This document shows, piece after piece, positions 1 through 64,000 of a DNA stretch of 64,000 nucleotides. The notes under the pieces were generated by a model. That model searched no databases. It was not told the DNA's origin and saw nothing but the letters and a program-made list of their open reading frames with translations. A program made the position numbers and the translations under genes. Every line of letters begins with the position of its first letter. The first letter of the stretch is position 1. Origin of the DNA: Macrostomum hystrix (taxonomy: Eukaryota > Animalia > Platyhelminthes); assembly GCA_950097015.1 (NCBI GenBank), contig CATNEN010000024.1, positions 434,001 to 498,000 of the forward strand, in the 5' to 3' direction.

Positions 1-233
1 AGGGAAACTGCGGCGATGCGCTCAACCAGCAGGCTGTGAAGGGGTCGGATTGCGGGCTTTTGGAAATTTACTCATTCTGTTTTGCAATTATGATTTGTCC
101 TAAAACACATAAGCACAGCCCAGATAGTTACTCATCTCAGGAATCTTCAAATGCAATGGGATTGGAATCCCATGGGATCCTCCAATCCTATGTGATTTTC
201 CAATCCTACGAGCGTATGTAATTTCCAAATCAT

Positions 234-400
234 ATGGGATTCCCCAATCCCATCGAACTCCCCTATCATATGGGATTCCCCAATCCCATCGAATTCCCCA
301 ATCCTACGGGATTCCCAAATTTAGGGGATTTCCCAACGCCATGGGATTCCCCAACGATATGGGCTTCCCCAATGCTATGGGATTCCCAACGGGCTTCGAA
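234..400. repeat. Short degenerate tandem repeat (ATGGGATTCCCCAA-like)
   Basis: Repeated GGGATTCCC(C)AA units visible in the sequence. Confidence 0.6.
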
Positions 401-516
401 TCTTAGCAAAACGGGAAGTCGTTTTTTTTCATTGAGTATGAGGTGCTGAATCCTCATAGTAGAATTTTGGGCGTAGAAAATCGAATAGCTGTACGCAGCC
501 TTCGGATAAATCCAAT

Positions 517-3500
517 CTAGAAATTTCCCATCCCGATGCTGAGAGCCTCACAGCTGGTCTGGTTGACAACGCAGACTCGGGCCTGGACCCTGGCTGAGCA
601 GCTCAACAGCCGGTAGCGATCCCGGCCGGCTCCGACCCACGCCATCGGGCAGGTGTCGACGCTGAACACGGAGGCAGCCGGACTGGACGACATCAGGAGG
701 CTGGACAGTTCAGCCAGCTCAGATCCGGCCGGGGCGAACTGCCCGCCGTCCGGCCAGAGCCACAGCTGGCCGAGAGCCTCATAAACGGCCAGGGGCACGG
801 CGCTGACTCGCTGGGTGTTCGAGATACTCAGCAGCAGCCGGCGCAGTGGATCTTCGTCCGTCCAGTCGAAGCCGACAACGGAGTCAGAGCCGCCGCCGCC
901 GCCGGTTGCGTCGAGGTCTAGCGACGGGGCGGCAAGTTGGCCGCCATGCGAACGACAGATTCCGATTGTCGTTAGCGGAGTTGGCGAGGCTGCATTCACG
1001 ATTATGTAGCTGCGGTTGGCAACACCTGCCATGTGGAGGAGGGTGGAGTGAAAGAAGTAGAGGGCGGAGGGGGAGACGGGGAGAGAGAGGGAGAGTAAGG
1101 AGAGATAGGAACGAGAGAGTGGGAGAGAGAAGAGAGAGAAGAGAGAGGGGAGAGAGGGAGAAAATAATGAGAGAGAGGAGAAAGAGGGCGAGAGAGAGGG
1201 AGAGAGGGGAGAGAGGAGAGAGGGAGAAAATGGGGAGACGGGGGAGAGGAGAGAGGCGGAGAGAGAGTAGTGGGGGACTGTGTTGGCGACAGAGCAGTGT
1301 GGAGTGAGCACTGGGTAGACAGTAGGGGGAGAGTGAGTAGGGGTGAGAGAGTAGTGGGGAGTGAGCAGTCGGGAGAGAGTAGTGGGGAGTGAGCAGTGGG
1401 GAGAGAGTAGTAGAGAGAGAGTAGTGGGTAAAAAGTGTGAGAAAGGGGAATTAGTGGGAGGCTCGCATTGGAATCGCGCAATAAGAGCAGGGGTGGCCCA
1501 GAATTACCAACAAGGCAGACAACGGGCTGCTCTTTCAATAGCGGCAGATCGCAGGCGGCGTACTGCAGTTTGGCATTGTTGCTGGGATCCGCCACCACGC
1601 AGTGAAATGTGTCCATGGCGTCGGACAGAGGCGGCAAAGCAATTGGTCCGCTGTAGGGGTGCCGCAGGCGGAGATTCGGCCTGGCTGTCGGGGGCGACTT
1701 CTTGAGGCCGAGCAGAGCGTGAGCGCTACGGATTCGCGTTGGGACAGCCAGGTGAGCGAGATAAAATATCTACCAACTTGTTTATGAACCCCTGAAAGCC
1801 GTATCAGAACTGAAGTCGATATCTGATTGTGTGCATTGGTCGAATTATTATCAAAATCTCGATCGAGTTCAGAATCGAATCAAACGAGAATCGAAGCAAA
1901 CCAGAATCGAAGCAAACCAGAATCGAAGCAAACCAGAATCGAAGCAAACCAGAATCGAAGCAAACCAGAATCGAAGCAAACCAGAATCGAAGCAAAATAG
2001 AATCAAATAGAGCCAGAATCGAAGCAAAATAGAATCAAATAGAGCCAGAATCGAAGCAAAATAGAATCAAATAGAGCCAGAATCGAAGCAAACCAGAATC
2101 GAAGCAAACCAGAATCGAAGCAAACCAGAATCGAAGCAAAATAGAATCAAATAGAGCCAGAATCGAAGCAAAATAGAATCAAATAGAGCCAGAATCGAAG
2201 CAAACCAGAATCGAAGCAAACCAGAATCGAAGCAAACCAGAATCGAAGCAAACTAGAATCGAAGCAAACCAGAATCGAAGCAAAATAGAATCAAATAGAG
2301 CCAGAATCGAAGCAAACCAGAACCAAATAGAGCCAGAATCGAAGCAAACTAGAATCGAAGCAAACCAGAATCGAAGCAAACCAGAATCGAAGCAAACTAG
2401 AATCGAAGCAAACCAGAATCGAAGCAAACCAGAATATAAGCAAACAAGAATCGAATCAAGCCAGAATCGAATCAAGCCAGAATCTTAGGAAACAAGAATC
2501 GAAGAAAACAAGAATCGAGTCAAGCCAGAATCGAAGCAAGCCAGAATCGAATCAGAATCAGAACCATAATACTCACTGCCTGGGGGCGATACCGACAGTC
2601 AGGTTAAAAAGGTGCTCAGCTGCGCTTCTCAACAACCCGGCCGATCGGAAGCCCTGCTGACAGCCAGCTTCTGCTGTTGACTGCGTGTAGTTCACCCCGC
2701 CATTGCTGTCGCTGCCGCTGTGAAAGTAGAATGACAAGCAGCCACCCGCATAGCAACGAGTGTGATTCACCGGTGAGCAGGGTACAGGTAGCACAGGTGT
2801 CCAGGCGCCGGCGGAGCCGCAGGTGACAGTGAGGCTGGCCACGCCGCCGCTGGCCAGATTCATGAGGAAGCCGTCCGGGCAGGTCAGGATAACCGTGCTG
2901 CCGGCCTCATAAAATCTGTTGTTGGCCTCGGCACCTTGGTATCCTGAGCCTGGGCTGCTCAACTCGCAGGCTTAGGAATCGGGGGGTGGGGCAGGATCGG
3001 TGTGCAATGCTGATCCCAATCTCAAATGAAATTAACTTTCCTAGAAATTCCTGTTTAAAAAAATATATTATTAAGAAAATCTCATATAAATCTTTCAATT
3101 TTTTAAATCGTATATTTATAAAATCTTTTGTTTTGAAAATCTCGATCGATTTCTATAAAGGCGCATATAAAACTAGTCGGTTTTCAACATCCCATTAAAC
3201 ATATCTCATTTAAAAATGAAAATCAACCATTACACAAAAATTAGCATCTTAAAAGTCACACATTTTAAGACTCTCCGCGTTTTTATTACAATATGAACAA
3301 AATCGATAAATAGTTTATAAATAAATTTCTTCAAACTTTCTTTAAAGTGCACTATTTTTAAGGAAATAAGGTTTATATTTTAAGATATTTAGAAATGATT
3401 TTGATTGCCTAAAAACAGTAAAAATGTAATTAAAACCTGACTACAAAGGATTGAATGTTAATTAAATAATTATATTTAAAATCTTTTTTTATAAAAAACA

Positions 3501-6500
3501 CTGTAATTATAAATCCCCTTTCACTTTGCTTCCCATTCTAAGAAATGTCACTAAAAAGTCTCTATTAAGTTTAATGTTATTTAAAGTTTTATCTACTATA
3601 TTAAAGGTAATCAACAGCAGTAATTTACCGATGAGTTAAATTAATGAGTCGCTTTTGAAGAAATGCTAAAACAAATTTTATTACTCACAGGCAGTCTGAT
3701 TGACTATGCAAATTTCTGAGTCAACCAGGGCAGAGCACGAGTTCACAGAAAACGACCGGCCAGATGGAGTCCTGCGCATCAGGGCGCACAGCTGGCTGCT
3801 GCTGCTGCTGCTGCTGCTGCTCGATGCCAGAATAGCCCGAATCAGTGGCATACTCTCCATAAGTCGCGTTGTCGAGCTTTCGCCTATAGACAGATCTTCG
3901 TAGATTCCAGCTAGAAAGTCAACGCCGACTAGTCCTGGCGAGGAGGTTAGAGCGGCGAGCAGCGGCGACGGCGCCGAAGTGCCGACCGAGTCAGCAACGG
4001 GCGCGTCGAACAGGGGCAGGGTCGGGTACGCCAGCTCGGAGGAGTTCCTCGACGCGCAGATCTCCTGGGCTGTGAAGTGGTTCGCCCTGGACTGCGGCTG
4101 CGGCTCTGCCAATTCTCCGGTTTGGGCTGCGGAATCCATTGTGGTTGTTCTGAGATTAGTTTGGGTCAGTCTGGGTCATTTCAGATTAGTTTGGGTCAGT
4201 CTGGGTCATTTGAGATTAGTTTGGGTCAGTCTGGGTCGTTGAGATTAGTTTGGGTCAGTCTGGGTCATTTGAGATTAGTTTGGGTCAGTCTGGGTCATTT
4301 GAGATTAGTCTGAGTCAGTCTGGGTCGTTGAGATTAGTTTGGGTCAGTCTGGGTCATTTCAGATTAGTTTGGGTCAGTCTGGGTCGTTTGAGATTTGTTT
4401 GAGTCAATCTGGGTCATTCGATATTACCTCGTTGTTTGAGTCATTCTGGGTCGATTTTGGGATTCCTTTAGGTCATTTGGGATTCGTTTAGGTCATTTGG
4501 GATTCGGTTAGGTCATTTGGGATTCGTTTATGTCATTTGGGATTCGTTTAGGTCATTTGGGATTCGGTTAGGTCATTTAGGATTCGGTTAGGTCATTTGG
4601 GATTCGTTTAGGTCATTTGGGATTCGTTTAGGTCATTTGGGATTCGTTTAGGTCATTTGGGATTCGTTTAGGTCATTTAGGATTCCCCACTCACGGTTGT
4701 AGCAGAGAAACCTGGCCCAGAGTTCCTGCCGGCTTTCGTTGCAGGCGGCAAGGCTCCACAGCAGCGAGGCGGCGTCAGGGCCGCTTGCTCGCACTTTGAC
4801 ACACCTGGCGTTCGGGTTTGTGGTCAGCTCATCGCCGGAGTTTGCCCATGGACCCGGGCTGGTAACGCGGCCGCCCCACACCGGATGACGGGTGCGGAAG
4901 CTGCGAGTGCCCGGGGTCCAGGAGACGCCGACGTAGTAGGTTCTGGAAAGTAACGGAATTTACTGTTGCGTTAGTTTGTTAACGACTAAAAAATCGTGAA
5001 AGGACCGAAAAGTTGAAAAGTTGCGAAGTTACATGTGCCCCCGTAATCTTAGATATAGAAAAGTAACGGAAGATACCCCTTCTCATTAAGATACCGTCCG
5101 TTAAGTTGCATAAAAGTAGCGAAATGTTGCTTTAATTATTTTTAATGTAGAAAAGTAACTGAAGTTACATATGCTGTATCACTCTAACACTAGCTAAGTA
5201 GTATTAACAAGGAATGTTAAATACAAACCAGACAGATCTCGTAATTACGCGGCTTAAACATTATTTTTATTACCCCCACGTTTGGATTTGAACAGTTATA
5301 AAAAACGTTTAGCGACTTTAAAACAGCCTTTATAATTCAGCGCTGCCTAATTGGATAGTTTTAGTAGAGGCTAAATTTTAATTAAGCTGGATAATTGGTG
5401 CATGCTTTAAACATCAAGCATGGACTGTGTGCGTCAATCGATTGCAGTTTTCAAGTATTTAAAATACAACTTGTATATATATTTCTCATATCCGGGATAA
5501 GCCCTACGTCTACTAGAAAAAGCTACAAATTAAACTGCAAGCCCATGTGCGCACATCTGCCCTGACTTTCTCATCGTCGAGTACAACTTGAAAACTTCCA
5601 GATTTCTATCCCAGATTTATATTCCAGATTTCTATTCCAGATTTCTATTCCAGATTTCTATCTCAGATTTCTATTCCAGATTTCTATCCCAGATTTCTAT
5701 TCCAGATTTCTAGTCCAGATTTCTATTCCAGAATTCTATTCCAGATTTCTATCCCAGATTTCTATTCCAGATTTCTATCCCAGATTTCTATTCCAGATTT
5801 CTAGTCCAGATTTCTATCCCAGATTTATATCCCAGATTTCTATCCCAGATTTCTATCCCAGATTTCTATCCCAGATTTCTATTCCAGATGTCTATCCCAG
5901 ATTTCTATCCCAGATTTCTATCCCAGATTTCTATTCCAGATGTCTATTCCAGATGTCTATCCCAGATTTCTATCCCAGATTTCTATCCCAGATGTCTATC
6001 CCAGATATCTATCCCAGATGTCTATCCCAGATTTCTATCCCAGATTTCTATCCCAGATGTCTATCCCAGATTTCTATTCCAGATGTCTATTCCAGATTTC
6101 TATCCCAGATGTCTATCCCAGATTTCTATTCCAGATTTCTATCCCAGATGTCTATCCCAGATTTCTATCCCAGATGTCTATCCCAGATGTCTATTCCAGA
6201 TTTGTATCCCAGATTTCTATTCCAGATTTCTATCCCAGATTTCTATTCCAGATTTCTATCCCAGATTTGTATCCCAGATATCTATCCTAGATTTCTATCC
6301 CAGATTTCTATCCCAGATTTCTATTCCAGATTTCTATCCCAGATTTCTATTCCAGATTTCTATTCCAGATTTCTATCCCAGATGTCTATCCCAGATGTCT
6401 ATCCCAGATTTCTATCCCAGATTTCTATTCCAGATTTCTATTCCAGATTTCTATTCCAGATTTCTATCCCAGATGTCTATCCCAGATTTCTATCCCAGAT

Positions 6501-9500
6501 GTCTATCCCAGATGTCTATTCCAGATTTCTATCCCAGATGTCTATTCCAGATTTCTATCCCAGATGTCTATCCCAGATGTCTATTCCAGATTTCTATCCC
6601 AGATTTCTATCCCAGATTTCTATCCCAGATGTCTATCCCAGATGTCTATTCCAGATTTCTATCCCAGATGTCTATTCCAGATTTCTATCTCAGATGTCTA
6701 TCCCAGATTTCTATCCCAGATGTCTATCCCAGATTTCTATCCCAGATGTCTATCCCAGATTTCTATCCCAGATGTCTATCCCAGATGTCTATTCCAGATT
6801 TCTATCCCAGATGTCTATCCCAGATTTCTATTCCAGATGTCTATTCCTGATTTCTATCCCAGATGTCTATCCCAGATTTCTATCCCAGATGTCTATCCCA
6901 GATGTCTATTCCAGATTTCTATCCCAGATGTCTATCCCAGATGTCTATTCCAGATTTCTATCCCAGATGTCTATCCCAGATTTCTATCCCAGATGTCTAT
7001 CCCAGATTTCTATCCCAGATGTCTATCCCAGATTTCTATCCCAGATGTCTATCCCAGATGTCTATTCCAGATTTCTATCCCAGATGTCTATCCCAGATTT
7101 CTATTCCAGATGTCTATCCCAGATTTCTATCCCAGATGTCTATCCCAGATTTCTATCCCAGATGTCTATCCCAGATGTCTATTCCAGATTTCTATCCCAG
7201 ATGTCTATCCCAGATGTCTATTCCAGATTTCTATCCCAGATGTCTATCCCAGATTTCTATCCCAGATGTCTATCCCAGATTTCTATCCCAGATGTCTATC
7301 CCAGATTTCTATCCCAGATGTCTATCCCAGATGTCTATCCCAGATTTCTATTCCAGATGTCTATTCCAGATTTCTATCCCAGATGTCTATCCCAGATTTC
7401 TATCCCAGATGTCTATCCCAGATGTCTATTCCAGATTTCTATCCCAGATGTCTATCCCAGATTTCTATTCCAGATGTCTATTCCAGATTTCTATCCCAGA
7501 TGTCTATCCCAGATTTCTATTCCAGATGTCTATTCCAGATTTCTATCCCAGATGTCTGGGAATTTCTATCCCAGATTTCTAATCCAGATTTCTATTCCAG
7601 ATTTCTATTCCTGATTTCTATCCCAGATTTCTATTCCAGATTTCTATCCCAGATTTCTATCCCAGATTTCTAATCCAGATTTCTATTCCAGATTTCTATT
7701 CCAGATTTCTATCCCAGATTTCTATTCCAGATTTCTATCCCAGATTTCTATCCCAGATTTCTATCCCAGATTTCTATCCCAGATTTCTATCCCAGATTTC
7801 TATTCCAGATTTCTAGTGTGAGCTATATTACAGCAAGTATTTAGTTGAAGGAAATATTTTACTTATATTTTTTATTTTGAATTTTGAATTTATATTTTGA
7901 AAATCGTTGGCAGCGGCGGAATCGCATTGAATTCATTGCTATTTAGAAGACAAAGAAATCTGCTTTCCGTTGTAGGATCACCGCTTCCTCAGTTTTGCGC
8001 ACAACAAAGCCAGAAAAAAGCAAAAAATGCTACAATAACAATAGCCAGACAATGAAAGCAAACCATTTTGAGGATGATAATAGAATGCGAGGACCTGCCT
8101 TCAGATATCAAGAGGCCAGCTCACCATTGTCTGCAGGATGAGTGCCTACCGAGATTTCCCCACTCGCAAAAAGGTCTCTCCATTTCTATATTAGCAAAAG
8201 ACAAAGACATTGTCACGCTCTGTTCAAGAAAGGATGAAAGAAAAGGAGTAGGTAGGAATGAAGGAATGAAGGAAGGAAGGAATGAAGGAAGGAATGAAGG
8301 ATGGAAGGAAGGAGGGAAGGAAGGAAGGATGGAAGGAAGGAGGGAAGGAAGGAAGGATGGAAGGAAGGAGGGAAGGAAGGAGGGAAGGAAGGAAGGATGG
8401 AAGGAAGGAGGGAAGGAAGGAGGGAAGGAATGAAGGAAGGATGGATGGAAGGAAGGAAGGAAGGATGGAAGGATGGAGGGAAGGAAGGATGGAAGGAAGG
8501 AAGGATGGAAGGAAGGATGGAAGGAAGGAAGGAAGGAGGGAGGGAAGGAAGGAAGGAAGGAAGGAAGGAAGGAAGGAAGGAAGGATGGAGGGAAGGAAGG
8601 AAGGAAGGATGGAATGAAGGAAGGAAGGATGGAATGAAGGAAGGAAGGATGGAGGGAAGGATGGAAGGATGGAATGAAGGAGGGAAGGAAGGAAGCAAGG
8701 ATGGAATGAAGGAAGGAATGAAGGAATGAAGGAATGAAGGAAGGAAGGAAGGAAGGAAGGAAGGATGGAAGGAAGGAGGGAAGGAAGGAAGGAAGGAAGG
8801 ATGGAAGGAAGGAGGGAAGGAAGGAAGGAAGGATGGAAGGAAGGAAGGAAGGAAGGAATGAAGGAATGAAGGAAGGAAGGAAGGAAGGAAGGAAGGATGG
8901 AAGGAAGGAGGGAAGGAAGGAAGGAAGGATGGAAGGAAGGAAGGAAGGATGGAATGAAGGAGGGAAGGAAGGAAGGAAGGATGGAATGAAGGAAGGAAGG
9001 AAGGAAGGAAGGAAGGAAGGATGGAAGGAAGGAGGGAAGGAAGGAAGGAAGGATGGAAGGAATGAAGGAATGAAGGAATGAAGGAATGAAGGAAGGAAGG
9101 AAGGAAGGAAGGAAGGAAGGATGGAAGGAAGGAGGGAAGGAAGGAGGGAAGGAAGGAAGGAAGGAAGGAAGGAAGGAAGGAAGGATGGAGGGAAGGAAGG
9201 ATGGAAGGAAGGAGGGAAGGAAGGAGGGAAGGAATGAAGGAAGGAAGGAAGGAAGGATGGAAGGAAGGAAGGAAGGATGGAAGGAAGGATGGAAGGAAGG
9301 AAGGAAGGAAGGAAGGAAGGAAGGAAGGAAGGAAGGATGGAAGGAAGGAGGGAAGGAAGGAGGGAGGGAAGGAAGGAAGGAAGGAAGGAAGGATGGAAGG
9401 AAGGAATGAAGGATGGAAGGAAGGAAGGAAGGAAGGAAGGAAGGAAGGAAGGAAGGATGGAAGGAAGGAAGGAAGGAGGGAAGGAAGGAAGGAAGGATGG

Positions 9501-12500
9501 AAGGAAGGAAGGAAGGATGGAATGAAGGAGGGAAGGAAGGAAGGAAGGATGGAATGAAGGAAGGAATGAAGGAATGAAGGAAGGAAGGAAGGAAGGAAGG
9601 AAGGAATGAAGGAATGAAGGAAGGAAGGAAGGAAGGATGGAAGGAAGGAGGGAAGGAAGGAGGGAAGGAAGGAAGGAAGGATGGAAGGAAGGAAGGAAGG
9701 AAGGAAGGAAGGAAGGAAGGATGGAATGAAGGAGGGAAGGAAGGAAGCAAGGATGGAATGAAGGAAGGAATGAAGGAATGAAGGAATGAAGGAAGGAAGG
9801 AAGGAAGGAAGGAAGGATGGAAGGAAGGAGGGAAGGAAGGAAGGAAGGAAGGATGGAAGGAAGGAGGGAAGGAAGGAAGGAAGGATGGAAGGAAGGAAGG
9901 AAGGAAGGAATGAAGGAATGAAGGAAGGAAGGAAGGAAGGAAGGAAGGATGGAAGGAAGGAGGGAAGGAAGGAAGGAAGGATGGAAGGAAGGAAGGAAGG
10001 ATGGAATGAAGGAGGGAAGGAAGGAAGGAAGGATGGAATGAAGGAAGGAAGGAAGGAAGGAAGGAAGGATGGAAGGAAGGAGGGAAGGAAGGAAGGAAGG
10101 ATGGAAGGAATGAAGGAATGAAGGAATGAAGGAATGAAGGAAGGAAGGAAGGAAGGAAGGAAGGATGGAAGGAAGGAGGGAAGGAAGGAAGGAAGGATGG
10201 AAGGAAGGAAGGAAGGAAGGAATGAAGGAATGAAGGAAGGAAGGAAGGAAGGAAGGAAGGATGGAAGGAAGGAGGGAAGGAAGGAAGGAAGGATGGAAGG
10301 AAGGAAGGAAGGATGGAATGAAGGAGGGAAGGAAGGAAGGAAGGATGGAATGAAGGAAGGAAGGAAGGAAGGAAGGAAGGATGGAATGAAGGAAGGAATG
10401 AAGGAATGAAGGAATGAAGGAAGGAAGGAATGAAGGAATGAAGGAATGAAGGAATGAAGGAAGGAAGGAAGGAAGGAGGGAAGGAAGGAAGGAAGGATGG
10501 AAGGAAGGAAGGAAGGAAGGAATGAAGGAATGAAGGAAGGAAGGAAGGAAGGAAGGAAGGATGGAAGGAAGGAGGGAAGGAAGGAAGGAAGGATGGAAGG
10601 AAGGAAGGAAGGATGGAATGAAGGAGGGAAGGAAGGAAGGAAGGATGGAATGAAGGAAGGAAGGAAGGAAGGAAGGAAGGATGGAAGGAAGGAGGGAAGG
10701 AAGGAAGGAAGGATGGAAGGAATGAATGAAGGAAGGAAGGAAGGATGGAGGGAAGGAAGGAAAGAAGGAAGGAAGGAAGGAAGGAAGGAAGGAAGGAAGG
10801 AAGGAGGGAGGGAAGGAAGGAAGGAAGGAAAGAAGGAAGGATGGAATGAATGAATGAAGGAAGGAAGGAAGGAAGGAAGGATGGAATGAAGGAAGGAAGG
10901 ATAGAGGGAAGGAAGGAAGGAAGGAAGGATGGAAGGAAGGAGGGAAGGAAGGAAGGAAGGATGGAAGGAATGAAGGAATGAAGGAATGAAGGAATGAAGG
11001 AAGGAAGGAAGGAAGGAAGGAAGGAAGGATGGAAGGAAGGAGGGAAGGAAGGAGGGAAGGAAGGAAGGAAGGAAGGAAGGAAGGAAGGAAGGATGGAGGG
11101 AAGGAAGGATGGAAGGAAGGAGGGAAGGAAGGAGGGAAGGAATGAAGGAAGGAAGGAAGGAAGGATGGAAGGAAGGAAGGAAGGATGGAAGGAAGGATGG
11201 AAGGAAGGAAGGAAGGAAGGAAGGAAGGAAGGAAGGAAGGAAGGATGGAAGGAAGGAGGGAAGGAAGGAGGGAGGGAAGGAAGGAAGGAAGGAAGGAAGG
11301 ATGGAAGGAAGGAATGAAGGATGGAAGGAAGGAAGGAAGGAAGGAAGGAAGGAAGGAAGGAAGGATGGAAGGAAGGAAGGAAGGAGGGAAGGAAGGAAGG
11401 AAGGATGGAAGGAAGGAAGGAAGGATGGAATGAAGGAGGGAAGGAAGGAAGGAAGGATGGAATGAAGGAAGGAATGAAGGAATGAAGGAAGGAAGGAAGG
11501 AAGGAAGGAAGGAATGAAGGAATGAAGGAAGGAAGGAAGGAAGGATGGAAGGAAGGAGGGAAGGAAGGAGGGAAGGAAGGAAGGAAGGATGGAAGGAAGG
11601 AAGGAAGGAAGGAAGGAATGAAGGAAGGAATGAAGGAATGAAGGAATGAAGGAAGGAAGGAATGAAGGAATGAAGGAATGAAGGAATGAAGGAAGGAAGG
11701 AAGGAAGGAGGGAAGGAAGGAAGGAAGGATGGAAGGAAGGAAGGAAGGAAGGAATGAAGGAATGAAGGAAGGAAGGAAGGAAGGAAGGAAGGATGGAAGG
11801 AAGGAGGGAAGGAAGGAAGGAAGGATGGAAGGAAGGAAGGAAGGATGGAATGAAGGAGGGAAGGAAGGAAGGAAGGATGGAATGAAGGAAGGAAGGAAGG
11901 AAGGAAGGAAGGATGGAAGGAAGGAGGGAAGGAAGGAAGGAAGGATGGAAGGAATGAATGAAGGAAGGAAGGAAGGATGGAGGGAAGGAAGGAAAGAAGG
12001 AAGGAAGGAAGGAAGGAAGGAAGGAAGGAAGGAAGGAGGGAGGGAAGGAAGGAAGGAAGGAAAGAAGGAAGGATGGAATGAATGAATGAAGGAAGGAAGG
12101 AAGGAAGGAAGGATGGAATGAAGGAAGGAAGGATAGAGGGAAGGAAGGAAGGAAGGATGGAATGAAGGAAGGAAGGATAGAGGGAAGGAAGGAAGGAAGG
12201 ATGGAATGAAGGAAGGAAGGAAGGAAGGATGAACGACACACTTTTTCCGGGCTTACCCGTTAGGCATGTTGTCGGTTTCTAGGAAGTAGTTAAACAGCAG
12301 GCTAGAGTTGAAGGCCCTATTGCAGCCGTGGGTGCTGTATGTGAGGTTAGCGGCAAGCGACTGTCGCATCTGTAAGCAGCCGTGGCGACCTATGCATTGG
12401 ATTGAGGCACTGGCATAGCCGCTGGGCGGAGCCCCATCGCCGCCAACCAGAGTGTAGACGAGGCCATCGACAAGGCCACCAGCGCTCAGGCCACAAAGCG

Positions 12501-12576
12501 TCGACATCAGCAGCAGAATCAGCTGCACCCCTGAGCAGCCTGGAGGTGTCAAAAACTGATTTACTAGTTTTGTCAT
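517..12576 (-). CDS. Multi-exon secreted/surface protein with about 4 divergent C-type lectin-like domains and one sushi/CCP module
   Basis: GT-AG bounded exons at about 12257-12576 (hydrophobic leader [15 protein letters not shown], then YASASIQC), 4695-4942 (YYVGVSW..RCVKV..WSLAACN..RFLCY), 3689-4149, 2577-2970 (sushi [25 protein letters not shown], then a new CTL start), 1508-1769 and 517/552-1025. Phases match at 12257>4942, 3689>2970 and 1508>1025; two junctions are unresolved. The 3' end may continue from a GTGAGG donor at 551. Confidence 0.7.
1045..1430. repeat. GA-rich low-complexity intronic tract
   Basis: Almost purine-only GAGAGGG-type sequence between the exons at 1025 and 1508. 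Confidence 0.85.
1885..2560. repeat. 16-bp minisatellite AGAATCGAAGCAAACC
   Basis: Direct tandem copies, with a 32-bp variant containing AATAGAATCAAATAGAGCC. Confidence 0.95.
4150..4685. repeat. Two adjacent minisatellites: 30-bp GAGATTAGTTTGGGTCAGTCTGGGTCATTT and 20-bp GGATTCGTTTAGGTCATTTG
   Basis: Tandem copies fill nearly the whole intron 4150-4694. Confidence 0.9.
5598..7815. repeat. 13-bp minisatellite CCAGAT(T/G)TCTAT(C/T), about 170 copies
   Basis: Continuous tandem array. Confidence 0.97.
8255..12230. repeat. (GGAA)n-based satellite, about 4 kb, with GGAT/GGGA/TGAA variants
   Basis: Continuous array; it explains the spurious PSFL and EGRK ORFs. Confidence 0.98.
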
Positions 12577-12671
12577 AGACTTATTGAAAATGCATATTTA
12601 GGACGCTTTCTTAGAAATACTTGTGCTAATTCAGACACTCGCTTTCCGACCTAAGCCATATAAGACAAATG

Positions 12672-13270
12672 TCATCTCGGACACACATGCCATCTCGGAC
12701 ACACATGCCATCTCGGACACACATGCCATCTCGGACACATGCCATCTCGGACACACATGTTATCTCGGACACACATGTTATCTCGGACACACATGCCATC
12801 TCGGACACACATGCCATCTCGGACACACATGTTATCTCGGACACACATGCCATCTCGGACACACATGTTATCTCGGACACACATGCCATCTCGGACACAC
12901 ATGTTATCTCGGACACACATGCCATCTCGGACACACATGCCATCTCGGACACACATGTTATCTCGGACACACATGCCATCTCGGACACACATGTTATCTC
13001 GGACACACATGCCATCTCGGACACACATGTTATCTCGGACACACATGTTATCTCGGACACACATGCCATCTCGGACACACATGTTATCTCGGACACACAT
13101 GTTATCTCGGACACACATGTTATCTCGGACACACATGTTATCTCGGACACATGCCATCTCGGACACACATGTTATCTCGGACACACATGTTATCTCGGAC
13201 ACACATGTTATCTCGGACACATGCCATCTCGGACACATGCCATCTCGGACACACATGTTATCTCGGACAC
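12672..13270. repeat. 18-bp minisatellite TCGGACACACATG(CC/TT)ATC
   Basis: Tandem copies, with occasional 16-bp deletion variants. Confidence 0.96.
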
Positions 13271-13929
13271 AAGTCGCACCAGATGTTACTTACACATTTC
13301 AGTTGTTATCGTTGTGTTGGCTGTGTAAAATGGCAGTGAAGCTGCTAGTAATGTTATCGAGGGTTAACCCGCAAAGCTAGCTAATGCTATTTCTCAGAGC
13401 TTCTCAATGCAGGTTGGGATCCGGATTAAACACAGCCATCAAGGCTCAACCTCCCAATAGTCCTTCTAAGCCAGCCAATGCCAAGGCTTGCAGTTGCTAT
13501 GCGGGTAGAACTAGATGGAAAGGATTGTTTTGTTGCTAACTAACGGGCCGTGACTGCTGCTGCTGCTGTTGCTGCTTTTTTAATATGTTTAGGTGGGGCA
13601 GGTCCAGCCCGGATGCCAGCGCAATGAAACAGTCAAGGATAGGTGGAGGGGTTGATGCGGGCTTGACAATGAATAAAATGCTATTTGATTTGCTTGCAAT
13701 CGGCTTGCTTATCATTTAATTATCAAACATTGAAACTCCGGCTTTGCAGTTTAAATTATTTTGAATAATTTGTAAGACTTCAACATTCAGCTGTGGAAAA
13801 TGTCTGTCCTAAATGGGCTCTCGTGACAAGTTAATTCAATTTTGTTTTCTCAAAAAACCTCTTTGAGCAGCTACAGTACGCAATATTGGGAGAATGGAAA
13901 GGTAGAAAAATGGAAGGATGGAAGGATCA

Positions 13930-15360
13930 CATATCTTCCGTGTCTCACATCTCCGGTGTCTCACCTCTCGCGTGTCTCACCTCTCGCGTGTCTCATCTCT
14001 CGCGTGTCTCACCTCTCCCGTATCTCATCCCTTCCGTGTCTCACCTCTCCCGTGTCTCACCTCTCCCGTATCTCATCTCTTCCGTGTCTCACATCTCCCG
14101 TGTCTCATCTCTCCCGTGTCTCATCTCTCGCGTGTCTCACCTCTCCCGTATCTCATCCCTTCCGTGTCTCACCTCTCCCGTGTCTCACCTCTCCCGTATC
14201 TCATCTCTTCCGTGTCTCACATCTCCCGTGTCTCATCTCTCCCGTGTCTCATCTCTCGCGTGTCTCACCTCTCCCGTATCTCATCTCTTCCGTGTCTCAC
14301 ATCTCCCGTGTCTCATCTCTCCCGTGTCTCACCTCTCCCGTATCTCATCCCTTCCGTGTCTCACCTCTCCCGTGTCTCACCTCTCCCGTATCTCATCTCT
14401 TCCGTGTCTCACATCTCCCGTGTCTCATCTCTCCCGTGTCTCACCTCTCCCGTATCTCATCCCTTCCGTTTCTCACATCTCCCGTGTCTCATCTCTCCCG
14501 TGTCTCATCTCTCGCGTGTCTCACCTCTCCCGTATCTCATCCCTTCCGTGTCTCACCTCTCCCGTGTCTCACCTCTCCCGTATCTCATCTCTTCCGTGTC
14601 TCACATCTCCGGTGTCTCACCTCTCGCGTGTCTCATCTCTCGCGTGTCTCATCTCTCCCGTATCTCATATATCCCGTGTCTCATCTCTCCCGTGTCTCAT
14701 CTCATCCGTATCTCATCTCTCCCGTATCTCATCCCTTCCGTGTCTCACCTCTCCCGTGTCTCACCTCTCCCGTATCTCATCTCTCCCGTATCTCATATCT
14801 CCCGTGTCTCATCTCTCCCGTGTCTCATCTCATCCGTATCTCATCTCTCCCGTATCTCATATCTCCCGTGTCTCATCTCTCCCGTATCTCATCTCATCCG
14901 TATCTCATCTCTCCCGTATCTCATATCTCCCGTGTCTCATCTCTCCCGTGTCTCATCTCATCCGTATCTCATCTCTCCCGTATCTCATCTCTCCCGAATC
15001 TCATCTCTCCCGTTTCTCATCTCATCCGTATCTCATATCTCCCGTATCTCATCTCTCCCGTATCTCATATCTCCCGTGTCTCATCTCTCCCGTGTCTCAT
15101 CTCTCCCGTGTCTCATCTCATCCGTATCTTATCTCATCCGTATCTCATCTCTCCCGAATCTCATCTCTCCCGAATCTCATCTCTCCCGTATCTCATCTCA
15201 TCCGTATCTCATCTCATCCGTATCTCATCTCTCCCGTATCTCATATCTCCCGTATCTCATCTCTCCCGTATCTCATATCTCCCGTGTCTCATCTCTCCCG
15301 TGTCTCATCTCATCCGTATCTCATCTCATCCGTATCTCATCTCTCCCGTATCTCATTTCT
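13930..15360 (+). repeat. 16-bp minisatellite TCTCATCTCTCCCG(T/A)(G/A), array 1
   Basis: Tandem copies; same family as 15897-16265, 17698-19768 and 57005-57580. Confidence 0.95.
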
Positions 15361-15896
15361 TTCATGTCCCATCGCTTCCCACTCTAACAGATAGTTTAGA
15401 CATAGACAGTTTTTGCAATTACATTTTTTTATTTTAAGTCGATAAACTGATAAACAGGTAGGCTGTCGAGCATGCAATTAGTGCGTGTACTTTTAGTAAT
15501 CGCAGCAGTCGAAAGTCCAACAGAACCAGTTGCAATTATATCAATCTGTTGTCACCATCCGTTAATTTTATTATTGTTTTGGATCCTTTACGAGCGTACG
15601 TTTCAGGTACAGTGGACATGTTAAAATAAAAATGTTGATGATACAATCTAGGGCAATGCGAACTTCTGAAGTCTTGCTTCACGCGGTCATACCGATGCTT
15701 TCGGCATAATTAATTTCTGAAGTTTAGTTGCTAATGCACCGGCACAGGCTCATTTCTCTTTAGCTGATCCATCTGGAATAGAAAATGCAATGTCTGAAAA
15801 TCGCATTCATGATATTACGGTTATTTGCAGGCATGATCATGTGGAATAGAGAAATATAACAGCCAAGGTATAACATCAGCATGAATAGGATGGACT

Positions 15897-16265
15897 GGGG
15901 AGAGATGAGACTCGGGAGAGATGAGACTCGGGAGAGATGAGACTCGGGAGAGATGAGACTCGGGAGAGATGAGACTCGGGAGAGATGAGACACGGGAGAG
16001 ATGAGACTCGGGAGAGATGAGACTCGGGAGAGATGAGACTCGGGAGAGATAAGACTCGGGAGAGATGAGACTCGGGAGAGATGAGACTAGGGAGAGATGA
16101 GACACGGGAGAGATGAGACTCGGGAGAGATGAGACACGGGAGAGATGAGACTCGGGAGAGATGAGACACGGGAGAGATGAGACTCGGAAGAGACGAGGCA
16201 CCGGAGAGACAAGGCACGGGAGAGACGAGGCATGGGAGAAACGAGGCACGGGAGAGACAAGGCAG
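15897..16265 (-). repeat. 16-bp minisatellite family, array 2 (inverted: GAGATGAGACTCGGGA on +)
   Basis: Reverse complement of arrays 1 and 3. Confidence 0.95.
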
Positions 16266-16292
16266 GGGAGCGATGACACGCGGCTTGCTCAC

Positions 16293-19200
16293 CCTATCCT
16301 TCAGCAGGAGCCGCAGCTGGTTGCTCATCGGCAGGAGTGCATCCAGCCTGGCAGCCGCGGCAGCCAGCTGTCGCAGGTCCTCGCAGAGTAGCATGCTGAG
16401 CAGCAGCTCGTGCTCATCGGCATCCTCCCTCAGCAGCACAGTCATCACCCAGGACTTGGCAGATGGGTCGTCGGGCAGGAGCAGAAGCCGCAGGCAGCTC
16501 AGCACTGCGTCGCAGTTGATAAAGTGGCAGCCATTGCTCAGCCGCAGGAAGCTCCAGTCTGCCAGCGGCTTCGGGAGAAACGGCAGCTGCGGTGGGCAGT
16601 CGAACTCCAGGCAAAACTTCCAGGCAGAGTCGCAGCTGTTGAGGTAGTTCCACACGACGGCCTCATCGACAGTGGCTTCAATGTCTGATTGCCAGTCAAG
16701 CCATTCGATGCCTCGACTGACCTCAAACGGCCTGCTGTAGGCCAAGATCTTCGCCGCTGACTGTCGGAATCCGAACTTCAAGCAGGCCATCGCTTTGAAT
16801 GTTTCTCGCGCAGTTCGGGCTGATTCCGGGAGCCGACTGAGCAGCTGGCTCAGCGAGCTCTGCGCCTCCGGTTGGCAGTCGCCTTCGCTGAGCTGGATGA
16901 CAGACTGCCGGACAACGTCAAGGATCTGGTGGAACACCAACTGACCCGAGGAAGGCACAGGACAATGTCCAAGGATCGGTAGCGTGACGAATGGGTGAAA
17001 GTAGAACCTGCCCGAGCTCTCTATGGGCCTTAGTTGCTTTTGAAACTGCTGCAGCAGCTTAGGCAGCTCGTCCAGTACGTCCTTCAGCACCTCAGCTACT
17101 TCTGCGGCGCAACCGCATTCGGCGCCTTTCAGGTACAGGCCTGCGTCCTCCAGGAAGAAGTGCTCCATGATGCGGCCCTCAGGACTCTCTGAGCTGCAGC
17201 ATTCAGCCATGATTTTTAGGGCTCGCCTTAACAGATCGATGAGGTTCTCCGCCCGCCACTGCTCAGTTGGTGTCTCCTCCAGCATGCGGAAGGTGACAGT
17301 CTTGGCATGGTAGGCCTTCAGGCCGCTGACACGGCGGCCGACCACCTTCTTCACCAGGTATTTGAGCGTGACGAACAGCTGGCCCTGCAGGCTGGTCAGG
17401 CTGCGCAGGAGCCGGTTCTCCAAGAAGGTGGTGCTCACCCGGAGCTGCCCGCCCGCTTGGCCCGGAGCCGCCGCGTGCACCACGTGGCAGGGGGTGTTCG
17501 CCAACTGCTGGCTCAACGCTTCGAGCACTGAGTCGCGGATGCAGGTGGCCCGATCTGGTTGCAATGGCCCAATGGATGGGTAGCAGCAGAGTCTGCAGGC
17601 GTAGACATGGTCGACGGCGGGTCGCGCGGCGGACCCGCGGGACGGGACAGCCGGGTTCGACGCTAAACAGATTGAATTAGAAGGCCTATAATTCACTCAT
17701 CTATCCCGTGTCTCATCTCTCCCTGTCTATTCTCTCCCATGTCTCACCTCTCCCGTGTCTCATCTCTCTCGTGTCTCATCTCTCACGTGTCTCATCTCTC
17801 GCGTGTCTCACCTCTCCCGAATCTCATCCCTTCCGTGTCTCATCTCTCTCATGTCTTATCTCTCCCGTGTCTCATCTGTCCCCTGTCTCATCTCTCCCAT
17901 GTCTCACCTCTCCCGTGTCTCATCTCTCTCGTGTCTCATCTCTCCCGTGTCTCATCTCTCTCATGTCTCATCTCTCCCGTGTCTCATCTGTCCCCTGTCT
18001 CATCTCTCCCTGTCTCATCTCTCCCATGTCTCACCTCTCCCGTGTCTCATCTCTCTCGTGTCTCATCTCTCCCTGTCTCATCTCTCCCATGTCTCACCTC
18101 TCCCGTGTCTCATCTCTCTCGTGTCTCATCTCTCCCGTGTCTCATCTCTCCCTGTCTCATCTCTCCCGTGTCTCATCTGTCCCCTGTCTCATCTCTCCCT
18201 GTCTCATCTCTCCCATGTCTCACCTCTCCCGTGTCTCATCTCTCCCGTGTCTCATCTGTCCCCTGTCTCATCTCTCCCGTATCTCATCTCTCCCGTGTCT
18301 CATCTCTCCCGAGTCTCATCTCTCGCGTGTCTCATCTCTCCCATGTCTCACCTCTCCCGTGTCTCATCTGTCCCCTGTCTCATCTCTCCCGTATCTCATC
18401 TCTCCCATGTCTCATCTCTCTCGTGTCTCACCTCTCCCTGTCTCATCTCTCCCGTGTCTCATCTCTCCCATGTCTCATCTCTCCCGTGTCTAATCTCTCT
18501 CGTGTCTCATCTCTCCCGTGTCTCATCTCTCCCGTGTCTCATCTCTCCCATGTCTCACCTCTCCCGTGTCTCATCTCTCTCGTGTCTCATCTCTCCCGTG
18601 TCTCATCTCTCCCTGTCTCATCTCTCCCATGTCTCACCTCTCCCGTGTCTCATCTCTCTCATGTCTCATCTCTCCCGTGTCTCATCTGTCCCTGTCTCAT
18701 CTCTCCCGTATCTCATCTCTCCCGTGTCTCATCTCTCCCTGTCTCATCTCTCCCATGTCTCACCTCTCCCGTGTCTCATCTCTCTCGTGTCTCATCTCTC
18801 CCTGTCTCATCTCTCCCTGTCTCATCTCTCCCATGTCTCACCTCTCCCGTGTCTCATCTCTCTTGTGTCTCATCTCTCCCGTGTCTCATCTCTCCCATGT
18901 CTCACCTCTCCCGTGTCTCATCTCTCTCGTGTCTCACCTCTCCCGTGTCTCATCTCTCTCGTGTCTCACCTCTCCCGTGTCTCATCTGTCCCCTGTCTCA
19001 TCTCTCCCGTGTCTCATCTGTCCCCTGTCTCATCTCTCTCTGTCTCATCTCTCCCATGTCTCACCTCTCCCGTGTCTCATCTCTCTCGTGTCTCATCTCT
19101 CCCTGTCTCATCTCTCCCTGTCTCATCTCTCCCATTTCTCACCTCTCCCGTGTCTCATCTGTCCCCTGTCTCATCTCTCCCTGTCTCATCTCTCCCATGT

Positions 19201-20295
19201 CTCACCTCTCCCGTGTCTCATCTCTCTCGTGTCTCACCTCTCCCGTGTCTCATCTCTCTCATGTCTCATCTCTCCCTTGTCTCATCTGTCCCCTGTCTCA
19301 TCTCTCCCTGTCTCATCTCTCCCATGTCTCACCTCTCCCGTGTCTCATCTCTCTCGTGTCTCATCTCTCCCTGTCTCATCTCTCCCTGTCTCATCTCTCC
19401 CATGTCTCACCTCTCCCGTGTCTCATCTGTCCCCTGTCTCATCTCTCCCATGGTTCATCTCTCCCATGTCTCACTTCTCCCGTGTCTCATCTCTCTCGTG
19501 TCTCATCTCTCCCGTGTCTCATCTGTCCCCTGTCTCATCTCTCCCTGTCTCATCTCTCCCATGTCTCATCTCTCCCGTATCTCATCTCTCCCGTGTCTCA
19601 ACTCTCCCGTATCTCATCTCTCCCGTGTCTCATCTCTCCCGAGTCTCATCTCTCCCGAATCTCATCTCTCCCGTGTCTCATCTCTCCCGTGTCTCATCTC
19701 TCCCGAGTCTCATCTCTCCCGAATCTCATCTCTCCCGTGTCTCATCTCTCCCGAATCTCATCTCTCCCTATAATTCATATTCTGATGAATTCGTGTAAAA
19801 ATCTTGAATGCTCCACGCCCTGACTACACGAGCTGATAATATCACATTAAAGGAAATAGATTAGCGGAGTTCTCGGAAATATATGCGCTCAGATTTTTGC
19901 AGACAATAAAATGACAAGCCGACTCACTGAAGCCAGAAACCACAATGTGACCATTCACATATGCCACCAAGTCCTCCCGTTTCACCGAGCCGCAGCGGCA
20001 GTGTTCCTCCAGGTGATACAGCCGGCCCTGGATTAGGCGCATCATGTCGATGTCGGACTCAAAGTCCGTCCTGCCGTCCAGCTGGCTGAGACTGTTGCCC
20101 CAACCCTCCGAGTAGCTGCCCACGATGAACGACGAGCTGCCGCGGCCGAGTCGCTGATCCAGAATCCGCTGCAGGACGTCGCCCACAGCGCTTTGCAATG
20201 CGGCTCTGGCGCGGACGAAGCCGGCCCGCCGGAGTGCCTCGTGCAGCCGCAGGCTGAGCTGGCACTCACTCGCGGCGCCTGAGTCGGCTGAGAAT
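16293..20295 (-). CDS. Mab-21/cGAS-like nucleotidyltransferase (cGLR); 5' and 3' ends uncertain
   Basis: Exon 19928-20295 has GSYSEG..ESDIDMM. A phase-1 intron (GTGAGT at 19927, TTTAG at 17663) joins it to exon 16293-17662, which has VDHVYAC, CHVVH, LRVSTTFLENRLL, LKYLVKK, LKAYHAKT and HFF, the conserved Mab-21 motifs in order, followed by a helical C-terminal extension ending at a GTGAGC donor. Confidence 0.88.
17698..19768 (+). repeat. 16-bp minisatellite family, array 3 (with 15-bp variants)
   Basis: Fills the intron between the two cGLR exons. Confidence 0.96.
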
Positions 20296-20743
20296 CTGCG
20301 AAGTTCAAGTATGATGCTTGACGTTTCGCTTGATTCGGTTCAGAATTCAGACTTTTTGGTGCCGAAAATTCTCACGAATGTAATCTTTTTATTGTGGTGT
20401 ATTGAATTGTCACAGGCCTGACTTTCGGGTTACAACTGGGTAACGACCTCGGGGGTATTTCAAATACCCACTGAGAGACACAGATACAGAAAATGGAGGA
20501 GATATGTAGAAATATAGGAGATACAGAAAAAATGTAATAACTTTAAGTACCCCATGGTATTTCTACTGTTAAAGGCTGAGTATGATGAGCAAGTGAGGGC
20601 GAATGTACTCAGTTTTTAATGCTCTGAATTAAAAGCACAGGACTTGTTTCTCGGCCGCGGCAAAACGGAGGCCTGGAAGCGAGTCCGAGGCTTTTAATTT
20701 AGGCCATAGACTAAAATGAAGAGAAGAAATATTTTATACCCAA

Positions 20744-20749
20744 TTTATT
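20744..20749 (-). promoter_or_regulatory. Candidate AATAAA poly(A) signal after the ankyrin ORF
   Basis: TTTATT on +, about 120 nt downstream of the stop at 20869, followed by T-rich sequence on the minus strand. Confidence 0.45.
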
Positions 20750-20868
20750 GCCATACTAAAATGGCACAAGTCCGTGCAGCAATCATAATGTCTATGGTAA
20801 AACATCATTGAATTCCACAACCTGTGCCATTGACCTGAATGCTCTTTGGTATCGATAATCAGAATAGC

Positions 20869-22608
20869 TCACATGCCCAATGTGGATTCCTCAGCCTCCG
20901 TATCAGGGTTAGCTTCTGTTTCGCCAGACGAAGCAATTTCTCTGAACAGGCTGACCACCTGGCGGTGCCCGTTCAGTTCAGCAACCTCGGAAGGCGAGAC
21001 TCCATCGCGATTCCTAATGCTAGGATCGGCTTCCGCCTGCAGCAACAGCCGCACAACGGCCTCGTGACCATTCTGAGCGGCTATGAAAATCGGCGTGCAG
21101 CCGGACAGTTCCGGCAGATCCACGTCAGCCCCGGCTCTGATCAGGGATCGCACGATCTGGTAGCGCCCCAGCTGCGCCGCAATGTACAGCGGCGCACCGC
21201 CCTGACTGTCTTGCAGGTTCACATCGGCACTGGCGTTAATAAGTAGATCTACAATGCGACTGTGGCCATCCTGGGATGCGATGAACAGGGGAGTATTGCC
21301 GCTGATAGTCTGGGCGTTCACATCAGCCTGGGCCTTCGTTAGCAGGGCCACAACCCGGTCGTGCCCGTTTTGGCTAGCAATGTACAGGGCCGTGCAGCCA
21401 CGATCGTTCCGCAGGTCGATGTCCGCCTGAGCTCTAACTAGCGCATCGATGATCACCAAATGGCCAAACTGGGCAGCCGTGTACAGCGCTGGCTCACCCG
21501 AGTCTCTTTGAAGGTTGACGTCCGCCTGGGCATTGATAAGAAGCTGCGCGACTGTCCGGTGCCCATTCTGAGCGGCGCTGTAGAGAGCGGACTCGCCAGT
21601 GCTGCGCTGAGCGTCAACCTCAGCCTGAGACGCTACGAGAAGCTTCACGACGCGTTCGTGATTGTTCTGCGCCGCAACGTACAGCGGCGAAGAGCCGGAG
21701 TTCCTAAAGAGGTCAACACGAGCCTTGGCCTCAATAAGAATCCTAGCTACTTCTTCATGCCCGTTCTGTGCCGCTATGTACAGTGGCGAGCAGCCATCAG
21801 CCTCCTGTAGATTGACATCTGCCTGGGCCGCGATAAGCGACCTAACAATGCCTGGGAAGTTATTTTGCGATGCCACGAAAAGAGGGGAGAAGCCGTCCGT
21901 TGTCTGCAAATCGACGTCGGCTCCGGCCCTGATGAGCGCTGCGACAACAGCACAGTGTCCGTTCTGAGCCGCAATGTACAGCGGAGTGCAGCCATCCGTT
22001 TCTCGAAGGTTCAAATCCGCACAGGCCTGCATCAGGGACTGGGCCGCCTTGGTGTGGCCGTTCTGTGCGGCGATGTACAGCGGCGTGACGCCATTGCTCA
22101 ACTGGTGGTTGACGTCGGCGCCGGCCGCAGCCAGTAGGCCGACGACTTCACCGTGACCGTTCCTTGACGCACAATGGATTGGCGACTCTCCCGTGTTGGC
22201 CTGCACATTCACCTCCGCCTTGGCTCTGAGCAGCTGCTCAACTACCTTAATATGGCCATTCTGTGACGCAATGTAGAGAGGGGTAGCGCCTAATCTTTGC
22301 CTGAATGTTAAATCGGCCTGTGCCCTGACTAGCAGCTCCACTGCTTGATGGTTGCCCTTCTGTGCTGCGATGTACAGTGGAGAGCAGCCATTGAATTGGA
22401 GTATGTTGACGTCGGATTGGCCGAGCAGAAATTTTCGCAGAGGCCTCAGCAACTCAAACTCCGAAGCTAAGTGAAGCGGAGTGGTCTCAATGCTGGAGTG
22501 GATTTTCAGCCACCTCTCGCCGTCTGTCTCGGCATCGACGAGGTTGGAAAGCTTGGCCAGGTCGTTCTTCGCAATGGCCACAAGGTACTCAAACTCTTGA
22601 GACTGCAT
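20869..22608 (-). CDS. Ankyrin-repeat protein, about 16 repeats, single coding exon (possibly the N-terminus of the cGLR)
   Basis: 579-aa ORF with recurring 33-aa (T/S)PLYIAAQNGHxxVVxxLLxAxADVN units; ATG preceded by an acceptor-like TCTCTTAG. Confidence 0.93.
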   Translation of the reverse strand: MQSQEFEYLVAIAKNDLAKLSNLVDAETDGERWLKIHSSIETTPLHLASEFELLRPLRKFLLGQSDVNILQFNGCSPLYIAAQKGNHQAVELLVRAQADLTFRQRLGATPLYIASQNGHIKVVEQLLRAKAEVNVQANTGESPIHCASRNGHGEVVGLLAAAGADVNHQLSNGVTPLYIAAQNGHTKAAQSLMQACADLNLRETDGCTPLYIAAQNGHCAVVAALIRAGADVDLQTTDGFSPLFVASQNNFPGIVRSLIAAQADVNLQEADGCSPLYIAAQNGHEEVARILIEAKARVDLFRNSGSSPLYVAAQNNHERVVKLLVASQAEVDAQRSTGESALYSAAQNGHRTVAQLLINAQADVNLQRDSGEPALYTAAQFGHLVIIDALVRAQADIDLRNDRGCTALYIASQNGHDRVVALLTKAQADVNAQTISGNTPLFIASQDGHSRIVDLLINASADVNLQDSQGGAPLYIAAQLGRYQIVRSLIRAGADVDLPELSGCTPIFIAAQNGHEAVVRLLLQAEADPSIRNRDGVSPSEVAELNGHRQVVSLFREIASSGETEANPDTEAEESTLGM

Positions 22609-22994
22609 GGTAGTCGTCTCTACTAAGAGACTTACAGATTATGTTTTCAGGCCCTCGTTAGCTTTGCAATCTTATAAAAAGCTTAGCTGTATTGGGAGGG
22701 AGGTCTAGAAAGGATAGCACACTGTTGGTACCTTATTCTGTATGATTGTAGTGTGAAAGAATAACTCACGCTGTGTTTCAGAAATCCATGATAATGTACA
22801 TTATTTATAAGCTAAAAATAATGCCTTATGATATTGTGGACTGGTTTCGACGCCCAACCTACAATTGTGCAAAGGAATTTAGTCTGACATGACTCACGCA
22901 CATTCAGTACAAAGTCTACACAGAAGTAGAAGTGTACTCTAGGACGTTCTCAAACGCCTACATTTTAACAGAGTTGCAATGCACTTGCTTTGCA

Positions 22995-24058
22995 GTGTAT
23001 GTCAGGGAATGTGAATTTGAGGGTATGCGAAGTTTTACAAATGTGAAGTTTGGGTAATGTGAAGCTTGGGTAATGTGAAGTTTGGGTAATGTGAAGTTTG
23101 AGTAATATGAAGTTTTGGTAATGTGAAGTTTGGGTAATGTGAAGTAAGGGTAATGTGAATTTTAGGTAATGTGAAGTTTGTGGAATGTGAAGTTTGGGTA
23201 ATGTGAAGTTTGGGTAATGTGAAGTTAGGGTAATGTGAAGTTTGAGTAATGTAAAGTTTGGGTAATGTGAAGTTTGGGTAATGTGAATTTTGTGGAATGT
23301 CAAGTTTGGGTAATGTGAAGTTTGGGTAATGTAAAGTTTGGGTAATGTGAATTTTGGGTAATGTGAAGTTTGGGTAATGTGAAGTTTGTGGAATTTGAAG
23401 TTTGGGTAATGTGAAGTTTGGGTAATGTGAAATTTGTGGAATGTGAAGTTTGGGTAATGTGAAGTTTGGGTAATTTGAAGTTTGGGTAATGTGAAGTTTG
23501 GGTAGTGTGAAGTTTGGGTAATGTGAAGTTAGGGTAATGTGAAGTTTGAGTAATATGAAGTTTGGGTAATGTGAAGTTTGTGGAATGTGAAGTTTGGGTA
23601 ATGTGAAGTTTGGGTAATGTGAAGTTTGGGTAATGTGAAGTTAGGGTAATGTGAAGTTTGAGTAATATGAAGTTTGGGTAATGTGAAGTTTGGGTAATGT
23701 GAAGTTTGAGTAATATGAAGTTTGGGTAATGTGAAGTTTGGGTAATGTGAAGTTTGGGTAATGTGAAGTTAGGGTAATGTGAAGTTTGGGTAATGTGAAG
23801 TTTGGGTAATGTGAAGTTTGGGTAATGTGAAGTTTGGGTAATGTGAAGTTTGGGTAATGTGAATTTTGTGGAATGTGAAGTTTGGGTAATGTGAAGTTTG
23901 GGTAATGTGAAGTTTGGGTAATGTGAAGTTTGGGTAATGTGAATTTTGTGGAATGTGAAGTTTGGGTAATGTGAAGTTTAGGTAATGTGAAGTTTGGGTA
24001 ATGTGAAGTTTGGGTAATGTGAAGGTTGGGTAATGTGAAGTTTGGGTAATGTGAAGTT
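22995..24058. repeat. 16-bp minisatellite TAATGTGAAGTTTGGG
   Basis: Continuous tandem array. Confidence 0.97.
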
Positions 24059-24166
24059 TTAAGGTGAATAAAATACATAAACGTATTTTATGGTGTCCAC
24101 GGTCTCAGACATTGAGAAAATATGTATTCATAAAAAATGGCCAACAAAATAAATAAGTTTATCCGG

Positions 24167-24685
24167 TTATTTGTAAGAGTTGGTAAGTCCCAACCGCTTA
24201 AACTGCTCAAATGTGAGGCTCTGGCTCAGCGCTGACAGCTCCTGCAGCACCGTCTTGGTGATGATTGGCTCGCAGTAGATGGTCAGATCTAGCTGGCTGA
24301 TTTTGCCAGTTCCCTGGCTGTCCACGAGCTGGAACAGTCGCTGCGCCACCGAGTAGTCGCGTCCGTTGCCATAGACAGTGGATATGAAGTCGACTAGCTC
24401 TGCCTTGGTCATGTGCTCAGGCAGCGTGTTAGCGAATAGCTCGCAGCCGATGAATTTCAATACGACGAAGTCGCTCTGCAGTTTTTCTTCGTCCAGTTTG
24501 TAAACAGCGCGCAGTTTTGAATTGCGAGTGTTCTCAATATACTGCCGGCGCACTTTTTCCTCGGCTAGAACCAGCTTCTTGGCCAGCTCAGAGCAATTCA
24601 CAACAGGCTGGCCCTCCACCTGCCGACTCATTGACGAGAATATGAGACAGGCCTTGGCCTCCCGCAGAGCTTGAATTCCACTCAT
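24167..24685 (-). CDS. Small EF-hand-containing protein (172 aa)
   Basis: Non-repetitive ORF from the ATG at 24685, with helix-loop-helix AQRLFQLV-DSQGTGKISQLD-L; acceptor-like CTGTTAG just upstream. Confidence 0.72.
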   Translation of the reverse strand: MSGIQALREAKACLIFSSMSRQVEGQPVVNCSELAKKLVLAEEKVRRQYIENTRNSKLRAVYKLDEEKLQSDFVVLKFIGCELFANTLPEHMTKAELVDFISTVYGNGRDYSVAQRLFQLVDSQGTGKISQLDLTIYCEPIITKTVLQELSALSQSLTFEQFKRLGLTNSYK

Positions 24686-24829
24686 GATTGGCACTAACAG
24701 TAGCCTGGGCTTGCCTTTGCAAATAAAAAAATAAATATACTAACGTATTTTCGCTTTTTTAGAACAGCTTTGGGCCATAGACTACCGGACCATCAGTTCA
24801 GAAAGATAATTCTAAAGTGCTTCGTGTTT

Positions 24830-25598
24830 AACAGATCAGTCTCGTGTCTGACAGATCAGTCTCGTGTCTGACAGATCAGTCTCGTGTCTGACAGATCAGT
24901 CTCGTGTCTGACAGATCAGTGCGCCGTGTCTGACAGATCAGTGCGCCGTGTTTGACAGATCAGTCTCGTGTCTGACAGATCAGTCTCGTGTCTGACAGAT
25001 CAGTCTCGTGTTTGACAGATCAGTGCGTCGTGTCTGACAGATCAGTCTCGTGTCTGACAGATCAGTCTCGTGTCTGACAGATCAGTCTCGTGTTTGACAG
25101 ATCAGTGCGTCGTGTCTGACAGATCAGTCTCGTGTCTGACAGATCAGTCTCGTGTCTGACAGATCAGTCTCGTGTCTGACAGATCAGTCTCGTGTCTGAC
25201 AGATCAGTCTCGTGTCTGACAGATCAGTCTCGTGTCTGACAGATCAGTCTCGTGTCTGACAGATCAGTCTCGTGTCTGACAGATCAGTGCGTCGTGTCTG
25301 ACAGATCAGTCTCGTGTCTGATAGATCAGTCTCGTGTCTGACAGATCAGTCTCGTGTCTGACAGATCAGTCTGGTGTCTGACAGATCAGTCTCGTGTCTG
25401 ACAGATCAGTCTCGTGTCTGACAGATCAGTCTCGTGTCTGACAGATCAGTCTCGTGTCTGACAGATCAGTCTCGCGTCTGACAGATCAGTCTCGTGTCCG
25501 ACAGATCAGTGCGCCGTGTTTGACAGATCAGTCTCGTGTCTGACAGATCAGTCTCGTGTCTGACAGATCAGTCTCGTGTCTGATAGATCAGTCTCGTG
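24830..25598. repeat. 20-bp minisatellite CAGATCAGTCTCGTGTCTGA
   Basis: Continuous tandem array. Confidence 0.97.
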
Positions 25599-26134
25599 TA
25601 TTTATATCATAGCATAGTTTAGCATCCTATATACTAAAAATGAATATATTACTGAAAGCAGTGAGTGATTGTTCGACTAGTTTATAAAAAATAAAGATGA
25701 AGTGTTGTTATACTGTTTGTTGTGCTGCGAAGGTAGCTAGGATGGTAAATTATTTTGTAATGCATTAGGTTCGAAAAATATATTTAGTGCACTGTTTTCA
25801 AAGTAAATAACTGATTGGGATTGCTAAAAAAACTATAAAAATGACTTACGTAGCTCGTAGCCTATAATTAATTATAAAGATTAAGCAAACAGGAAGCAAA
25901 AAATGAGAGAAGGAAACTAGTGCAATAGTGTGAATTCATGTCAAGTGAATGTCACACTCAGATTTGTATAAAACATGAGAAAATTGTACGACTGTTTTGT
26001 AAACATAGATAAAAAAGCATATCAACGTGAAAATTGAAAATGCGCCGAACAGTTTACTTAAACACTCTTGGATTGGGAAGGAAAGCCAGAGGCAAATATG
26101 GACAAAATGATGGGACAGAATACGAGTGCAAGAA

Positions 26135-27442
26135 TAGGGAGAAAGAGGAGGAGAAAGGAGCAGAAAGAAAGGGAGAAAAGTGGGAGAAAGGGGCAGAAAG
26201 AAAGAGAGAAAGAGGAGGGAGAAAGGGGCAGCAAGAAAAGGAGAAAGAGGAGGGAGAAAGGGGCAGAAAGAAAGGGAGAAAAGTGGGAGAAAGGGGCAGA
26301 AAGAAAGAGAGAAAGAGGAGGGAGAAAGGGGCAGAAAGAAAGAGAGAAAGAGGAGGGAGAAAGGGGCAGAAAGAAAGGGAGAAAGAGGAGGGAGAAAGGG
26401 GCAGAAAGAAAGAGAGAAAGAGGAGGCAGAAAGGGGCAGAAAGAAAAGAAGAAAGAGGAGGGAGAAAGGAGCAGAAAGCAAGAGAGAAAGAGGAGGGAGA
26501 AAGGGGCAGAAAGAAAGAGAGAAAGAGGGGGGAGAAAGGAGCAGAAAGCAAGAGAGAAAGAGGAGGGAGAAAGGGGCAGAAAGAAAGAGAGAAAGAGGAG
26601 GGAGAAAGGGGCAGAAAGAAAGAGAGAAAGAGGAGGGAGAAAGGGGCAGAAAGAAAGGGAGAAAGAGGAGGGAGAAAGGGGCAGAAAGAAAGGGAGAAAG
26701 AGGAGGGAGAAAGGAGCAGAAAGCAAGAGAGAAAGAGGAGGGAGAAAGGGGCAGAAAGAAAGAGAGAAAGAGGAGGGAGAAAGGAGCAGAAAGCAAGAGA
26801 GAAAGAGGAGGGAGAAAGGGGCAGAAAGAAAGAGAGAAAGAGGAGGGAGAAAGGGGCAGAAAGAAAGAGAGAAAGAGGAGGGAGAAAGGGGCAGAAAGAA
26901 AGGGAGAAAGAGGAGGGAGAAAGGGGCAGAAAGAAAGAGAGAAAGAGGAGGCAGAAAGGGGCAGAAAGAAAAGAAGAAAGAGGAGGGAGAAAGGAGCAGA
27001 AAGCAAGAGAGAAAGAGGAGGGAGAAAGGGGCAGAAAGAAAGAGAGAAAGAGGGGGGAGAAAGGAGCAGAAAGCAAGAGAGAAAGAGGAGGGAGAAAGGG
27101 GCAGAAAGAAAGAGAGAAAGAGGAGGGAGAAAGGGGCAGAAAGAAAGAGAGAAAGAGGAGGGAGAAAGGGGCAGAAAGAAAGGGAGAAAGAGGAGGGAGA
27201 AAGGGGCAGAAAGAAAGGGAGAAAGAGGGGGGAGAAAGGAGCAGAAAGCAAGAGAGAAAGAGGAGGGAGAAAGGGGCAGAAAGAAAGAGAGAAAGAGGAG
27301 GGAGAAAGGGGCAGAAAGAAAGAGAGAAAGGAGGCAGAAAGAAAGAGAGAAAGAGGAGGCAGAAAGGGGCAGAAAGAAAGGGAGAAAGAGGAGGGAGAAA
27401 GGGGCAGAAAGAAAGAGAGAAAGGAGGCAGAAAGAAAGGGAG
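26135..27442. repeat. 35-bp purine-rich minisatellite GAGGGAGAAAGGGGCAGAAAGAAAGAGAGAAAGAG
   Basis: Tandem copies; source of the spurious K/E/R/G-rich ORFs. Confidence 0.95.
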
Positions 27443-27640
27443 AATTAGTAAAAAAATAACTCGAAAATGGTTGATACAGAGAGCTGCAGCAGCGAAATGA
27501 TGAGATGGGAAGAGTGAATGCTAATGCAATATAAATCAGATGGGAGATGCAGAATGGGAAAGACTTAAAAGCACCGGCTAGTTGTACTCACATAAATTGA
27601 TACTGGCAGACAGCCAGCAGACAATGTCAACGAATTCTCA

Positions 27641-30600
27641 TTAAAATTCAGCCGTCAGGCGGTCGAAGCCAGCCGGGCCGTCTGGCACAACGGCCAACGG
27701 CTCAGCTAGCAGGGTCTGGATGCCAATGGCTTCGGTGACGCGGACGGCAACGAACTGGCCGATGCCACCGGGTCCCGTTGGCAGCTTCGGCATCAGCACC
27801 AGTTTTCCCTGGTCGTTGCGACCGCTCCAGAATTTGTCCGACTCTCGGCGACTGTCGCCATCGATGAGAACCAGCTGCTGCTGGCCGACTGCGAGCCGGT
27901 TGTCGGCTATAGCGATTTCCTCGAACACCTGACGCACCTCGTTTGTGCGGCGCCTCTGGATAAATGATAAATGGTCCAGCTGGAGAGACTTTGCTTATTC
28001 TTCCGCATCCCTCACTTCATCGACTCTATGAAGTCGTCGACATCTGTCTTTCTCCACTCTCCCGTTTTTCTACCATCTACTCTTTCAACCCTTCTTTCTA
28101 CCCTCTCTCACCCCACTCCTCATTCTCTTCTCTCCCCTCTCCCCCTCACTTCTCATTCTCTTCTCTCCCCTCTTCCCCTCACTTCTCATTCTCTTCTCTC
28201 CCCTCTCCCCCTCACTTCTCATTCTCTTCTCTCCCCTCTTCCCCTCACTTCTCATTCTCTTCTCTCCCCTCTTCCCCTCACTTCTCATTCTCTTTTCACT
28301 CCTCTTACCTTACTGTCTATTCTCAATCTCCTCTATCCCTTCTCCCACTTTTCTCCCCATTCTGTTCTCCCACTTTTCTCCTAGCTCTCCCTTCTTCTAA
28401 CTTTCTCCCCATTCTACTCTCCCTCCCCTTTATCACCTTACTCTTCTCTTTCATCCTTCTTTTATCTCTAACTATCGATACCACTCTCTCTCGGATTTTC
28501 CCAGAACCTTTATCTTTAGGGCGGATAGCTCAGTCAGTAAGGTGTCGGACTCTGGATCAGATGGTCCTGGGTTCGACTCCCGACCTAGTCTAGAACTATT
28601 CGTGCAGCCTTTGGCAAGCTGCTTTGCCCTAATGTGCACACAGTCTACTCAGCTGCAAATGAGTACCGACATTTCGTCGGGTAATAATAATTCCGGCTGG
28701 CGTGGAATAAAGCAGTTCTGTCCGGCAATTCTGTGGGGTTTGGATGCTGCCGATATGTTTGGAAAAAATAAATTCCATTGCTGACACGCGGCTGTCAACC
28801 GGTGTCCGAGAGAGCCGGGGAGTACAATAGGTGTGCAGTCCCCACCTGCTAGTGTGCCTGACACACAACACCTGCACTGGCCCTTGGGTCTAGTGTCAAT
28901 TATTATATTATTATATTTATCTTTGGCCCTTGTACGGCACTCGGACACGCACCTTGACATCAGGGGGCACATCGTCGGCTAGGAGTCGCTGAGCCCTGGT
29001 CCTCTGCCGCTCACTGTAGCTGAAATAGAACACAAAGCTGTAGCGCACCAGCCTTAGCAGGCTGAGGGTGTCCGAGTGCTCAGCGTCTGTCTCGCCGCAG
29101 AAGCCGCTAATGATGTCGGTTGTAATGGCCAGCTTTGGCACTGCGGCTCTGGCGTCTTCTACCAGCTTTAGATAGGCCTCCCTGAAAATACGAGGTGATG
29201 AAAATACTAATTCAATCCTATTTAGAAAGGAAAATAAAGGAAAAGAGAAAGAGGGAAAGAAGGGAAGAGGGAAAGCGTAGAAGAGAGAAAGACGCGAAGA
29301 GGGGAAGAGTGGAAAAGGGGAAGAGGGAAAGAGGGAAAGAGGGAAAGTTGGGAAGAGGGGAAGAGGGAAAGAGAGAAAGAGGGGACGAGAAAAAGACGCG
29401 AAGAGGGGAAGAGTGGAAGAGTGGAAGAGGGGAAGAGAGAAAGAGGGGAAGATGGGAAGGGTAGAAAAGGGGAAGAGGGGAAGAGGGAAAGTGGGGAAGA
29501 GGGAAAGAGGGAAAGAGAGAAAGAGGGAAGAGTGGAAAAGGGTAAGAGAGAAAGACGCGAAGAGGGGAAGAGTGGAAGTCGGGAAGTTGGGAAGAGGGGG
29601 AAAACAGAAAGATGGAAAGAGGGGAAGAGTGGAAAAGGGGAACAGGGGAAGAAGGTAAAGAGAGAAAGACGGGAAGAGAGGAAGAGTGAAAAAAGGAAGA
29701 GAGAAAGACGGGAAGAGAGGAAGAGTGAAAAAAGGAAAAAGGAAAGGGGCGAAGAGGGGAAGTGGGGAAGACAAAAAGATGGAAAGAGGGGAAGAGTAGA
29801 CAAGGAGAAGAGGGGAAGAGGGTAAGAGAGAAAGACGGGAAGAGAGGAAGAGTGAAAAAAGGAAGAGAGAAAGACGGGAAGAGAGGAAGAGTGAAAAAAG
29901 GAAGAGAGAAAGACGGGAAGAGAGGAAAAGTGGAAGGGTGGAAGAGGGAAGGAGGGGAAATACTAAAAGGAGATGGTATAATTTCTCCAGCAAGCTACCT
30001 AGTGTAGTGTCTGCGCATTCTATCCAGCACGGCAGTGGAGCCGCTCTGGGCCGGCAGGTGCAACCGTTTAGCCAAATTCGCCCGCTCGCTAATGAGTCGC
30101 AGCAGAGCCGGCGGGAAGTCTTTCGGATGGGGCGAAGTGAAACGGAATCTGCAGTCGGGGTGCCTAGAGCTCAGCCTGTCCAGCAGGTCGGCGAAGCGCA
30201 GGCCGCCCTGACGCTCGGCATAATTAGCCGAGAAGCCGGGAGTGCGGCCGCAGACAGCTGACTGGGCGTCACCTACCGCGCCAGTCAGGTCTCGATAGCT
30301 GTTTACATTCTGGCCTAGGAGGGTGATCTCGCGAACACCCTGATCAACTAGCCGGCTGACCTGATCAGCCACCGCCTCGGCTGGCGTTGAGCGCTCGCGG
30401 CCGCGGGTCTGCGGCACAATGCAGAAGGCGCAGTGATTGTCACAGCCGCGCATAATTGAGACGAATGCGGCCACGGAATTCGGCTGCATCCGAATCGGAT
30501 TCAGGTCGGCGTAGGTCTCCTCCAATGAGAGCTGGGTGTTGGCTGGGGCGGGCGGTTGGCAACTGGCTGGCATCGGTATCTGACTGAGATATCTGACACC

Positions 30601-32237
30601 CTACTGAGATGTCTGACACCATACTGAGATATCTGACACCCTACTGAGAAACCTCACACCCTACTGAAATGAAATATGAAATATCGACACCCTACTGAGA
30701 TGTCTGACACCCTACTGAGATGTCTGACACCCTACTGAGATGTCTGACACCCTACTGAGATATCTGACACCCTACTGAGCAACCCCACACCCTACTGAGC
30801 AACCCCACACCCTACTGAGCAACCCCACACCCTACTGAGCAACCCCACACCCTACTGAGCAACCCCACACCCTACTGAGCAACCCCACACCCTACTGAGT
30901 AACCCCACACCCTACTGAGCAACCCCACACCCTACTGAGCAACCCCACACCCTACTGAGCAACCCCACACCCTACTGAGCAACCCCACACCCTACTGAGC
31001 AACCCCAAACCCTACTGAGCAACCCCACACCCTACTGAGCAACCCCACACCCTACTGAGCAACCCCACACCCTACTGAGCAACCCCACACCCTACTGAGC
31101 AACCCCACACGCTACTGAGCAACCCCACACCCAGATACAGTTTGTCAACCAATAGACTCACCACCCCGGTATCCGCAGTCAGCATCAGCCAGCAGTCTTG
31201 GCAGGTCTCTATACGCGTCCGGGCCGCAGATAACTCGAACTACTGGCGACTCGTCGAACAGCTTCGACTTCAAGCGCTCCGCCATGCAGCCTTGAGGTGC
31301 GAAGGTTGAGAGAAAGTACAAATAAAGTACTCTCCGTATGTACATGTCTGCATATTGCAGGTGCATTGGCTCACAGGCTTACCCAAGACGCCAACAGTAG
31401 GCAGTCTACCGCTAGTCGGCCGTTTCTGATTGGCCAGCCAGCGAAGCCTGTCGCGGATTTTTTTCTCCGCACCCTCCCTAATAGCACAGGTCATTATGAG
31501 GTAGACATCTGCCTGTCAATCCGGAATTGAAATACTGTGATTCAATGGATGCCAGTGTTAACAGAGGGGTATTTTAAACACCCACACTTTTTTCTAAATA
31601 TCCTAAAATGTTTAACAAACCGCTCTATCCGATTCAAGAACTTCCAGAATCAGCAAACATTGGCATCGTCGAGATATTCAATGATTCTAACATTCGTAAA
31701 GGGCCTTCAATCGTAAAGGGCGGAAAATTTTGATTCAGATGGTGGACTTTCACGAAAATCGGTCATTCAGCATCGGGTATTTGAAATTCTACTGTTAGAA
31801 CTAATAGGGAGATAAGTAGAAAAAAACGGTGTTTACATCACCCCCGGTTGGCACAATGTTGTAGCCAGATTTGGCAAGAATCGACGCAACTATCTCAGTG
31901 TCGGACACATTCATCTGGCAGCCCCGCGTCTCGATAAACACTGCGGACGGCGCGATAGGGGGGGCGGGCGTCGGTAACCGATTTTGATGCACTTGCTATA
32001 GGCAGAAGCATGCGAAGATACCCTACCCGACTTTCCAGCACCAGCGATTGAATTCTGCGGCTCCGGCGACGACCGATGAGGCGATTCAGATCCAGCAAAC
32101 AAGAACTGATGCAAACCAGGGCTCCGCTGCAACAGCTCCCTGGCCTTGGCCTTGCGAGCGTCGGCAGCTGACTGCGACCGGCTGCACAAGCTGCGCCGTG
32201 CCGCCGCGTGCCGGAAAATTCCTAGTAACGAGGCGCG
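27641..32237 (-). CDS. CDK5RAP1: Mitochondrial tRNA methylthiotransferase (MiaB family radical SAM enzyme)
   Basis: Exons 32027-32237, 31837-31940, 31383-31512, 31162-31290, about 29999-30542, 28953-29181 and 27641-27955, with consistent GT-AG phases. Motifs: [57 protein letters not shown] (CxxxCxxC), [25 protein letters not shown] and a C-terminal TRAM-like region. No in-frame ATG found (see findings). Confidence 0.93.
28085..28290. repeat. 33-bp pyrimidine-rich minisatellite
   Basis: CTCATTCTCTTCTCTCCCCTCT(C/T)CCCCTCACTT tandem copies. Confidence 0.85.
28519..28920 (+). mobile_element. tRNA-derived SINE (subfamily B)
   Basis: A-box TAGCTCAGTCAG, B-box GGTTCGACTCC, body CCTTTGGCAAG..CAGCTGCAAATGAGTACC and a (TTA)-rich tail; no proper cloverleaf; antisense within a CDK5RAP1 intron. 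Confidence 0.75.
29225..29960. repeat. Degenerate purine-rich low-complexity tract
   Basis: GGGAAGAG/GAAAAG-type units filling the intron. Confidence 0.85.
30575..31132. repeat. 20-bp minisatellite CCCTACTGAG(ATGTCTGACA/CAACCCCACA)
   Basis: Tandem copies of two monomer types. Confidence 0.95.
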
Positions 32238-32339
32238 CTGTAATTCAAGTAGAAAAATCTGCGTGAATTACTTGCCTGCGTGTTTCGTTTGAGACTACTT
32301 ACAGTCGCGTGCTTGGAAAGTAGTGTGTTCCCCTTCGCA

Positions 32340-33825
32340 CTTCATTGACTTGGAATCTTCCCAATCTGTGAACTTCACAAACCTGGAATCTTCCCAATCT
32401 TTAAACTTCACAAACCTGGAATCTTCCCAATCTTTGAGCCTCATAAAACTGCCATCTTCCCAATCTTTGAGCCCCATAAAAACTGGAATCTTCTCAATCT
32501 TTGAGCCTCAAAAAAACTGGAATCTTCCCAATCTTTGAGCCCCATAAAAACTGGAATCTTCCCAATCTTTGAGTCTCATAAAAACTGGAATCTTCCCTAT
32601 CTTTGAGTCTCATAAAAACTGGAATCTTCCCTATCTTTGAGTCTCATAAAAACTGGAATCTTCCAAATCTTTGAGCCCCATAAAAACTGGAATCTTCCCA
32701 ATCTTTGAGCCCCATAAAAACTGGAATCTTCCCAATCTTTGAGCCTTATAAAAACTGGAATCTTCTTAATCTTTGAGCCCCATAAAAACTGGAATCTTCC
32801 CAATCTTTGAGTCTCATAAAAAATGGAATCTTCCAAATCTTTGAGCCCCATTAAAACTGGAATCTTCCCAATCTTTGAGCCCCATAAAAACTGGAATCTT
32901 CCAAATCTTTGAGTCTCATAAAAACTGGAATCTTCCCAATCTTTGAGCCCCATAAAAAATGGAATCTTCCCAATCTTTGAGCCCCATTAAAACTGGAATC
33001 TTCCCAATCTTTGAGCCCCATAAAAACTGGAATCTTCCCTATCTTTGAGTCTCATAAAAACTGGAATCTTCCCAATCTTTGAGCCCCATAAAAACTGGAA
33101 TCTTCCCAATCTTTGAGCCTCATAAAAACTGGAATCTTCCCAATCTTTGAGCCTTATAAAAACTGGAATCTTCCCTATCTTTGAGCCTTATAAAAACTGG
33201 GATCTTCCCAATCTTTGAGCCTTATAAAAACTGCCATCTTCCCAATCTTTGAGCCTCATAAAAACTGGAATCTTCCCTATCTTTGAGTCTCATAAAAACT
33301 GGAATCTTCCCAATCTTTGAGCCCCATAAAAACTGGAATCTTCCCAATCTTTGAGCCTTATAAAAACTGGAATCTTCCCAATCTTTGAGCCTTATAAAAA
33401 CTGCCATCTTCCCAATCTTTGAGCCCCATTAAAACTGGAATCTTCCCAATCTTTGAGCCTCATAAAAACTGGAATCTTCCCAATCTTTGAGCCCCATAAA
33501 AACTGGAATCTTCCCAATCTTTGAGTCTCATAAAAACTGGAATCTTCCCAATCTTTGAGCCCCATAAAAACTGGAATCTTCCCAATCTTTGAGCCTCATA
33601 AAAACTGGAATCTTCCCAATCTTTGAGCCCCATAAAAACAAGAATCTTCCCAATCTTTGAGTCTCATAAAAACAGGAATCTTCCCAATCTTTGAGCCCCA
33701 TAAAAACTGGAATCTTCTCAATCTTTGAGCCCCATAAAAACTGGAATCTTCCCAATCTTTGAGCCTCATAAAAACTGGAATCTTCCCAATCTTTGAGCCC
33801 CATAAAAACTGGAATGTTCCCAAAC
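32340..33825. repeat. 34-bp minisatellite AATCTTCCCAATCTTTGAGCCCCATAAAAACTGG
   Basis: Continuous tandem array, about 43 copies. Confidence 0.97.
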
Positions 33826-34313
33826 TTTGCACTTTAGGCCTGAAGTTTATGAAACAGGATTTTTAAGGTTTTTTCAAAACTTTCAGTTCTTTTCGATTTA
33901 GTTTAATTTTTTATAAAAAGGATAATTAACAAGCAGGGATAACGTTCGTGCAGACATAGATAAAATATTCATAAAAATGACAGCTGTATGACGATCAATT
34001 TATTTTGTTAATACGGATACACATTTTTAATACACAAAATCATTGAGTAAATGACAAGGATAGGACAATGCAAAACTGTGTGTTTAGTTATTGTGTTGCA
34101 TTTTCATCAAATCCAAACGGGACCTTCCTAAAACTGCCGCTTCTATGTCCGAATCAGTTTTGTTAAAGTTTAGACAGGCGGACAAAACTGTGTACACTAG
34201 AAAACAGAGACAATGAGACAGCTGTGCAATGGCCGATAGTGACAAGCAGCGCTGGGCAGATTCTTTGCGGCACATACTACTGCTCTAATTAAAGTAAGTA
34301 GTAGCATAAATCA

Positions 34314-34634
34314 GAGGTTGTAGCCTAGAGGTTAGGGCGTCGGACTCACGACTGGAAGGTCGGGGGTTCGATTCCCGACTCTACTGGAACAATTTGTGTC
34401 CTTTAGCAAGACACTTAACTCTGCATTGCTTCAGTTCACCCAGCTGTTAAATGGGTACCAGCATTAGCTGGGATAATTGAAGGTGGGTGTGGCGTCCCCC
34501 CAGTCCATGGACTGAACAGCTGTACGCAGCCTTCAGATGCGCCGCGCATTAGCTGCGGCTGTGCTGTCGGCTGCACATGTGACCCAATTGGGGCAGGTGT
34601 AATCAATTATTAATTAATTAATTATTATTATTAT
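34314..34634 (+). mobile_element. Full-length tRNA-derived SINE (subfamily A) with target-site duplication
   Basis: A-box TAGCCTAGAGG, B-box GGTTCGATTCC, CORE-like body GTGTCCTTTAGCAAGACACTTAAC..CAGCTGTTAAATGGGTACC and (ATT)n tail; flanked by TAGCATAAATCA at 34302-34313 and 34635-34646. Confidence 0.88.
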
Positions 34635-35681
34635 TAGCATAAATCAACAATCACTGTTCTTTTTAAATAGCTTGTTAATTAGTTGTTAAAATACACACGC
34701 AGGGGTAAAATTATAGGGAGTGAGACTTATTAGGCAAAATGCTCGGCTGGCTTCAGTACTGTACGCATCCTTTCATTGCCTATCAGTAGAGCTTGCGTAC
34801 GATAAAAAAGCTCGCAAATAACGCACACGCACATTTATTCTACTTGTGAGTAGAGAAAACGAAATTGTGCCATAAAAAAGAATAGACAAACTTATAGGCG
34901 AAAGTCTAGTTTTAGGCAATGTGTAAGAACAGGAGAGAGAGAGAGAGAGAACCCGGATGTGCCCCACAACAGGAAAATAGTATCGTGCAGTAATGTTAGT
35001 AAGCATGAATTTTTGTTAAATAACTCAATGTATTCTAGACTGTAAAAAATGACAGCCGAAAACTTGCACAACGATTTATGACTTGAATAGGCTTTCGAAC
35101 ATAAAATATCAAAATAGGTTAATTTATACTCAGGTTTGCAAACGCATTGCATGCACTGTTATAATAGTTCTACATTAAATATATATATTCAAAGGTATAC
35201 GAGATATAAGACAAATTAAATTTACATTTTAAAACTGGCGCAACAACGAACGGAAAGCCGGTAGAAGAGAACCAAACAAACAAACAAACAAACAAACAAA
35301 CAACTTGTAAAAATTTCCCGATAGTTCTTGAAAAAAAAACACTAAAATGTTAATTATAAAAAATAGAACAAATAAAGATACACCTAGCGTAGGCGGCGGG
35401 TAGAGGGCAAAAGACGGTAAAGAAAAGGTCATTAGACGCACCAGAATGAATAGTGCCAAACGCCGACACGATACGGTTTGCAGCCATTTTATTGTTTAGC
35501 AGTTATTTTAAAAAACTCACACAAAAAATCACCTCCAGAGACTTTGTCTAGTGCCATAGTGGCGTACTCATAGTAAGTCAATTGAAAGCGGAGTCAGGCT
35601 ACACTATTGGCAAAAAATGAAACAGGACGAACAAGCACACAACAGGAGGATATAAATCAATGGAAATACACTTTCTAGCTG

Positions 35682-38600
35682 CTAAGATTTTAGCTGGGGT
35701 GTAGTCCGATCTTCCTGTTGGTCCAAATCTAGCAGCGACAGTTCTTGCCGAGGTTCCACTAGTGCCGGCTGATTCTGCTGCTGCTGACGAACTAGTTGTA
35801 ATAATGGATTCTCTTGCGGGCCGGCTGGTGTTTCTAGCAGTATTAGTGGCTGCTCTTCCACTTCCAGCTGCTGGGGTCGCAATAAGTGTAGGTTCAGCAG
35901 ACGCTCCGGCTGCGGCTGCTGCTGCTGTTCCAGGTTCAGCAGACGCTCCGGCTGCGGCTGCTGCTGCTGTTCCAGGTTCAGCAGACGCTCCGGCTGCTGC
36001 TGCTGCTGCTCCAGGTTCAGCAGACGCTCCGGCTGCTGCTGCTGCTGCTCCAGGTTCAGCAGACGCTCCGGCTGCTGCTGCTGCTGCTGTTCCAGGTTCA
36101 GCAGACGCTCCGGCTGCTGCTGCTGCTGCTGTTCCAGGTTCAGCAGACGCTCCGGCTGCTGCTGCTGCTCCAGGTTCAGCAGACGCTCCGGCTCCGGCTG
36201 CTGTTCCAGGTTCAACAGAGGCTCCGGCTGCTGCTGCTGCTGCTCCAGGTTTAATTGAGGTTCCGGCTGCTGTTCCAGGTTTAACAGAGGCTCCGGCTGC
36301 TGCTCCAGGTTTAACTGACGCTCCGGCTGCTGTTCCAGGTTCAACAGAGGCTCCGGCTGCTGCTGCTGCTGCTCCAGGTTTAATTGAGGCTCCGGCTGCT
36401 GTTCCAGGTTCAACAGAGGCTCCGGCTGCTGCTCCAGGTTTAACTGACGCTCCGGCTGCTGTTCCAGGTTCAACAGAGGCTCCGGCTGCGGCTGCTGCTG
36501 CTGCTCCAGGTTTAACTGACGCTCCGGCTGCTGTTCCAGGTTCAACAGAGGCTCCGGCTGCTGTTCCAGGTTCAACAGAGGCTCCGGCTGCGGCTGCTGC
36601 TGCTGCTCCAGGTTTAACTGACGCTCCGGCTGCTGTTCCAGGTTCAACAGAGGCTCCGGCTGCTGCTGCTGCTGCTCCAGGTTTAACTGACGCTCCGGCT
36701 GCTGTTCCAGGTTCAACAGAGGCTCCGGCTGCGGCTGCTGCTGCTGCTCCAGGTTTAACAGAGGCTCTGGATGCTGCTGCTGCTGCTGCTCCAGGTTTAA
36801 CAGAGGCTCTGGATGCTGCTGCTGCTGCTGCTGCTCCAGGTTTAACAGAGGCCCTGGATGCTGCTCTGGCTGTGCAGGCTGCTGTTGCCGCCCATCGAGA
36901 TGAACGACTGGCTCGGGAGGCGGAACTGGAGGATCTAATTCGATCAGCAACCGTTCGGGCTGCTGCAGCTGTTGCATCGGCGGCAACTGCGGAGGCGGCT
37001 GTTGTTGCGGATCGTCGCACAGAAAGTCCTCCTTAGCCTCAATAAAGTACTGTTTAACTTGCAGATAATCGCGCATAGTCTTCGGCAGAGGCAAGCTGTC
37101 AATGTAGTCGCGCCTTGTCCGAGCTAGAATCTCAAAGCGGCAAAGGTGCTGCAGCGAGGTCATGACAGAGAAGCGCGACAGTGGATAGAGCATGGTGACG
37201 CGAATTGGCGGAGTGCCGGGCGTTAGCGAAGACACAAAGTAGTGAAAGTTCTCAGTTGTAGAATACTCAACCGCGCTCTCAATGAATTCAACGATAGTGC
37301 TAGCCGAGTGATTCTCCGGCTGGGACCAGAAGCTGAATTTGCCTGCAAATTAAACAGCATTGCAAATTTTATACCGCGAAGAACGAAAAAGACACCTTAC
37401 CTAGTTGGGCCAGATGAACAAGATCAAATTGGTCACTGTTATCAATGGGTCAGTGTTATCAATCGGTCAGAGGTATCAATGGGTCAGTCTTATCAATCGG
37501 TCAGTCTTATCAATCGGTCAGTCTTATCAATCGGTCAGAGGTATCAATCGGTCAGAGGTATCAATCGGTCAGTGTTATCAATGGGTCAGTGTTATCAATG
37601 GGTCAGTGTTATCAATCGGTCAGTGTTATCAATGGGTCAGTCTTATCAATCGGCCAGAGGTATCAATCGGTCAGTGTTATCAATGGGTTCGTGTTATCAA
37701 TCGGTCAGTCTTATCAATCGGCCAGAGGTATCAATCGGTCAGTGTAATCAATCGGTCAGAGGTATCAATGGGTCAGTGTTATCAATGGGTTCGTGTTATC
37801 AATCGGTCAGTCTTATCAATCGGCCAGAGGTATCAATCGGTCAGTGTTATCAATCGGTCAGAGGTATCAATCGGTCAGTGGTATCAATCGGTCAGTGATA
37901 TCAATCGGTCAGAGGTATCAATCGGTCAGTGTTATCAATCGGTCAGTGTTATCAATCGGTCAGAGGTATCAATCGGTCAGAGGTATCAATCGGTCAGTCT
38001 TTATCAATCAGTCAGTGTTATCAATCAGTCAGTGTTATCAATCGGTCAGTGTTATCAATGGACGAGTGTTATCAATCGGTCAGTGTTATCAATCGGTCAG
38101 AGGTATCAATCGGTCAGTGTTATCAATCGGTCAGAGGTATCAATGGGCCAGTCTTATCAATCGGTCAGTCTTATCAATCGGTCAGTGTTATCAATGGGTC
38201 AGTGTTATCAATGGGTCAGTCTTATCAATCGGTCAGAGGTATCAATCGGTCAGAGGTATCAATCGGTCAGTGTTATCAATGGGTCCGTGTTATCAATGGG
38301 TCAGTGTTATCAATCGGTCAGTGTTATTAATCGGTCAGAGGTATCAATCAGTCAGTGTTATCAATCGGTCAGTGTTATCAATCGGTCAGTGTTATCAATC
38401 AGTCAGTGTTATCAATCGGTCAGTGTTATCAATGGACGAGTGTTATCAATCGGTCAGTGTTATCAATCGGTCAGAGGTATCAATCGGTCAGTGTTATCAA
38501 TCCGTCAGAGGTATCAATGGGCCAGTCTTATCAATCGGTCAGTCTTATCAATCGGTCAGTGTAATCAATGGGTCAGTGTTATCAATCGGTCAGTGTTATC

Positions 38601-40013
38601 AATCGGTCAGTGTTATTAATCGGTCAGAGGTATCAATCGGTCAGTGTTATCAATCGGTCAGTGTTATTAATCGGTCAGAGGTATCAATCGGTCAGAGGTA
38701 TCAATCGGTCAGTGTTATCAATGGGTCAGTGTTATTAATCGGTCAGTGTTATCAATGGGTCAGTCTTATCAATCGGTCAGAGGTATCAATCGGTCAGTGT
38801 TATCAATGGGTCAGTCTTATCAATCGGTCAGAGGTATCAATCGGTCAGAGGTATCAATCGGTCAGTGTTATCAATCGGTCAGTCTTATCAATCGGCCAGA
38901 GGTATCAATCGGCCAGAGGTATCAATCGGTCAGTGTTATCAATCGGCCAGAGGTATCAATCGGTCAGTGTTATCAATCGGTCAGAGGTATCAATCGGTCA
39001 GTGTTATCAATCGGTCAGTCTTATCAATCGGCCAGAGGTATCAATCGGTCAGTGTTATCAATCGGTCAGAGGTATCAATCGGTCAGTGTTATCAATCGGT
39101 CAGTGTTATCAATCGGTCAGAGGTATCAATCGGTCAGTCTTTATCAATCAGTCAGTCTTATCAATCGGTCAGAGGTATCAATCGGTCAGAGATATCAATC
39201 GGTCAGTGTTATCAATCGGTCAGAGGTATCAATCGGTCAGTCTTTATTAATCAGTCAGTCTTATCAATCGTTCAGAGGTATCAATCGGTCAGAGATATCA
39301 ATCGGTCAGTGTTATTAATCGGTCAGTGTTATCAATCGGTCAGTCTTATCAATGGGTCAGAGGTATCAATCGGTTAGTGTTATCAATCGGTCAGAGGTAT
39401 CAATGGGTCAGTGCTACAATTGTGCCAGGGCCATAATTAAGCCTTTATAATCTTTATGATCGTTAAAAATTTCGTAGGTAACCATTTAAAAAAATGCAGG
39501 ATTTTCCCTATAAACTGTCCTATTTCGAGTGACAAATCTAGATGACTCACACGGTACAATGTGACAAAGTACACAATTGACAATTTGACAAGGCCTAACA
39601 CTACATATATTTATGGTTCTAACTGATTCTTTTGAATCTCGACCCCTTAAAGCCCCTGCTACAACAGCCAACCCCAACGCACGCCGAGCTATCTACAATT
39701 TATCTAGACCATTGGAGAGGAATAGGGAAAAATAGGGGGCTGCGGTTTTGTGGTTTTCAGGTCCAACTACCATGGACGGCGGCAGCGGCGGCGGCAGGAG
39801 CGGGGTGGCGACTGCGAATTCGGTAGCGGCTGAACTGGTGGAGAATGAGAGAGAGAGAGGGAGGGAGAGGGAGAGGGATTGGGAGCTCTGCTGCCACTCT
39901 GTTTTCGGATGCAACTAGCTGGAAGCTCCATCCCTAAGCAATAACGATTCTAGCTAGCTAGCTAGCAATGACAGACTAGCTGGCAAGGACTGCCAGTTCA
40001 AATCGCTCTGTCC

Positions 40014-40047
<34 letters not shown>

Positions 40048-43000
40048 CACAAGTTCTCCCTCTCATTGATAGAGGGAAAGAAAATCGTGCGCACTTCACT
40101 CAGAAGAGAAATGGCGAATAAATTATTAGTTGGCACGTTGCCAAAACCGCGGCTACTAGGGAGCGGAGAGCCAGATAGAAGGGCAAAATGAAAGATAGGG
40201 ATAGGAAGGACAAGGAAGACTTTGCATGGCAGCATAGCAGGTCACACGGGCGGCGTGAGGGGAGAGAGTAGTGGAACGACTAGAAAGTACAGCTCAGCCT
40301 ACTTTGAGGGTGGGGGTTCAGATTGCACAAGGACTATCCCTGTTGGGTACAGTGGAAGAGTGGAAATAGGTGCTTGGCAAGGACGCTGCAAGGAGTGTGG
40401 AGTGGGGAGAGAAAGGCTCCCACCTCAACCGCCTCAGCAGCCGGGCCGCTCAGAAATCTGGGAAGGGAGGGGGGAAGTGAGTGCGGCCAAGTTGGCAAAC
40501 TGCCAAAAATGAAGGAAATTCCTTGCTACTAGTTCACGCTAAGGCTGTTTAGAAACAGTCTACTAGCAATGATCTGGGCGAATGCACGGTGTAGCGGGGC
40601 AGGGAGAGGCATATGCAGTAGTAGCCTTAAACTAAATAAAACTAACCAGTTAACCCATTCAAACCGAATTAGATCGATGACAGCCATTCGTATAAATACT
40701 CGCGGCTTAAAAAGTTTTGAAATCGATCATTTCCGGTGTGTTAATGGAGATAGATAATTGATTAATACTTTGAAAATACAACGAAATATATAAAAAAGGA
40801 CAGTAAAAAAGCGCGTAAGAAAATTTAGATTTACTAGACTAGGCTGAGAATTTGTTTCCTGATTCCGTTAAGTTAGCCTGGTAGAACCCGCAGACAAGAT
40901 GCTTGTCGCGCACCTTAAAGCTGTCATTTTTTCCTTTTTAAGTTTACTTGTCAAGGCTAAGAGAAGGATGTTCATGAAGAAAGCAAGCAGCTATATTCTT
41001 ATTACAGGTATAAGTCTATAGGAAGTGAATCAATCTTCTCTAGCCAACCACCCGTTGTTGTTACCTCCGGCCTCAACCTTCACAGAACAGACTAGACGAT
41101 CTGAAAACTAGCTAACTAGTAGACTATATGCTAATTAAATAACATAGGAAACTTGCGTTCGACTAGATACTTGGACATATACTTGAATTTCCATTTGAAA
41201 TTCCAGACGTAAGATCTAGTCATTACAAATCTTAATTACAAAAGATTTCCATTTTAATTTTGGTCATAAAATCTAGTCATTTTGAATCTTTGATCACTAA
41301 GATTTCTTTTAGAATTTCTGGTCATAAGATCTAGTCATTTTGTAGCTCTAATCACTAAGATTTCCTTTAGAATTTCCGGTCATAAGATCTAGTCACTTTG
41401 TAGCTCAAATCACTAAGATTTCCATTACAATTTCCGGTCATAAGATCTAGTCATTTTGTAGCTCAAATCACTAAGATTTCCTTTAGAATTTCCGGTCATA
41501 AGATCTAGTCATTTTGTAGCTCAAATCACTAAGATTTCCATTAGAATTTCCGGTCATAAGATCTAGTCATTTTGTAGCTCAAATCACTAAGATTTCCATT
41601 AGAATTTCCGGTCATAGGATCTAGTCATTTTGTAGCTCAAATCACTAAGATTTCCATTAGAATTTCCGGTCATAAGATCTAGTCATTTTGTAGCTCAAAT
41701 CACTAAGATTTCCATTACAATTTCCGGTCATAAGATCTAGTCATTTTGTAGCTCAAATCACTAAGATTTCCATTACAATTTCCGGTAATAAGATCTAGTC
41801 ATTTTGTAGCTCAAATCACTAAGATTTCCATTACAATTTTCGGTCATAAGATCTAGTCATTTTGTAGCTCAAATCACTAAGATTTCCATTAGAATTTCCG
41901 GTCATAAGATCTAGTCATTTTGTAGCTCAAATCACTAAGATTTCCATTAGAATTTCCGGTCATAAAATCTAGTCATTTTGTAGCTCAAATCACTAAGATT
42001 TCCATTATAATTTCCGGTCATAAGATCTAGTCATTTTGTAGCTCAAATCACTAAGATTTCCTTTAGAATTTTCGGTCATAAGATCTAGTCATTTTGTAGC
42101 TCTAATCACTAAGATTTCCATTAGAATTTCCGGTCATAAGATCTAGTCATTTTGTAGCTCAAATCACTAAGATTTCCTTTAGAATTTCCGGTCATAAGAT
42201 CTAGTCATTTTGTAGCTTTAATCACTAAGATTTCCATTATAATTTCCGGTCATAAGATCTAGTCATTTTGTAGCTCAAATCACTAAGATTTCCATTATAA
42301 TTTCCGGTCATAAAATCTAGTCATTTTGAATCTTTGATCACTAAGATTTCTTTTAGAATTTCCGGTCATAAGATCTAGTCATTTTGTAGCTTTAATCATT
42401 AAGATTTCCATTAGAATTTCCGGTCATAAAATCTAGTCATTTTGTAGCTCTAATCACTAAGATTTCCATTAGAATTTCTGGTCATAAGAACTAGTCATTT
42501 TGTAACATTAATCACTAAGATTTTCTTTTTTATTTCCAGTCATAAGATCTAGTCATTTTGTAGCATTAATCACTAAGATTTTCTTTTTTATTTCCAGTCA
42601 TAAGATCTGATCATTTATTTTTTATCACTTAGATATCATATATGATATTTTCTTTAACCAACTTACATTTAAAGTTCGTGATTACTAATCGTTTTAAAAT
42701 TTATTAGCCACTAAGGTTACCTTATCGAGCCTTACCTAGCCACTAAACTAACTTTTGCCATTTTAGCGTACAGTAATAAATATATAAATAATACATTATT
42801 CAGTTTTTCTATAATTCGTAATAACCAAGATTCGTAGTCCTATGGTGACTAATACCGATATTTCCCATAACGGTGACTCACCTTTGTTATGCTCAATCCT
42901 GGTGTGATAAGTCTGGCCCCTCGCTCTAAAGCTCAGGCTGACTATGTAAGCTTCGTGGCCGGAGTCGCGAACCAGGAAGGTGCCGTCAGGCCTATTATTG

Positions 43001-46000
43001 AGCATCTCCTCGGCGTCTGAACAGCTCAGCGGACCGAAGTACCACGGCTTCTGTTAGGAATAAAGTGGCTGAATGCTAATTACTTCTGCTAACTCAGCGA
43101 CTCATCAGTTAATCCCTATCGAGTCAATTAGTGAATCATCAGTTAATCCCTATCGAGTCATTCAGTGAATCATCAGTTAATCCCTATCGAGCCTTTCAGT
43201 GAATCATCAGTTAATCCCTATCGAGTCATTCAGTGAATCATCAGTTAATCCCTATCGAGTCATTCAGTGAATCATCAGTTAATCCCTATCGAGTCATTCA
43301 GTGAATCATCAGTTAATCCCTATCGAGCCTTTCAGTGAATCATCAGTTAATCCCTATCGAGTCATTCAGTGAATCATTAGTTAATCCCTATCGAGTCATT
43401 CAGTGAATCATCAGTTAATCCCTATCGAGTCATTCAGTGAATCATCAGTTAATCCCTATCGAGCCTTTCAGTGAATCAGCAGTTAATCCCTATCGAGTCA
43501 TTCAGTGAATCATCAGTTAATCCCTATCGAGTCATTCAGTGAATCATCCGTTAATCCCTATCTAGTCATTCAGTGAATCATCAGTTAATCCCTATCGAGC
43601 CATTTAGTGAATCATCAGTTAATCCCTATCGAGTCATTCAGTGAATCAGCAGTTAATCCCTATCGAGTCATTCAGTGAATCATCAGTTAATCCCTATCGA
43701 TTCATTCAGTGAATCATCCGTTAATCCCTATCTAGTCATTCAGTGAATCATCAGTTAATCCCTATCGAGCCATTCAGTGAATCATCAGTTAATCCCTATC
43801 GAGCCTTTCAGTGAATCATCAGTTAATCCCTATCGAGTCATTCAGTGAATCAGCAGTTAATCCCTATCGAGTCATTCAGTGAATCATCAGTTAATCCCTA
43901 TCGATTCATTCAGTGAATCATCCGTTAATCCCTATCTAGTCATTCAGTGAATCATCAGTTAATCCCTATCGAGCCATTCAGTGAATCATCAGTTAATCCC
44001 TATCGAGCCTTTCAGTGAATCATCAGTTAATCCCTATCGAGTCATTCAGTGAATCATCAGTTAATCCCTATCGAGTCATTCAGTGAATCATCAGTTAATC
44101 CCTATCGAGTCATTCAGGGAATCATCAGTTAATCCCTATCGAGCCTTTCAGTGAATCATTAGTTAATCCCTATCGAGCCTTTCAGTGAATCATCAGTTAA
44201 TCCCTATCGAGTCATTCAGTGAATCATCAGTTAATCCCTATCGAGCCTTTCAGTGAATCATCAGTTAATCCCTATCGAGCCTTTCAGTGAATCATTAGTT
44301 AATCCCTATCGAGCCTTTCAGTGAATCATCAGTTAATCCCTATCGAGTCATTCAGTGAATCATCATTTAATCCCTATCGAGTCATTCAGTGAATCATCAG
44401 TTAATCCCTATCGAGTCATTCAGGGAATCATCAGTTAATCCCTATCTAGTCATTCAGGGAATCATCAGTTAATCCCTATCGAGTCATTCAGTGAATCAGC
44501 AGTTAATCCCTATCGAGTCATTCAGGGAATCATCAGTTAATCCCTATCTAGTCATTTAGTAAATCAGCAGTTAATAATATCTAGTCATTTACGAGGGGCA
44601 CTACAAAAGTTTTTAGCCACGTCTAAACGGAAACAGCTATGAAGCTGGAATTTTCACAGCTTCTCAAAGTATTCTCCACCAGCCTGGATGCAGCGCCTCA
44701 TCCTCTCAAACCAGTTGACGAAGCAGTGGTGCCACTCAGAAGTCGACACCCCTTCCACCATCTCGTCGAATGCATCAGCAGCCTCCTCTGCAGTCGAAAA
44801 TCGGCGACCACGTAGCGAGTCTTTGACTTTAGGGAACAAAAAAAAGTCACACGGTGCCAGATCAGGCGAATATGGCGGGTGACTGGTCAGCTGCAGTCCC
44901 TGAGTCTGCAGGAACTGCCGTGTTGCCTGAGCCGTGTGAGCGCTCGCGTTGTCCTGATGCAGCGTCAGGCCTCGGACACCTGACTTCGGACGCATCCTAC
45001 TCAGGCTGTGAATGACCTGCGGCAAGCAGACGCTGGTATACCAGGCCGCAGTCACCGTGCGCTGCTCCAGCAGCCGCACAGTCGCCACGTGACCTGAGCG
45101 ACGGAAAAAAGTCGCGACCATTTGCTTGCCGGTGCTCCTGCCCCGCACGACCTTCGTTGGCGGAACCTCATCTGGAAACGCCCACACCTGCGACTGGCAC
45201 TTGCGCTCTGGCTCGTAGCAGTAAACCCAAGTCTCGTCGCATGTCACGATGTCGGCGACCGCCTTAGACGCTCCATCGCTGTACTTCTGCAGCATCTGGC
45301 GGCACCAGTCGACCCTGGCCTGCTTTTGCTCAGGCTTCAGCAGGTGGGGCACCCAACGGCTGGTCAGCTTGCGCAAGCCGATGTGGTCGTGGAGAATTTT
45401 GGCAATGGCCGGCGAATGGATACCCAGGGATGCCTCGATCTCCTTGTAGGTTATCCGCCGGTCAGCTTCTACCAGCTGGCGGACACGAGCCACTGTTTCT
45501 GGTGTCGTGGCAGTGGAAGGTCGACCCGTCCGCTCCTCGTCTTCCAACGAGTCTCGGCCACGACTAAACTCGCGGAACCAGTTTCTGACAGTCGCAAGTG
45601 ATGGAGCAGCTTCTGGGAAAGCCGCTGACAACCTTTCGTGGCACTGGCGGCAATCAAGGCCGCTGCGATAGTCATAGAAGATCATGGCACGAAAGTGCTC
45701 GCGATTCAGTTCCATGAGCTCAGCTGGAAAGTGGGCAGAGGTGCTGAAGTTATCTGGCTCTAGCGGCTAAATGCTGCGAGATATTTGCGTGAAATTTTAT
45801 TCATCATGGTCATATATATTGTCCTGTAAGCCTGTGAAAAATTAATCTGATAGGACAAACAGCTGAGGTCTAGCTAAAAACTTTCGTAGTGCCCCTCGTA
45901 GCGAATCGACAAATCACAAATTCAGCCACGCAAAGATACAAGAAGATAGCTCACCCTCTTTAGTTGACTGAGGTTCTCCAGAAAGGTAACAGTAAGCTTA

Positions 46001-47312
46001 TTCTGCGCCGCTCTTGATGAGCGCGGCGGCAGCGTTGGTGGAACGGTTGGTGGCGCAGCCGCGGCTTGTCTGATGCGTGCAGCATCCGTAGTGCTGTGAG
46101 CAACTGGCAATGGATGAATCCGACCACTGTTGGAACTCGACGAGCCAGCACCGGCTGCTGTTGCCCGCAAATGGACCGGGCTGACGCGGGAGCGAAAAGC
46201 GGAAGACGATGCCGCGGGAGCGGCCGCTGAGGCTGCGGCGGCGAAACGAGACGGCGTATCGGCAGCCGACGACATCTGATGGGAGTGCGGCGGCTGTACT
46301 TGCTGCTGCTCTTGCGCAACACGCCTGGAACCGGCGTCTAGCGAGAGATCCCGACCTCCAGGCCGGCGTCTTGGAGTTAACGGAGGAGGCTGCGCATCAA
46401 CTGACAGAGCAGCCGCTTGTACATGAGCTTGCTGCTGGCTGCTGCGATTGGCGACTTGCCGTGCTATGGTTGCTATGGACAATATTTTCCGCTTCCCTAG
46501 CAACCTGTTGCTGATGAAGACTGCCCAGTTGGCGGCTTGCCCCAATGAAAGAAGCGATGGAACACACTTTTCTTGCCAGTTTTAGAACTCGAGGGCCGAG
46601 GTGGAGGCGCCGAATGAGAGGTGGCCGCTGCTGCGACAGTAGCTACTGCGACTGCCGATTGGACAGCAGGAGGCGAAGCTAGCAACGTCGAAGTGACGTG
46701 ATGAGCTGGCGATAGAGTCGCCACTGAAAGTGGAAGCGAATCACCTGGCTGCTGCTGCTGAGCAGCGGTAACATCAAACGGCACAGGAGACGAAGGACTA
46801 GTTCGATTAGCCACCGTCGGCTGATAAATATTGCCTCGCGCCCTGCCGTGGGATTGGCTGCGCTGCTTAGCAACCAGTGGGCCGTCGCCAACCGAGGAAG
46901 CCGCAGCCGCTCCGCTCGAGGCTCCTGGCTTGTGACGTCGTCGTTTAGCCTGCTGAGCGGCCTGCATGAGTTGCTGGGCTGTGCGCATAGTGATTGGAGC
47001 CACCGGGCTGTGATGACCGACAGCGCAGGCTCCAACAGGCGGTATGTGATTCACCGGGCTATAGTTTCGCCTGGCCTTATCCACAGCCACGGCGGCTACA
47101 ACAGCCGCTGCGGCGGCAGCCGCCGCCACTGCCGAATCACCGCCGTCAGGTTCGATGCATTTAAAATCTACAAAGGCGTCTGACGCCTTGCTATGCAACG
47201 GGCAAGAGGCGGCGCGCGGTGGCGGAGGCGTCTTTGATGGCCTGTTCTGCCTGACCGGCAGCGCCGGGGGCGAGGCCAGTCGGCCGCCCCTGAGGTGCTG
47301 CTTACCAGTCAT
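35682..47312 (-). CDS. SOCS7: Suppressor of cytokine signalling, SOCS6/7-like (low-complexity N-terminus, SH2, SOCS box, long repeat tail)
   Basis: Exons about 46541-47312, 45955-46496, 42882-43050 (KPWYFGPLSCSDAEEMLNNRPDGTFLVRDSG..HTRIEHNK) and 35682-37342 (GKFSFW..VEFIE..PPIRVTMLYPLSRFSVMTSLQHLCRFEI..LPLPKTMRDYL). Phases fit at 45955>43050 and 42882>37342. SOCS6 versus SOCS7 assignment is tentative. Confidence 0.85.
35880..36850 (-). repeat. Coding minisatellite encoding (Q)nPE(R/P)LLNLE units
   Basis: CTGAACCTGGAGCAGCAG.. units, in frame within the last SOCS exon. Confidence 0.9.
37436..39412. repeat. 17-bp minisatellite TATCAATCGGTCAG(TGT/AGG/TCT)
   Basis: Continuous tandem array in a SOCS intron. 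Confidence 0.97.
41205..42610. repeat. 58-bp minisatellite (CATAAGATCTAGTCATTTTGTAGCTCAAATCACTAAGATTTCCATTAGAATTTCCGGT)
   Basis: Period of 58 confirmed between 41461 and 41519; about 24 copies. Confidence 0.96.
43100..44589. repeat. 34-bp minisatellite TCATCAGTTAATCCCTATCGAGTCATTCAGTGAA
   Basis: Continuous array ending at the mariner insertion site. Confidence 0.97.
44592..45898 (-). mobile_element. Full-length mariner (DD34D) DNA transposon, probably irritans-like
   Basis: 26-bp TIRs CGAGGGGCACTAC(A/G)AAAGTTTTTAGC with one mismatch; TA on both sides (44590-44591, 45899-45900); 1307 bp. Confidence 0.96.
44654..45715 (-). CDS. Mariner transposase, intact 353 aa
   Basis: WVPHLL, TCDETW, HQDNASAH and HPPYSPDLAPCDFFLF; 34 residues between the second and third Asp; uninterrupted ORF. 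Confidence 0.97.
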   Translation of the reverse strand: MELNREHFRAMIFYDYRSGLDCRQCHERLSAAFPEAAPSLATVRNWFREFSRGRDSLEDEERTGRPSTATTPETVARVRQLVEADRRITYKEIEASLGIHSPAIAKILHDHIGLRKLTSRWVPHLLKPEQKQARVDWCRQMLQKYSDGASKAVADIVTCDETWVYCYEPERKCQSQVWAFPDEVPPTKVVRGRSTGKQMVATFFRRSGHVATVRLLEQRTVTAAWYTSVCLPQVIHSLSRMRPKSGVRGLTLHQDNASAHTAQATRQFLQTQGLQLTSHPPYSPDLAPCDFFLFPKVKDSLRGRRFSTAEEAADAFDEMVEGVSTSEWHHCFVNWFERMRRCIQAGGEYFEKL

Positions 47313-50300
47313 GCACTGCCTGCAATTGTTGTTTTTTGTTCAAGTAAAGTTAACAATGTTAAAGTTTGAAGGGTTGGCCACACGATGTCTTGCAAGCTCA
47401 CGAAGTTCCTTCTCTATCCCTTCTATTCCTATTTTTCTCCATTGTCTTAACTTTCAACTGATGTCTACTAACAGTTACCAGAAAACTATTTAATGAGATT
47501 AAGGCATTAAAAAAATAATGCTTGACTTTTGTCTCTCATTGTTAAGTACAAAAGATAGAAACCAAATTGTTTAACATTGTCTACTTATTGAAGGATACTA
47601 AAAATATCTTCTTATCAAATTATATTCTGGATACCATGCCTTGTTACAATTATATGAAATATAATGTGGTTTAGATAGACTTAGCTACTAACATATGTAC
47701 TATTCAAGTAATAAAAATTAGACTAAGTTATACATTTTAGTGATTTAACCAATATGTTACAGAAAAACTTTTATATAACTGACATTAAAATAAACAAAGT
47801 AGCAAATATATGTTGGCATCATGGGCAAATGCTTTGCAGTTATACTATATACCAAACATTAGTATTACAAGTCTAAGCAAAGTCTTAGTTTCCAAACAAG
47901 GACAAGTATTTATCTACCTAATAAAATGTGCTTTCAAATTGCCTTGGTAGCAAGTAACATAAACTTAAATGTTCTAAGAGTGGCATTTGGCCACAACTGC
48001 TCCTTTCTAGAAAGTTTGGTTGTGCTCTAACTCTGATATGCCACTGGCACTGGTCAAAACTAATGGCAAACACTTAACACACAAATTAGCTTGATAGCAT
48101 ATTAACAGTAGAACTACCAAGGGGGGAATTCCCCCCCCCTTGGTAGTTCTTAAAGACAAAAAAGGACAATTTTTTGCTGCACCTGAATGGGACAATGCAA
48201 GCACACGAAACTCAAGAACATGGGCCAACTTTTTTGTTGCCCATCTTCTGAAACAAGAAACAGTTGCCAGCTCTTCAGACCATCGAGATATTCAATTTTT
48301 ATGGCCAAAGGTCCGATTTTTCCTATAAGAGCTAGTCCTGGTGTATTTCATACACACCTATACACAAATTTGCACTGTGCCTCAGTGCGGCCTTTCCAGA
48401 CCTTCAAACTTTATCAGCATGTCACCCGAATGTGCCTGCATGATCTCCATCTTTGGTCGTCACCTACCTTTATCTAGACAGACTGCTGGACCTTCAAGGG
48501 CTACAACAGGTGGAACTAAGCTACTATGGACACCCTGATGCGAATTTCTCCAATTTCACTGTTCACCTATTAGGCACAGCACAACCACAGGAGACAGGAC
48601 ACCCTCAACTAGTCTGTCAACCAATCAGTCACCCCCAAAGCATTCAGGCACTGGCAAAAACATTTTCAGGGGGGAATTCCCCCCCCCTTGGTATAAAAAC
48701 GGGCAGCAAAATGGCTTGGTAGTCCTGGCAAAGTTAACCGACATTCTGTACATTGCCCTTCAAGAGAAAAGGCCAGAAAAAATGAGAGAACAGCCAGTCT
48801 AGCTAGTTGATACAATATTGCAAAAATATGTCCACTCCATGTAGATCGGATGTCACCTAAGCAAAAATTATAGAAGTATAAAAGAACTATAGAAGATAGA
48901 AGCTGCATTCTAGGATAGATTTATAAGTATAAAAGTAGTAGATCAAACAACAATTACAATTACATACAGAGGTTACAAAAGTAAAAGTAGCTTGAAATAC
49001 AGGCAAGTGAACAGAATTGCCTGTGATGTACTGTGCTGTGCAGCAGACCTTGTCCTTAGTTCAGCGTTAGTCCAACAAAGTGACTCGTGACTCGTCCAGG
49101 TCCAATTAACCAAGCTTTATGTATTGTGCAAAAAGCGACAAGAATTTGAAAAGCTGAAATAGATTTTAGAAGAAGTGTCAGGTACATTTAAAGTCAAATT
49201 ATTGCTAAAAATAATTCTGCCTGCTACATGCTATAATGTAATAACTTTATGAATATTGTAGTTGTACTCGTCACTTGTAAGCCTGAAATATTAACATTAG
49301 AAATTGTAAGCTTTTGAATTAGCGCCAGATAGCAGAACGTCAAGGTTTTAACGAAATGTAAATTATCCTTAACACATTAATAGTTATGTATGCACATTTA
49401 ATCAATAAATATTAGTAATCTTAAAATATACTGCAGAAGCTTTTATCAAAAAACGCTGACTAAATGTTTATACTAGCATCTAAATTCTCCCTAGTTTTTA
49501 ACATCGCAAATTCCTTCATTTTTATTTGCATTAAACATGTGGTCGACCTAAACGTTTATTAAAAAAGCTTCATTGAGGCCGCATTTATTTTTTGATACTA
49601 TACTTTTTTTGCATTTTTTAATTAGGTCTATGCATATCCTACTTAATTTATTCGAAATAAGTGGTATTAATAATGTACTCGTAATTTAGTTAGTCTGACT
49701 TTATATTACTTTTATTGTCCATGTGACACTTGTACAGTTGCATACAATCGCATGTGATGCAAGCAAGCATTTCGCTCTGATAATTTTGTTCCTAAATTTA
49801 GTTCTTTTAATCCATTTTTTCAAAATGTATTCGCTTTTATATTTAATGTTTTGAAAAGAAGCACTTTTCGGTATAGAAAATTTATTGTGGTATCCCTCTT
49901 GCCATTTCGAATGGCTGCGCTTTACACACTATTTATGGAAGTTTACAAACCGAATATAGAACTTGGTTTTAAGCGACGGTTAGCCTTAGTACTCCTGGTT
50001 TAATTTTTTATACAATTAATCCACATTAAGTGCCCCGCATCTGAAAAGCAGACTGAATCGAAAATGTTTGTGACTAACTCATTATGGGCTTTTTGTTTCT
50101 TAAGCTATTAATAATTACATAGTTTTCTATAATAACACTATCTTGTCAGCTAGAAATTATCATTTGTATTTTTTGTTGACTTTTTATCGATATTTATTTT
50201 ATAACAGCTTGCTTAGTAGAAAATATTGCTTTGGAAATAGTATTCTGAAACTTGTGACAACGTAACACTATTTAGACCTACGCTAAGTTATATTTCTCTT

Positions 50301-50723
50301 CGAGATAGTAACGTCACAAACTAATGATTTTGTGGTAAACTTTAGTACGAGTGTTGTTTTCGTTCCTGTTGTGGCTTCTAGAGTAGTTCAGCCGTCACAG
50401 AAAATAAGCCTGGCAAAAGTTTATTCATCAAACACTTTCCACTATACTTAACCGTTCAAATTGGCGTTTTTCCTAACCAAAGTAACGCTAGCATAAAAAA
50501 GACTGCAAGCTCATGCTTCGACTCGCTTTCAGACTCACAAACACAGACCAAAGGTGTAATCAGAGCGCTCGGCCATAACATCCTTGTCCAACAGTGCGTA
50601 GCAGTCTAACAATCAGGTTGATTTAATTCAATACAAATTAATCAGGAAAGGTTATACCCCCGTCAGTCCCGGATTCGCAGAGACCGACTCCTTCCGACTC
50701 GAGCTGTTATCGGTCGGTGGCCA

Positions 50724-53700
50724 ATGCCTGGCAGCCGAAGCTCCTTCAACCGTCAGGACTCCAAGGAGGACTCGTTCTACGGCGGCGGCGGCGGCGGCGG
50801 CGGACAGACAGCATCCGCGAAGCAGCGTCAGCAAGGCCGAGGGGGCAGTCCCTCACCGACTTCGCCGACGCGCACTTTCTCGCGTCGAAGTCGGACGCCG
50901 TCGCCTCAGTTAGAGAAGCGGAAGAAGGACAAGCAGCAGCAGCGCGTGCGATCGGAGAGCCGAAACTCGCAGCCAGCTGCTGCCGGAAGTCCGACCTACA
51001 GCGACGAGTTTGAGTCCGATCCCGAGTACGATCAGCACTCAAAGACTGCTCTGAGAGGTAGAGAGAATTTTCACCGTTCTAATAACTAGATAAAATATTT
51101 ACTTGTCCATAATTTCGCCAGTAGCAAAACCATTAGCTTCTTTTTGAACATTTACACAAAAATACTCAACGCATGTTTGCTTTTAGCTTCGTGACATTAA
51201 CACAGAGTGTTTGCTTTGTATAATACTTAACTAACTTTCTTTGCCGAGTTACTAGGTCCTGTATAACTAACAGTAACTAAAATCAGATTATTCAATTGTT
51301 TCCAAAGTCACTTGAAATGTACTGAATTCACTGTTCTTTGCAGCCAGTTAAAAGCTTGTGTTAGTTACTTACTTCTAGGGGGTGAATGGCAGAGCGCTTG
51401 CATCTCGCGCCAAGGTCCCTGAGCTCGATTCCGCGGCAGGGCCACATTCATTTGGGGCGCAGCCGCGGAGAGAAGGCTTGGGGCTTGCTGTGCAATTTAC
51501 GCCCTTGAGGGCCAATCCCCAAAGGCACAGTGAGTGTGTACACTGCCTGACGATGAGAAAGTCAGGGCAGATGTACACACCTGTGTGAGCGTGTGCCTGC
51601 GTACAGTATCTGTGTGCGTGTGTGCTCAAGAGTCAGCGAAATGGGCAGAATTGCCTCCTCGCTGGCTGCAGGTCAAGTGTCACCAAATGATGTGCCATAG
51701 CCCACAGCCCTCCTGCAATCATAATTACTATTGGTAATAATTATCTGCAGACCACATGCGTGCCACGTGTGTAATTTTGTATCAAGATCACACATTATCT
51801 CGTGTTAGATTCTGAAACTCCTTGTTGCAGACTCAGAGCCAGAGGAGCCATTAAAAGGGCCGGCTAAGAAGACCAGCCGAGGCTCGAGCTCTGTGCCACC
51901 TGGCCAGACAGCTCAAGCTGCTGGCAAGCAAATTAAAGGTAACATTAGCTGAAGATTTACCAAAGCAGAGTCAGAGAAGCGACATCAAAGTGCTGATTCT
52001 GTAATATGTGGCAGGCACTGATGCGAAAAGTTGTTGTCGTTAAATTCATGTGTTTGGCTGATTTAGATGAAATTCTATCCTTGATTTATTACAAATCTTA
52101 CCGGATAAATTAAGTCCTCCGTTTTTGTTGTTGCACAATTATAAAAAATAATTCATATTGAAGAGTCTTGTACCAAACTTCTTAAGAATGGGTCTGGCTT
52201 ACTCTATTAAAAACACCATGAGGATATTTGACATTAGGGGAATGATCCAAAAAATTGGGTTGATAGATGGCCTGTGGATCACTAATAACCTGGCGGTGAT
52301 CAGCTGTCGATGGTAATTGGCGACAATCTTGATGCCTTGTATCTCTTCGGACTTAGTTATTGTTTTTTATTTAGTCGATGAAATTGGGGGTAATTGGTCT
52401 TTCGAATTTTTTTTAGTATGTTGAAAGTTGAACAAGCAAAATAGGCTCAACTTTTGCCAAGAGGTTTTTGCAAAAAGAATGTGATAATCATCAGAGGGGG
52501 CAAGTTTTGCTAGTCCATTATACTAATCACTCCCTTTTTTAAATTTAGTTTTACTACTAGAAAATGTAATTAGCAAGTCTCCAAAATATGAAACCATAAT
52601 TTAATAGTATGGAACTATCAGCACAGATTTTGCATGCTAGCACAAACGCAAGCTGCGTAAAACAAATAATTACTTTTGGAAAGTAAAAAATATGCCTAAA
52701 TATTTTAGAATCTCAGTAACATCTATTATAAGCTAGAATTTTTTCGGATATTTCTGATTCTGATTCCTGCATCATTAAGTGAAACAGCTACAATAATGCA
52801 ATATTAGTGAGGTCCTCGCTTCTCAAGTACGAATCCTTGAGAAAGATATTTATTGTGGGCGTGGACTGGACAGTTGTACACAGCCTTTGGAGCTACTGAC
52901 TGTACATCTGGCCCAACTGTGTACACCCGTCGTATTATCTCGCATTTATCTCGCAGTCTTAAATAGGCATTTGCTAACTGCTTTGCGGTGTCTGTCTCTG
53001 GTTTCAGCAAAGAAGACGGTGGCAGGCGGCAGGCAGAATCACCACCAGCCCCACAATCAGCACCGGAGCAGCACCCAGCGATCGCAGCAGGCGGCTGGTC
53101 CGGGCGGCTCCAGGCCCCACCATCTGTCACCGCGCCAGCTGGACCAGGCCACCAGGCGAGTCATGAGCGCAAAAAATCGCAAACTGGCCGAGTTGAAGAA
53201 CGAGTTGGACTACGCGCTGAAGGAGCTGAACGATCTGCGGACGGAGAATCGTCTGCTACAGAAGCAGAATCGCATTAACGAGCGCGCTCTCAATAAATAC
53301 GACAATGAGGACTCGCAGCTGTCGCAGACCATCGCCAAGCACCAAGAGGAGGTGCGCGCGCTCAAGGAGCAGCTGCGTCGCTACAAAGACCGCTGCTCGG
53401 AGGCCGGGGTGAGGAACAAAGACCTCGAGGCTGAGAATGCCCGGCTGAAGAAGTTCAACGATCGGCTGAGGGAGCAGGCCAGTCAGGAAGGCCTGCCGGA
53501 CAGGGAGGCACTGGCAAGGCGGGTCAACGAGCTGGAGGATGACAACGCCGAGAAGGAGAAGAAGATTCAGGTGCGGAGTGGGCTGCTCCTCATTAGCAAG
53601 ACTCCAGGAGTCACTCCCTTCATCTGATGAGTCACTCCTCTCATCTGCTTCGTCACTCCTCTCCTCCGATTTGTGACTCATCTTATCTGATGGGCCACTC

Positions 53701-56700
53701 TTCATGATAATAAGATCTTCCATCTCTCATTATCCTTGGTCTGTCACTCCTGTATTTTTATCTGTCACTCCTGTTCTCTGATCTGTCACTCCTGTTCTCT
53801 GATCTGTCACTCCTTTTCTCTGATCTGTCACTCCTGTATTTTTATCTGTCACTCCTGTATTTTTATCTGTCACTCCTGTATTTTTATCTGTAACTCCTGT
53901 ATTTTTATCTGTCACTCCTGTACTCTGATCTGTCACTTCCGTACTCTTATCTGTCACTCCAGTACTCGGATCTGTCACTCCTGCATTTTAATCTGTTACT
54001 CCGTTATTTTGATCTGTCACTCCACAAAACAACGCGCAGGATCTGGAGCGACACCTGGAGCACCTGCAGAAGAATCACCGACACGAGGTGGCCATCGAGG
54101 TTCACCGGCACAAGGACACTCAGCGCCGAGTCCGGGAACTTGAAGAGCAGCTGCAGGAGGCAACCAATGCGCTCAAGGTAACCCTGGGGAAAAACACAGC
54201 AAAAGTACATTTACCAAACTTACCTAGCCAGAATGAAATGCGAAACTAGAGAATAGCAAGGTACGACTTCATTGATTAAGCAGCACATCTTTGTGTCACC
54301 CGAAGCCATTTAATCAGAACCGTTGTGGGCTCAATTTGCGTGTCTGAGTTGATTTCATGCAGAATAGCAGATGGGACAGACGAGATCCTTTATGAGTAGA
54401 CTTTTGAGCACGAACGTTCCCAAATGGGATGCTACTTCAGTGGGATTCTGTATTAGGATGTTGTTTATCCTTTCTGTAAGACATTTTTAACGAACGGTAT
54501 GATCTATCAAGACAAATCAAATAGATCTGTGATTTTGATCAATATCTACATTAGACAAATAGATCTAGGATTGCAATCAATATCTACGTTAGACAAATAG
54601 ACCTATTATTGCAATCAATATCTACATTAGACAAATAGATCTAGGATTGCAATCAAGATCTACATTAGACAAATAGACCTAGGATTGCAATCAATATCTA
54701 CATTAGACAAATAGATCAAGGATAGCAATAAACTTTAGATTAGACAAATAGACCTAGGATTTCAATCAATTTTAGATTATAAACGATTGCAATCAAACAT
54801 ACAAGACTGTTTAAAATCACAAGATCCAGATCATATATTCGCATGTTGCTACTTATATAATAGTATTAAGAGTAGCAATCGAAGATTTTTAACGCTTGAG
54901 TGCTTAATCTAATCAACTAGTAAAATTTGCTCACCTAGGAGAAGGAGAAGATCCTCGACATTCAAAACATCTACGCCCAGCGCGCAGTCCGGCCGCCGCA
55001 TCATCTCAGCAGCTCCGCTGGCGCCGGCTCCGTCCAGAATTTGCGATTTAACAGCGCGACAAAGTCGGACAATTCAACGCCTAGGGATAAGATGAAGGCC
55101 TACGAGGAGAAGCGGCGACTTCAGCTGGAGGTGAGGGTCTTGCCTGTACCAAAGGAACATACCGGTATAGTGGAAAATGCAGATACTGTCATCTCGTGCA
55201 CCGAGTGGGGTACGAACTCGCGGCAGTAACGGCTACTGGCGTCATGAACTCGACAACAGAGTCACCGAAATACAATCATTGAGCCACGACTCTATGTAGG
55301 GGTTGTAGCCTAGTTGGGGGTTGTAGCCTAGTTGGGGGTTGTAGCCTAGTTGGGGGTTGTAGCCTAGTTGGGGGTTGTAGCCTAGTTGGGGGTTGTAGCC
55401 TAGTTGGGGGTTGTAGCCTAGTTGGGGGTTGTAGCCTAGTTGGGGGTTGTAGTCTAGTTAGGGGGTTGTAGCCTAGTTGGGGGGTTGTAGTCTAGTTGGG
55501 GGTTGTAGTCTAGTTAGGGGGTTGTAGCCTAGTTGGGGGTTGTAGCCTAGTTAGGGGGTTGTAGCCTAGTTGGGGGTTGTAGCCTAGTTGGGGGTTGTAG
55601 TCTAGTTAGGGGGTTGTAGCCTAGTTGGGGGTTGTAGCCTAGTTGGGGGTTGTAGTCTAGTTAGGGGGTTGTAGTCTAGTTGGGGGTTGTAGTCTAGTTG
55701 GGGGTTGTAGCCTAGTTAGCGGGTTGTAGCCTAGTTAGGGGGTTGTAGCCTAGTTGGGGGTTGTAGCCTAGTTGGGGGTTGTAGTCTAGTTAGGGGGTTG
55801 TAGCCTAGTTGGGGGGTTGTAGTCTAGTTAGGGGGTTGTAGCCTAGTTAAGGGTGTGTAGCCTAGTTAAGGGTGTGTAGCCTAGTTAAGGGTGTGTAGCC
55901 TAGTTAAGGGTGTGTAGCCTAGTTGGGGGTTGTAGCCTAGTTAGGGGGTTGTAGCCTAGTTGGGGGGTTGTAGCCTAGTTAAGGGTGTGTAGCCTAGTTG
56001 GGGGTTGTAGCCTAGTTAGGGGGTTGTAGCCTTAATTGTGAGAGCGTCGGACTCACGAATTGAAAGTTGAAGGCTTGATTCCCGACTCCATTAAACCAAT
56101 CTGCGTCCTTTAGCAAGACACTTAACTCTGCATTGCTTCAGTTCATCCAGCTGTTAAATGGGTACCAGCATCGGCTGGGGTAATGGAGAGTGGAGGTGTG
56201 GCGTCCCCCCAGTCCATGGACCGAACAGCCGTACGCAGCCTTCAGATGCGCCGCGCAATAGCTGCGGCTGTGCTGTCGGCTCTGACAGGTCCAAGGTCCC
56301 TCAGCTTCGAATCCCTGACGAAGCGCAATGCCACCTATAAATATTATATATCTACAGAGGCATTAAGACGAGAAAAATTGCAACTGGTGGAGACAAAATA
56401 TGGGGAATTGTGCTATGAAATTTCATAATGAAAAATTTAGGAAAGTGATTTTTTCTTTACTTTCTCATTCGGGGTTTCTTACAAAAAGCGATTAAGCACA
56501 ACTGACGTTCAAATCTGTACAGAAAACTTTTTTTACAACTTTCAAAATCAGGAATGAGTTTGCGTGAAATCCGTGACACATTGTTTGCTGAGTTACGTCT
56601 ATTAGAATTTGTAACGACTTTGCGACTATAGAGCAGGGTTCAATAGACTCAAGTGAATGAGGGCCGCGTGGCGCAATGGATAACGCGTCTGACTACGGAT

Positions 56701-59700
56701 CAGAAGATTCCAGGTTCGAGTCCTGGCGTGGTCGCTCAGATAAAATACCATTTTTTCCGATTTTTTGGCAGAATTGCTTTAATGTTCATAAAAGTATTTT
56801 TGGCTCTAAGAAATCGTTCTATAAAAATCGTTTTTCCATTTTTTAACCAGGCACAGAAGAAAGCCAACGCCCCAGCAGTAAGATTTACTCGTTTCTTTAT
56901 TTTTTTGTTTTCGGAACTCTGTCTCATTGTGAATTGTATTTGTTTTTTAAGTATTTTGGAAAATATTTATTAGGGAAATAAAATAAACTAACGGATCGCA
57001 TGGTTAGAGACACGGGAGAGATGAGACACGGGAGAGATGAGACACGGGAGAGATGAGACAAGGGAGAGATGAGACACGGGAGAGATGAGACACGGGAGAG
57101 ATGAGACACGGGAGAGATGAGACACGGGAGAGATGAGACACGGGAGAGATGAGACAAGGGAGAGATGAGACACGGGAGAGATGAGACAGGTAGAGATGAG
57201 ACAAGGGAGAGATGAGACACATGGGAGATGAGACACGGGAGAGATGAGACAAGGGAGAGATGAGACAAGGGAGAGATGAGACACGGGAGAGATGAGACAC
57301 GGGAGAGATGAGACACGGGAGAGATGAGACACGGGAGAGATGAGACAAGGGAGAGATGAGACACGGGAGAGATGAGACAAGGGAGAGATGAGACACAGGA
57401 GAGATGAGACACGGGAGAGATGAGACAAGGGAGAGATGAGACACATGGGAGATGAGACACGGGAGAGATGAGACAGAAAGAGATGAGACTCGGGAGGGAT
57501 GAGATATGGGAGAGAAAAGACAGTGGAGAGATGAGACACGGGAGAGATGAGACTCGGGAGGGATGAGACACGGGAGAGTTGGGACAGGGTAGTTTTGACA
57601 GGGGAGAGATTGGACACCGGACACAGGAGATAAGTAGAAAGTGACTGACGAGAATCTAGATGTTGGATTTAACCAGGGGGTCGAATTCGGGGAGCTTTGC
57701 AGGTGGGAGTTCTGTGCTAATCTGTGCTTCAACTATATTGGCATGTCATTTCATTGAGTTGCTTATCTGAACGATATGTACAACGTTTCAGTATTTTTTG
57801 TTGTTTTGCGTGTCAAGACTACATTTATGTATGGATAGTTGTAATGTATATATGGATGTTCTGTGGTTCTAGATTGTAAAATGCCTTTTAGTCCCATCTT
57901 TTGTTGCCTGCCTGTGCATTCAGTGGCGGCGCAGGACCTCCAGCTGGGGGGGGGGGGCGGTGGTTGGGTGGTCACCCCCCCGGCCACCAAAAAAAAAGGT
58001 CTCAGGTGACCACCCCCATGCCCCATGGGGTGACCACACTTTTGAAAAAATATGGTAAAGTACCAATTTTTTTTAAGTGGGTGGTCACCCCCTGAGGGTG
58101 GTGAGGGGTGGTCACCCGGGGGCAGCCCGCCCCCCCGCCCCCCCTGCGCCGCCACTGTGTGCATTGATCACAATTCTTTTCTGTTGCACAATATATTTCC
58201 GTGTCACAACAGTTTTTCTTTATTTACTTCCACAGGAAACAAAGCCAAAGGTTGTTGTTTTTAATGATCAGAAAAAAGGAAAATTACGCGTATTTGGAAA
58301 GCTGGCACATATAAACGCAATAAATGCAGAAATATATTTATCGAATTTGTCACGCGCTAACTGCCACTAACTCAAATGATAAAAACTGAATAATATGCTA
58401 AAATGCTACTATAAAAAAGAGAAGTAGAATGAAATAGAAATAGTTTTGTCACTGGAAAGTCATGTTGAATCAGGAATGAAAGAAATACAGTTCATTTTTA
58501 GATTGCCAGGTGCAAATGTAGCTAATCTATCAAACTATCAATCATCAAACTATGTTTTGCGCAGTGCGCGTTAAAAGACTCGGAAACTTTCCATTCTACA
58601 CTACTATTAGTATAAACGTTTGGTTGAGAATGATGACTTTGTCTACGAGTATTTAGTTTAGCACAAAAAGCGCTCGAAACTTACACCAAAAACAGGAGAA
58701 GCGCAAGAAGCAGAAGGAAGTCATCGCCGAGGAGTCGCCAAAGGAGGCGCCGCGCAGTGCGAAGCCGGAGCCGCAGGATGAGCAACCAGATGTCGGCAGC
58801 GACGACGACGAGGCTGAGAGGCAGTGCCAGCTGGAAGCGGAGCAGGCCGAGGCAGAGGAAAGGCAGCGACGCGAGGCCAAGGAGAGAAAACGGCGGGAGG
58901 AGGAGGAGGAGGAGACGCGAAAGGAGAGGCAGCGGTGAGCGGGCGGGGGACTTGTGGTGCAGTTGCTGGTTTCCCTCAAGGATCATGTGGAGTGTCAGCT
59001 GGTTTCCCTGAGGGATCATGCGGAGTGTCAGCTGGTTTCCCTGAGGGATCATGCGGAGTGTCAGCTGGTTTCCCCAGGGATCATGTGGAGTGTCAGCTGG
59101 TTTCCCTGAGGGATCATGTGGAGTGTCAGCTGGTTTCCCTGAGGGATCATGTGGAGTGTCAGCTGGTTTCCCTGAGGGATCATGCGGAGTGTCAACTGGT
59201 TTCCCTGAGGGATCATGCGGGTGTCAGCTGGTTTCTCTGAGGGATCATGTGCAGTGTCAGCTGGTTTCTCTGAGGGATCATGTGGAGTGTCAGCTGGTTT
59301 CCCTGAGGGATCATGCGGAGTGTCAACTGGTTTCCCTGAGGGATCATGCGGGTGTCAGCTGGTTTCTCTGAGGGATCATGTGAAGTGTCAGCTGGTTTCC
59401 CTGAGGGATCATGCGGGTGTCAGCTGGTTTCTCTGAGGGATCATGTGGAGTGTCAGCTGGTTTCTCTGAGGGATCATGTGGAGTGTCAGCTGGTTTCTCT
59501 GAGGGATCATGTGGAGTGTCAGCTGGTTTCTCTGAGGGATCATGTGGAGTGTCAGCTGGTTTCTCTGAGGCATCATGTGGAGTGTCAGCTGGTTTCTCTG
59601 AGGGATCATACGGGTGTCAGCTGGTTTCTCTGAGGGATCATGCGGGTGTCAGCTGGTTTCTCTGAGGGATCATGTGGAGTGTCAGCTGGTTTCTCTGAGG

Positions 59701-61041
59701 GATCATGTGGAGTGTCAGCTGGTTTCTCTGAGGGATCATGTGGAGTGTCAGCTGGTTTCTCTGAGGGATCATGTGGAGTGTCAGCTGGTTTCTCTGAGGG
59801 ATCATGTGGAGTGTCAGCTGGTTTCCCTGAGGGATCATGCGGGGTAGCAGGCTTTCATTCGTAGCCAAATCACGGAACTCGCTCAAAATCGCAGGATGAA
59901 GCAGCAGCTGGAGGAGGAAGCCGCCCATCGTCGCCTTGAAGAGGAGGAGCGGCAGCGTCGGCTGCAGGCGGAGCGCGAGCAGGAGGAGCTGGAGGCGCAG
60001 CGGCGCGAGCAGCAGCGCCTGCGAGAGCAGGAGGAAGCCAGACAGCGGGAGCTCGAGCTGGAGGAGCTTCGAAAGGTGTGTAGTGGGGACTATTGCAGTT
60101 AGATATCCCTGGTATAACAATTTATCCTCAGGTAGGACTGAGTTGAAGATCCCGGATCCTCAGGTAGGACTGAGTTGAAGATCCCGGATCCTCAGGTAGG
60201 TCTGAGTTGCAGATCCCAGATCCTCAGGTAGGACTGAGTTGCAGATCCTCAGGTAGGACTGAGTTGCTGATCCTCAGGTAGGACTGAGTTGAAGATCCCG
60301 GATCTCCCTATTCAGAAAGAGGAGGAGGAGCGCAAGCGAAAGGCCGCCCTACTGGCCAGACTGAAGGAGCTCGACATGCCGCCAGACGAGAAGCCGCGAG
60401 GCGATGAGGAGGCGGACAGGAAGCCGCCGCCGCATCCCGCCCAGCAACAGCGGCAGCGCAAGCAGTACGACTTCAAGCCGTCTGTAGAGAATCTGCACCA
60501 GGGCAAGCCGGCCTACGACAATGTCGCCGTGCCTGGCCTCATGCAGCAGCAGCAGCAGAACGGCAGCACCAGCGGATCACGACGAGAGTCAGGTAGCGGC
60601 GTCGATAGCTCCTCCGCCGCCGCCGCCGGCTCCGTCAACAGCGATTCGGCCAAGGCGCTGGACCGTCGGGCGGCGGAGAAGGCCCGCGAAGAGAAGATGA
60701 TGGCCGACCTGTTCGGCGGAGCGGCCGAATCGCCGCCGTCCACCAAGTCGGAGCAGCGACGCTCGCAGGCTTCGGCAGATCGGAGCGACGGCGAATCCGG
60801 TGGCCGACGTCGACGCAACGGGGACGCCGACAGCGCCGACCCGCTGGCGGAGCTGCTGAATGGCAACGCCAGTTCCGCCTACCAGCCGAGCAGCTTCGCA
60901 GCGGCTTCAACGGACGGTCAGCGCGGCGGCAGCGGCAGCAGTGGCAAGCTTCTGCCACGACGGCCCAGCGCGAGCAGCGGCAACCGTCAGGCTGTGGGAC
61001 ACTCCGAGGATGTCGACGACATCGAAGAGATGATGCTGTAA
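50724..61041 (+). CDS. LCA5: Lebercilin-like ciliary coiled-coil protein
   Basis: Exons 50724-51057, 51831-51938, 53008-53570, 54040-54177, 54939-55130, 58696-58934, 59895-60075 and 60316-61041, with all phases consistent. Lebercilin-like segments RVMSAKNRKLAELKNE..TENRLLQKQNRINERAL..HQEEVRALKEQLRR and EKEKILDIQNIY. Confidence 0.85.
53735..54022. repeat. 21-bp minisatellite TCTGTCACTCCTGTATTTTTA
   Basis: Tandem copies in an LCA5 intron. Confidence 0.9.
54520..54775. repeat. About 38-bp degenerate tandem repeat (ATCAATATCTACATTAGACAAATAGATCTAGGATTGCA)
   Basis: About 6 copies visible. Confidence 0.8.
55299..56032 (+). repeat. 18-19-bp minisatellite GGGG(G)TTGTAGCCTAGTT derived from the SINE 5' end
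   Basis: About 40 tandem copies running directly into a SINE body. Confidence 0.93.
56020..56345 (+). mobile_element. tRNA-derived SINE (subfamily A copy)
   Basis: Close match to 34314-34570 (GCGTCGGACTCACGA..CCTTTAGCAAGACACTTAACTCTGCATTGCTTCAGTTC..GCTGTGCTGTCGGCT); B-box degenerate; different 3' end. Confidence 0.85.
56662..56734 (+). tRNA. tRNA-Arg (anticodon ACG)
   Basis: 73 nt; acceptor stem GGCCGCG/CGTGGTC, anticodon arm TCTGA-CTACGGA-TCAGA, T-arm GGTTCGAGTCC; T6 at 56751-56756. Confidence 0.97.
57005..57580 (-). repeat. 16-bp minisatellite family, array 4 (GAGATGAGACACGGGA on +)
   Basis: Same monomer as the arrays at 13.9-19.8 kb. Confidence 0.95.
57921..58157. mobile_element. hAT-type MITE, 237 bp
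   Basis: 15-bp perfect TIR CAGTGGCGGCGCAGG/CCTGCGCCGCCACTG; perfect 8-bp TSD TGTGCATT at 57913-57920 and 58158-58165. Confidence 0.93.
58962..59842. repeat. 33-bp minisatellite GAGGGATCATGTGGAGTGTCAGCTGGTTTC(C/T)CT
   Basis: Tandem copies with a 31-bp variant; fills an LCA5 intron. Confidence 0.96.
60127..60305. repeat. About 32-bp tandem repeat CCTCAGGTAGGACTGAGTTGAAGATCCCGGAT
   Basis: About 6 copies with deletion variants, ending next to the splice acceptor at 60315. Confidence 0.85.
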
Positions 61042-62437
61042 TGCTGGAGTCTGGAGTTGGACGAAAAGTTTGAGAATAATTTACAGCCCTATCGCCTATC
61101 GCGTCTGCCCCTTCAGGTGATTCAATGGGTTTCTCGAAAATTTGTTCCCGTTTGATATTTTCCGTCCTGTCAATGTGCATTATCATATGCTATATCATAA
61201 AACAAGTGGGCCCTTCAAATTGGGCCTCTAAAATAATCGGTCAACTCGAGAAGCTGTTAAATTTTACAGGCATCCGTGCTTACTAAAAAGCTTTTGTGGA
61301 CTGCAAGACCATTTGACCTCGTTAATATACGCTTAGCTTTTGCCGTAGCTTTGTAGTTGCTATGCGGTTGCTATGCAAATTGCACTTTCGATGCGATGAC
61401 GCGATGGTTGATTCGTTTAGTCAGTACACAATAATTGATTATTACCTTAACAACCCCATGGCATCAAATGATGATTATTTTTACAATTACTACTCATTAA
61501 AAAAATTTGGTTGCTTTAATTTTTAAGCTTTGGTAAACCTGCTTTGGTAAATGCCTCATTTCAGTCAAACAATTGAAAAGTCATACTTGCTCAAAGGATT
61601 TAGAGGGGTTGATTTTGTCCATTTTTCAATTTAGATATTTGTATCATTTTTGTAGATAGATTTAATTCGATATTGTAGAAAAGGTTGAAAGGCTTCGGCT
61701 CAAGTTCAAATTGGCGCCATCGTGGAGGCGTTATAAGAAAAAATTCCTAAACCAGATAAAAATAATAATTCTTCCTTTGATTTTAAATAGAAAAAAGTAA
61801 ATGAATATTTTACTTGCATATAATTCCGTAAAATTTCATTATGTAATACTTCGTAATTACATATAATTATTCATAAATGTATTTTATGAAAGTTACATAC
61901 AAATAATTACATAATTGCACAATAATTACATAATAATTACATATAATTGTAAGTATATAATTACATATACTTACATATAGTTACAATATAATAAATATAA
62001 TTACATATAATTCCAGTAAACAGCACTATATTGCTTTTTTGCTACGATGCACTAGTAAAGCAAAATTACTAACATTTAACACAAAAATCTCTCGTGATTG
62101 AAAAAATTGTCCCCTCCCCGGTTTTTGAAGGCAAGTCCGTGACTGTCTTCTATAGTTCTGTCCGATTAAAAATTGCACTACTGGTGTATTTTTTGGATTG
62201 CAAAAATCAACCAAAGTCTGTTGCCCTACACGATCTGTTTCAATGTTTTAAATGTGATGCTTATGCAAGCTTATTTGTGATCAGTTATAATACACATGCA
62301 CCAGCATGGACACTAGAGTTATAGGTATTTTATACCCGCTCTGATTACTGCACAATAACTTCATTTTCATATTTCGGCCGTTGATTAATTATTTTTACTA
62401 CCTGATATAGACAACCTGTAATTTCAAAATCTACCTC

Positions 62438-62775
62438 AGTCTGCCAACCTCAGTCTGCCTACCTCAGACTGCCTACCTCAGACTGCCTATCTCAGTCTGC
62501 CTACCTCAGACTGCCTACCTCAGTCTGCCTACCTCAGTCTGCCTAACTCAGTCTGCCTACCTCAGTCTGCCTACCTCAGACTGCCTACCTCAGTCTGCCT
62601 ACCTCAGTCTGCCTACCTCAGTCTGCCTACCTCAGACTGCCTACCTCAGACTGCCTACCTCAGACTGCCTACCTCAGACTGCCTACCTCAGACTGCCTAC
62701 CTCAGACTGCCTACCTCAGTCTGCCTACCTCAGACTGCCTACCTCAGACTGCCTATCTCAGACTGCCTACCTCAG
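62438..62775. repeat. 14-bp minisatellite CCTACCTCAG(A/T)CTG
   Basis: Tandem array. Confidence 0.95.
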
Positions 62776-62894
62776 TCAGTCTCCCTCTCGGAACCTGAAC
62801 TGGGGCGAGGTCTTAAATATGACAATAGGTTCCCATATATATGACTTTAGACATTATAAAATGGAGTGCACAAAATGGCATAAAAAATTGCAAG

Positions 62895-62967
62895 CGACCA
62901 CGCCAGGACTCGAACCTGGAATCTTCTGATCCGTAGTCAGACGCGTTATCCATTGCGCCACGCGGCC
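62895..62967 (-). tRNA. tRNA-Arg (anticodon ACG)
   Basis: Same 73-nt sequence as 56662-56734, on the minus strand; T6 terminator at 62882-62887. Confidence 0.97.
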
Positions 62968-63581
62968 CTGACATGCCAGATCTAAATTCCTGCCGATATA
63001 CTGAGACTCCAGCGCTGACACTGTTTGATCTGCTGCGAGCTGCGGTAAAATGTGTAAGCACAATGGACTTTGGAATCGAATCCGCTTACTAGTCAGTACT
63101 CTTGTACTCAGTAGTCATGGCAAATTTCGAGCATCCAATATTACCATTTGACAATCCGATCTTCAAAAGTATATATAGTTTTGAAAAATCATATTTTTTG
63201 TCATTGGCAAGTTAGGTCTTCAGGGCACGAATACGAGAGCCAATTGTGCGACACACTATGATCTCTTACAGAGCTCATCGGAGTTGTTTTACTGACAACA
63301 AAAGCAGGATCAGATGTGCTAATCGGTCTATCTTTTGAGAATCTGTTGAGAACTAGCAATAATGAATCAATGAAGCCCAGTAGCACAAAACAGTACACTG
63401 TAGTAACTTTTAGAGGCCGTCTATGAAAATCAGTTGTGAAAAACATTTGCCTGTTTTGGATTAAAATAGATTTTTGAAAATTGGAATTGAAAAAGGAGAC
63501 ACCGAAAGTGTGCCAGCAGATCAAACTGTGCCAGCGCTGGAGTCTCAGAATATCGGCAGGAATTTAGATCTGGGATGTCAG

Positions 63582-63654
63582 GGCCGCGTGGCGCAATGGA
63601 TAACGCGTCTGACTACGGATCAGAAGATTCCAGGTTCGAGTCCTGGCGTGGTCG
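63582..63654 (+). tRNA. tRNA-Arg (anticodon ACG)
   Basis: Same 73-nt sequence; T4 at 63662-63665. Confidence 0.97.
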
Positions 63655-64000
63655 ATCAGTCTTTTGCATCAGAAGGTTTAGTTGCAGGAAATGCTTGAAT
63701 GTCCACTAGTTGATAGCTTGAGGGTGCATAAGTAGATGGCTTTAATGTCTATCAATAAGTAGCATGAGTGTTCATCAGTTGATACCTGATACGAGTTCGT
63801 AGTTCGGATATTGGTGATTTTGAAGACAGCGCAAGTTGCTCTATATTTTGAACCTTTGATTACGGGCTTCTCTGAATCAGTAAAAACGACATTCCGAAAC
63901 AAAACATATACTCGCAAATCTGGCGCGACAATTGTTAAAGAAGAAGGGTCCCCACCGCCAATGAATTCTTCACTCTACTTAAAAAAAGAATTCGAACGAC

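Follow-up and report, generated by a model that had tools for sequence, protein, structure and literature searches.

The question raised by this locus is whether a long ankyrin (ANK) repeat open reading frame (ORF) and an adjoining cGAS-like enzyme (cGLR), found on the minus strand of a 64,000 nucleotide stretch of Macrostomum hystrix DNA (the window), are two neighbouring genes or parts of one, and whether a switch between splicing and polyadenylation decides which product is made. We find that the ankyrin-repeat ORF and the adjoining cGAS-like enzyme are exons of one minus-strand protein-coding gene. This reading follows from an RNA joint between the two, an open reading frame across the exons, a layout and intron phases that are conserved in Macrostomum lignano, and the lack of an alternative start for the cGLR. 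Overall, this single gene very probably gives an mRNA that codes for an ANK solenoid, an acidic linker, a cGLR nucleotidyltransferase (NTase) whose active-site signature is intact, and a C-terminal extension, for which we infer second-messenger and ANK roles as discussed below.

The coding part of exon 1 (20873-22608) begins with an ATG at 22608, codes for 16 ankyrin repeats and the acidic linker, and ends in phase 2. It is preceded by a 5' UTR that covers at least 22609-22664, as seen in RNA contigs X2 (to 22664) and X3 (to 22655) which contain no joint in this region, and an in-frame TAA is present at 22641-22639 upstream of the ATG. The ankyrin ORF ends with ...GGC ATG TGA, in which the final G of the ATG and the first T of the TGA supply the GT dinucleotide of a GTGAGC donor, placing the end of exon 1 at 20873. 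The "ankyrin ORF" is exon 1, and its apparent stop is the TGA that is obtained by reading into this phase 2 donor, a feature of the sequence that the original prediction had pointed out. Intron 1 (20296-20872; 577 nt, GTGAGC...TTCGCAG) has an acceptor that ends at 20296, so that exon 2 starts at 20295, likewise in phase 2; two further AG sites, located at 20318-20317 and 20330-20329, have this phase too. Exon 2 (19928-20295) ends in phase 1 at a GTGAGT donor at 19928. It is separated from exon 3 (16293-17662), the start of which at 17662 is preceded by TTTAG, by intron 2 (17663-19927), which according to Tandem Repeats Finder is mostly a 16-nt satellite array (17696-19768). The peptide across the junction of exons 1 and 2 reads ..STLG-I-FSADSGAASEC... 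The protein has at least 1,158 residues from three exons, and splicing is apparently constitutive in the sampled runs.

The splice that joins the ANK and cGLR exons (20873 to 20295, across a phase 2 intron of 577 nt) had been predicted before any RNA was consulted, and a check for the RNA junction shows this prediction to be correct to the base. Specifically, assembled RNA contigs from all four of the public runs that hold the locus contain a 20295/20873 joint at which 577 nt, bounded by CT..AC on the plus strand, are left out. The coding part of exon 1 is covered by contigs in these four runs. Contig X1 (3,603 nt) extends from the 5' UTR across exons 1 (ankyrin) and 2 and reaches into exon 3, and contig X3 (2,577 nt) also bridges exons 1 and 2 and continues into exon 3. 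The link between exons 2 and 3 is provided by a 30-nt contig overhang at 19928, present in four runs, that is identical to the first letters of exon 3 (from 17662). The three exons (1736 + 368 + 1370 nt) join to 3,474 nt, or 1,158 codons with zero stops, which bears out the open frame that had been proposed. Note that this RNA evidence consists of assembled contigs of low depth (~6-13x), which show presence and not absence, and that the library type of these runs was guessed as RNA, for which the zero depth within intron 1 described below speaks.

Exon 1 codes for tandem 33-residue repeats that are characteristic of an ankyrin-repeat protein. There are 15 ANK core motifs with a spacing of exactly 33 residues, followed by a capping repeat, in agreement with the earlier estimate of about 16 repeats, and Pfam matches to exon 1 have values of 1.3e-141 for Ank_2 and 2.4e-104 for Ank. 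A flexible acidic linker lies between the ANK solenoid and the NTase, and the AlphaFold model of a full-length M. lignano homologue (P0017) exhibits two confident domains connected by a disordered linker, without confident docking of one on the other (pTM 0.58).

The remainder of the protein is assigned a bilobal cGAS/Mab-21 NTase fold by Pfam, by a family profile and by the model of a homologue on which the fold was tested. Exon 3 matches Pfam Mab-21_C at 2.6e-6 with 27.9 bits (cutoff 24.1). A single-sequence search of the PDB with the cGLR part of P0017 returned noise alone, and a family profile was needed; with this profile, values of 2e-5 to 1e-4 were obtained for chains of cGLR1 and cGAS, against only 0.15 for MAB21L1. 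The AlphaFold model of P0001 (pLDDT 90), a 53-60% identical homologue that stands in for the spliced M. hystrix protein, shares the same bilobal fold with vertebrate cGAS and oyster Cv-cGLR1 (PDB 4k97, 8gjw, 8gjy), with a Foldseek probability of 1.0 and a TM by target of ~0.55. Also shared are the Mab-21_C helix bundle and the GS / acidic-x-acidic / acidic layout of the active site, although identity to cGAS and Cv-cGLR1 is only ~15%. Exon 2 contributes the N-terminal spine helix and the first catalytic strands (GS, D-I-D), while exon 3 contributes the third catalytic Asp, the Mab-21_C helical lobe and a C-terminal extension of ~230 aa. The corresponding motifs in the M. hystrix exons are VGSYSEG, ESDIDMM and PAVDHV. 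In a family alignment of 29 rows the G is present in 29/29, the S in 28/29, the two D residues of the second motif in 29/29 and 28/29 (plus one E), and the third D in 27/29. In the P0001 model the motif residues lie where strand 1 ends, where strand 2 begins and on a strand further along the chain, so that sequence and homologue model together give the active-site signature G[GS] ... [DE]h[DE] ... [DE].

There are also several differences from the known enzymes. The loop between GS and D-x-D, at 19 residues, is longer than in cGAS and Cv-cGLR1; the unstructured basic N-terminus of cGAS is absent, with a 560-residue ANK solenoid in its place; and the C-terminal extension is missing from cGAS. 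An atlas feature search with this extension gave sub-threshold leads to Mab-21_C clusters (0.83), and a fold search of AFDB found the extension in molluscan Mab-21-like proteins as well, a feature shared with other spiralian proteins of this type. Its presence in the molluscan proteins rules out the extension as a new domain.

When activated, the NTase would be expected to make a nucleotide second messenger. An alternative that we consider unlikely is that the fusion is a real protein without being a cGLR that signals, its Mab-21 domain being inactive or serving a different purpose, as has been suggested for the developmental MAB21L proteins. The 19-residue spacer fits this alternative, as do the screening results tabulated by Li et al., 2023, in which none of five M. 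lignano relatives (0/5; constructs 89-93, which start at the NTase part) has an activity note. However, without ligand or ANK domain such a blank entry is uninformative about activity, and most cGLRs in that screen are inactive without their ligand according to the paper itself. Furthermore, the active-site residues are near-invariant across a large and diverged paralogue family, which argues for selection on catalysis, and the family profile matches cGLR1 and cGAS better than it does MAB21L1.

The reading of the locus as one gene for an ANK-cGLR fusion is also supported by comparison with other species. The search for ANK plus Mab-21 architectures that had been suggested finds the same layout in M. 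lignano proteins, which are the closest relatives. All eight of the long homologues tested have ANK repeats, six of the eight have a Pfam Mab-21_C match, and the exon 3 query aligns to all eight. Identity to the M. lignano homologues is 55-60% for exon 2 and 50-53% for exon 3, the best database identity being 53% over the full exon 3 and 71-73% on partial matches. The intron that follows the ANK exon is in phase 2 in two M. lignano genes (P0017 and P0023). In the case of P0017 (PAA61028.1, "hypothetical protein BOX15_Mlig021960g2", 1,146 aa) the protein is collinear with all three M. hystrix exons at 39-56% identity, and it has the same succession of ANK repeats, disordered linker and cGLR domain in its AlphaFold model. 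The P0017 gene likewise has three exons and two introns at the same positions and in the same phases (2 and 1). Its introns differ from those of M. hystrix in being ~240 nt and without satellite arrays; satellite-filled introns break gene models in macrostomid genomes. Both domains are thus found in one polypeptide and one mRNA, as seen in the contigs of four runs, the 1,158-codon frame and eight of eight homologues.

ANK-cGLR fusions, including those of M. lignano, have been catalogued by Li et al., 2023, with Ank_2 domains given in their Table S2. These proteins belong to the same flatworm family, with 45-73% identity to M. lignano members and a shared catalytic motif context, GS[FY].[ED].WG...D.D. 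The fusion type is already catalogued, and the M. hystrix gene adds no new principle; what sets it apart is that the databases searched lack the M. hystrix protein and that its splicing is documented directly by RNA. The cGLR/STING count table of Li et al., 2023, in the copy consulted, has no entry for M. lignano. A cnidarian cGLR fusion in the same paper (Fig. 4C) likewise has a sensor-type repeat domain appended to a cGLR in a lineage-specific expansion. The cnidarian fusion is from a different lineage than the flatworm one, and the two may be independent events.

For none of the catalogued ANK-cGLR receptors do we know of an established ligand, a product or a function of the ANK array. Immune cGLRs have reportedly been lost from most flatworm lineages, and Macrostomum is an accessible laboratory model for asking what ANK-cGLR fusions sense. 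The ANK array may be a ligand-binding, partner-binding or regulatory module, a role of the kind that was proposed for these fusions in general by Li et al., 2023, whose constructs begin at the NTase part and who report no function for the ANK part. A tentative extension of this idea, which we hold to be a minority possibility, is that the sensor of the receptor is the ankyrin solenoid and not a nucleic-acid-binding surface. The solenoid would then bind a protein of the host or of a pathogen, or would hold the NTase off until engaged; a minor ANK-only product of intron 1 read-through and polyadenylation could tune the receptor; and a protein-sensing class of cGLRs would have expanded in macrostomid flatworms. 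If true, this would explain the in vitro silence of M. lignano constructs that lack the ANK part.

The original prediction went beyond a single gene by proposing that the donor at 20873 competes with polyadenylation at an AATAAA within intron 1 (20744-20749), giving either the full ANK-cGLR receptor or an ankyrin-only decoy or regulator that ends in ..STLGM. This AATAAA is located 124 nt downstream of the donor, read-through would meet the TGA at once, and the contig data leave room for a minor ankyrin-only isoform. Nevertheless, we regard such a switch as improbable. RNA depth is zero at 20320-20428 and at 20647-20864 of intron 1 in all four runs, X1 and X3 cross the junction unbroken, and these contig data show no transcript that passes the donor and terminates within the intron. 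Intron 1 (40% GC) contains two AATAAA and two ATTAAA hexamers, so that there are three more in addition to the one at 20749-20744, and shuffled intron sequence contains one or more AATAAA with a probability of ~0.29. This indicates that finding such a hexamer in so AT-rich an intron is not above what is expected by chance. A stop inside the donor is also automatic, since a phase 2 intron with a GTRAG donor gives one, and it is not conserved: the paralogue P0023 has a TAA at this place, while in P0017 the donor is GTGCGT, which unlike that of M. hystrix gives no immediate stop on read-through. Thus, of the original reading, one ANK-cGLR gene is upheld by the RNA junction and the M. lignano layout, whereas the splice-versus-polyadenylation switch and its decoy, the element that would have been new, are unsupported given the zero depth and the chance-level hexamer.

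A further alternative is that these are two independent neighbouring genes, the contigs being conjoined transcripts from occasional read-through and the cGLR having its own promoter and first exon. A small contig within intron 1 (X4; 166 nt, depth 2.5, at 20481-20646) is in line with this alternative. We nonetheless consider it highly improbable. Exon 2 has no Met before GSYSEG, its first in-frame Met coming after D-I-D, and an in-frame TGA at 20342-20340 lies upstream of its start, as expected for the start-less cGLR exon that had been described. The contigs of all four runs reach 20295 through the joint alone, with no other contig end, contig start or overhang at this position, and the fused layout and its intron phase are conserved in M. 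lignano. The reading as two separate genes is rejected on these grounds, namely the RNA joint, the missing start codon and the conserved layout. A long stand-alone "ankyrin ORF" beside a start-less cGLR exon is accordingly one gene, which corrects the annotation of such macrostomid loci. The possibility of an operon, in which spliced-leader trans-splicing at the 20296 acceptor gives separate ankyrin and cGLR mRNAs, can be dismissed as extremely improbable despite the M. lignano spliced leader ending in ATG (PMC8629364), because this ATG joined to 20295 reads ATG ATT CTC..., is out of frame and meets a stop after ~10 codons, because all three candidate acceptors are in phase 2 so that it would be out of frame at each of them, and because no spliced-leader-like overhang is found at 20295 in any run. 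A hidden 5' exon in the 577-nt intron was likewise rejected, the ATG-initiated ORFs being all at most 31 codons and without RNA support.

At the 3' end, the putative boundary of exon 3 at 16293 (AGG/GTGAGC) is the subject of conflicting observations. X1 and X3 end 1,480 and 1,479 nt after exon 2, which is ~110 nt past 16293 and close to 16187, where 31-mers begin repeating; this fits transcript read-through into a satellite. On the other hand, a run search with 16186-16292 (five sampled words) listed zero RNA runs, a result in keeping with splicing from the GTGAGC donor at 16292. P0017 has its stop codon in exon 3, whereas the M. hystrix frame is still open past the corresponding point. A candidate short terminal exon on the minus strand (15760-15894; acceptor CCCCAG, phase 0, 44 codons and then TAA) can be read from the sequence, without homology support. 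Finally, a 16-nt satellite array is present downstream of exon 3 (15889-16257) that is inverted relative to the array of intron 2, the arms being ~290 nt in length and 83-93% complementary.

The ankyrin (ANK) exon and the two cGAS-like receptor (cGLR) exons on the minus strand form a single fusion gene, a prediction that RNA and homology together confirm. Every item that the original prediction had read from the DNA was also found to be correct upon rereading the window. Specifically, the ankyrin reading frame has 579 codons, begins with an ATG at 22608 (-) and terminates with ...ACA TTG GGC ATG TGA, where the GT of a GTGAGC donor is made up of the final G of the ATG plus the first base of the TGA, with coding exon 1 (22608-20873) ending in phase 2. 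We take 22608 as the start codon because an in-frame TAA lies upstream of it at 22641-22639 and RNA contigs extend upstream to 22664 without a joint. Intron 1 (20872-20296; 577 nt, GT..AG) closes with the acceptor TTCGCAG, which ends at 20296 (-). Exon 2 (20295-19928) starts in phase 2, its frame is closed on the upstream side by a TGA at 20342-20340 and contains no Met ahead of the GSYSEG...ESDID motifs, and it ends at 19928 (-) with A/GTGAGT in phase 1 (slashes mark splice sites). Intron 2 (19927-17663; 2.26 kb) is nearly all 16-nt satellite (17696-19768), after which the open frame of exon 3 picks up at 17662 (-) behind TTTAG and runs to a candidate 3' boundary at 16293. When joined, the exons (1736 + 368 + 1370 = 3,474 nt) encode 1,158 codons with no stop, with the peptide ..STLG-I-FSADSGAASEC.. 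at the exon 1/2 junction.

Contigs from four public runs of one study, which contain 70-72% of sampled words from 19900-22650, were compared with 19775-23030. The library type of these runs is only guessed, and we regard them as RNA because intron coverage is absent, with contig depth being zero in every run at 20320-20428 and 20647-20864. At 20429-20646 the signal stems from deeply covered short contigs (63-104 nt), which are assigned to repeats from elsewhere because only ~20 nt match. These matches, at 20450-20473 and 20558-20576, have 53-95x depth and opposite strands, and are probably a small repeat common to an abundant transcript elsewhere. One run (X4) also has a single 166-nt contig of depth 2.5 in the intron 1 region. 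The predicted 20873 to 20295 junction is present in contigs of all four runs as a joint that skips 577 nt with CT..AC on the plus strand, equivalent to GT..AG on the coding strand. In run X1 one 3,603-nt contig spans 22627-20873, then 20295-19928, and runs on. Contigs of four of four runs extend past 19928 by a 30-nt overhang whose reverse complement matches the sequence from 17662, and on the basis of these 30 nt the exon 2-exon 3 junction is therefore also confirmed.

Single-base differences between RNA contigs and genome occur at 20132, 20157, 21400, 21537-21574, 21740 (A>C in all four runs), 21783 and 21933, and are most simply strain or allele variation. In addition, one X4 contig (depth 9) is missing a base at 22456 in the ankyrin exon, which reflects either an assembly error or an allele with a frameshift, with the other three runs matching the genome.

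The original prediction further proposed a switch in which polyadenylation within intron 1 would yield an ankyrin-only decoy or regulator. This isoform switch is unsupported. The stop inside the donor is automatic, because a phase-2 intron with a GTRAG donor reads xxG TRA, which is TGA or TAA. There is nothing special or conserved in this feature, as a read-through stop at the donor is present in the Macrostomum lignano homologue P0023 (TAA) and absent from the homologue P0017 (GTGCGT). Intron 1, at 40% GC, contains two AATAAA and two ATTAAA hexamers, with one AATAAA located 124 nt past the donor, a chance-level occurrence given that at least one AATAAA is found in 29% of shuffled intron 1 sequences. 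Finally, no contig in the four runs enters intron 1 from 20873 and long contigs cross the junction unbranched, at a depth (6-13x) where contigs lose rare variants and a minor isoform could escape. A start supplied at 20295 by trans-splicing of a spliced leader, which in M. lignano ends in ATG (PMC8629364), is rejected as ATG ATT CTC ... meets a stop after ~ten codons, all three candidate acceptors of exon 2 are in phase 2, and no contig has an overhang at 20295.

Searching proteins with exon 3 returned no identical protein, and the named matches were M. lignano proteins only (53% identity at full length, 71-73% on truncated entries), which makes a different macrostomid species the probable source of the window. 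Exhaustive searching with HMMER recovered 140 relatives, many of 1,100-1,600 aa with the match beginning past residue 600. N-terminal ANK arrays occur in 8/8 long relatives tested, with a Mab-21_C match in 6/8. Ten relatives checked by entry were all from M. lignano (eight GenBank 'hypothetical' proteins, two UniRef-only). P0017 (PAA61028.1, 1,146 aa) is collinear with all three window exons, and its gene has three exons with both introns in the same place and phase (intron 1, GA/GTGCGT ... TTCAG/A, phase 2; intron 2, TTT G/GTAATT ... GGCAG/CG, phase 1). In the P0023 gene, too, the ANK exon is followed by an intron in phase 2 (donor TC/GTAAGT). The shared layout and intron phases indicate that both the fusion and its intron arrangement are older than the split between proteins whose present identity is 40-50%. 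Another M. lignano relative, P0016 (1,346 aa), has two complete cGLR units in tandem; it is a multi-cGLR fusion of the type in Li et al. or else a merged gene model of tandem paralogues. Directly upstream of the P0023 gene, on the opposite strand, is an ANK-repeat gene (L002 1-10; 745 aa product), which suggests that ANK-family genes are locally clustered in M. lignano.

The putative catalytic half has the features of a cGLR. Exon 3 matches Pfam Mab-21_C over the curated cutoff, and a family profile of 31 sequences matches 'cGAS-like receptor 1' (8gjy) at 2e-5 and many cGAS chains at ~1e-4, versus only 0.15 for MAB21L1. Among near-complete cGLR parts, P0001 is the closest, sharing 53-60% identity with the window exons. 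Its AlphaFold model has a mean pLDDT of 90 and a pTM of 0.91, and in the PDB this model is matched best by ternary complexes of cGAS and by oyster Cv-cGLR1 (probability 1.0, TM by target ~0.55). The GS, D-x-D and third D columns are kept in 27-29 of 29 alignment rows, and the window carries all active-site motifs (VGSYSEG, ESDIDMM, PAVDHV); we infer an enzymatic function for the fusion protein. The ~230 residues after the Mab-21_C lobe are confidently folded in the model and align in the AlphaFold DB with molluscan Mab-21-like proteins (K1PS26, K1PQ41, Mytilus entries); they constitute a spiralian family feature rather than a new domain. Near-invariant His/Cys positions (P0001 H92, G113, H114, C146; alignment A2) occupy an insertion between catalytic strands, with window counterparts '..HLEEHCRCG..NGH..' in exon 2 and '..CRLCCYP..' in exon 3. 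These residues could form a metal site, analogous to the cGAS zinc thumb but differently located.

Exon 1 has 15 ANK core motifs at a spacing of exactly 33 residues plus a capping repeat (Pfam Ank_2, 1.3e-141). The ANK array, linker and C-terminal extension are acidic, with the cGLR core being mildly basic (pI 8.6). A full-length P0017 model (pLDDT 90.7, pTM 0.58) has confident ANK and cGLR domains and a disordered linker at 529-548, with no prediction of their relative arrangement. On the putative role of the array, this model speaks neither for nor against gating of the nucleotidyltransferase.

ANK-cGLR is among the recurrent domain architectures listed by Li et al. 2023 (PMC9980059), who report 'most' platyhelminths to be without immune cGLRs and annotate several of the PAA proteins of M. 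lignano with Ank_2 domains (Table S2). Their 140-protein screen included five M. lignano constructs (#89-93) with listed sequences starting at the NTase part, and 0/5 bear the note given to active enzymes. No later paper addressing the function of ANK-cGLRs turned up in a full-text literature search, and this locus is an additional example of already catalogued, functionally uncharacterised ANK-cGLR fusions.

At the 3' end, homologues terminate no more than a few residues from the point equivalent to 16293, and the exon 3 frame stays open past AGG/GTGAGC at 16293 into an inverted satellite copy until a TGA at 15876. Contigs of X1 and X3 stop 1,480 and 1,479 nt past exon 2, ~110 nt beyond 16293 and near 16187, where 31-mers start repeating, which suggests that the transcript reads through 16293 into the satellite. 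In contrast to this contig-end result, a run search with 16186-16292 listed no RNA run, suggesting that the donor at 16293 is used; a candidate terminal exon of 44 codons, without homology support, lies at 15894-15760 (-).

Exon 3 sits between inverted arrays of one 16-nt satellite (15893-16280 versus 17720-19768), with arms of ~290 nt that are 83-93% complementary. Inverted flanking repeats are a geometry that favours exon skipping or back-splicing, and these arrays could pair in the pre-mRNA and loop out exon 3. Related satellite units are found around and within the gene, with 16-20-nt satellites at 13930-15360, 15889-16257 and 17696-19768, and also at 23040-24059, 12665-13271 and 24822-25599. 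These satellites are stop-free in three frames of one strand, giving spurious 400-700-codon reading frames that could misguide gene finders.
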